Source: Podospora anserina
Lineage: Eukaryota
Assembly (NCBI GenBank): GCA_017654855.1
Contig: CM030332.1
Location: forward strand, 1,922,001-1,986,000
Length of the DNA: 64,000 nt
Direction of reading: 5' to 3'
Part shown: in pieces, positions 1 to 64,000 of the stretch
Numbering within the stretch: position 1 is the stretch's first letter
How the letters are laid out: every line of letters begins with the position of its first letter
The notes under the pieces: generated by a model
Seen by the model: the letters and a program-made list of their open reading frames with translations, nothing else
What the model was told of the DNA's origin: nothing
Databases searched by the model: none
Made by a program: the position numbers and the translations under genes

Positions 1-1019
1 ACAGTGTTAGGCAAGCGTTTCCTCTTTATGCAGCTAACACCACCGGCGCTCGTATCTCGAACAGTGCATTTTTCTCCCGCCACTTCAGTGGGCCGGGCCG
101 ATGCTACCGACTCTCAGTCCAAGGTCCGATGACGTGTTGGTGGTTACTTTCCGCCGGTGTCTGCTGCTTGGCCGTGGAGCCGAACAATCGCCCGATATTC
201 GCCTCCGGGAATCCACGGAGAGCCCTACGCGGACATAAAACTGAAATGATGCGCACCGCCCGACAGAAGCAACAAAGCTGGGTTTGAGGGTGAAATTTGC
301 TTATATCATCGATTTCATCGAGATCCACCAGCACAAGCTGTGACAGTGATGAGAAATTGGCTTTTGCTGCCCAATGGCTTTTGCTCCATGACTCGAACTT
401 CCATGGCGCCGGTGCCATGGCTTTTGGTGGACGGGACCAGCAAAATGTGGCATGAGGTACCAGGTTAGCTAGGTGATTGAGACGAGCCAGAAGCGATACA
501 GTTGGGGCGGAATAAAAGCCGTCAATGGCAGCCCAGAACCCACCAATCGAGATTCTAGACAATCATCATGCGGCTCTTTTGCCGTGAACCACTTCGTCGT
601 GGTTCGAGATGCCTATCTAGTCCCTGCAGAAACAGCGCCACCAGATCAGGTACAGGAGTATCCCTGGATTGGGCACCGCCTTGGCAACGATTGGCCCGGG
701 CTTGGGGAAGGGTTTCCGTGCCGAGTCAGAAGCCAAACTGGCAGAAATCCATGCTCTGTTTCAGCAAAAGCCATCTCTGACTAGAGCAAGCAGCACGCCA
801 AGAGACCCCAAGGTCCCAACGGCTTTGCGAGCTGCATTGCAGACAGATCACGACACGAGGAAGAAGACAAAATGCACCTCGATTCTTCTCATCCATTGAT
901 GGACACTCTGTAAAAATCAGAAAAAAAACAAAGACCGCTTGCTAAACCCTTGGGCAGTACGAAGTGAAAAAGAAACCACCGCCATTTTTTTATTTCCCCC
1001 AGAGCTCCCCGACCATAAA

Positions 1020-2030
1020 TTAATGCGAAGTAATGACGAAATTAGCGTTGTCGTACTTTTCGGCCTGGCAGAGAACCTTTCCTTGCGGGTTCATCAGATG
1101 CACCATGGCCGCTCCATCGATCCCAACATTCTTCCCACGCACTGTCGTCGCCTCGGTATCGAGAAACCACAGGTCCTGGAAGCTGGCAAAGGGAACCTGC
1201 TTGTTCGTTTCGGCCTCGTAGAAGTCCTCCAGAATCCACTCAACATCCCACCGGCACAGCTTGGGCCCGCTGGTCAAATTGAGCGTCATTGAGTAGCCGC
1301 GCTGAGCGTTTGTTACAATTCTTCAGTAGCCACAACCTGGTTAGCACTTTGCTTTTTGTCGGAAAAAGAGCTGCTGCTAGACTTACATCCTGCCGCTGGT
1401 CGCATCATGGGCTGTGATGTTGACGGACATCCAGTCCCCTGGCTTGACTGGGAGGTTGGCGATAGTGTACGCAGCACCTGGATACCACTCCCACCAAGCC
1501 GATGCACTCTGTCCACCGTTGGAGTTGACCTTTCCCCCCCCCCAACCAAATATGTCAGCAACTGATTCTCTTCATGTCAAAGAACCGATGCAACAACTTA
1601 CCACGGTAGTGACTCCAGCTTGCAACAAGGTCTGGTTGCACTTGGCTCCGTCGATACCGATCCAGGCCGCCGCATATTGAGGCGGAGGGATACCAGCTCG
1701 TAGCTTCAAGTCAGGGACAGTGAAATACCCAAACACATTGCGGATGGGGTCCGCATCGTTTGATCGCGAGGAGGCACCACACCAGTTGTCACTATAACTG
1801 ATGTCGTTGTTCCCTCTCTTGGCGGTCACATGCTGGCCTGTGGCGACGGTTGCGTTGCGGTGTCCACGTCTCCGGTGCTTCAACGGGGGAATCTTGACGA
1901 ACTGAAGCTTGGAGGCATCAGCAGCTTTGCCGTTCTCTTCTAGTGACACGGTGAACTCGAGTCCTGTGACGCCTGTTGTGGTGATCAGGGAGATGGCTCC
2001 CAGGAGCAGAGAAAATACCGAGTGCCGCAT
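1020..2030 (-). CDS. Secreted glutamic peptidase, family G1 (eqolisin/aspergilloglutamic peptidase-like); 3 exons (2030-1602, 1529-1387, 1320-1020)
   Basis: Signal peptide MRHSVFSLLLGAISLI and a propeptide ending in KR. G1 motifs SDNWCGA, AAWIGIDG, LLQAGV (catalytic Gln), AWWEWYP and EWILEDF (catalytic Glu) are all present. Both introns have GTAAGT donors, GCTGAC/GCTAAC branch sites and AG acceptors, and they join in frame. Confidence 0.9.
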
Positions 2031-5000
2031 CTTGATGGCGCAGCAGCTCACACTACCGGAGGGTACGGGGTTGTGGCTGGGGTGGTGGTTGATGACTGGT
2101 CTTAAGTTGAGGTTACTGTCGATCCTGAGCAAGGGCAATCCGTCAAAAGAGAGCGGGCAATCCGGGGTAAGCTGTCTTTTGTACGGTGACGAGATTTCCC
2201 TGGGAACAAAGGATCGAGATGAGCGGAAGGCTCTTCAGTTTGAGATGGCGGTTTAGCGAGCGTGTGTTGGGGGTGGGCAACCAAACCCAAAATGAGCGGC
2301 AGTCAGGGTCTGTCTGGCGAGAAAAGAAAGGTGCCACGGTCCGGTCGGTCCTGGAATGAGCGAACAGGAAGAGGGGATCAGGATCACGACACGCAACACA
2401 AAAACGATCTGCCGTACCCGGAAGTGTGTGCAGACTGGATGAAGAGGTGGTGGATGGTTGGTGGTTCAAAAGGCATGTATTCCCTAAAGCCTTCCAAATC
2501 CATCCATCAACAAGCCCACCCATCCCCCCCATCCCCCGGTGAGCTGATGGTTTTGCCAATTTCACCACCCCAACCCATGGTTCTATCGTCCATTCCGGTG
2601 TCCAGCGATTGGGCTCCGAGTTCCTGCGACAGCGACGTCCCGTCAGTGCGTTGCGACAATCCTGGAATTCGCCCTTCAATAGTCCAAGATTTTCGCGGGG
2701 CTAGCGCACCAGCGTAGCATCGACACCACCTAACCGGCCACACCTTCAGAGGGTCAACCGAGCCGGAGTCGCTTGTGGTCGGCGAGCATGGGTGCGATCT
2801 TAAAATAACTGCTGGTAAATTACAGGCAGGGCGGCCCGCTGAACGCTCTCGGCGTCCTGCATTGCGGTTCCGTGCTTGAAAAGCTCTGCTCTACTCTATA
2901 ACGGCCCGTCGATATAGCTTCTAGCTGGCCTTTACAGCACACCACGGACCCAACCAGCCATGCACCAAGACCCAGCCTAGACCTTACCGGTAGTGCCAAT
3001 CTCGGCCCAGCTAGCTCTCTTCATCGTGGCTTGCTTGGTAGAACCAGGGTTTTTGACATCTGTCAGGCCGCTTTGGGGAATTTTGTGTGCTGACAGAACT
3101 TTGCTAAGGTTTTTCTTGGAATCATGGAGTGTACGGTGTGATAATATCAGCCACGTGTTGGCCAAATGAATGAGGCTCTTCCGATCGGTTCTCATGCAGG
3201 TGGTGATGATGTGCACACCGAGGGACACTATATTGCCTCGGTTATTGGTAGAGATATTGGCAGCCAGCTGCTGGATGTTGATGACATGTACATGGTAACG
3301 GTATTCAGCTATCAACAGCTTGTATGAGTAAATAATAAGGTTGTTGTCAAGTCATGCCTGTGATCGTTCTGAAAGACAGCCGAGCCAATCTTCACAATGA
3401 CAAGTCAGAGCTAGCTGGGCCTCGTCGACACCGCCTGGAAATTCCCTCATCTTCTAGTCTTGGATCTGGTCCACAGCATCCCGTTATCCCGTCGACGGGG
3501 AACCAAGAAGCTGCTTTCCGCACATGACCCTGGTCCATAGGATCGCACATGCATTGCAGTCACCTTATCAGCCAACGTCCTCTTGGCTTGTTGAGAATTT
3601 CCTAGATTTTCATATCACCACGATTGGATGGACCCGAGCTTTCACGGCGACTTGCAGACGCAAGTTCTCCTGGTGAGCCTAAGCTCAAGCACCTACCTCT
3701 CTCAGGTGGCAGCATAGCTGCGGCTCGCTTGATATCCGATGAGTGAGTAGGCCTTTCCATGATGTAAGTGGGTTCAAGGTTAACCGTCGCCGGCTTATTA
3801 AGGGAAAGAGCACCGGAGCAACAAAGGTTGGAAACCTCGCGTTGGGGGCCATCCCGCCTTTGCTCCTTCCCTTCAGAAAATGAGACAGAAATTAGATGAC
3901 TCCTAGGAAGGACTCCGCTGCCCAACAAAAACAGAGATCGATCGGTTTTTTACGATGCTGGTGGGAACCGATTGGTTTTGTACCGAAGACAGCCGTCCAG
4001 TGAAGGAGCGACTTCTTTGATTCATTTCTCAGCAACATTCCCTAGGTGAAGTGTACCGTATTCTGTTAAAAAAAATATTCCATGAAAGAGTCGTTCGAGT
4101 TTACCCGTTCATTTGCCCTTGTGTACATCATTCGGTGCAAATTCATTCCTTTCCTTCGCCTCGAATCATAACGTAAAGAATCATCCCTCATCTTGCTGTC
4201 AAGTAATGGCTTGCTTATTTTTTCTCTTTGCGGCTGATCTCTCTAGGTACCTAGTCGGTCTCTTTGAAACCAAACACAAGTTTGGATCTCGCCTTGTGTT
4301 GGTGCGGATTTTGAGTGAGAAGAGCTATTTCACATTCATGAGACCAAACGCCAGCTTTTATGGGTTTTCATATATTCTTTGAGTCCTTAATGAGTAGCGT
4401 ATAAGCACCCTTCAGGATATTACGAGTTAGAACATATTTATCACATGAGAGCATGATACCAGGGTCAAGTGAAGCTCATCCGACCCGCTGTTTATCTTGC
4501 TTTCGTAGAGTCTTTAGTGGTGAGGATGATGGAGCTTGGAGTTGACTCAATGAGCATCTTTGCAATGATGGTTCCATGTGATTTGATTAATTTTATCCTT
4601 CCTCACATCCTCATCTCACTCATCTCACTCACCTCAGCGAAATGGTTACACGGGTACACCACCCACCTTCACCTTATTGCTCAAAGATTGGACGGGCACA
4701 CACACACACACCCCACAGCTCTGCCCAGCTGTCCACAGCCGGAGAGCCGAAAAGGTACAAAAGATTCGCCACGCTCCCTCGTGTTTGTGTTTGTAAGACC
4801 TTCCACGCGGCCATCTTAAACAGCCCAGTTGTCTGCCCACCGGTCGGCCGACAGAGCACACACTTGACCATTGCCCACGCAACTGCGCAGCCGTGGCTTC
4901 ATCCAGATCATCACATCACCATCACCGTCATCATTGAAATAACCGAACTCAGCCGGCTCAGCTAACCTTCTAGCCCCTTCCACAAGTTACACCGAATATT

Positions 5001-6099
5001 TCTGCACTTTTGCATCATGAAGCCTCGTCAATCTCCCAAGGTCGGATCGGGTATCGAGCCTGACAATGAAAGATCGGCATTTTCATCGCGCCTCATTCAC
5101 TCAGCTACCTACATTACATCAAACAGCACTTTCAACAGCCCAACCGGCTTTCCCGCTCTCGAATTTGCTTGAACAGCTGTCAAAGATGGACCAGATCAAC
5201 ATGCATATCGCATAAGCATCGACAGCCTCACCATGCCAGTTTTCCCCGGGGACGCAAACCAAGTCGGCCTGCAGCAAATCTCTGCCACTCAAAATCATCT
5301 GTGAAACAAGCAAAGAAATCCCAAAACAAGCCTGAAAATCAGAGACAAGACCCAAGCCAGGCCATTTCGGCTCCGTACATACCCGTCTACATGCGCTCGC
5401 TATGTCATGAGAGTACAAAGACAGCCCTGAAAAGTGCCAGAAGCAGATTTCCATCTTGATGTTTGTGTCGCGGAAAAGCCCGTCATTGATTTGATCATTC
5501 CACTGCATAAGGCAGAGAACATCGGGACAACACCACACACCACCATGACACAAGGCCAATATAAGTCGGAGTTCGGGACCGTCAAGTGTAACAATAATAC
5601 TATATCCTGTTTTTGCACATTTGAGCGGTGCGGGCAGCTGAGAATAGGTAAGGTAGAGATGCATGATTACACCTACGGCGCAGCCGATTGTTCCGAATTT
5701 TTCTAAAGGCAGATAGATCAACGGACCAACTCCTGGTCGTCGTACACAAAGCCTGCAAAGTCAGCCTCATACTCCAGTCCTCAGGCTTTCATCACCGATG
5801 TAAAATGGACTATTTGCCTGTCTGGTTGACATCTCTTGCGATATTAGCATCTGTCTCACGTTACCGATGCGTTGAACGTTCTACTGCACAGATCCAAAAC
5901 ACCGGTGGCAAGTAGGTGTTTGTGTGGCTCATTGGAGTAGAAGTAGTGGTAAGGTAATCAAGGTCATGATCAAGGAAAATTGTCAGGTTATCTCATTGTA
6001 CCCAAAGGTGTACCTGGAACTGCGCAATGTGTGGTACCCTGACAATCACGTGTATTTTTCACTGCCCACCCAATGACGCATTTTCTTTTGTTCCACAAG

Positions 6100-6130
<31 letters not shown>
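6100..6130. repeat. (CA)n microsatellite
   Basis: Direct reading; one interruption (CATA). Confidence 0.9.
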
Positions 6131-6509
6131 CGAAGTGGTATGTCTCCGGTGTCGGAGGTGAGGAGTTGGAAAATCGATCATGGGAGGTCACACCGAGCGT
6201 GGTGGTTAGCGAGCACCACTTTATGGTCACCACTGCGATCAGTTCATTCAGGTCATGTTAGGTAAAATTGTCCAAAAAGTTCAATTGTGTCCCACGGTAT
6301 CAAGCTGTTGCCCCTAGTGCTCAGTAACGCCTTTCCTTAGCCCTCCAGATCCCAGGCTGATATCCAATTTTCCAGGAGTAGCCAATTTTGTGCCCATTTT
6401 CCTCTGTCCAGTGCCTTGCCAAACGCTATGCATATTGTAATCCAACCCCCCCCCCAAAAAAACGCGAGAAAACAATGAAAACTGTAGAAAGAAAAGAAAA
6501 TCAAGAGGA

Positions 6510-7775
6510 TCAGTGAATATGCTTCAACATCCTCAAGTACTTCTCCCCCACCAACTCCCTCTCCCCTTGCTTCGCCCTCAACCTCAAATCCTCATCAATA
6601 GTAATAGCTTCCACATCCTTCCCCTTCCCCTTACTTCCCCCGGCTACTTCCCTCATCTCAGGCATAGCCTGCCTCAGCAAATCCTTCAAGATCTTCACCC
6701 TCGGCAGCTGGCACCAGCTAGCCTCGTAAACCAACCACTCCCCCAAGCTCTTAATCAACGGCTTATCCTCCGGCCTGATGGTCTCCCCAAGCACGCACGC
6801 CAACCTCGCAAAACACCCAACAAGCATCACCCACCCAACCGCATCCTCCGCGCTCGTGCTGCCCGGCGGCTGCTTAAAAGCCACAGTTCCGCACCCGTCC
6901 CCCCCCTGCGCAACAAGCCCCTTGAACGACCACCGGTACGTATCCGTCATGAAATCCTGCCCATCCTCCGAAAGCGACAACCCCGTAGCAGAATTAGCAG
7001 AGCACCAGTTCATCCTCATAGCCAGCCCATTGATATCCAGCTTGCCCCCCTTGTCAAACTTGTCAAAACACTGCCTCATGCTCTTTGCCGAGCCGAAATA
7101 GGCGTTGTACCTATTGCTCTTGGCCCAGACTGACTTCCTCCGATAAGGCGGGACAAGCTCGTCAAGGCAGGATTCGAAATAGAGGGCAGACTTGGCTAGG
7201 CACTCCAGCTGCCCGTACGTCCAGTACCCTCGCTCAGGGACGATGTGGATGTGCGTGAAGCACTGGTGGGAGCTCGTGACTTCAAAGTTCGCCTCGAGGA
7301 CGTGAAAGAGGGTGTAAATCTTTTTGAGCCAAGACTCGTGCTTGGTCGCTGTGAACCTCATGAAGGGAGACACAAGCTTGATGCCGAAGCGGTGGTCTTT
7401 GGCGTGGTCGGGGATGCTGGCTTCGGTGGTGATGGTCCATTCGCGGGAGGAGGGGCTGTCCAACACCTGGACGGCGTAGGATGATGATGATGATGTTTGT
7501 TTTAATGGGGAGGTGATGACCGAGTTGGGGATGTTTTGCTTGGTGAGGGTCCGGCTGAGCTCTTTCTCGAGACCGGCCGACTCTTTGTGGTCGAGGGTGC
7601 GGCTTCGGAGGACGAGCCCGAGCTCCATGCAGAAGCGGAAGTCGGGGACGTTTGGGCGGTTGATGGTGACGGTTTGTTGGACTGGGCTGTAGTGGTATGA
7701 GGTGGAAGAGGAGCTGTGGTGTGAGCGTCCTGTCGAGGCCGACGACGGCGAGGGGTACCTCGTGGTGTGCGGCAT
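6510..7775 (-). CDS. Putative amidoligase-family (COOH-NH2 ligase fold) protein with degenerate catalytic motifs; intronless
   Basis: The motif order FCMELGL / WTITTEASI / GIKLVSP / CFTHIHI / YFESCLDELVPPYRR..WAKSN / YRWSF / GTVAFKQPPG mirrors fungal amidoligase-like proteins. First ATG is at 7775; the ORF track uses a TTG at 7826. Confidence 0.75.
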   Translation of the reverse strand: MPHTTRYPSPSSASTGRSHHSSSSTSYHYSPVQQTVTINRPNVPDFRFCMELGLVLRSRTLDHKESAGLEKELSRTLTKQNIPNSVITSPLKQTSSSSSYAVQVLDSPSSREWTITTEASIPDHAKDHRFGIKLVSPFMRFTATKHESWLKKIYTLFHVLEANFEVTSSHQCFTHIHIVPERGYWTYGQLECLAKSALYFESCLDELVPPYRRKSVWAKSNRYNAYFGSAKSMRQCFDKFDKGGKLDINGLAMRMNWCSANSATGLSLSEDGQDFMTDTYRWSFKGLVAQGGDGCGTVAFKQPPGSTSAEDAVGWVMLVGCFARLACVLGETIRPEDKPLIKSLGEWLVYEASWCQLPRVKILKDLLRQAMPEMREVAGGSKGKGKDVEAITIDEDLRLRAKQGERELVGEKYLRMLKHIH

Positions 7776-10122
7776 TGTGGTTGATGATCTTTGTGAACTG
7801 GTTGTAGATGGATAGAACGTAGACAATTGGAGTGTTTCTCAGAAACTTTGGAAGTTCAAGTGGAAGGTGACGAGGGACAGAGGTTCAACGTTGGGAGAGG
7901 TCGTCAGGGGATTATATGGCCGCTGGTATGTGTGTGTATGTATGTAAGTATGTAAGTATGTGTTGTTGGTCAGTGACCACCGTGCCAATGATATGGCCAA
8001 CACAAAGCTGAACAAAGAAACACAGAGTGACAATGTGACAAGCTCATGACAATAATTCCACACCTGCGGGGACCCGAAGGCCCTATATACCAAGACCATT
8101 CTGGATGGATAATGTTGAGGGAATCGTCTGCCTGGAGGCAAAAAAGAAGACAAGGGGGGAGGACGGTGTTACAATGCCGTCTGAGAACGTCATGTTGGGA
8201 AGCATGTATCATGCAGCCACGACAGCCACCACTCCGATGAGAGACCCGGCATGCACAATTGCGGAGAACAGGAACTCGCCGTGATGGCTCAGCCGGCGGA
8301 ACGAGGGGGTGAGAGGTGGAGGCATCCAAATCCTTGCGCTGCAGGTCATAAGGAAAAAGAGGGGTAGCGGCGCTTTCCGCAGGCAACCATCGTCAAATCA
8401 GAACTCCCCAGTGTCACGAGGCAGAACTCGAGGTGAAATCCCACTATCACCCTAGGGATTCAGGACTTATCTGCCAGCCGGCCAACGGCCGCTTATCCGA
8501 GGCCGCCAGGCGGCTATGGCTGCACAACGGTGCTGTCCTCAGGTTCAACCCCCCGCGTTTTCCCCACTTGCTCAGCCTCTGAGTGCATTTGCACGATGGA
8601 CATGTCAAGATTCCATTGGGTATTGATGCCTGAGGACAAGTGAAACCCTGCAGTACCGAGAGATTGGAGCCGATATCAACAAAGAGTTTCTTGTTGTCCC
8701 CCAAAATAAACACTGCCACAATGACGGGACATGGAGCTACTCCGTATCCCACTTCCTGGCGCAGAGCCGCATTGAGGCGCGCGCTTTTGTTCTGTGGGGT
8801 CATTGACGGGGACGATGCTTCTCCCATAGGGCTGTACTACGAGGGCGACTAAACCACACTACTCCAGACAAGCGCAAGGGTCCTTCAAAAGAGCCAACGG
8901 TAAGTTTCATGAAGAAACTGGCGGGGGGTGATGGCTTCATTGGGATGATGAATGAGATGCGGCTCTTTGAATTACAGGGGACTGTCTAAGCGCGAGCTGA
9001 GACCAACGCGGACCCAATGGAAGGGGAATTGTTCCAGACGGCGCGTAACAAAATGAGGGTGCAACAATGAAGTTTCTATTCTCATGATGTTTTAGACCTG
9101 CCGCAAAGTTAGTCTTTCATGTGATGATAATATATTTCTTGTGTAGGTGCTTTTGCGTTGTTGAAACCTTGCACTCATTCACCAAAACCACAGCTATCAT
9201 GAAAAGCCTCATGAGAGCTTCACGGGAAATGAGTGAGACCTAATCAATCCTGCCGGGTGGCATCCGATTGCTGCATCAATCTCTTCACTCTCCCACCCTC
9301 TCACAACTCACAAAGCATTGTCACTGCACCAAAGCCTCCTTCAACAGGTCGCACCCTGTCTGAAAAGTGATGCAAACAACAAAGAACAACCTGAGGCGTC
9401 AACCATATCGGGCCTCATTTCTCAGACACGTCACAAGAAAATCATTTCTTCAATCGCCAGCTGAAGAACACGCAATCTGCTTCCGTATTTCCCCCTCGGA
9501 CCCGGACAAGCACTGGCAGATCGGACTGGTGCCTAGTGGCCAGAGCCTGCCTGGTTCCGACCTGCATGCAGGCACCACCACCGCTTGAATCTTGACCTGC
9601 AGAACAGAAAATAGGTAGTATCACCCTTAGTGGAGCAAGAATTGAGTCATTGGGAATCTATTGAACTGAAGAATTTGAGTGACATCGTGTCTTGATCGGC
9701 AATTGAAAGAGGTGACCTGGTGGCTTCTAAGTAATGTACCTTCCGCCCTTTGATCAACATGCCATGCAGATATGCATCAGAGTCATCAGATCGGATGGCA
9801 GGTTCTCAACTGTTTCTTCTTGAAGTTGGAAACGTGGCCATCCCTTATCTCTTGCCTGTCGATCATTATCATGGTACAATCAATGGTTACGGCTATCCAG
9901 AGCAGAGGTACTCAAGAGCTGCAAATCCTATCAGCAAACAAGACAATCTGTCAATGGCAAACAAATCACGGAACACAGGTTTGAAATCTATTCTCATTTG
10001 ATGAAATCAAGGCATGATGGCATTCCCACACCCAATGAACCAGATCCCACTTGCCAGTAACTCTAACCGAACCCAAACCCGCCTGCTAAACGTACACAAA
10101 ACATGATGGGAAAATGACCCCC

Positions 10123-11140
10123 TTACTCGCAAGCCCTCAACACCTCCTTGATACTCTCCGCCGACTGCTTCAACAGCTCCTTCTCCTTCTCATCCAGCAA
10201 CAGCGGCACATCCTGGTGAGCACCCGCCCTGTTCAGCTTGCAAGGCATGCTCAACGCAACATCATCCACCCCAGCATACGTCCCCACCCTCGAAACCGTC
10301 ACCAAGGCATCGCCATCAGTGATGATCGGCTCCAAGATGCTGACCAGCACCGAAGCAACACCATAGTTGGTCTTGCCCTTGCGCTGGATAATCTCGTACG
10401 CCGCGTCCTTCGTCCTCTGGGAGCAACCGTCCATGACCTCCTGGTCGTACGGAATCCCCTTTTGCGCCGCATAGTCCCTCAACCTCATGCCCGCAATCGA
10501 AGCAAGGGACCAAACCGGCAGCTGACTGTCACCATGCTCGCCAATAATCACCGCGTGCACGTTTCGCGGGTTGACGCCAAACTGCTTGCCCAGCTCGTGT
10601 CTGAATCTGGTCGTGTCCATGGCTGTCCCGGAGCCAATCACCCTCTCCACCGGGAAACCAGACAACTTGAGAGCGGCATGTGTGAGGACATCAACGGGGT
10701 TGGTCGCAATGATGAGAATCGTATCTGGCGCGGCGGCGGCGATCTGGGGGATGATGGACTTGAACAACCCGTAGTTGGTCTTGACAAGGTCCATTCTGGT
10801 CTGACCTGGCTTTTGATTGACGCCGGCTGTGACGATGACGGCTGTGGCTCCCGCGCAGTCGTCGTAAGAGTCACCTACACGAACACGGGCCTGGGCATAG
10901 TGGGCGGCGTGGCTCATGTCAATGGCCTCACCCAGGGCGCGGTTCGTGTCGATGTCGATGAGAACGATCTCGGCTGCGAGCCCTGATAGGAGGAGGGCAT
11001 AGGCGGTAGTAACACCGACGGAGCCGGCACCGACAATCACGATCTTGATGGACTGTTCTCTTGGTCAGTTCTGAAAAGGCCTTGATATGAGCAGAGATAA
11101 GGAGACGGACTCTAACGTTGGCTGCATTGGAGGCAGGCAT
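10123..11140 (-). CDS. ldh: NAD-dependent L-lactate dehydrogenase; 2 exons (11140-11111, 11052-10123)
   Basis: KIVIVGAGSVG Rossmann motif; substrate loop TAGVNQKPGQTRMDL with Gln at the LDH specificity position; NPVD, GSGTAMDTTRFR and GEHGDS motifs. The short first exon MPASNAANVR is joined by a GT..CTGAC..CAG intron. Confidence 0.92.
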
Positions 11141-11201
11141 TTTGGCGGTTGTGTAGGTGGCGTGCCACGTGCTGTCTAGTAACTGCTGTTGCTGAATGTG
11201 T

Positions 11202-11225
11202 TGTGTGTGTGTGTGTGTGTGTGTG
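11202..11225. repeat. (TG)n microsatellite about 60 bp upstream of the LDH start
   Basis: Direct reading. Confidence 0.9.
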
Positions 11226-11895
11226 AAGAGGAGAGTGTTGGGGCTGATCGGGTCGTCACTCGTGGGGAACGTTGGAAGCGAAAGAGGGGTTGTGGTTGTG
11301 GGTTGCAAATGCCAAGACTTGATGCTTCCGTCCTGGACAGTGATGAGGGTTGATTCTGAGGCCTGTCGATGATACAGAGGATGTTGATGATGCTCCAAAA
11401 GCTGTCAAGAGGTTTCAGGAGGCTTATAAGCTAAACGGCAATATTGGGTTCCGACAGCTTGGTCCCTGCAGTGAGCTGAGGAATGAAAGAGTGGATTGCG
11501 TGGAGTGTTGTTGGGAGGGATCATGGCCTGATCCTTTGTTTGCGTAGATGCTTGGAGCGGCCAATTAGTGGGGTGAACTGAGCCCAAGGCGCCCTTCCAC
11601 CGACTGACGCTCATCCACTGTGACACGACAGATATCGGAGCATTTTTATTCGTTCCCGCCAACATCTCATGCAAAGAACTGGAAATTGGGGCAGTGAGAT
11701 GCGGGAATAGATGCCGAGGAGGGAGCCACATGGAAGGGCCAAGACCTCAACCCTGCCAAGGTGGGGGTTAGGGTTTGCCGTATCATCACGGATGGCGCCG
11801 ACGACCATGGTGATAGGTTCAATTTTAATTGTGGAATGATTCAAAGGTAAACACTGATTTACTGGATATCCAACCAAGGTATCTTAGACATCCAT

Positions 11896-13590
11896 CTACG
11901 CAATCCAGAACCAAACCCTTTGCAACCAGTTCTTCGGCACAGGCTTAACATCGCCCTCACACCACTCGTCCATTTCCTTCTTGCCCGTCACCACATCGAT
12001 ATCAGCCAATGGCTTCGCCAAGGGCGTCCTGTACACAATCTTGTGTCCCACATATAACAACAAAAATGCCGGAATAGTGATGTACGCCGCCAAAAAGTTC
12101 TTGTAGTCGAACCCCCCGTCAGCTGCCTTGATGGCAAACACTTGAAATCCGTTGGTGAGGGTAAGAAGCGATATGAGAACCAGCACAAACCAAGAGAGGT
12201 ATGGCTGCCCGATCGTTTTAAATGGCAGTGTGTCTAGTAGACCCTGGAATTTCAGAGCCGAGCGGAAGCGGAGATAGGTGATGAGAACCACGATCCAAGC
12301 GATGAAACCGGAGATGGTGGAGATGTTCATGAACCAGGTGAATACTGTGGCGCCGTTTTCGGAGACGTTGAGGTAGGCCAGAAGCCCGAGCGACCACGTC
12401 CCAAGGACGGCGGCGTAAGGAACACCTCTGCGTGTAGTCCTGGTGAAAATATGTGGTGCTTGGCCGGTTGCCGCCAAGGAGTACAGGATACGTGATCCAG
12501 AGTAAAGAAAGGCATTACCGGCTGACCACGCAGAGGTGAGAATGGCGGCATTGATGACGTGGTTAAGGCCACCAATGCCTGCTTCCTGAATACCGATGAC
12601 CCAGGGAGAGGCGTTGGCGTTCGACTCAGGGGACAAAAGGCGCGGGTGATCGGATCGGACGAGACAGCCGAGAATCAAACTGCTGACACCGTAGAAGATA
12701 GCCAGACGGTACAAGAAGCGGCGAGCAGCCTTGGGAATGTTCCGCCGAGGAGCAACAGTTTCACCAGCCGCGAGACCGATAAGCTCAGGGGAGGTGATGA
12801 AACTGAACCCAGCTCTGACAAATGCCGTCCAGTATGCCAAAAAGTTGCCCCAACTTCCCGTTGCCACATATGGTTTGATGGCACCAGGATCATTCCAAGT
12901 CCCGAACCCAATCGCTTCCCTGTTGGGCGCTCCGCCGGCCATGATGACAATTCCCGTAATGATCAAACCCAGGATGGTGATCAGCTTGATGCTGGCAAAC
13001 CAAAACTCGGCCTCGCCAAAAACCTCAACGGCAATGATGTTGAGAGCCAGGCAGACAATCAAGATGATCGTGATCCAAACAGCAGCATGAACGGGAGTGT
13101 CCCAGTAATCCAGCAGGATAGCTCCCGCTGAAGCTTCCGCTGCCACCAGAATGGCATACGCATACCAATAGTTCCAGCCGGCCGCAAAAGCCAAACTGCT
13201 ATCGACATACCGGTTCGTGAAATATGGTAGCGTGATTCCTCTCATCGGAAGATAGGTAGTCATTTCAGCAATGGCGTTCATCACACACCACACAACAAAC
13301 ATCTGTGAAAGGTAACCCAGCCATAATGGCAGTGGACCGACAAGCGCGAGAATTCCACCAGAGCCAACAAAAAGGCCTGTTCCGATGCTGTTGTCCGTGT
13401 GAGCTGCCAGTAATTCATGATGAAGAGAGGGAGATTTGGGCAATACTTACGCGCCACCCAGTGCCAAAAACTGAATGTGTCTACTTTTCAACCCACGTTG
13501 AAGTTGTGAGTCCTTGTCGAGCGAGACAAGCCCATCTAGCAGCTCGGGGCCACTGCCGCTTTCAACCGACCCTTCGTGCTCCGACTTCAT
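11896..13590 (-). CDS. Amino-acid permease (APC superfamily, yeast amino acid transporter family); 2 exons (13590-13451, 13387-11896)
   Basis: LQRGLKSRHIQFLALGGA|IGTGLFVGSG, FGEAEFWFASIK, GETVAPRRNIPKA and about 12 hydrophobic segments. Canonical intron. Confidence 0.93.
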
Positions 13591-14954
13591 TTTTGGTGTA
13601 TCCTCCCAGCCTGGAAGTCGAGTTGTCGACGGGGAGAAGGTTGGATGGCCTCGAACAAAGACGACTGCTCACGAGACTTGGACAGGCGTAGATAGGCACA
13701 TGAAGGCTGTCCAGATCTATGGAGATAAGTTTTGATCTGGCGCGGTTGAAGGTCGTATGTAGACCCTTTTAACCTTTGTGCCACCTGCACGTTTGTTGCC
13801 GACCGATGAGACCCGAGGGTTTGGGTCAGGAAGAGCGGATGGGGTATGTTGTTGATCAAATGTGAGGTAGATGTCAAAAACATGCCATTGATTGGAACAC
13901 AGTAGGTAGCGCACCCAATGCCTTAAGTCAGGCTCGCGCGGAGGAAGGACGTCACCGAAGGTTGGGGTCAGTGCCGGGGCAACGTCCGGGGAAGCGGATG
14001 AGGAGGGGTGGTGAGAAACCTGATAGGAGATTGCAACCATGGCAAGGAATTCCAACCGTAGCATGTCTGGGATTTTGTGTGTTCTCTTTTGGGGGTGATT
14101 GGCCATGTCGCTGACTGCTGATCCGACCTTCCTAATTGGAAGGCCCTCGAGTTGACAATGGTGGGATTGAACGCTAGAACCGTGTGAGTGCCGATCTGAG
14201 GTTTCCCTGCCCCACTACACGTCGTGTAACGTCAACACTGTGACCTTCCGATCCGCTCACTGTCTTCCACCGTAGCTACCCGTTTGCCATGGCATCGGTA
14301 AGAAAAGAGGTATCGCGTTTGGAATTCGACCCAGGAGTACGTGATCCAGTCGGACGGTGGCGGTAAGAAGAGGCGATAAAAGGCACGCTAGAGGATGTGC
14401 TCGCGTGTGGCTTTCGCCATCAACGGCTGTTGAAGGTTCTCCAAGATTTTGAGAATCGGTGAATGGATCAAGTTAGAAATGCCTTTAGAAACACCCTAAG
14501 GTACCTAGGTGTGAATCCCTTTTGGTAAGGTAGGTAATACAAACAGGAAGTGTTAGGTGTAGGTGAGGCACCCTGCTCAGGAGCCGATGTGTGCTCAGAA
14601 TTGTGACATCACATGAGAACGGAATGTCTTCCAACACCCAGCGTTGATATGCATTTGAAGATCTAGTCCAGCAAAAGATATATCCCCAGATCATCAATTC
14701 GCATCGATACCATCAAAACTATTAGTTTTTTGCTGATTTGACACTGCCGAAAGTCCAGTTGACAAAAATACTCCGTACAGCGAGGGATGCTTGATCAACT
14801 GATAACTGTCGGAAAACGGAAGGTCGCCCTTCCCGCCAAGTCCAACCCTTGCAAACCCCCAATTAATTTTGCAGACCACCTCACATCCTCACCACATCTC
14901 GTGGTCCAAAGAAGTTTTTCATCTTTCCATCTGGACCATGCCCTAACCTCCCCT

Positions 14955-15410
14955 TCACTCCGACACGACCGCTTGACACTTGATCTCAACATTGAGCCTC
15001 TCGTTGGGCAGCGCAGCAACCTGAACGCAAGTCCGAGCTGGTGCTTTGGTGCGGTCTGGCCAAACTTTGTTCCACTCGGCGTTCATGGCGGCGTAATCGC
15101 TTCGAATATCCGTCAAGAAGACAGTCGCGTCCACAACACTTTCAAGACCACATTTCCCGTCCGTGGCCCCGCGAATGATGGTTTCGATGTTCCTCAGAAC
15201 AGCTGCTGTCTGTGCCCCGCAGTCCAAAATGTGTGTTCCGTCGGCCTGAGTTTCGCAACCTTCGTAGGTGCCGTCCCCGCGTCGACTCGAGGTACCCGAT
15301 ACGAATATTGTTCGCGCCGTGCTTGGGATGGTGCGGGCATGAGGATAGTTGGCCAGCCCCTGGGCTCCAGTCGCTGGCAGCAAATAGCCTGTTCCGTTTG
15401 GTGATGCCAT
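14955..15410 (-). CDS. RidA/YjgF/YER057c/UK114-family protein, probable 2-aminomuconate deaminase
   Basis: LANYPHAR..IFVSGTSSRR..QTAAVLRNI..DATVFLTD..YAAMN..PARTCVQVAALP..VEIK. The VSGTSSRR motif resembles bacterial 2-aminomuconate deaminases. Divergent from the ALDH8-like gene. Confidence 0.85.
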   Translation of the reverse strand: MASPNGTGYLLPATGAQGLANYPHARTIPSTARTIFVSGTSSRRGDGTYEGCETQADGTHILDCGAQTAAVLRNIETIIRGATDGKCGLESVVDATVFLTDIRSDYAAMNAEWNKVWPDRTKAPARTCVQVAALPNERLNVEIKCQAVVSE

Positions 15411-15766
15411 TTTGCGTTTGATGTAGTCTTTTGTCGACAGGATATGGTAGTTGAGGCCCAGTTGGTGATACTTGACATCGGACGTTGTTATACCGAAGCC
15501 AAGAACCCCTCCGGCCCCTCACTGAGGTCCCGTTCGATAAGCGCCAAGCGCCGGATCCCGTTGTGACCTACCTGACCCGCCTTCCGTCCCGACCCGCGAT
15601 TTGCCGACACTACTGCTGCTCTACATCACTGGCCTTGAATCTTGTCTCAATACATGTGACATATTCACCAGAGCACCATATTGTCCTATTTCTACCCCTG
15701 GATAATCCAATCTTTGTTGTGCCATCGCTAAAAGTGTTTTGAAGTGTTGCTCTTGTATCGACAAAT
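15411..15766. promoter_or_regulatory. 356-bp bidirectional promoter (RidA/ALDH) containing a CGG-N11-CCG inverted triplet at 15479-15495
   Basis: Head-to-head ATGs at 15410 and 15767; sequence TCGG-ACGTTGTTATA-CCGA. Confidence 0.55.
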
Positions 15767-17430
15767 ATGTCGTCCTCGACCTCAGACAGACGGTTGAGTG
15801 AGCTGTGGAACTGCGTTACGCTCGACGAGGCAAGCTCACTTATAAACTCCACAAGCAGCCCCTTCTCACTTCAGAACTTTGTTGGAGGCCAATACATTGC
15901 TCCTCATGACTCCTTGACCAGCTCCTCGCAACACATCACCTCGTTCGAGCCAAAGACTGGTCGTCCCATCTACACGCTTCCGTGTACTCAACCCCATGCC
16001 GTTGAGGCGGCCATCAAAGCCGCCAAGGCGGCTTTTCCATCATGGAGCAAAACAGCCCGTGCAGAGAGATCGGCCATTCTCTGGAAAGTGAGCGAACTGC
16101 TCCAGCAAAACAGAGAAGTCTTTGCGATCTGGGAAAGCATCGACCAGGGAAAGACACTGGATAGAGCTAGGGTAGAGGTTGATAGGGCCATATCCAACTT
16201 CTCGTAAGAGATCAAAAAAAGCTAGGCGGTATTCTTTCTCTTGGTGGCTGATAAAGAGGGCAGATATTTTTCGACCTTTATCCTCCACGAGCAAACAGCC
16301 GCGCGGATGGTGGATGGAGTTGCTCTTACCTATGAACATCGCTCACCAGCCGGCGTATTTGCCCTGATCTCACCATGGAACATGCCGTTGTATCTGCTCA
16401 CCTGGAAGATTGCACCTTGTCTCGCCTTTGGGTGTACGGCTGTTGCGAAGCCAAGCGAGGTGACGAGCATGACGGCCTTCTGTGAGTTCATTCGTTGAAT
16501 CGCCACTTATATGCTGTGCTAACAACTGCTACAGTGCTGGGTGATATCTTCCAAAAAGCCGGAGTCCCACCTGGAGTCATCAATATCATCTTTGGCGACG
16601 GAGCAACAACCGGTGCCGCCCTGGTGGCATCGCCGTTGATCAACGGCGTATCATTCACTGGAGGCACTCAGACCGGCATTGCTATCCGCCGCCTTACTGC
16701 GCATCAGATAGGGAAGCATCTTTCCCTCGAGCTGGGCGGCAAGAACCCGACTTTGGTCTTTGCAGACTCGATGGTGCCTTCAGTGCGCGAACGTACCATC
16801 CGGGTTGCTGCCATGGCTGCCTTTGAGAACCAGGGAGAAATTTGCCTCTGTGGCTCGCGGATTTATGTTGAAAAGTCTGTTTACAACGACTTTGTCCGCG
16901 ACTTTACGGCTTATGTCAGGGAGAAATACGTGCTGAAGCAGACTGTCGGGGCGGTTGCCAGCTTGCAGCATTGCGACAAGATCAGGGGATATCTCGAGTT
17001 GGCTGCGGAACAAAAGGCGACATTTCATCTTGGGGGTGCTCCGCCAACTTTGAACGAGGATGAGGCCCAGGGATACTGGATCGAACCGACTATCTTGACG
17101 GATGTGGCCAAGAATTCGGCGATTCAGATTGATGAGATATTCGGCCCCGTGGTGACCATTACTCCTTTTGACAATGAACAGGAGGCAATCCAGCTTGCGA
17201 ATGATAGCGAATATGGACTGGCAGCCATTCTACTAACGACTGACGGAGCAAGGATGAGACGTGTGGGAGAGCAGCTCGAAGCTGGTTTGGTCTGGGTCAA
17301 CTGCTGGTTGGTCCGAGAGCTTGGAACTCCTTTCGGCGGAATGAAGAACAGCGGAACAGGAAGAGAAGGAGGCGAGCATTCCAGAGACGTGTTCACCGTT
17401 GTGAGAACACTGCATCTGCCCGCCTACTAG
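15767..17430 (+). CDS. Aldehyde dehydrogenase, ALDH8A1-like, probable 2-aminomuconate 6-semialdehyde dehydrogenase; 3 exons (15767-16203, 16264-16481, 16535-17430)
   Basis: [30 protein letters not shown] (catalytic Glu), [11 protein letters not shown] (catalytic Cys) and [18 protein letters not shown] are typical of ALDH8/hydroxymuconate semialdehyde dehydrogenases. Canonical introns. Confidence 0.9.
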
Positions 17431-17995
17431 GACCCTATCAACACCATGGCCGCAGGGCACGTGGCGCCCACGATGATAGCTGAAAAGCGGCTGGACTTTG
17501 GACCTTCCACAATGGTCAGCTGGATGCTAAGCGACTATCGATACGACCAAGCGTTTTCCTGGATCTACAGGCTCAGAGTTCACCGGTTTACCGCAACAAA
17601 GCTCGCCGGCATTAGCGCAGTCGGCTTGTCGCGGGTATCTCTCCCGGGCACAGGACGGACTTGGGCAATTGACCAATCAGCGCCGTATCCGTTCCGCCAT
17701 CCGTCATCCGACATCCGCATTTTCGACCACCACAAACAAACAATTGCAAGCCTGTGCCTGGTGCTGCATGTGTGTGAACGTGATTGGATTTGGGGTGGAA
17801 CATGACATCACGTTGATATACTTGCAGGTTTCTCATTGATCATTGATATAGCACAATATAGTTTTACGATTCCCATCTTATTCTAGGTTGGGAAACGCTT
17901 CCTCGATGTTTTGACAACCTTCATATCGTCACTTATATCCACATCACGATCGCCAGCATCAATACCATCAAGTATCACCACCAAGCATAATCATC

Positions 17996-19399
17996 ATGGC
18001 ACCACCAATCCAAGACTACAACTGCTGCTCCAGCTCCTCCTCCCCCTCCATGTCCTCCTCCCCAGACACCCCAATCACCCCAACAACGCCAACAATCCGC
18101 CCGGCCTCGAAGCTCTTCAGAATAGACATGCACACCCACATCATGCCCCCATCCCTCCCAGACCTCTCCTCCCTCACCCCACCATCAGACAGCACCTACC
18201 AATGGCCCTCCTTCCGCCCCGTCTCCTCCCCCGACGCCAAGCCCGGGGAGATCGACATGTTTGTCGGCCCAAACTTCTTCCGCCGCGTCCAAGCAAACTG
18301 CTACGACCCCGCCGTCCGCATCAAGGAGATGGACGCCGTAGGCGTAGACGTCCAAGTCCTCTCCACCGTCCCAGTTCTCTTCTGCTACGACGCCCCGCTA
18401 GAGCCAGCGGTTGTTCTGGCCAGGGCGTTGAATGATCACATCGCGGAGATATGCCGGCGGTACCCTGAACGGTTCGCCGGGTTGGGGACTGTGCCATTGC
18501 AGGATACCACCTCCACAGTGGAAGAGCTGAGACGGATAAAAGGAATGAAGGGGATGAAGGGGATCCAAATCGGGACTTCGATCACGGAGAACATGATGCT
18601 AGATGATGAGCGGCTAGAGGAGTTCTGGAAGGAGTGCGAGGAGTTGGATGTGCCTGTTTTTGTGCACCCTTTGGGGTATTCCCTGCCGAGGGAGAATAAG
18701 GCCCGGTGGGGGAAATACTGGGGGAGTTGGCTTGTTGGTATGCCTTCTGAGACGGCGTTGGCCATGTTGGCGGTTACGTGCTCGGGGTTGTTGGGGCGGT
18801 ATCCGAGGTTGAGGGTTTGCTTTGCTCATGCGGGTGGGGCTTTTCCTGCTTTGATGGGGAGGGTGCAGAAGGGGTATGGTTGTAGGTCGGACTTGGTTGC
18901 TATGGACTCGCCGGGGGTTTCACCGAAGGATTATTTTAGGGGGAAAGGAGGTGAGGAGGAGGGAGGGATATATCTTGATTCTTTGACGCATGATCCTGAT
19001 TTGTTGGGGTTTATACTTGCAAAGTTGGGGCCAGGTGGGAAGGGGAGGGTTTTACTTGGGAGTGACTACCCTTTTCCGCTGGGTGAGGTGCCCATGGCAG
19101 GAAAGATGATTGTTGAGGATGAGAGTGTGGATCAGTTCTTGAAGTGGGAGGAGAAGGCGTGGATTCTGGGGAGAAATGCCATCAGGTTTTTGAAGTTGGG
19201 GAAGGAGTTTGAGAGCAGATTCAACAGCAGGTTGCAAGAAGCTGCTGACGAGAGTTGGAATAAGTGGAACAGTACTGTATCGGGAGGGCTGCCTGTCAGG
19301 CCAAAGGAGATTGCGCACAGTGGAGGGAGAGATGGCAGACCGGTGATGATTCGTGATCAGGACTGGGAGGTGTCGTCTTTTAGTAGTGAAAGTCTGTAG
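17996..19399 (+). CDS. ACMSD: 2-amino-3-carboxymuconate-6-semialdehyde decarboxylase (amidohydrolase superfamily); intronless
   Basis: IDMHTH (HxH metal motif), [37 protein letters not shown] and [12 protein letters not shown] all match ACMSD. Confidence 0.92.
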
Positions 19400-19562
19400 T
19401 TCGTATAACTAGGCTTACAGGAATCAATGCAACAATACCGATGATGGTGCTTAATAGAGTCATGTACAATAGGGGAGAAAACTCATGGGTAAATACGGCA
19501 AGATGCTATCTAAGAAGCTCAACGCTGAATGATATCCAAGAACAGAAGATGTGCCTACGTCT

Positions 19563-21331
19563 TCAACACTCTTGCTTGCCGTCTTCATACCCTGCAGTCG
19601 CTGCCACCGCTCCGGTGGGCTTCACATCCCCCGGTGTACTTCTGTTGCGCTTCCTCCACATTTCCATTCCCTTCAGTCTCTCAAGCCTCTCTCGAAATGC
19701 CCTCCCCGCCTCCATCTTTTGTGAGCGAAGCTTGGTCATGATCTCCGTTTTCTCCAGTTTCTGAAGATTCTCGTTCATCGTCGCGTTCACTTCAGCTCGC
19801 TGTGTCCAAAGGTCCCATACTGCGAGAACTAGCAGTGTGACTGGGCCAGCCACAGCCCATAATACCCAGAAATGGGCTGTCAGCTGTAGCCTGTCCTCGT
19901 CGGATATCTTCGTGAAAGGTGCCATGACCGTCTGTGTAGAAAGTCAGCAAATACCAGTGAGGTAAGACAGGTAGCAGAGGGCAGGAATATCTACCGCAAT
20001 AGCCGTGGCTGGCAGAAAAACCATGGTCAGAAGAGCAATGCTTTTCATTGCTGAAGAGTCCCGTCATGTCTCGCGAGCGATTTCTTGTTGCATGAGGTTA
20101 TACAGCTGTTTAAAAAGACTACATAGTATTGCGCCACATTATGATGAATGACACTGTAACCATTTTTGAACGTACCACTTGCAAATTCAAATGCACATCT
20201 GTATCATGTGTTCGTGCTGATGAAACAAACTCCGACTGCGCACAGATGCAAGCTCCAGAAACCGCCTGCTTCGGCTGCCATCATAGATCTCTGGCTCTTG
20301 CTCGACTCCAAATCGTTGACAATGATGCTGAATCTTGCTGATGGCTGCAATGATCGAACCGTGAAGGGGCTGGAACATTGTAAAACTCCTGTTTCGCAAG
20401 TATCGATGTTGCGTAGTAGGCGTCATATGCAGCCCAGAAAAGAATTTGTCTCGTTCTTCGATTTCATTCCCAGCATCCTGAAGAAGATCTGCCTCTTGAA
20501 GAGCCACCTTCTTATCCATGACCGCTAGAGTTTCGTTGACAAACTGAAGGTTCTTTCGTATTACATTCACTTGGCTTTTGATGTCCAGCAGAGCCCACTA
20601 GTAGATTAGCAAAGGTAGAAGTAGGATCCTTGATATGGTCCTTGCAGTGTACGACGTTAACCGGCACAGACATATGTTCTGATTCAACCCGATCGGCGAC
20701 ATATAATCGCTGTGTCAAGCGGAGAGATGGATTATAGCTAAGCGCCATGGAAATCCAGCATTTAGGGGAGGTATTCCAGTTGAGTGTCAAGCCTGCAATG
20801 GTTCTTTTATCAACACTTGCACGGTAGTCAATAATACCCTCTCAGAGAATCTGCTTCTCATCTAATGCTGAGGCGTTGGTGCCAAGATCTTCAGTAGTAA
20901 CAGATAGAACTGTTGATCCTTTGCTCGTAAGATCCCTGACATACGATTTTGGCAGTTCCATTGTCTGCATCATCTCCATCCACCGCTCTCTTGTGAAGGG
21001 TACTGCCCAGGCTGATTCCACAGCCCAGGAGCCATAAATCAGTCGCAGGATTCCTGTAGGCGGGTTCTCAAGTTCATCCTCAGGGACGAATCATCCTTCT
21101 GCTCTCAACCATTATCCAAAGTCGTCTGAGTCCGTGTTGAGAGTACAGTAGTCTTTGACTTTTGTTGGGAGTGACTGAGGAAAGAATCAATGATTATTGC
21201 CCTGCGCTTTAACCAATGCTTCGGATCAAACACACCTCAAAGGACACAATTTCTAGACATCCCACTTCTCTTGCATCAGCATCAGATGCGAACGTTAGCC
21301 AGTCTGTGTATGGAAGTCCAAAGACGTCCAT
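19563..21331 (-). pseudogene. Decayed CorA-like (two C-terminal TM) fungal membrane-protein gene
   Basis: Spliced C-terminus LYNLMQQEIARET*RDSSAMKSIALLTMVFLPATAIA..HFWVLWAVAGPVTLLVLAVW, with an in-frame TGA at 20066-20064. Frameshifts near 20190 and 20570 and further breaks upstream. The start at 21331 is tentative. Confidence 0.7.
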
Positions 21332-22077
21332 TTTCCAAGTTTACAACCCGAGTATGGGGTTGAACGCCGAAACTGGATGTGGTGCAATGTCAAGGTCGGT
21401 ATTATCAAAGGAAAATGATCGTGAAATCCAGAGGATATGAATGCTCACAATTCACTGTCAACAACCTTCTTCCCTTTTCATCAATTTCATTTACCTAACA
21501 GTTAACAGTGTTGCCACCCAATAAGCCACAAATTCTTCCTGAAAAAGCGCTGAATGATGAACTAGTTTAGTTTTGCAGCTGTGCACGTGCGTGGACTCAA
21601 ATGGTTGGCTAGGTGCTCAAGGGGACATGTATGGTACGTCAACCTTGAATTGATCACAACGTTGACATTTGTTCTTCCTATAGGGACTGGTTAGAACATC
21701 ATGGTTTTGATCTCAAACGTGGCGTTGCCTTCCGAACTTCGGAACCACTGGGAACCACTTCCAGACAGCCACCCCGTCTTGCTTGGCCCTGCCTGAAGCC
21801 CCGCTCTCGCCACTCCCCACCCGAAACTTGAGTTGACCTCTTATATCACCCCTCTGAGACAATCTGGGGCCACGATCATCTTTCACTAGTGAACTGAGAC
21901 TTGCATACCCCAGTTATCGGAGACCACTCCCAGGTAATAATGGGGTTTATACCCCGGATACCAGGTGCCCGACCAATATCACTCAACCGTCGACTGCATA
22001 GACACACCGCTTGAGGATATCACCAGAAGGGTCTGAGCCACCCAATACAATTCAGAACAATTCGCCTGGTCGCCATA

Positions 22078-23730
22078 ATGTCCACTCAAGCAACCCTCTT
22101 CACCAATGGCCGCATTTTTCTCTCCGGAGTAAACCCCGGCACCAACGCCGGTCTCACCCGGTCCCCAACATTTGCCGACTGCATGCTCGTCCGTGGTGAC
22201 AAGATTGAACATGTCGGCTCATCTTCAGATGAGGTCATCAGCACGGCTCTTGCCTCCAGATCAGTAACCACCCATGACCTCCAAGGAAAAACCGTTCTCC
22301 CTGGATTCGTTGATGGGCATCTTCATCTCATGCTCCTTGGTCAAGCTCTCAACAAGCTTGACCTGGTGAGATGCAAAGACCTCGAAGAAATCCGTTCAAC
22401 CATCAGAGAATATGCTGCCGCCAACCCAGACATGCCTCGCATCTTATGCAGAGGATACATGCACATTCAACTTCCCAACGGAGCCACAGCCGCTGACCTG
22501 GACGACCTCGACGAGCTCAACCGTCCCATCCTCATCGACTCCAAAGACCTTCACTCAACCTGGTGCAACACAGCCGGCATCAAAGAACTCGGCGCAGAAA
22601 ACTGGGCCGACGTCCCAGGCGGCGTCATCGAAAGGAACTCCAACGGCAAGCTCACCGGCGTCTTCGCCGAAGCAGCCAACATCACTTACGTTTGGCCCTA
22701 TCTCGCCAGCGTAGCCTCCATGGAAGAGCGTACAGCCGCCATCCGCTCCGCCGTCACAGCCTACCACGAAGCAGGCTACACCGGCATGATCGACATGGCC
22801 ATGGACGAAGGCGCCTGGGAAGCCATCCAAGCCCTCATCGCAACCGACGGCTCCATCCCCATCCGCCTCGCCTGCTACTGGCTCGTCAAGCCCCTCCCAA
22901 CCGAAGCCGAAACCCTCGCCCAAGTCGACCGCGCCATCGAGCTCGCCTCCCAGTTCAACGCCTCCACCGCCCCCGACTGCCGCATCGTCGGCATCAAGGT
23001 AATCTGCGACGGCATCATCGACGCCTGCACCGCCGGCCTCTCCCAGCCCTACGAGCACAACTCCCACTTCGAAGTCCCCCTCTGGACCCACGCCCAGCTC
23101 GAACCAGTCGTCAAACGCGCCAACGCCGCCGGCCTCCAAATCGCCCTCCACGCCATCGGCGACGCAACCATCAAGATGGTAGTCGACATCCTCTCCGCCC
23201 ACGCCAACCCAGACAACCGCCCCCGAGTAGAGCACATCGAGCTCGCCAGCGCAGAAGACGCCGCCCGCCTGGGCCAAAACCGCATCACAGCCTCCATCCA
23301 GCCCGTCCACGCCGACCCAGCCATCCTCAAAGCCTGGCCCAAACTCCTCGGCCAGCACCGCTGCGGTAGAGCCTTTGCCTACCGCGAATTCGCCGACCAC
23401 GGCGCGCCCCTCGCTCTGGGAAGCGACGCCCCTACCGCACCTCACGCCCCGCTTGGAAACGTCTATGTGGCCACCACCCGCAAATCATACCGCGAGCCGG
23501 AGCTCGAAACAGCCGTCAACCCTCATTTTGCCCTCGGACTGTGCGAGTCTGTCGCCGCGGCTACGGAAGGGGCAGCCTACAGTTGCTTTGACGACCACAG
23601 AATAGGCTCGTTGAAGAAGGGTCACAAAGCTGACTTTGTCGTCGTGGACATGGAGTGGGAAAATGAGAAGCTGATGCAGTCCAAGATTACAGAGACGTGG
23701 TACGACGGGAACAAGGTGTTTTCGGCTTGA
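22078..23730 (+). CDS. Metal-dependent amidohydrolase, YtcJ/NfdA-like (amidohydrolase_3); intronless
   Basis: VLPGFVDGHLH (HxH), GIKVICDG, ALHAIGD, RVEHIE, SIQPVHA, LGSDAP and GHKADFVV motifs. Confidence 0.88.
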   Translation: MSTQATLFTNGRIFLSGVNPGTNAGLTRSPTFADCMLVRGDKIEHVGSSSDEVISTALASRSVTTHDLQGKTVLPGFVDGHLHLMLLGQALNKLDLVRCKDLEEIRSTIREYAAANPDMPRILCRGYMHIQLPNGATAADLDDLDELNRPILIDSKDLHSTWCNTAGIKELGAENWADVPGGVIERNSNGKLTGVFAEAANITYVWPYLASVASMEERTAAIRSAVTAYHEAGYTGMIDMAMDEGAWEAIQALIATDGSIPIRLACYWLVKPLPTEAETLAQVDRAIELASQFNASTAPDCRIVGIKVICDGIIDACTAGLSQPYEHNSHFEVPLWTHAQLEPVVKRANAAGLQIALHAIGDATIKMVVDILSAHANPDNRPRVEHIELASAEDAARLGQNRITASIQPVHADPAILKAWPKLLGQHRCGRAFAYREFADHGAPLALGSDAPTAPHAPLGNVYVATTRKSYREPELETAVNPHFALGLCESVAAATEGAAYSCFDDHRIGSLKKGHKADFVVVDMEWENEKLMQSKITETWYDGNKVFSA

Positions 23731-23985
23731 GATCCGAGGTAATGTATGATGGGGTAAGAAAAAAAAAGACGGCTCGGTTGGGGTTCCGAAGAGTGGGAAA
23801 CTTTATCTTCGGATGACCAGCAGACTTACCGAGAAAATGGAAGGCCGGGTGGGCCGTGGGCGACAGTATATCATGCAGGTTGAGGGGTGGCAGGAAACCT
23901 GGTAACGTGGTCGGGATGGATTCTTGAATTCGCAAAAAACAAAAACAAAATGGCTTGGATATCATATCATACATTTTCTCCCAAA

Positions 23986-24918
23986 TCACTCGTAGGCATA
24001 ATACTGCCGTGGCCAAATATTCATCGCCGTCTTCTGCCCACTCTCCAACGGTAGACCGGCGTGTTTCGTGCGCGTGTCCCCCGTGCCGTTGGGATGTAGA
24101 TTGATCCAGAACAAAGAATTACCAGCAACAGGTCGGAATGCCAGTCCCCCATCTTCATGCTCCCTCCACAGTGGTTTCTGTTGCTCCCCACCCCCGCTTT
24201 CCCTTTGAGTGATTCCAGGTTGCTCCCCCTTGGGGCCGGGTGCGACTATGCTCTTTGCAAAAGGAAAGTATGTTTCACCGCCTGTGCAGTCGTCCTCCAG
24301 AATGACAAAGAAGCTCGCAAGCCTGTTCCATGTATTCCAGCTCCCATCGTCTGCCCAGAGCGGACTGGCGAACCAGTCATGGTGCAGGGTGAATTGCTGT
24401 CCGGTTGTGTATCGAACCAGCTGAGGTTGACCCATCTCATCCCAGCCATCGCGGAACATGTTACCCAAGAAATTGCGAGCTCGCTTGAGGACGCATTGTA
24501 CTGTCGGGTTGTCTTCTGGTAGTCCAGCAGAGCTCGACGTCCGTTCCTTTGTGTTTTGTTGGCGACCTCCCTTGGTGACTTTTGATGGAGCAAATTCGGG
24601 CTCGCCAGCTAGGAGGAGCTGGGTAGTCTCAGTCGGGGTAATGAGGTTGTGTATGTAGATAATCAACGGGTCAAGAGAGACCAGCTCAGTGCGGTAGGAG
24701 TGGGAGGTATCGCAGGAGAAGGGCGCCTTGGTGCTGACGGGCTCACTCCCCGTGTTATTCTTCAAGAATGAAAGACTCAGAGGGACTTTAGCAACAGGAA
24801 GATCAGTGATGAAGGATGTGATTTGTGGTGGAGCGATCCTAATGAAGTATGGTATCCCTAATCCGAGCAGAGCTGCTCCAGCAGAGATACCCGCCACCTT
24901 GGCCACGTTTGTAGTCAT
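23986..24918 (-). CDS. Prolyl 4-hydroxylase alpha-like 2OG-Fe(II) dioxygenase with N-terminal membrane anchor
   Basis: SLDPLIIYIHNLI, RTSSSA, QLVRY, HHD, GGETYFP, HAGLP and K-TAMNIW give the HxD...H triad plus the 2OG-binding Lys. Confidence 0.85.
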   Translation of the reverse strand: MTTNVAKVAGISAGAALLGLGIPYFIRIAPPQITSFITDLPVAKVPLSLSFLKNNTGSEPVSTKAPFSCDTSHSYRTELVSLDPLIIYIHNLITPTETTQLLLAGEPEFAPSKVTKGGRQQNTKERTSSSAGLPEDNPTVQCVLKRARNFLGNMFRDGWDEMGQPQLVRYTTGQQFTLHHDWFASPLWADDGSWNTWNRLASFFVILEDDCTGGETYFPFAKSIVAPGPKGEQPGITQRESGGGEQQKPLWREHEDGGLAFRPVAGNSLFWINLHPNGTGDTRTKHAGLPLESGQKTAMNIWPRQYYAYE

Positions 24919-26391
24919 GTCGAGTCGCGCAAACTGGCATCAGAGAGCAAGACAAAACGTGCCCCAGAGACTGATGAACGTCGCACCTACAAGCTGATAT
25001 AGCACCCCAACACAAAGAGTGGCCCAGCCCATCCTTTCTCCATCCTGCTCATACCAGTCCCTCCTGGAGCATCCTCCTCCGCCACCAAGCATCCAGATAT
25101 TCAAACCCGCTGCCACCAAAACTGATTCTGTCATCTCCCCTCCCAAAATCGACGATTGCATAACCTTGCGCAAAAAATGCCAGGCCAAGAAGACCTCAAG
25201 GAGGGTGTCTCGACAAGCTCACTGGCCGGGGAAAGCAGAGCCAAGCCGTCGCAGCTGTTGTCCGATCTGTTTCTAAATGGTGGGTGACATGGCGGCTTTT
25301 GATCTGACGAATGGTGTTTACGATCCTGTAATTTTCCGGCATCCAGTCTCAGCGGTGGGAGGTTACCCCGACATAACGCCCTCAGGAACCCGGTCTGGGT
25401 AGCAGTTCTGTCCGGTTATTTCGGTAGGACTTGACCACAGAGGTGATTATGGTCACCGTGATGTTACTCCACCAATCCGCATGACACCGGGCCGTTCTTG
25501 GCTCGGAACCAGCAGACCCCATCGGTCGAGTCGGCGTTGAAAGTCGGTAACGAGGTATGGTCGATATGTTGGATGCGGGGTGTGGCTGTTGGTATGTTTT
25601 GTGACTGTCGAAGGCTTTGTAGGTGGTTGTCGTCTCGTCCCGGAAAGCATTATTCGATCAAGAAAGAATGACAGAAGCTCTGAGGCCAAGTTAATCGATC
25701 CAATCACTGGACAGCATTGCGATAGCAGCCGACCAAGATGTTGAAGGTGTTGTCAAGCTTTGTTGCCTGTTGATATGCCCAGAACGGCTGTACAATGCTC
25801 CAGGGTCACAAACGTTAATTTTCGTGACTTTCCAGGGCTTTAACCAGGGTGATAGCAAGGGACAGAGAGCCACTTACAAAAGTGTCACACCAGGTCACTC
25901 TTTTTGTATTTCTATGGGAGTGTACTTGGCCTTGCATTTTCACTGCCTTTGACGCTTAGGCCAATATTTTCTGTTAAGTGAAGACACCTGGCCTTGGCCT
26001 GGCCTCGGCTACCCTCACAAAATACTGGCCAATTTCTCGGCCTTCCAGCCTGGTTTTATTGGGAGTGGTCCCCTGGTGCCCCCTTGTTGAGTGGCCTTGG
26101 CAAGTACCAGACTAGCGTTTATCATCCTGGAGGGTTGTATCTGACGAGGTTCAAATTGGACACCGAAGACTTATTGGCTGCAGCTGAACGGTCCAGACCT
26201 CTAGGCCCTTTCCATGCCCCTGGCGGTTGCTGCCTCTGTAAAGAGACGTCGTTCCAGTATAAAGCTGTATCTTGTTAACAGAATGGAGTGAGTCATCGAG
26301 GGAAACAGCGAGCCATAGTGCATTGAGTGATCTCTCAAAGTCAGTTTGTCTGCATTAAGTGTTATTACAAAGGAGAGTTATTCATGCCCTT

Positions 26392-27243
26392 CTACTTCCT
26401 CGCTGCCGACATCATAGCCCCCATATTCCCAGCAATCGTCCCTCCATCCACGAGAATATCCGTCCCCGTAACATACGACGCCTCGCTCCCAGCCAAAAAG
26501 GCAACCACGCTCGCAATTTCGTCCGCCGTCCCTCCCCTCTGCAGCGGCGTCCCAGAGATAATCTGCTTGATCGTCTCCCCATGCGGCGACTCCAACTCCT
26601 GTCTCACCATCGCCGTCAGAATAACTCCCGGGCTGACACTGTTGATCCTAGCACCCTTCTCTGCCCAAGCCCTTGCCGCCGCCTGAACCCTCAGATAATT
26701 CGCAGCCTTTGATAGGGAATACGCCATGGACGGGTCATTCTTCTCCACCAATTCCTTCAACTCTGGCCTATCCAGGATTGTATCCCTCCCGCTCGTGGCA
26801 AAATGCGCTGCCAGATCTGGTGATGGTTGTGCGCCGAAGCGAGCCATGCTCGCGATGCAAATCATGCTGCCTCCCGGGGCCACGACCTCTCGGAAAGCGT
26901 CGATGACGTTGACTGTGCCGAGTAAATCGACCTTGAAGATGCGGTCTGCGGGTGCCATGGCTGGGGATAGGCCGGCTGTGTGAACGATGGTTTCGAGTCT
27001 TCCTGCTTGCGCAGCGGCAGAGGCAAACTTCTGAACAGAGGCATAGTCCGAGACATCGATGAGCTGCGTTTGGACTTCGTGTCCATCGTTTCTCAGCGAT
27101 GTGGCCGCGCTGTCGAGGTTGGCTTGGGAGAAATCGGAGAGGAAGAGAGTTGTGCGGGCTGAAGAGAGGGCAAGACGGCGAGCAGAGGCAAGACCCATGC
27201 CACCGGATCCTATGATTGCTACTACTCTACGAGGGAAAGCCAT
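26392..27243 (-). CDS. Short-chain dehydrogenase/reductase, bacterial-like subfamily; intronless
   Basis: IIGSGGMG, HTAGLSP, IASMA, YSLSK (YxxxK), RINSVSPG and VTGTDILVDGG motifs. Confidence 0.9.
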   Translation of the reverse strand: MAFPRRVVAIIGSGGMGLASARRLALSSARTTLFLSDFSQANLDSAATSLRNDGHEVQTQLIDVSDYASVQKFASAAAQAGRLETIVHTAGLSPAMAPADRIFKVDLLGTVNVIDAFREVVAPGGSMICIASMARFGAQPSPDLAAHFATSGRDTILDRPELKELVEKNDPSMAYSLSKAANYLRVQAAARAWAEKGARINSVSPGVILTAMVRQELESPHGETIKQIISGTPLQRGGTADEIASVVAFLAGSEASYVTGTDILVDGGTIAGNMGAMMSAARK

Positions 27244-29307
27244 AATGGGCAGTATCAGGGGAAATAGTGTGGTTTAAGTCGAATTCAGGGGGTGTTGGGG
27301 GTTAGGGTTGTATGTTTGTAGGGTGTTAACTGAGTATTTCAGCCCTATCTGTTGGTTTCTGGTCAATTATGGGGGTAAGTTGGGTTGCAGAAAGATTATC
27401 CTGTACTTGGGCTTCTTCTCAAAGATATAGTTGAGGGGCACAACGAGGCTGTTCCGACTTCAATTCGCTGGACTGTACTGTCAGCTGATTCTCGCCGACC
27501 CGAAGTTCTGGACTGTACCCTCTCCCGAATTTCCACGGCTCATCAGCAAATTCGGGTCGGCTTGACCGTCGAGACTGCTGGTCTTCAGTCCGAGAGTCCG
27601 TGGCCACAGCCCACACTGTTCGCAGGCCATGGAGACAGCAAGCCCAATGCCGTTCCGGGCCTAGTAGGACAGAGGAATCACCCCGCTGTCCACCCACTTC
27701 AGTGCCGAATCCAACGTGGCCGCACGCTCAAGAAGCCGCTATGTGGGGCTTGGGATTGAAGGGTATCCGCTTATCAGGAGATTTTTGAGACCTCACGGCT
27801 CCACTTTGGACATCACCGGATCTGCTGTCTTGAGAAAAAAGGCAAGGTCCGAATGTAAGTGGTCAGGGACTTGGGAGACATATGGTCGGCGACCAACGGG
27901 ACTTTTTTACCACCACCCTCCTCATGACATGGAAACCTGACGAGTCTTCGTGTTAAGACACTGTCAACTTCGTGTCCTGACGACCTGCAAGACCTGTGAT
28001 GAGTGGCCTGTTAAAAGGGGCAATGAGGAGGCTGGAAGCAACACACTTTCAGGAGGTGGTCTATCACGTTTACGCGACCCGCGTGCATGCAAACCGAAGC
28101 ACGAACGAGAAGATTCATGTTGTGCTGTTCGCCAGCATTTTCTTCATTACAGGGGTGAATGTCCTGAAGATGACGTCAGGAACGATGTGAGCACTCACGT
28201 GGGTGACGAAATACCTTGTGCAAATAATTTCAACCCTACTCATTATTCGGCCATCAAACCACCACCAAAAGGGATATTTTCCTCAAAGAAAGTTTCAAAG
28301 CGTCTTGATACAGGCTTATGGCTGTCTAGGATTTTCTTTGGAATTTTTAAACCAAAGTGTGGTGGTGAAAAAGGTACCTGGAGTAGAGGGTCGAGATCCA
28401 TTTGTACAAGTTATTTCGTCACCCACGTGGCACTCAGCGCAAGAGCGGATGAAGCTCTACCCCGAGCTCTGATGCCGGGGAGACGGGGGCTCTTCCCCAG
28501 AAAATCTAGGGTCCAGACCAGATCAGCGTGCCATTCTGCACTTCTGACAAGCATTCATGGAAGCGGATGGCACACGACGGGTTATTTGGTGATCGGTTAC
28601 GGCGGTGAGGGGCTCTCTCGTGAAGAGTGCCATCTCCTGTCGATAGATGTTGTGTCCTCACTTTTGGCTCTCATTATCCAGGTGGTTTTGGCATTCAGAT
28701 TAAATATTCCACCAGACAGTGACACCAGGATTTGCGTATGACGATATCAACTGCAAAGTCCCAGCTTTATCAACTACTTGAAACCATCGGTTGGCAGTCG
28801 TGGAACTCTTATCGTTGGCACTCTACCCCGCATCATAGCCAGGAGGGTGATGACGAGGCAGGTTAGTGAGGCCTGTACATAGTGGATGACAGGAAACAAA
28901 CAAGACGATAATATGATGAACAGGCGATACTACTACCAGGTTAACTTCTCATTGGCCTTTGATGCTCTTTCAAGAGTCACAACAGAAAAGCTTTGTTTGA
29001 GAGCCACACGACTCGTGCCAGAAGCTCGGGTGCTCCGGTGAAAAGGCGGAGGGGAGCGCCGAGACTGCAAAGAAGCCCTGAAAAGCTGAAAAAGCATGGG
29101 CCACATGCCAGATCATACAGTGGGTAGCTTCGTCGTGCTGAAACCGGGAACTTGCAGGCTGGGAAATGCATCGTTGAGCGGATTTTGGCTCGAATTATCG
29201 TCTTTCCCTTCTCCAGCCCTATATAGAAAATTTCTTTGACACTTTGTTTCCTTTATGAAGCTTGGGATCTTTGGTTTTCCCTGTCCACCCGCCCGTGGCG
29301 CCATTGA

Positions 29308-29408
29308 TGACGCCCTTGCTTGTTTCTGGAGACAGTGACGAGGGGACCCTGTCCAGGGCCCGCGCTAATATCCGGGCGCAAGGCAGATGACGCGAGACAC
29401 TACGTCAT
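29308..29408. promoter_or_regulatory. Cluster of CRE/ATF half-sites plus an STRE about 1 kb upstream of the Srk1/Rck2 kinase ATG
   Basis: TGACG at 29308, 29336 and 29388; ATGACGTA on the minus strand at 29401-29408; AGGGG at 29341. Confidence 0.45.
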
Positions 29409-30356
29409 AGCCAAGCTAATTCCCCCCCCCTCCGACAAAATGCAGCCATGCGAGATTGAGAACCTGTTGCGGCATTCTGCCAGGTGACTGGAGTAATTTG
29501 ACTGGGCTTTCCCATCATCTGGGAGCAACGTGTTCGCCTGTTCTACTCTGCCAGTGTAGCGATTTTGACAGCTGTGGGCTTTTGTCTCTGATCGCAGCAG
29601 CTGGTTTGCTTGGAAGCATTTCCTGCCGTCCTGCCATCCATCCTCCCCCCCAACTGGTGCTGTACACCTGACAAATCGAACTTTTTCTGCGGCGGACTTT
29701 GCCCAGGCAAGCGCGTACCAGTTATCGCTCGCTCTATGATGAAAATGATGATGAAAGCGGGTGCCTGAGAGAAGAAAGACATTAAGAAAGCGACGGCCCC
29801 CATCGATTGGTCGACCTCCGCCCCGGTTACATCCCTCAGAAGCCGCAGCCCATCCATTTCTTGGTTCAGTCTCCGTTGCAGCCACAGTGACCTCAGACCC
29901 TCCCACTCCCCCCTCCTACCGATTGCATATCTCCTCGACGATCCCGCCGTCTTGTTCCAGACAAACGTCGTCTGGTCTTCATCGTCATTTTTTTGAGGGA
30001 AACATATCCCCCACCGCACCGCGAGCTCCACTACCCCAAACCTTCCCGTCCTCAACCTTCAATCTTCCCATCATCACCGCTGCTGCTTCTACACTACATC
30101 CCATCGAGAGGAAGATAGATATCAACGAGAAACCGAGAAAACTGCAAGAGTCGACATTTGGCTGTGGATACCGCCAACTTCCTACCTTAGCGCCTTGAAA
30201 GAATAACCTTTTGAGTTTTTCGGCAGGAAAGCCAAGACAGGGTGCTATTGCTGCCCCTCACTGACCGCCAAAAGCACATCTCCACCCAAGATCGAGTCGA
30301 GGACGATCACCACCAGAACAAAGTAAACAGAGGAAGAACAGCGAACACTCGCGATC

Positions 30357-32665
30357 ATGTCGACAATACAGCAACTCAAAAACTTCATCCGTCATGGTAT
30401 GTAGCTTGTCCCCTCTCCGCTGGGCTGTTTTGTGCGCCGCCAGCACCGGGAAGCAGGTGCTGCAGATCACAGCGTGCGACTGCTACTCAGTGGCTTCGTC
30501 CCAAATAACGGAACTCGAAACTGATATCACCGTCACTGTCACAGGCAAACAAGCTCGAGCTGCCAATGCTGACGACTCTGCCCGCACAAAACATGAGCAC
30601 TCTCCTCCCCATTCGCAAGCCCATGCGAAGCAGCACAATATGGCGCCAGCAGTTTCGGAGCCTGTGTACGGAGCGGGTGCCCCACGACAAAACCACGTCG
30701 ATGCCTATTCGACTGCCGGAGATGCCCAAAACAGAGTGGCCCAGGCCGGCCATGTAGCCGCGCACCATGTCGAACCAGCCCAGGGTGTCAGCAGCAAGAC
30801 AAAGAAGAGGGTACCTGACGAAAACATCGCCAAGTTGGTCGCCGAAGAGAATGCCGACAAGAATAAGCTTCCGAGGTATCAAGGTCTCGAGCGCTGGCAA
30901 CTTGTTGAAAAGATGGGAGACGGCGCCTTCAGCAACGTATACCGCGCCCGCGACCTGCAAGGCCAACACGGAGAGGTGGCCATCAAGGTCGTTCGCAAGT
31001 TCGAGATGAACAACATGCAGGTACGTGATATAGCCTGATTCCAGCCTCTTCTTCGTTCCTACCCACGCTTCCCTCTCCTCCTCTCCTATCCTCTCCCTTC
31101 ATTTCCTTTCCTTTTGTTTTTTCTTTTCCTCCGAGTCCCCCTTACCAACATGCGGGACCCGTTTTAGAGCAACAAGCATCTCCATCCGGATTTCAAGCCA
31201 AAGGCTCCCAAAGCAGCAGAGGTGCGAGAAATTTCTTTTCCTTTGTCCCAAGCGCTGTGTTTGTACTTGCAAGCGCATATGTTCAGTCTCTGTGTTCTCA
31301 GTGAACTAACCGCCTGCTTAGCGGGCAAACATTCTCAAAGAAGTTCAGATTATGAAGCAACTCGACCACCCCAATATTGTCAAGTTGATCGACTTTTCCG
31401 AGTCCCAGCACTATTACTTTATTATTCTGGAGCTGGCTCCAGGTGGCGAGCTGTTCCATCAGATCGTTCGCCTGACCTACTTCAGCGAGGAGCTCTCCCG
31501 TCATGTTATCGTCCAAGTGGCCAAGGCGCTTGAGCACCTCCACGAAGAAAAGGGAATCGTTCATCGGTAGGTAGTCTCATGAACTCCTCGTGGCTTGGCA
31601 GTCGTTGTTTGTTAACAATCTACCAGTGATATCAAGCCTGAAAATATTCTTTTCAGCCCCATCCCGATGGTGCCCTCGAAGCACCCGAAGCCCAAGCAAC
31701 CGGGCGACGAGGACAAGGTAGACGAGGGAGAGTTCATCAAAGGGGTGGGTGCTGGAGGTATTGGCCAGATCAAAATCGCAGACTTTGGCCTCTCCAAGAT
31801 TGTTTGGGATAACCAGACCATGACGCCATGCGGTACTGTTGGTTATACCGCTCCCGAAATCGTCAAGGATGAGCGGTACTCAAAGTCAGTTGATATGTGG
31901 GCGCTTGGCTGTGTGCTTTACACCATGTTGTGCGGTTTCCCGCCATTCTACGACGAGAGTATCGAGGTGCTCACCGAGAAGGTTGCCAAGGGGCAGTACA
32001 CCTTCCTCTCCCCTTGGTGGGATGACATCAGCAAGTCGGCCCAGGATTTGATCTCACATCTTCTCTGCGTCGATCCCGAGCAGCGATACACCATCAAGGA
32101 GTTCTTGGCTCATCCCTGGATTCGCGAGTCTGGTCCTACACCACGTGACGAGAAGAAGTCGGCCATGTCGTCAGACGGTGTTTTGAGGGCGTTCGATGCC
32201 ACCAAGCTTGTGGACGGCGACAAGCGCTACGACTTCCGCTCGCCTGCTGCGGTCAATCTGCGTGAGGTGTTTGACGTTGGATACGCAGTCCACAGACAGG
32301 AAGAAGAGGGCAAAAGAAGGAAGCAAATTGGTGGAAAGGCTGGCGTTGATCGTCTTGCCGAGCTGGATGAAGATGCTGAGATGGAGGAGGCACCTGCAGG
32401 CTCGACTCAGCAAATCGAGCAAAGCATGCGCAACACTCAGATTAAGGATCACGAGCAGCGCGGGCGCGATCGATCTCGGAAACCCCATCCTCCGCCTGCC
32501 GCGGCTGAGCAGAAGGGTTATGGTCAGCATTCGGCTACTGTCGCCGCCGCCGCAAGACAGCAAGTTCGTGAACGTCAACGACAGAAGGGTGTTTTCGAGT
32601 TGAACCTTGATGGAGCTACATTATTGGGACGTCGCGGTGCAAAGCCTGCGACTCGGGTGGCGTAG
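30357..32665 (+). CDS. srk1: CAMK-family MAPK-activated protein kinase (Srk1/Rck2 orthologue); exons 30357-30396, 30545-31020, 31168-31221, 31322-31566, 31627-32665
   Basis: N-terminus MSTIQQLKNFIRHG; MGDGAFSNVY, VAIKVVRK, HR|DIKPEN, GVGAGGIGQIKIADFGLSK, TPCGTVGYTAPE and NLREVFDVGYAVHR. All introns are canonical. Confidence 0.93.
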
Positions 32666-33657
32666 AGAGCTCCGGAGCACGAGGATGTCCGCGGGGAGGA
32701 TAGGTTGCAGACAGGCGACGGCAGCGTCAGCCCTTCTGTGCGGCCAGAGGAACTTCCAACACCAATGTTGGAGGTCCCACCAGAGGTTGAGTTCTCTGCT
32801 AATGACCTCAAGGCCTTGGCAGAGACTGTCAGCATCAATGTGAGGGATGGCAGCGAAGGGAATTCGAGGGAGTAACATGGGTTATGGAGTTATGCGTCGG
32901 TGGGACTGGAAGTGGTGCATTTCTGGGAAAGCGTGTGACGGGTAGACACTCTAGGAGGACATGGGCTTCAAGTACAGCTCGGGTGCTCTCTTCTCTGCAT
33001 CAATTTCTTCTTCTTTTCTTCAGGCAATGCATTGCGGTTTCGGTGTAGTGTAAAGGTACCCTATATGAGAGATATCATGGGCGGTGTTAGCGGCAATCGT
33101 TCTTAGTTTACTGTCAATACTTCAAAGCTCACTGGATCGTTTTGTCGTGACATATGATGAGCTCTCCGTTTAATGGCCGCCACATGGCATCTTGGAGTTC
33201 CGAGTGTGGTACCCCAGATCTCTTGTCTCGGACAGTCCTCAATATCGATCAAAGGGGGTTTTACCCGAAACCATGTCTCATTTGGATCCATGGCAGTAGA
33301 ACAATGGGTGGATGCAGGGATTTACATGTAAATGGAACACCATTCCGTTCCTGTGCCCTCTCGTCTTCCATCTGGGAGAAGTTCATGCTCTAAATACCTT
33401 GGTCCATTCCATGAAATTGAAACAAAATTGTCATTACTGCCTCTCAACAACCCTGAAATTCCTACTGTGAAATGTTGGCAGGCGACAATCGAGTGGCGAT
33501 TCCAGTCAGAACTCCTTCGTGGATGCGCATTTGTAGAGGTTCTTTCACGTATATATCTTCTTGGGATCTTCTCCTGTCAAGAACTGTCTAACCAGATCCC
33601 CACCGTTCCTTTACTCGTCTCCAGCTTACACCTACTTCCTGATCCCTCACCGTTGCC

Positions 33658-35544
33658 ATGGCTGACTTAACCAACACCTTCCCAGCCTTCTCCCTCGCCG
33701 GGGTTGCCAATGCAAATGGCTACTGCAGTCTCGCTCTGGCAGAGGCGGTACTGGGATGCGGGACCCTTGATATCGATCTGGGGGGCAGCTCGTTCAGGGC
33801 CGATATTCTGCCTGACAGAATCATCATCTCTGCTACTGAACCGCTCGAGGGGGATGCTTTTCGTGCAGAGGGCAGCTCCACCACCGAGACCGCCGAGACG
33901 ACAAGCAGTGCGACAGGCGTTTCTTCTTTGGTATACCGATTCGCACCACCAGCTGGTCCGGGTGGGCTGTTGTGGGCGCTTGACCTGCAGCAGGCCTCTA
34001 CGTCGACGATTCGATCGACTGTGACATCTACCCGGACGAGCACGAGGACTTCGAAGTCGACTTCTACTTCTACCTCGACTAGGACTTCGACCAGGCCGAC
34101 GACTTCGACATTGACGGTTAGGGCTACTTCGACATCTACTGCCAGGTCTGCTTCTATTTCCGCCGCTAGGTCCGCCTCAACTAGATCTACTTCAACATCA
34201 ACCTCGAGGTCGACTTCCACCTCGACATCGCGATCTACCTTGACACCAAGGCCATCCACCACGTCAACGTCTATTCCAACTGTCAGGTCAGCGTCTACTT
34301 CGACCGTGAGGCCAACCACAACCATCAGATCAACTTCGACCTCGATAAGAACCTCGACCAGGACCTCCACGTCCACCTCGACATCCACCGTAACTCGGAG
34401 ATTCCCCTTTCTGACAATCGGCAGAAGTGCCGCTTCGTCAACCGTTGCACCCGCAGCCATCACCGGCCCCAATTTCCCTGGCGCCCCTCGCTTCCCTCCA
34501 GGAAGAACACTCCATACCTCGTCCTCCTCCTCTTCTCCTGCAACCGCCCCCGTAGCACCGCCCGTCTCCCCAACACGACTCCCCGTTCAAGATCTCCTAT
34601 CCCTCCACGGGGTCCTCAACACCATCCTCGGCCGACGCTCCTACCGCGCCAAGGCACAAGACAAGGACGAACCCGAGCTCAACACCCCCAAAGGCAGCAG
34701 CAACCTCCCCGGCCCCATCCCTCCTGCCTCTCAGGCCGAGGGCGACCAGCCCGATCTGGCCAACAATGCCACCGAACTCATCTCCTCGTCTTGCCCCCGG
34801 CCTGGCGAGTCCAAGCTCGTCGACATCAACATCGACTTGTCGCGCATCAACATCGATCTTGACGTTTATCTCGACATTCTTGGCGGTTCGGCTTCTTCGT
34901 CTGGTGGTGGTGGTCTTGTCTCTGGTTTGCTTGATGGGATTCTCGGTCGGCGGGATCTGAAGGCAAAGGCTGAGGAGAAGGCTGGGGAGGCGAGGGAAAG
35001 GGCTCAGGAGCTCAGGGACCGTCTCAGGGCTGATGCTCGGGAGAAAAAGGAGCGGGTGTTGAAGAAGACGTATGAGGCTAGGTGTGGTGCTGTTCTTGCT
35101 GTTCCCACTGCTGTCTCGTCAGCTGCTCCTTCGGCAACAAGCACCGGGGCTGCTCCTCCTCCTCGTCCTGCCAAGGGTAATAACCGGCTGAGTCGGCCTG
35201 AGCTGCCAGCGGGGGAGGTCACTGAGACGGTTGTTACTGTTGAGGAGGTCAGTGAGGAGGTTGTAGTGGAGGAGTGTATTCTGACGTGTGAGCGGGCGTC
35301 GGTGAAGGCGAGTGTCGAGGCTGGGGAGGTGAGGGGGTGTCTTGGGGTTACGGTGAGGAGGAGGGCGGGGGTGGATAATTGTGTGTATTTTGTTGGTGGG
35401 GTGGAGGTGGAGGATTTGGAGGTTGTGTTGTTGATTGAGGAGGAGGTTCAGGGTGGTAGGTTGGGTGAGGAGGTGGACGAGGACGAGGACGAGGATCTGA
35501 GGAGTGATTCTTTTGTTCCTGTTGGGAGGGTTAGGAGGGAGTAG
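33658..35544 (+). CDS. Ser/Thr-rich (mucin-like) hypothetical protein with a Cys-containing C-terminal domain
   Basis: 628-aa intronless ORF with TATATA about 110 bp upstream; STSTS repeats at about 33995-34400; two ILGRR-x3-AKA units; C-terminal C-x3-C...C...C. No clear signal peptide. Confidence 0.7.
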   Translation: MADLTNTFPAFSLAGVANANGYCSLALAEAVLGCGTLDIDLGGSSFRADILPDRIIISATEPLEGDAFRAEGSSTTETAETTSSATGVSSLVYRFAPPAGPGGLLWALDLQQASTSTIRSTVTSTRTSTRTSKSTSTSTSTRTSTRPTTSTLTVRATSTSTARSASISAARSASTRSTSTSTSRSTSTSTSRSTLTPRPSTTSTSIPTVRSASTSTVRPTTTIRSTSTSIRTSTRTSTSTSTSTVTRRFPFLTIGRSAASSTVAPAAITGPNFPGAPRFPPGRTLHTSSSSSSPATAPVAPPVSPTRLPVQDLLSLHGVLNTILGRRSYRAKAQDKDEPELNTPKGSSNLPGPIPPASQAEGDQPDLANNATELISSSCPRPGESKLVDINIDLSRINIDLDVYLDILGGSASSSGGGGLVSGLLDGILGRRDLKAKAEEKAGEARERAQELRDRLRADAREKKERVLKKTYEARCGAVLAVPTAVSSAAPSATSTGAAPPPRPAKGNNRLSRPELPAGEVTETVVTVEEVSEEVVVEECILTCERASVKASVEAGEVRGCLGVTVRRRAGVDNCVYFVGGVEVEDLEVVLLIEEEVQGGRLGEEVDEDEDEDLRSDSFVPVGRVRRE

Positions 35545-36554
35545 GATTTCTTTATGATGAGGTGGGCGATGTGAAGATATCTCTGTTTTGGGTCGATTTC
35601 TCCTATGTTGAAGTAATTGAAGGAGGCTTTGTTTTGGGAGTCTTTGGGTTTGGAAATGCAAAGGGTAATGGATAGGTTGAATAACGATATCATTAGCATC
35701 TTTGTCGTTGAGACCTGTGGAGCCATGTTGCAATTGCCCCTGTCGAGCATGGAGCCGAAGAAATCAGGGTCCAGGGATCTGACTATTTGGGCATGGATCA
35801 CCACAATCTGCAACTACAACAAGGCAAACGACATAATTTTGGGCAGGTCAAGGAAAATTCCATGTTTTTTGCTTGGAATCTCGTGTTTGGAGGCAACATA
35901 TACCTAAGAGATTGCCAACAGTCTTTGCACTTCTTGTTGCCCTTACCTCGAATTGAACGTTGGTCCTAAGAGATATATTCAATCCTGATACCTTTTAGGC
36001 TAGCAACGGCGCTCTTGGACTTGGCTGCATGCATGCTAGAGCCAACGGTCTGGGTGACGACATAATTGCCAGCGACCACGGGAGTCAGGCATGACTTTAT
36101 GAGTTATTCAGTCCATACCGGGCTTATGACATCTAGTTTGACTCTCTTCAGCTCCAGGTCTGTCTTCATGGCATCTGCAGGGTACCAACTCAATCATTAT
36201 CTTGAGGAGTCGTTCCTTCTCAGATATTCAACCTCGGCTCCACAGCCTCCCGAGACACCGTTCCAGTCCCCCAGTTTGCGAAGGACAGAGTTTCCGCTAC
36301 TTCTCTTAGCCTCCTGCGGAACAAAGCTTAATACAAGGGATCAGACACACGCCAGAAAAAAAAAGGAAAGATCCAACACCAACCACCACGACACTCACAC
36401 CACGGGGGAACAAACTTGATCTATTCCCATCTCAGAAAATCCCTTGCCTTTCGTCCGAGAGCCTGCTCCTCCGTCCCATCATTCATCAACTCATCGCCCC
36501 GAGCCGGTCTCCTATTCATCACACCATAAACACTCTCGGCGAACAACCATAAAA

Positions 36555-36848
36555 ATGAAGCCACAAACCCTCCTCTCAACCCTTCTCTTCACAACCACAG
36601 CCACATCCACGACCCTCACCCTGAACGAAGACGGCAACTTTCCCCAAATCTGCACACAAACCTGCCGGAAAGCGCTCCACCTCGCCAACGCGGTACAAGG
36701 CTGGGGGAGAAGACTGTGCGCGCCAGGGTCTGACTTTATGAGCTACAAATTCGAGTGCTGGGTTTGCATCGCCATCAGCGGTGGGGGGACCACGAGGGGG
36801 ACCGAGTTTGAGGATGTGGGGAGGATGTGTGTGGAATATATGCCGTGA
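36555..36848 (+). CDS. Small secreted cysteine-rich protein (97 aa, 6 Cys)
   Basis: AAAAATG start context; signal-like MKPQTLLSTLLFTTTATS; Cys pattern CxxxC...LC...CxxC...C. Confidence 0.7.
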   Translation: MKPQTLLSTLLFTTTATSTTLTLNEDGNFPQICTQTCRKALHLANAVQGWGRRLCAPGSDFMSYKFECWVCIAISGGGTTRGTEFEDVGRMCVEYMP

Positions 36849-37339
36849 GGGTGGATTTGCTTGCTGTTGTGGGGAAAGAGGAATAATGAAATGGTGGCTT
36901 GGGATTGATTGGGCTTGGGAGAGGGGGGTAATTAATGATGGATGGGGTGGGACGGAACACAACTTTGCTGGAACCAAGGATGGGTGGGGGTTGGATTGCT
37001 AATATCGGAGTAAATGGGGTGGAATAACTTGCTCGTTTGTCACACATTACAGGAGGATATGTTATTAGACATGATCGAATTGAAAGGGTTGTAGTGGCAA
37101 GAGAGGCACACGGATAGCATGGCTCATATACACTGACAATGATGAGGGAGCGTATGTGATAGCTGAGCGAAACCTAGAAGACAGGAGCAAGATTAAGTGC
37201 GCATATGATCCAGATACAAGGTTTACATGGCATCAGACATATTAGCGTTGAATGGGTGGCGGTAGAGGTGAAGAAATAATCCATTATAGGCCGTTAAAGA
37301 TGAGACAACCTTTACTGAGCCCCCTGCTTATCTGACGAA

Positions 37340-37510
37340 GGCACAACCTCCCCCCACCTCCCCCTTATATAAAATCCTACTCTACTCCGAAGGGCAGTTT
37401 TTAAGGGTTGAAAAATATTTAATATGCCTTAAAAGATTGTTGAAAGACCTCAAATGATAATTCAAAAGCCTTTAGAGAAGCTAAGAGGCCTTAAAAGATT
37501 ACTTGAAGGC
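37340..37510. mobile_element. Short AT/TpA-rich segment, possible RIP-degraded repeat relic
   Basis: Abrupt AT-richness with many TA/TTAA sites and an internal repeat (gccttaaaagatt x2). Family not recognisable. Confidence 0.3.
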
Positions 37511-37635
37511 ACAGCCATGCATCCAGAAAGAACAAAAGGACGTGTATTAACTTGTGAAAGTACAACTGTCGCTAAAACTAAACTTCGCTATGTACCTAAT
37601 CCATCCGAGTACACCTGCTGGCCTCCCTTCAAAGT

Positions 37636-38682
37636 CTACCGGCCGTCAAGCCACACACAACTCTCACAGAGAACCGCAGTATACGACGCTGGATTTCGCT
37701 GCCACCACAGCTGAGGGGCTTGGTGATTGCAGTGAGGCGGGGCAATTTCGCTACGGAAAAGAAAGGCTCTTTGGACGTTGAATGATATGTTGGTGATGTG
37801 GCTTACAGTATGGTTCAGAAAGTGTTCCATGCTCTCAGACTTCGGGCAGGGCTGGCAATTATTCAACAAAGGCTGGCCGCAATTCAATAAAAGCTGGCCG
37901 CACTGGAAAGGACAGTTTTCCCACGTTCTGCGGTTGTGTACATGGTAGTGGTCTCGATAGAAGTGTGACCTCAGCTCTTCCTTCACTTCATAGATAGTGC
38001 CGAATGGACAGGTTACCGACGGGCAAAACAAATACCCAAGTTTGTCTGTGACACCCTCGCACGCTTCCCAGCGTTGAATTGGCCATTTGGGCGCTTTCCT
38101 GGCACAACAAAAGACTGTCGACATGCGGAGGGAGAGGCATGTAGCCAACCGAATCTTGATCACATTTCTGCATACGGGATTGTTTGACGCGATCAAGGCG
38201 TATATTTGTCTGTATAGATATACGGCGGTGGCGTCGAGGCCTATTCGATTCCATATAGTTGGTGGGAATATGTAGTAGTCGAAACGGCGGAGCTTGTCGG
38301 TTTCCTTGTGCAAGGACTGGAGTTGCCCCTCAAGTTCCTTTCGCCACTGCCAAACTTTGTCATCTGTGCAGGTCGAATATCCTGACGTCGACAGTGATGA
38401 GTCAGAGCTTATTCCAAGGGGGTCACGGTTGGACATACTCCCTAGCGCTCTTTTTATGCACAAAAGGCGGTATAATATAGCATGACGGATATCGTTGTAA
38501 CTTGCCGCTCTGGCGTCCAAGGAATCAGGCAAGCTTGCCGTGACTACCTCTTGGTCTACCCATTGCTGCAATCGTTTTCTCCATCTCGGTTCCTAGTCCT
38601 GGTCGAATGGCCGGTTGATAGCTGGAGGCAAAGCCTCAAGAGTACTTTTGAGTATCAACGGGTCGTTGCCATAGGGGGGCAT
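37636..38682 (-). CDS. Orphan protein with C2H2-like zinc-finger motifs; one in-frame TAG at codon 30 (38595-38593)
   Basis: ATG at 38682 is in frame with the 311-aa ORF: MPPYGNDPLILKSTLEALPPAINRPFDQD*EPRWRKRLQQW... Motifs FCPSVTC...LRSHFYRDH and CPFQC...FLNHTVSH; a 21-nt tandem duplication at 37861-37902. Confidence 0.55.
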
Positions 38683-39299
38683 GATTAAATGATTAATATA
38701 ACTTATGGCTGAGGGAGAGTCGCTGTGGATTTGAGTTCAAAGTAAACATCCGATGCTGGGTTGACCTGATTTGACCTGAGTTGAGAGAAATTGACGAGAA
38801 CGTTGGAGAATCGTGGATTCCATTCAAATTCTGTTATCTGTCGCCTGTGCCGTCCTTCCCTCCCTAAGGTACTTGCGCTTTCCGTTTCCCAAATCCAAAC
38901 AGCAGGCAAAGACCGGCCAAAGCAGAACAGTGAATGACAAATGGAAGCAGCAAAACCCGAGGGTTAGGGCTGAATCCATTCCGGAGGTTGCATCCCTAAA
39001 TCCGAAAGCCGAACTCAAGCACTACATTGACCCGTCTGTAACCTGTTGACTCGGGAAGCAGCAAGCCAGGAGGTCGCTCTCCCCATTCACATCCCGCCGC
39101 CATGTCAGCATCTTACATCTCACCCCCTCCGAGATCATCCCATTTACGCGTTCACATCCCGGAGTTACCACACACTATTCTCCATCAACAAAAGTTCCAA
39201 TAAAAACACTGCCACGGCATAAATAATCCACTGTCCACAACACACTCACAACCCAACGATTTTCCCCCTTCTAGCTACCTACCTAACCCCCCCCCAACC

Positions 39300-40107
39300 A
39301 TGTCCCTCACAGGCAAAGTCCTCCTCATAACAGGCGGAACGAAAGGCATCGGCCGCGCCACCGTCCACCGCGCAGCCTCCCTCGGCGCCTCCATCGTCTT
39401 CTCCTACCTCTCCCCAACAAGCAGCACTACCGCCTCCGAAATCGTCACCCAATCCGGCGGTCCCTCCCGCCTCCTCGCCATCCAAGCAGACGCCTCCAAA
39501 TTAGACCATATTGACAAGCTTGTCCACGCTGCCGTGGACAAGTTTGGCAAAATCGACATCGTCGTCCCCAACGGTACACATTACCCCCTTTCCCTGACGA
39601 AACTTCGCGCTGACGGGCTTTTTATTAGCTGGAATAATGGGCATGGTCGACCTCGCCCACGCAACAGAAGACTCCTACGACGCTCACTTCAACCTCAACG
39701 TCAAGGGCGCGCTTTTCCTGGTGCAAAAGGCTCTGCCTTACTTCCCACCTGAGGGCGGGAGGGTCATCTTCATCTCGACCGGTCTCAACACGGCGAGTGG
39801 GGTAAGTCCGGGCTATCTGATCTATGTCGCGACAAAAGGGGCCATCGACCAAATGACCCGGGCTCTGTCAAAGGATTTGGCCAAGAGGAATATTACCGTC
39901 AATGCTGTTGCACCTGGACCAACAGGGACGGACTTGTTCTTTGAGGGCAAGTCGGAGCAGATTGTCAATTTTTTGAAGGATCAGAGTCCCTTTGGACGTT
40001 TGGGAGAGCCTCAAGAAATCGCCGATGTGATTTTATGGCTGGCATCAGAAGAAAGCAAGTGGGTGTCGGGACAGATCATCAGGGTGAATGGTGCCAACAT
40101 GGTGTAA
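39300..40107 (+). CDS. Classical short-chain dehydrogenase/reductase; 2 exons (39300-39573, 39629-40107)
   Basis: ITGGTKGIG, PN|AG, FISTG, YVATK, NAVAPGPT and WVSGQIIRVNG motifs; canonical intron. Confidence 0.92.
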
Positions 40108-40180
40108 GTCAAGACATCAGTGGTGTATTGATGGGTGTGGTAAATGATCTCAGATGTTGCTCTTCCCACCCTTGAGTCAA

Positions 40181-42058
40181 CTAATACGTGAATCGGAATC
40201 CCACCTGGCAATATGTTAGCACCGGCTATGCTATTCAAAACACTTGATACACGTACCGTTTGCTCCAAAACCTTTCCTGTCCTCCTCAGTGAGCGGTTGG
40301 CGAGGTAGAAATAGATAGTGAGAAGACCAACGAGCGTTATCATCAGCAAATGGGATCTACATGTCGTTAGCAATAATTGTACCAAAAAAGGATTGCCAAC
40401 TTACCCTATAGATATCCAAACTGCGGTGGCGTAGTGTGGCGCCTCATAATTTTGGACAATGAAGCTACCAGCAATACCACCGGCCCCATTGAACATTGTA
40501 CATGCCGCAGCAGTAAATATACGCTTCCATTGTCTGCTGCAATGTTAGCACAAAGGCCTACATCCTTTGCCGGCCGATAGACATACCCAACAACATTGTT
40601 AGCTTGATACGCAGTAAGCGCAGCCCAGTTAGCGACGTAAGCCCCCGTAGCCAAAAAGACGCCAAAGTAGCGAGCCCCTGAATTACCTGCAAACCCAAGC
40701 ACAGCAAAGCCGGTGATGAGACAAGTGGCGTTGAATGTGATGACCGGCCCTCGTACCCGAAACCTGTCTGCGTACCAAGACGAGAGCAGCACAGGCACAA
40801 TGGCGTAGTAATACGGTGGTGCCGAAAGAATGATGGCCGCGTCAGACGAGTACCCAAGCCCGTTCTGGAGGATGATGGGTACAAAGTATGCCAGGGCAGT
40901 CGACACGATATTCTGCATGAAGAACAAGCAGGCAAATGCCCAGATCTTCAGATCTTTGGCGTGCTTGAGAACCTCAACGATGGAGAACCTCTGAGGAATG
41001 ACATCGCCGCGGTCCTTTTCGATTCTGCTGGCGACGATGTCGGCTTCTTCGCGTGTCAGGAAGCGGAAGCTCTTGTCGGAATTCTCAGGAAAATCAACCA
41101 TCCTGGGTAGCAAAGTCAGTGTTTGTCGACCAAAATGAAAACAACAAAACAGAACAAAACATACCACCAATAGGTCACAATCCCAATAACACAGGTGCAC
41201 ACCCCCTTTGACCATCAGTCAGCAGCAAATTCAAAGCATTGAAGCCAAACACCAAGGCCATAAAACCTCAAAGCAACCCGCAAATCAAAAGGGGGCCAAG
41301 AGTAAACAAAGCCCACCCACCTGCACAACAAACATCCACCTCCACCCTTCCAACCCCCTACGCCCATCCAACCGATTCAACCCATAATTCACCAAACTCC
41401 CCGTCGCCAACACCACCACCTCCCCGCTCTGCATAAAAGCAAACCTCAACTGCTGCTCCCCCCTTGGATACCACGTGCTAATCAAGTACGCCAACCCCGG
41501 AAAGATCCCCGCCATCGCCGCCCCCAACAAAATCCTTAGCGCAATCATCTGCTGCCACGTTCTCACAAACCCCGTGCACAACGTGATCAACCCAAAGAAA
41601 AAAGTGATAACGGAAAACCATATCCTTGGGCCGAGGAGGCGAACCGCGATGGTGGAGGGGAGTTGGAAGATGATGGACGAGATGGTGAAGATGAAGATGG
41701 AGATGGAGAAGCGGTTGCCGACGTCGAGGCCGAGGTCGGTGAGCATCGAGGTTACGGCTGCCGAGGAGAGGACGCCCGAGTCGAGGAGGTTGAGGGAGCA
41801 GAGGAGGCCGGCGATGGTGCAGAGGCGGAGGTCGACTTTGCGGCGGATGCGTTTGTAGGTTTCATTGTCGTTTTGGGGGTTGCTGGGGTCAGGTGGGTTG
41901 TGGGTGGTGTTGAGGGTGGCATCGCCGAGGTTTAGGGAGACGTTGCTGGCTTCACCGGTGGTGGTCTTTTTGTCCGTCTTGTTGTGGTGACGGTTGGGGG
42001 GCGGTGTGGGGGCCCCTGTTGTTCCGGGCGCGTCGAGTGCGCCGGTCGAGGATGCCAT
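40181..42058 (-). CDS. MFS transporter, anion:cation symporter (Dal5/Tna1-like) family; multi-exon
   Basis: RRKVDLRL, LISTWYPRGEQQLR, GLEGWRWMFVVQ|GVCT, DFPE..FLT, SAPPY, ADRFRVRG and C-terminal GFRFTY*. Stop lies 73 bp from the convergent SDR stop. Confidence 0.9.
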
Positions 42059-42734
42059 GGTGCTATGTCGAAAGTGTCGAGATGACTGTGCAGAGTTGGT
42101 GTTTTGGATTGGCGAGTCATCAATCTGACAGATTTCCTGTGCCCGACGTGTAAAACTCCCAGTTGGAAAGTGCTTGGATGAAAATATGCAGGGACGGCGG
42201 CAGGGTGGGGCTGTCGGTTGCGACATCGCACGGCGTCGGAGACAGGGCGGGAGCTTTTCGATCGGCAAATAGCGGCGTATCTTTTCCAATGTCTTACTTT
42301 TGACGTGTTACCTTCGGGTTTTTATTGAAGCAACAGCATCGGAGGTATCTGTGGGAGGTTGGAATGCACATCGCAGAGTCTTGGATCCGGGGGCAAACCC
42401 TCGGTAGTGCCTACCTTACTTCAAAAGGCTGCTATTTTGACGAGGTGAAGATGTCGGTTTTTGATCATGCCTTGTATGGGAGGAGGCCGGTCAGCGTGGA
42501 TCAGTTGACATCAGATATAAGGTCTTGAAGGTAACTGAGCATATTCATTGAGAAATGCTGCTCAAGAGTGAATTCATGATGTCTCGGTTCATATATACGT
42601 TCATATATGTCGCTACATAAGGCAAGGAGGTATCTTAAACAAATAATGCCCACGAGCTGATATACCTTAAATAATCCAACAAATGACGACAGAAACAAGA
42701 TAACCTCCTTTCACCCAGAATACACACCGATTCT

Positions 42735-43658
42735 TCAGTGTCCTATCCCAGCCATGACACGAAGGTAAGAAATATGAGGTGTGTTTGTCGTATCAAGACC
42801 ACTATGATGCTCGGTCTTGACGCTCAGGCTGATGGGCTGTTGGTGAAGGTTGATGGGCTGTTGGTGAAGGCCGTTGGGGGCGGGAAAGCCTGGAGTTGGT
42901 CCGAAGTGATGGTGTCGGAGTGGTTCGCCCACAGTCACAAGCTGCGGTGTGTTCAGGGAGATTCTGCCGGTCGCCATGAACTGATCCGCGTATATCGTCC
43001 ACTTGATTGTTGTCCCTGGGGTGGGCACTTTGGCCACCAGCATGGCGGGTTTTGCGCTTCTTGGACGGTTAGACGATCACACTACCAGAGTCGCTGTGAT
43101 TGTACGCAACTGAGGCAACCGATCCCTCGTTGTCATTAACCATCGCTGACATGTTTGCGGATTGTGGAAAGCTGGTGAGGTTGGGTTCAGATTGTCCCGC
43201 AACCTGGCACCAATTTCCGAAGGAACTCGTTTGCTGTGTGTTGTGGCCTGGGGACTGCCGCAATTGGTGATCCTTGGTGAAATGTCCCCGTTGGGTTCCA
43301 AGTGTTGCCAGTATTCGGTTCGTCGGGTGGCGGAAGGGCAGTAATTCGTCGTTCCAAGAAAGTGCGCACACTTTGAAGTGTGGTATCGATAGGTCCATCG
43401 TCCTCCGTTGCGGCGTCTTGGAGGTAGCAACTTCGGTCATACCGTTGGTCCTCGGTGATGGTGACGAACCAGTTGAGGTCCTGTCTGTTCAATTGAATCA
43501 TCCAGGGACCAGTTTTAGCCATAAGCTCCCAACATTTGGTTCCAGTCGTGAGGTTTTGCTGCTCGTCATCCGATTCTTGCTCAGAGTGGATGTCTTGAGG
43601 CTCGATTTGGTGAGTAGTTGATCTCAGAGCCGCCCATCTGCAAGTCTTCGTCCGTCAT
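42735..43658 (-). pseudogene. Possible decayed orphan gene
   Basis: Protein-like fragments in shifting frames (MTDEDLQMGGSE; HQIEPQDIHSEQESDDEQQN..MAKTGPWMIQLNRQDLNWF) and a 21-bp tandem repeat near 42830-42870. No family recognised. Confidence 0.3.
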
Positions 43659-44099
43659 GTTGTTGACTAGAGTATGAAGCCCTTGGGTTGATAGTGAGTC
43701 AATAATGATGCAGAAAACCTTGGTGATTCGACAGACAATGGCAAACTCCGAAGGGATATGAGATCAAGGCGTAAGTAGTGTGAAGGTGGATGAATGTGTA
43801 ATGGAAGCTGACTGAGAACGACATGGCATCAGTTTATGTGCCCAACGAAAGCAGGCTACCCAGGTGATTCATTCGAGTTGCTCGGTAACCGGTTCAACAA
43901 AGCAAACAAGTGTGCTAAAATTTCAGAGCCTGGCATACAGAGCAGCAGTGATAGACACATAAACAAACAAAATAAGCAACTCTATTGATCAAATTTTGGT
44001 GCCTAGTAATACGGAATGCGAAAGCCTAGTGCCACGTAGGGTAAATTACTGTTTCGCTGGTTCCACTTTTTAAATTCAGAGTGCATCGCATACACATGC

Positions 44100-44703
44100 T
44101 ACGCATGTTTTACCATCCTGAATCTTGGAATGGATCTCCAAAACTTGAGATAGTATCTGGTGCAAGATAGAGTTCAAGGATGGATTATTATTGACCTCGC
44201 CTCCAATCGCCTTGGAAATTCTGCGTTTTTTTTGTACTCGGTGCCTGTGTCTCTTCACCACCATCCCACAGGTTGTAGCTGCTTGAGAGCGCTGGCTCGT
44301 CTTGGTGTGTTGGATCGAGCCCATTGTCCACCTCGGGTTTGAGAATTGAGGTACTGCCCACGGGATCTGGGTAGTGCATTGGTATATCATTCTGGTTCTC
44401 ACCAATTGAGCCAAAATTGAAGTCAAAAATGCTGTCCAACTCATCGCGTTGATTGGGAAGAGATTAGTCGACAGTGGTTAACGATGTCACTTCCAGATCA
44501 AAGGTCGGGCAATTGGCGTTGGTGTCTAAACGGAGAAGTTACTCAAATATTTCTGGCACCTTCTCTTCCAAAATCTTGACCATGAGATCCTCTATTCTCG
44601 CGATTGAACTCGGCGGGAGGGTGGCTTCACATCCAATCGAGCGGCTTTGCCGAGAACAGCAATCGCCGGTTTGCCGATCATGATGTTTACAAGACAGGGC
44701 CAT
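44100..44703 (-). pseudogene. Orphan gene interrupted by several in-frame TAA stops (RIP-like)
   Basis: One frame from ATG 44703: ..IARIEDLMVKILEEKVPEIFE*LLRL..TTVD*SLPNQRDELDSIFDFNF..RRGQ**. Stops at 44541 and 44466 and a TAA TAA pair at about 44190. Confidence 0.45.
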
Positions 44704-45508
44704 TGAACCGAGATCTTAGAATTCGTGTTCGTGAAGAGTTGAAATTTGACCAACTGCTGTGATGATAATTTCGGTCCAGGAATGAGTTGTGGGCTCTGAG
44801 GCAGTGGAAAGCGCCACGTTGTATCATGGATTTATAATACTTGCGACAGAACGTGGGCTCTTCAAGTCTGCTCTTTGAGATGGTAATTCTTTATGTAGCC
44901 ATTTCCTATGTTACTTGACATGAAGCTGTCACTGAGAAGTAAACAAAAAGGGACGTTGACAACATGATCATTTCATAGGATTGTGGAAACAAAGGGCAAT
45001 TTGCAAAGAATTATATGATGACCACTTACTCAGGCATGTTTTTTTGAGCCCTGCATCGCATGAAACCTCATACATTGCAAACATCAACTGTTTCCCACGA
45101 TCCAAGAGGAACCTGTGAGGGTTAGGGATCTTGTTCCACGACGTTGATGCCAAGCCAAGCCACCTCAGCCCTAAAATCTGGGGTACAGCCCGATAACGCC
45201 GATTGGATGCACCGGTCGCCGCTTTTCTGATGACGGGACTCTGAGATCAACCGCGTGTCTCAGACACCGACGTTTCCGAGAATAGTAATCCTCCATTATA
45301 CATCTCGACCTCCAAAGCCACGTCTTCAACACTCTGTCCCCCAGATCTTTGCTTCGGCACACGCGCGCAAGCAAAACCCCTGCCCAGCAGACGCGCGCCA
45401 ACCAACAACCAGGCGCAAACAATAAAGCAACCAACATCCCCCATCACCCTCCCACCACAACCTGACCCAGCCGTCCAAGAAACCTCCTTCGAGCCCGATG
45501 CCAGTCCG

Positions 45509-46999
45509 ATGCTCTCCCCCCATCGAAACGATGAAGAAAGCGCCCCAAATTATGGCTCCGTCCCACGCGCGTCTCCAACATCCACGCCTCCACCAGCACC
45601 AGCCCGCGCGTTGGCCCCTGATCTCCTCAGAGGTCTGCTAATGGCCTTCATGGCCCTCGATCACACCTCCCTCATGCTGCGCTCCTGGCCCCACGCTACC
45701 GCGATCGACGGCGAGAACGATTCAGCCCCTGTCCACGAATGGAACCGTCCTGCCGCATACGTCATCAGAACGCTCACACATCTCTGCGCACCGGGGTTCA
45801 CATTCTTGCTGGGGATGGGGGTGGTATATTTCGGGAGATCGCGAACTTCTCGTCCGCCAGATAAGAGATGGACGACGGGGCAGTTGGCGTGGCACTTCTT
45901 TGTCAGGGCGTTGGTGCTGACGGCGATATCAACTATAATGGGGCTGGCGGTCTCGGGCGGGAAGGTGTGGTTTCTCAACATGGTGTTGTTTAGTCTGGCG
46001 GTGGATTACCTTCTCGCTGGGTTAACGTGGATGGCTGTGGCCAAGACGGAAAGATTACTCGCGTTTGCGTTGCTGAAGGTCCTGCCGTTGAGGAAGAAGG
46101 ATGATGTGACTGAGCCGTTGCTTCCTGGGCCTCAGCCGAGGTTGCATGGTGAGGAGGAGATGGCGCCTGATGTGGAGATTATCAGGGCGGCAGATATTTC
46201 GTGGCATATTCATAATGTGTTCCTGGCTATTGGGGCAGCGGTGATGATCTGGTGGAATATCTGGCTCAGCCCTACCGGAGGGAGGTGCGGTGTCGATCCT
46301 ACACCGAGGCTGCCGGGGAGCGATTGGATCAAGATTTGGTTCTACCCTATCATGGACGAAAGAGTCAAGTCTGGGTTTCCGCCTCTAGCATGGATGTCGT
46401 TCGCGGTTCTGGGATTACTCTATGGGAGGATCATCCTGGCGCGGGCGTGGAGTCCAAAGGCTATAACGTTGGGCAATGCTCTTGCCAGTCTAGGCTTTAC
46501 TCTGGTGTTTGTCTTCGCCAGGATCTTTCACGTCGGAAACCTGTCTGAGGGGTGCTTGAGCATGGCGGAGCACCAACAGGGAGGGGACCAGTATCTTGCC
46601 TCGGTCAAGTCCTTCTTTTACCTGACCAAGTATCCCCCTGATGTAGCCTTTTGGGCTTTTACCATGGCAGGTAACCACCTTTTGTTGGCGCTTTTTGGCG
46701 CTCTTCCTCCATTGTTTGCGAGCAAGGCTTTCCATGTCCTGCTGGTCTATGGAACATCGGCGCTGTTTTTCTACATTGTCCACATCTTGATGCTCGGGGC
46801 TCTATCGCTCCCCGTCATTGGGCTCATTGGCAGGGAGGTCAGCGATCCTTTCACCAAGCAACCTGTTCGGGGAGTTGATCAGTTGTGGGGCTTCTTTTTC
46901 AGTTGGGGGCTGCTGCTGGCGATACTGTATCCTCTCTGCAGGTGGTATGGAGGATTCAAGAAGGCGAAGGGGCCTGATTCGATATGGAGGTTCTTCTAG
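45509..46999 (+). CDS. Polytopic membrane protein, DUF1624/HGSNAT-like acyltransferase family; intronless
   Basis: APDLLRGLLMAFMALDH, RTLTHLCAPGF, FPPLAW, LTKYPP, FFYIVH and YPLCRWY motifs; many TM segments. Confidence 0.8.
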   Translation: MLSPHRNDEESAPNYGSVPRASPTSTPPPAPARALAPDLLRGLLMAFMALDHTSLMLRSWPHATAIDGENDSAPVHEWNRPAAYVIRTLTHLCAPGFTFLLGMGVVYFGRSRTSRPPDKRWTTGQLAWHFFVRALVLTAISTIMGLAVSGGKVWFLNMVLFSLAVDYLLAGLTWMAVAKTERLLAFALLKVLPLRKKDDVTEPLLPGPQPRLHGEEEMAPDVEIIRAADISWHIHNVFLAIGAAVMIWWNIWLSPTGGRCGVDPTPRLPGSDWIKIWFYPIMDERVKSGFPPLAWMSFAVLGLLYGRIILARAWSPKAITLGNALASLGFTLVFVFARIFHVGNLSEGCLSMAEHQQGGDQYLASVKSFFYLTKYPPDVAFWAFTMAGNHLLLALFGALPPLFASKAFHVLLVYGTSALFFYIVHILMLGALSLPVIGLIGREVSDPFTKQPVRGVDQLWGFFFSWGLLLAILYPLCRWYGGFKKAKGPDSIWRFF

Positions 47000-47275
47000 A
47001 GGTCTGCGTTGACGGCACGGGACTTGGATACATGGATAGATTGAGGCATCCGAGTATATTACAGCTACAAAAATAACCGCTGTATAATGTTTGGGTCCTC
47101 AATACTGTCTGCTCCGATCTTGGGTCTGTACCTGACCCCTTCCATGTAGGTCCATGTCGACAAAGCACAACACCACGTCATACTATTCTGCAACGCCATG
47201 CACCCAAGGCTCTCATGCTGCGTAGGTATTATTATAGACTTCCCTCGGTCTCATCCCATATGTGGCCGCTCGAGC

Positions 47276-48220
47276 TCAATCATACGGTCCTCCCATGCCG
47301 AGCAAATGCGGCTCAGCCTCTTCCCGCGCTGAGCGTTCTGACTCGAGCGCTTGACGAAGATACTGCAACTCTTCGGAGAGACGAACAATCTCGAGCGCCG
47401 CGGCCTCCATGGTGCTGCGGTGGGCGTCTCCGCTGGGGCTAGGAGGGGCTCGGCCACTGTTGCTTTGGCGTTCCTGCCGCTGGCTGTTTGCCGAAGTCTG
47501 GCCTTGGCTACCCACAGGTTGAGGATGATGGGGATAACTAAGATTGGGAGAAGCCAAGCGAGGTTGTTCTATCGGCTGGTAGGAAATATTAGGCCATATA
47601 CTTTTCAAGATGGAAACAACGGTTACCTACAGATATCGACGCTTCGCCGGTCCTCATTTTCATAGCCTGCCACGAGCCCACATGGATCGCTAAATCGTGA
47701 AGACGGGTCACAATACACTGTGGCACCTCGCCGCTGGTAGCAACACTGAACCCCTATATGATTGTCAGAAATCATGGGACTTTATAAAGGATAATGTAGG
47801 CCGCCAACCCCCCTCCCTACCTGATCGGTCCCGTTCAAGGAAGGGTAAATCGATACAAACCAAAGTTCAGCAGGAGCTCGATTCGATGTTTGGAATTCTT
47901 GGGCGTTTGGGTCGATAATTCCTGGTGATGTGAAAGGCGGTTAGTACCTAAGGCTAGGTAAGGTAAGGTAGTTATATTTCCCCCCCTCCGAGGCTCGTAG
48001 ATATATGTAAGTAGGTACTAGGCAGTACCAGCACTGTTACAAGCATAGTAACAGAGACAACGGAAAGGTTCGAGGCTGGTCAACAAGAGAGTTGAAGGAT
48101 CGATCAGTTGCGACATACTAATATTCAGAGCGCTGGGCATGAATCCAGTTTCCAACATTCGTTCAATATGCGCCTCTACTTGAGCGCCTGCAGCCGCGCC
48201 CGAACCGGTGTTGTTGTTCA
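47276..48220 (-). pseudogene. Possible multi-exon orphan gene or relic with a coiled-coil segment
   Basis: Fragments MNNNTGSGAAAGAQVEAHIERMLE and EIVRLSEELQYLRQALESERSAREEAE; splice-like signals around 47920-48017. No consistent gene model could be built. Confidence 0.25.

Positions 48221-64000: not shown

Follow-up and report, generated by a model that had tools for sequence, protein, structure and literature searches.

The DBF2 kinase mRNA is reported to undergo A-to-I stop-loss editing that is conserved in Fusarium graminearum and other Sordariomycetes (PMC13123824). Hundreds of stop-loss edits have been catalogued in Fusarium and Neurospora, and the published accounts dispute whether these are selected or are errors (PMC13123824, PMC13684035 / PMC13684032). 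Editing by Tad2/Tad3 is described as preferring U at position -1 and A or G at positions +1 and +3, with a bias toward hairpin loops (PMC11156358), and the mRNA editing machinery is reported as an innovation of the Sordariomycetes (PMC11087585). A loop position is typical of editing sites but not obligatory, since about 62% of published sites are said to be located in loops.

Here we describe a candidate site of this kind at the stop codon of a kinase gene in a 64,000-nt stretch of Podospora anserina DNA (hereafter the window), with the features listed in Table 1. We consider it probable, though well short of certain, that A-to-I editing removes the TAG of this Srk1/Rck2-type kinase mRNA and that this stop-loss site is conserved.

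Table 1. Features of the kinase locus (positions within the window)
Feature	Position	Strand	Remarks
Srk1/Rck2-type CAMK (MAPK-activated) kinase gene	30357..32665	+	5 exons, 617 aa, ends ...ATRVA*
Kinase exons	30357-30396, 30545-31020, 31168-31221, 31322-31566, 31627-32665	+	joints from RNA contigs
Predicted stem-loop, stop at tip	32645..32684	+	minimum-free-energy folds
Canonical stop TAG	32663..32665	+	candidate site, with A32664 as the base that would be edited (UIG in place of UAG, decoded as Trp)
In-frame extension, 69 codons	32666..32872	+	would follow Trp if edited, 687 aa in total
TAA, stop of the extended frame	32873..32875	+	codon score about zero beyond
Rest of 3'UTR	32876..33131	+	RNA contigs end at 33117-33131

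The kinase gene and its mature transcript

The evidence from RNA consists of Logan contigs of 4 runs with no stage recorded, taken from 22 runs that contain the stretch (16 guessed to be RNA and 6 DNA-sized). In all four, the four GT..AG introns of the kinase gene are spliced and the contigs continue without a break from 31626 up to about 33117-33131. Because the contigs are continuous and no intron bypasses the stop, the TAG is the true stop of the mature kinase mRNA, and the 69-codon extension lies unspliced within a 3'UTR of roughly 466 nt. The contigs of all four runs carry A at 32664, which speaks neither for nor against editing since assembled contigs drop minority variants and the stage was not recorded; rare editing, stage and strand are all invisible in these runs because each of them is represented by contigs.

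The spliced frame is open and shares 95.8% identity end to end with an Apiosordaria protein, its last exon carries a Pfam Pkinase match (E 4e-37), and VAIK is found in the RNA-supported model. The top match is the MAPK-activated protein kinase Srk1 of Podospora pseudopauciseta (100% identity over the matched part), all next matches come from Sordariales, and the database names among the matches are MAPK-activated protein kinase Srk1 or CAMK1-RCK. Judged by these matches, the gene belongs to the Srk1/Rck2 (CAMK1-RCK, MAPK-activated) kinases, and activation by a MAPK is predicted. A conserved ...LNLDGATLLGRRG... segment, which we take to be a MAPK-docking motif, falls within the final 22 residues of the normal kinase. 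The kinase matches, together with the published class-level distribution, also place the host in a lineage with Tad2-Tad3-Ame1 mRNA editing.

The stop codon and its predicted hairpin across relatives

Orthologous loci were drawn from metagenome contigs, and some members of the set are just 59-70% identical to any named protein. The initial annotation had pointed to orthologues with TAA or TGA stops or with frameshifted downstream sequence as evidence contrary to editing; this outcome was encountered in only 2 of 36 distinct Sordariomycete-type orthologues, both of which have TAA, while the remaining 34 have TAG. Clustering these orthologues at 80% nucleotide identity gave 27 clusters, 25 of them uniformly TAG, and the four-fold site adjoining the stop was scrambled (A14 T11 G6 C4; n=35). 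The stops of outgroup orthologues are TGA in 16, TAG in 6 and TAA in 4 cases (n=26), the split into Sordariomycete-type and outgroup sequences having been chosen after the data were seen. No homologue extends beyond the stop among the 360 annotated homologues in the matches listed (120 + 120 + 120), and neither a hard-wired TGG nor an assembled edited isoform is found among them. By this comparison, the protein ended at this stop ancestrally, and what lies beyond is specific to the lineage.

A separate observation concerns the outgroup orthologues, where 12 of 26 distinct loci have, in frame after the stop, a short, conserved and readthrough-like tail ending in DW. The stop of these loci is TGA or TAG, and C follows it directly in 12/12.

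Around A32664 the window reads U-A-G-A-G (32663-32667), so that U at -1, G at +1, A at +2 and G at +3 are just as annotated initially and fit the published preference. Among the relatives, U at -1 is present in 35/35, as is inherent in a stop codon, and G at +1 in 33/35, which is the same thing as the TAG count; a purine occupies +3 in 30/35 and +2 in 31/35.

In the predicted stem-loop of the window, 32659-32661 and 32669-32671 form an apical stem that closes a 7-nt loop (32662-32668, G-UAG-AGA) that has A32664 as its third base, with two more bulged stem segments beneath. In minimum-free-energy folds, 33 of 35 relatives have the A of the stop inside a hairpin loop. The outgroup has it there in 12 of 25 sequences (Fisher 6e-5), and background TAGs of the same loci have theirs in such a loop in 159 of 358 cases (44%; 2e-9). 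We relied on per-sequence folds and on arm swapping because the register differs between lineages. In the Sordariomycete-type set, native arms reach -15.1 kcal/mol versus -11.9 kcal/mol for chimeric arms (Wilcoxon 2e-5), and this effect is absent in the outgroup (p 0.32); the hairpin arms co-vary in Sordariomycete-type relatives. The stop context matches the published Tad2/Tad3 preferences, and the predicted loop position fits their bias toward hairpin loops.

Covariation of an 11-pair stem in one fixed register was set aside as a modest excess: 55.3% of cells were paired versus 48.8% in shuffles (0/500 shuffles reached 55.3%), and slid registers gave 35-48% versus 55%. The hairpin of the window itself is not more stable than shuffles (z -0.40) and not better than chimeras (-14.1 versus -14.3 kcal/mol, rank 0.50). 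Of 35 minimum-energy folds, only 4 contain the exact 7-nt loop with A in third place, and a closing pair for such a loop is possible in 25 of 35 relatives. No Rfam family matches 32400-33200 (E up to 1).

The reading frame beyond the stop

What the initial annotation had described past the TAG, an acidic and coding-like frame of 69 open codons with SP/TP motifs and a terminal TAA, was recovered in full. All parts are present in the window sequence and the list of open reading frames, with a peptide identical to the one quoted; it contains 16 D/E and 7 K/R residues, one SP and one TP. Its frame-0 codon-usage LLR of +16.0 is the best of six frames, compares with 11.6 +/- 7.0 in genuine coding segments of equal length, and is attained by only 0.2% of stop-free non-ORF segments. 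This signal is confined to frame 0 and is lost past the TAA, and GC content by codon position is.65/.46/.64 in the extension versus.62/.43/.61 in the CDS. The argument from length turned out weaker than the chance of about 0.04 originally given. In 5000 dinucleotide-shuffled versions of the 3'UTR, a run of at least 69 open codons had a probability of 0.06; an estimate based on how often stop triplets occur gives 0.12, and the window's 992 TAG triplets taken together give 0.107. The +1 frame downstream of the stop is open for 58 codons. We rejected ORF length as evidence because frames +1 and 0 are equally open across relatives.

The extension has no Pfam match. AlphaFold2, run on the last 200 residues with the Trp and the extension (16 aligned sequences), gave a mean pLDDT of 51.8 and values of 41-56 in the tail, which agree with disorder but are uninformative. 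A search of the extension peptide against 1.84 billion representatives returned 3 matches, one of which is the same ORF on a Logan contig. The second, a copy, was rejected as an orthologue because every difference is explicable by a C-to-T change. The third match, a repeat protein, is unrelated, and each of the first two sits in a cluster of a single member.

Among relatives, the extension ranges from 6 to 112 codons and is highly variable in length and sequence, and frame 0 is not open for longer than +1 (medians near 45 codons each). For 18 of 31 relatives the best codon score belongs to frame 0 (p 0.001 and 0.01 versus the other two frames), with no significant difference between frames in the outgroup, and the extension of the window, at 0.20 per codon, gives one of the clearest frame-0 signals of the set. 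Extension peptides match each other in 13 pairs in frame 0 (best E 4e-27), in 6 pairs in frame +1 and in 1 pair in frame +2. Of seven better-aligned pairs, meaning those with a DNA identity of 0.44 or more, one is free of gaps, and the internal gaps measure 12, 3, 18, 3, 3, 6, 3 and 9 nt; a single further gap measures 1 nt.

The expectation of constraint on the extension held in part: in four pairs pN/pS is below 1 only in frame 0 (0.56, 0.42, 0.58 and 0.40, versus 0.83-5.3 in the other frames), but Fusarium-type pairs show none (0.76-1.24) and have no frame-0 codon signal. Taken across these comparisons, frame-0 constraint acts on the extension in several relatives. The extension of the window is unalignable with that of the closest relative among the sequences compared, a Cladorrhinum-like contig (37% DNA identity, with out-of-frame gaps).

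Probable stop-loss editing, its alternatives and known recoding systems

Under stop-loss editing, vegetative cells would read the mRNA to the TAG and produce the 617-aa kinase, as the gene model and its stop show. During fruiting-body development, Tad2/Tad3 and sexual-stage cofactors would then deaminate A32664, which follows a U and is predicted to take third place in a hairpin loop of 7 nt, and so to resemble A34 of the anticodon loop of a tRNA, a loop that likewise measures 7 nt. Since UIG would be read as Trp, ribosomes would continue past the stop for 69 codons to the TAA and release an isoform of 687 aa. Its tail, acidic and rich in Ser/Thr/Pro/Gly, is probably disordered. If it acts as the tail of Dbf2 does, it may reduce the stability or dosage of the kinase at the fruiting stage; alternatively, it may change access to the ...LNLDGATLLGRRG... 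segment. The initial annotation had proposed that it might affect docking or localization.

The idea as first annotated has TAG conservation, the loop and context, the coding-like frame and the constraint in relatives on its side, while A>G at 32664, the decisive observation, was not seen in the contigs of unrecorded stage; all indirect predictions that were checked came out favorably. Our literature search returned no report of A-to-I stop-loss editing of Srk1, and supplementary tables of edited genes (Liu 2016 Table S3, others) may include the orthologue. Searching for A-to-I editing and perithecia together with Rck2 led to a review of fruiting bodies in Agaricomycetes.

Some of the evidence could be read as a site that is inert in this Podospora, with an open frame that is due to chance or is a decaying relic and with any editing being low-level, functionless noise: the length of the frame taken alone says little (p 0.06-0.12), the hairpin of the window is no better than controls, and the extension does not align with that of the nearest relative. 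We regard this as unlikely, given that the window has lost neither the TAG nor any part of the sequence context, that its predicted apical loop measures 7 nt, that its frame-0 codon signal is clear (0.20 per codon, and an LLR that 0.2% of stop-free controls reach), and that TAG is conserved in 25 of 27 deep clusters. The same extended isoform would also arise with no RNA editing if a near-cognate tRNA occasionally decoded UAG. Such programmed readthrough would equally account for a coding-like extension constrained in frame 0, and the outgroup orthologues of the same gene do carry a readthrough-like tail with C after the stop in 12/12 and a conserved DW end. Leaky contexts, however, are those with a stop followed by C and those of the CAR-YYA and CUAG types, known stimulatory structures are located downstream of the stop, and UAG followed by a purine is a strong context for termination. 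The window, which reads TAG AGA GCT, has neither a leaky context (stop-C, CAR-YYA, CUAG) nor a stimulatory structure downstream, the stop is fixed as UAG instead of the leakier UGA, and a purine comes next in 31/35 relatives. In addition, the hairpin encloses the stop, and since the stop sits in its loop, the 5' arm is already unwound once the stop reaches the ribosome. The mixed TGA/TAG stops also give way to a fixed TAG in the class in which mRNA is edited, and we find readthrough distinctly unlikely as the explanation of the site. A literature search on readthrough brought up nothing on this kinase gene among the entries listed.

The strongest signals of the locus, which are the conserved TAG, the hairpin and its co-varying arms, lie at the level of RNA and would suit an RNA element with another role, such as protein binding or the control of termination or mRNA stability, in front of a frame that is not translated. 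The wide variation of the extension (6-112 codons) and a +1 frame as open as frame 0 fit this as well, and an undescribed element is possible as no Rfam family matches. Still, such an element leaves unexplained the frame-0 codon usage of the window, the conserved peptides, the in-frame indels and a pN/pS below 1 in frame 0 only, as well as why the G of the TAG is fixed and not just any base of the loop; we judge it to be quite improbable. Another reading would join editing and readthrough: the Srk1/Rck2 kinases of filamentous ascomycetes might have an ancient conditional C-terminal extension for which the means of passing the stop was exchanged in evolution, made by readthrough in Pleosporales-like and other non-Sordariomycetes and by sexual-stage A-to-I editing of a TAG at the tip of a hairpin resembling an anticodon arm in Sordariomycetes, where the tail became longer and fast-evolving. 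We offer this tentatively and think it doubtful. If true, stop-loss editing at this gene would clearly be selected rather than accidental, with two recoding mechanisms serving one gene, and if the DW tail is real readthrough, the kinase gene would offer a natural comparison of the two routes.

Among known recoding systems, readthrough at a stop followed by CAA or CAG is a motif of the plant-virus and yeast literature. It resembles the outgroup orthologues, with their TGA or TAG followed by C and their short conserved tail, but does not fit the window because AGA follows the stop and the stop lies within a hairpin loop. Closer to the proposed editing is that of A34 in tRNAs (PMC11156358), where, as predicted here, the target A follows a U in a hairpin loop, the window having a purine three bases on; unlike a tRNA, the mRNA hairpin has a stem that is short and imperfect, and it lacks a tRNA body. 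PUK1 as described (PMC4817773) shares with our candidate site the proposed chemistry, the UAG target, a gene of the kinase family and a link to sexual development. Stops of the PUK1 type are reported to interrupt the kinase domain, so that editing is needed for a functional protein (PMC4817773), whereas the stop of Srk1/Rck2 appears to be the ancestral end in 360/360 homologues listed. White collar 1 of Sordaria macrospora (PMC6794485) is a further UAG to UGG case in Sordariales with a long C-terminal extension, of 131 aa compared with a predicted 70 aa in the Podospora kinase; its extension is reported to have been seen as peptides and to contain a domain (PMC6794485), whereas that of the kinase has no Pfam match and no confident fold.

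If our preferred reading of stop-loss editing is true, the kinase stop, at which Sordariales-, Coniochaetales-, Microascales- and Hypocreales-type sequences would share the TAG, the hairpin and a translated frame, would be the second well-supported conserved stop-loss site after DBF2, and it would lie in a kinase of the stress-MAPK pathway. It also gives a simple, testable pair of alleles, TAA being uneditable and TGG constitutive, in a model fungus that is harmless. DBF2 is also a similar case, sharing a kinase TAG that is kept across Sordariomycetes in a hairpin, predicted in our case, a poorly conserved extension of the disordered type and the same proposed enzyme, Tad2/Tad3 with sexual-stage cofactors. 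Srk1 and Rck2 do not appear in the main text of the DBF2 paper (PMC13123824). DBF2 is an NDR kinase for which editing levels, a destabilizing tail and mutant phenotypes are reported as measured (PMC13123824), whereas the Srk1/Rck2 site described here belongs to a CAMK/MAPK-activated kinase and is known from sequence alone.

The kinase transcript and its stop codon

The window reads GTG GCG TAG AGA GCT CCG around the stop in question (TAG, 32663-32665), and the frame beyond it stays open for 69 codons until a TAA at 32873-32875; triplet, open frame and encoded peptide are all exactly as the initial annotation had quoted them. The open reading frame upstream of TAG encodes a protein kinase, as likewise claimed there (Pfam Pkinase, E 4e-37), and is its last exon. 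Its top database match, 100% identical within the matched part, is a Podospora pseudopauciseta protein named MAPK-activated protein kinase Srk1, and the further matches listed belong to Sordariales throughout.

The locus is contained in 22 sequencing runs, none of them recorded as RNA, and contigs of 4 of these were aligned to the window. Since these contigs skip four GT..AG introns, all 4 aligned runs are RNA assemblies. The product of the resulting gene model has 617 aa, ends in ATRVA and is 95.8% identical to an Apiosordaria protein from end to end. The RNA contigs run continuously from 31626 to 33117-33131 (3' UTR of about 466 nt), so that TAG is the stop of the mature mRNA with no intron bypassing it and the extension lies entirely within the 3' UTR. 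The base at 32664 is A in the contigs of all 4 runs, which is uninformative on editing because minority variants are dropped from contigs and the sample stage is not recorded.

Exons of the kinase gene in the window and tails ending in Asp-Trp (DW) at orthologous metagenome loci
Feature	Position	Strand	Source
Exon 1	30357-30396	+	RNA contigs
Exon 2	30545-31020	+	RNA contigs
Exon 3 (54 nt)	31168-31221	+	RNA contigs
Exon 4	31322-31566	+	RNA contigs
Exon 5 (with TAG)	31627-32665	+	RNA contigs
DW tail at L046, L051, L053, L054, L056, L060, L064, L065, L067, L068, L071, L079	directly 3' of kinase stop		

At position 31705 in the last exon, the window has C and all four RNA runs have A, probably a strain difference, which accounts for part of those runs' 0.96 word share. 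The deposited protein P0002 (581 aa) lacks 36 residues of the RNA-supported model, including the VAIK kinase motif; its annotation appears to be mis-spliced at the 54-nt exon and at the end of exon 2 (window 31021-31321). Shortly 3' of the kinase gene, a 633-codon open frame (33643-35544, forward strand) encodes long Ser/Thr/Arg-rich repeats (STSTSTR-like) with an acidic end, and several long antisense frames overlap it.

Stop codon and hairpin in relatives

All 120 homologues listed for the kinase end 13-22 residues past LLGRR (LLSRR in one), 88 of them with RVA as final residues, and this common end indicates that the stop position is ancestral. Among a further 240 listed homologues (Hypocreales and Dothideomycete sets), none is annotated beyond the stop. 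DNA of relatives was obtained by scanning metagenome contigs, the query being an alignment that covered the C-terminal 154 residues. This detected 271 relatives; the best 80 of these (L001-L080) were analyzed and, after merging near-identical loci at 95% identity, gave 62 distinct sequences with the window counted. We split them post hoc, with the data already seen, into a first set (L001-L045 and the window; C-termini of LLG(R/K)R type, 56-80% identity) and a second set (L046-L080; 46-54% identity). Nearest named taxa of the first set are Cladorrhinum (99%), Staphylotrichum (98%), Immersiella (88%), Coniochaeta (88-89%), Lomentospora (80%), Sarocladium (84-96%) and Fusarium (92-100%), while its remaining members reach just 59-78% to any named Sordariomycete. 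The second set is nearest to Pleosporales or other Dothideomycetes (up to 89%) or has no close relative (about 60%).

Conservation of the TAG, to which the initial annotation had pointed as informative, is pronounced: among the best 80 of 271 relatives, 34/36 distinct first-set sequences have TAG and 2 have TAA (by rows, TAG in 42/45 plus the window), and 25 of 27 single-linkage clusters at 80% nucleotide identity are all-TAG. The 26 distinct second-set sequences have TGA (16), TAG (6) or TAA (4). In the first set, the four-fold degenerate base preceding the stop has become randomized (A14 T11 G6 C4; n = 35), so that the fixed G of TAG is not inertia.

Folding the region from -20 to +22 around each stop (35 first-set sequences, one locus being too short) placed the stop's A in a predicted hairpin loop in 33/35 first-set versus 12/25 second-set sequences (Fisher 6e-5) and versus 159/358 other TAG triplets of these loci (Fisher 2e-9). 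Several relatives have a long predicted stem of 8-12 contiguous pairs, whose arms are the gene's last codons and the extension's first codons. Swapping downstream arms within the first set weakened the fold (native -15.1 versus chimeric -11.9 kcal/mol; Wilcoxon 2e-5), and second-set swaps showed no loss of stability (p 0.32). In an ungapped alignment, a fixed-register 11-pair stem was 55.3% paired, a modest excess over 48.8% in shuffles (reached by 0/500) and 35-48% in slid registers. The window itself folds into a 7-nt loop (G-UAG-AGA) with three closing pairs and bulged stems beneath, and this hairpin is no stabler than shuffles (z -0.40) or chimeras (rank 0.50).

Fungal editing sites have U at -1 in more than 70% of cases, favor A/G at +1 and +3 and prefer hairpin loops, sharing the preferences of Tad2/Tad3 tRNA A34 editing, according to a review (PMC11156358); a cis-element study places 62% of editing sites in hairpin loops, with stabler hairpins giving higher editing. 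The context described by the initial annotation (U at -1, purines at +1 and +3) agrees with this published preference. In the first set, U at -1 (35/35) is a property of any stop codon and G at +1 (33/35) restates the TAG count and is not independent; purines follow at +2 (31/35) and +3 (30/35).

Coding character of the extension

The length of the extension in the window is hardly beyond chance: the probability of at least 69 open codons is 0.06 from dinucleotide shuffles of the 3' UTR, 0.12 from stop-triplet frequency and 0.107 across the window's 992 TAG triplets, all above the 0.04 initially estimated, and there are 58 open codons in the +1 frame too. Its composition is more than chance, in line with its earlier description as coding-like. 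GC by codon position is.65/.46/.64 (last coding exon,.62/.43/.61), and a codon-usage log-likelihood ratio (LLR) trained on the window's long ORFs and the kinase exons is +16.0 in frame 0 versus -11.3 and -30.0 in the other two frames, the highest of all six. Real coding segments of 69 codons score 11.6 +/- 7.0 and stop-free segments outside long ORFs 0.6 +/- 4.7, only 0.2% of which score as high as the extension; the 3' UTR beyond the TAA scores -6.6 to -14.3. P0363, a 45-aa ORF on a Logan contig, matches 32747-32872, and we rejected it as an orthologue of the extension: all differences are C-to-T-compatible (P to L, A to V, S to F, T to I, R to W), which suggests bisulfite-converted reads or RIP.

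Open length was no sign of translation in relatives, where the listed lengths read as medians of about 45 codons both in frame and in +1; at L008, L032, L039 and L042, the +1 frame is open for 100-162 codons, far exceeding the in-frame extension. Extension peptides matched in 13 pairs in frame 0 (best E 4e-27, 2e-21, 4e-15), in 6 in +1 (best 1.6e-6) and in 1 in +2. Internal gaps in seven DNA alignments (identity at least 0.44) were 12, 3, 18, 3, 3, 6, 3 and 9 nt, some being shared events, besides a single gap of 1 nt close to an end; one of the seven pairs was gapless. The constraint on the extension that the initial annotation had envisaged is apparent in four pairs, in which pN/pS is lowest in frame 0 (0.56, 0.42, 0.58 and 0.40, versus 0.83 and 1.27, 1.49 and 1.58, 1.21 and 1.07, and 5.3 and 1.13 in the other frames), but not in Fusarium-type pairs (0.76-1.24), and the window extension could not be aligned to that of the Cladorrhinum-like contig.

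When each set was scored with a codon model built from its own pooled coding sequence, frame 0 came out best in 18/31 first-set extensions (p 0.001 and 0.01 versus the other frames) and in 12/24 of the second set (no significant difference); both first-set TAA loci scored negative in frame 0. Frame-0 peptides are acidic (16% D+E), with a high share of S/T/P/G (36%) and a low share of hydrophobic residues (20%), and AlphaFold2 gave the tail no confident structure. At the Sarocladium-like locus L035 (1981-2130), the 50-codon extension past TAG repeats, as a diverged tandem copy, the gene's own C-terminal coding segment (GYG.HSAAV...LNLDNATLLGKRGKK...), so that readthrough there would add a second copy of this conserved segment.

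Directly after the stop (TGA 9, TAG 3), 12 of 26 distinct second-set loci have C, mostly as CAA or CAG, and an in-frame tail of 5-14 codons ending in Asp-Trp before the next stop; at two more loci, L052 and L070, this nucleotide motif lies out of frame. Seven of the 12 are Pleosporales-like and 5 are about 60% identical to anything named. The tail, absent from all 120 annotated homologues listed for the second set, looks, judging from sequence, like a conserved case of translational readthrough that affects this gene outside Sordariomycetes.

Probable stop-loss editing and its alternatives

The mechanism of stop-loss editing is already known, and mRNA editing is described in PMC11087585 as a feature of one class, the Sordariomycetes. 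Stop-loss editing would jointly cover the fixed TAG, its position within a loop and behind a U, the co-varying arms, the translated-looking frame and the restriction to this class. We therefore favor, with some reserve, the reading that TAG is an A-to-I editing site at which Tad2/Tad3 would edit the stop's A in fruiting bodies to yield a 687-aa isoform; we go no higher because A-to-G at 32664 is not among the evidence and the window's hairpin is unremarkable. That the feature is inert in this species seems unlikely in view of the strong codon signal of the window extension. Translational readthrough of TAG would account for this coding signal and leave unexplained both the purine after the stop and the stop's place inside a loop, which makes it rather improbable, and a non-coding RNA element, which would account for the hairpin and leave the frame-0 signals unexplained, strikes us as the least probable of these.

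With stop-loss editing, the tail could act on LNLDGATLLGRRG, a conserved segment close to the normal C-terminus that we take to be a MAPK-docking site. Full-text search retrieved no publication that connects Srk1 to stop-loss editing, and for Rck2 it listed just a review of Agaricomycete fruiting bodies; gene lists in supplements lie outside such a search, so the orthologue may already be catalogued. For Fusarium graminearum, 323-403 stop-loss genes are reported (sources including PMC13123824), and some cases of stop-loss editing show conservation between species. Whether such editing is adaptive is currently disputed (PMC13684035, PMC13684032), and the deep conservation of TAG and hairpin in this kinase bears on that dispute. 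A close known system is DBF2, in which the tail from stop-loss editing destabilizes the kinase (PMC13123824), and by analogy the tail could lower kinase dosage here. For DBF2, published work describes this pattern and tests it experimentally, whereas the Srk1-type site is known from its sequence.
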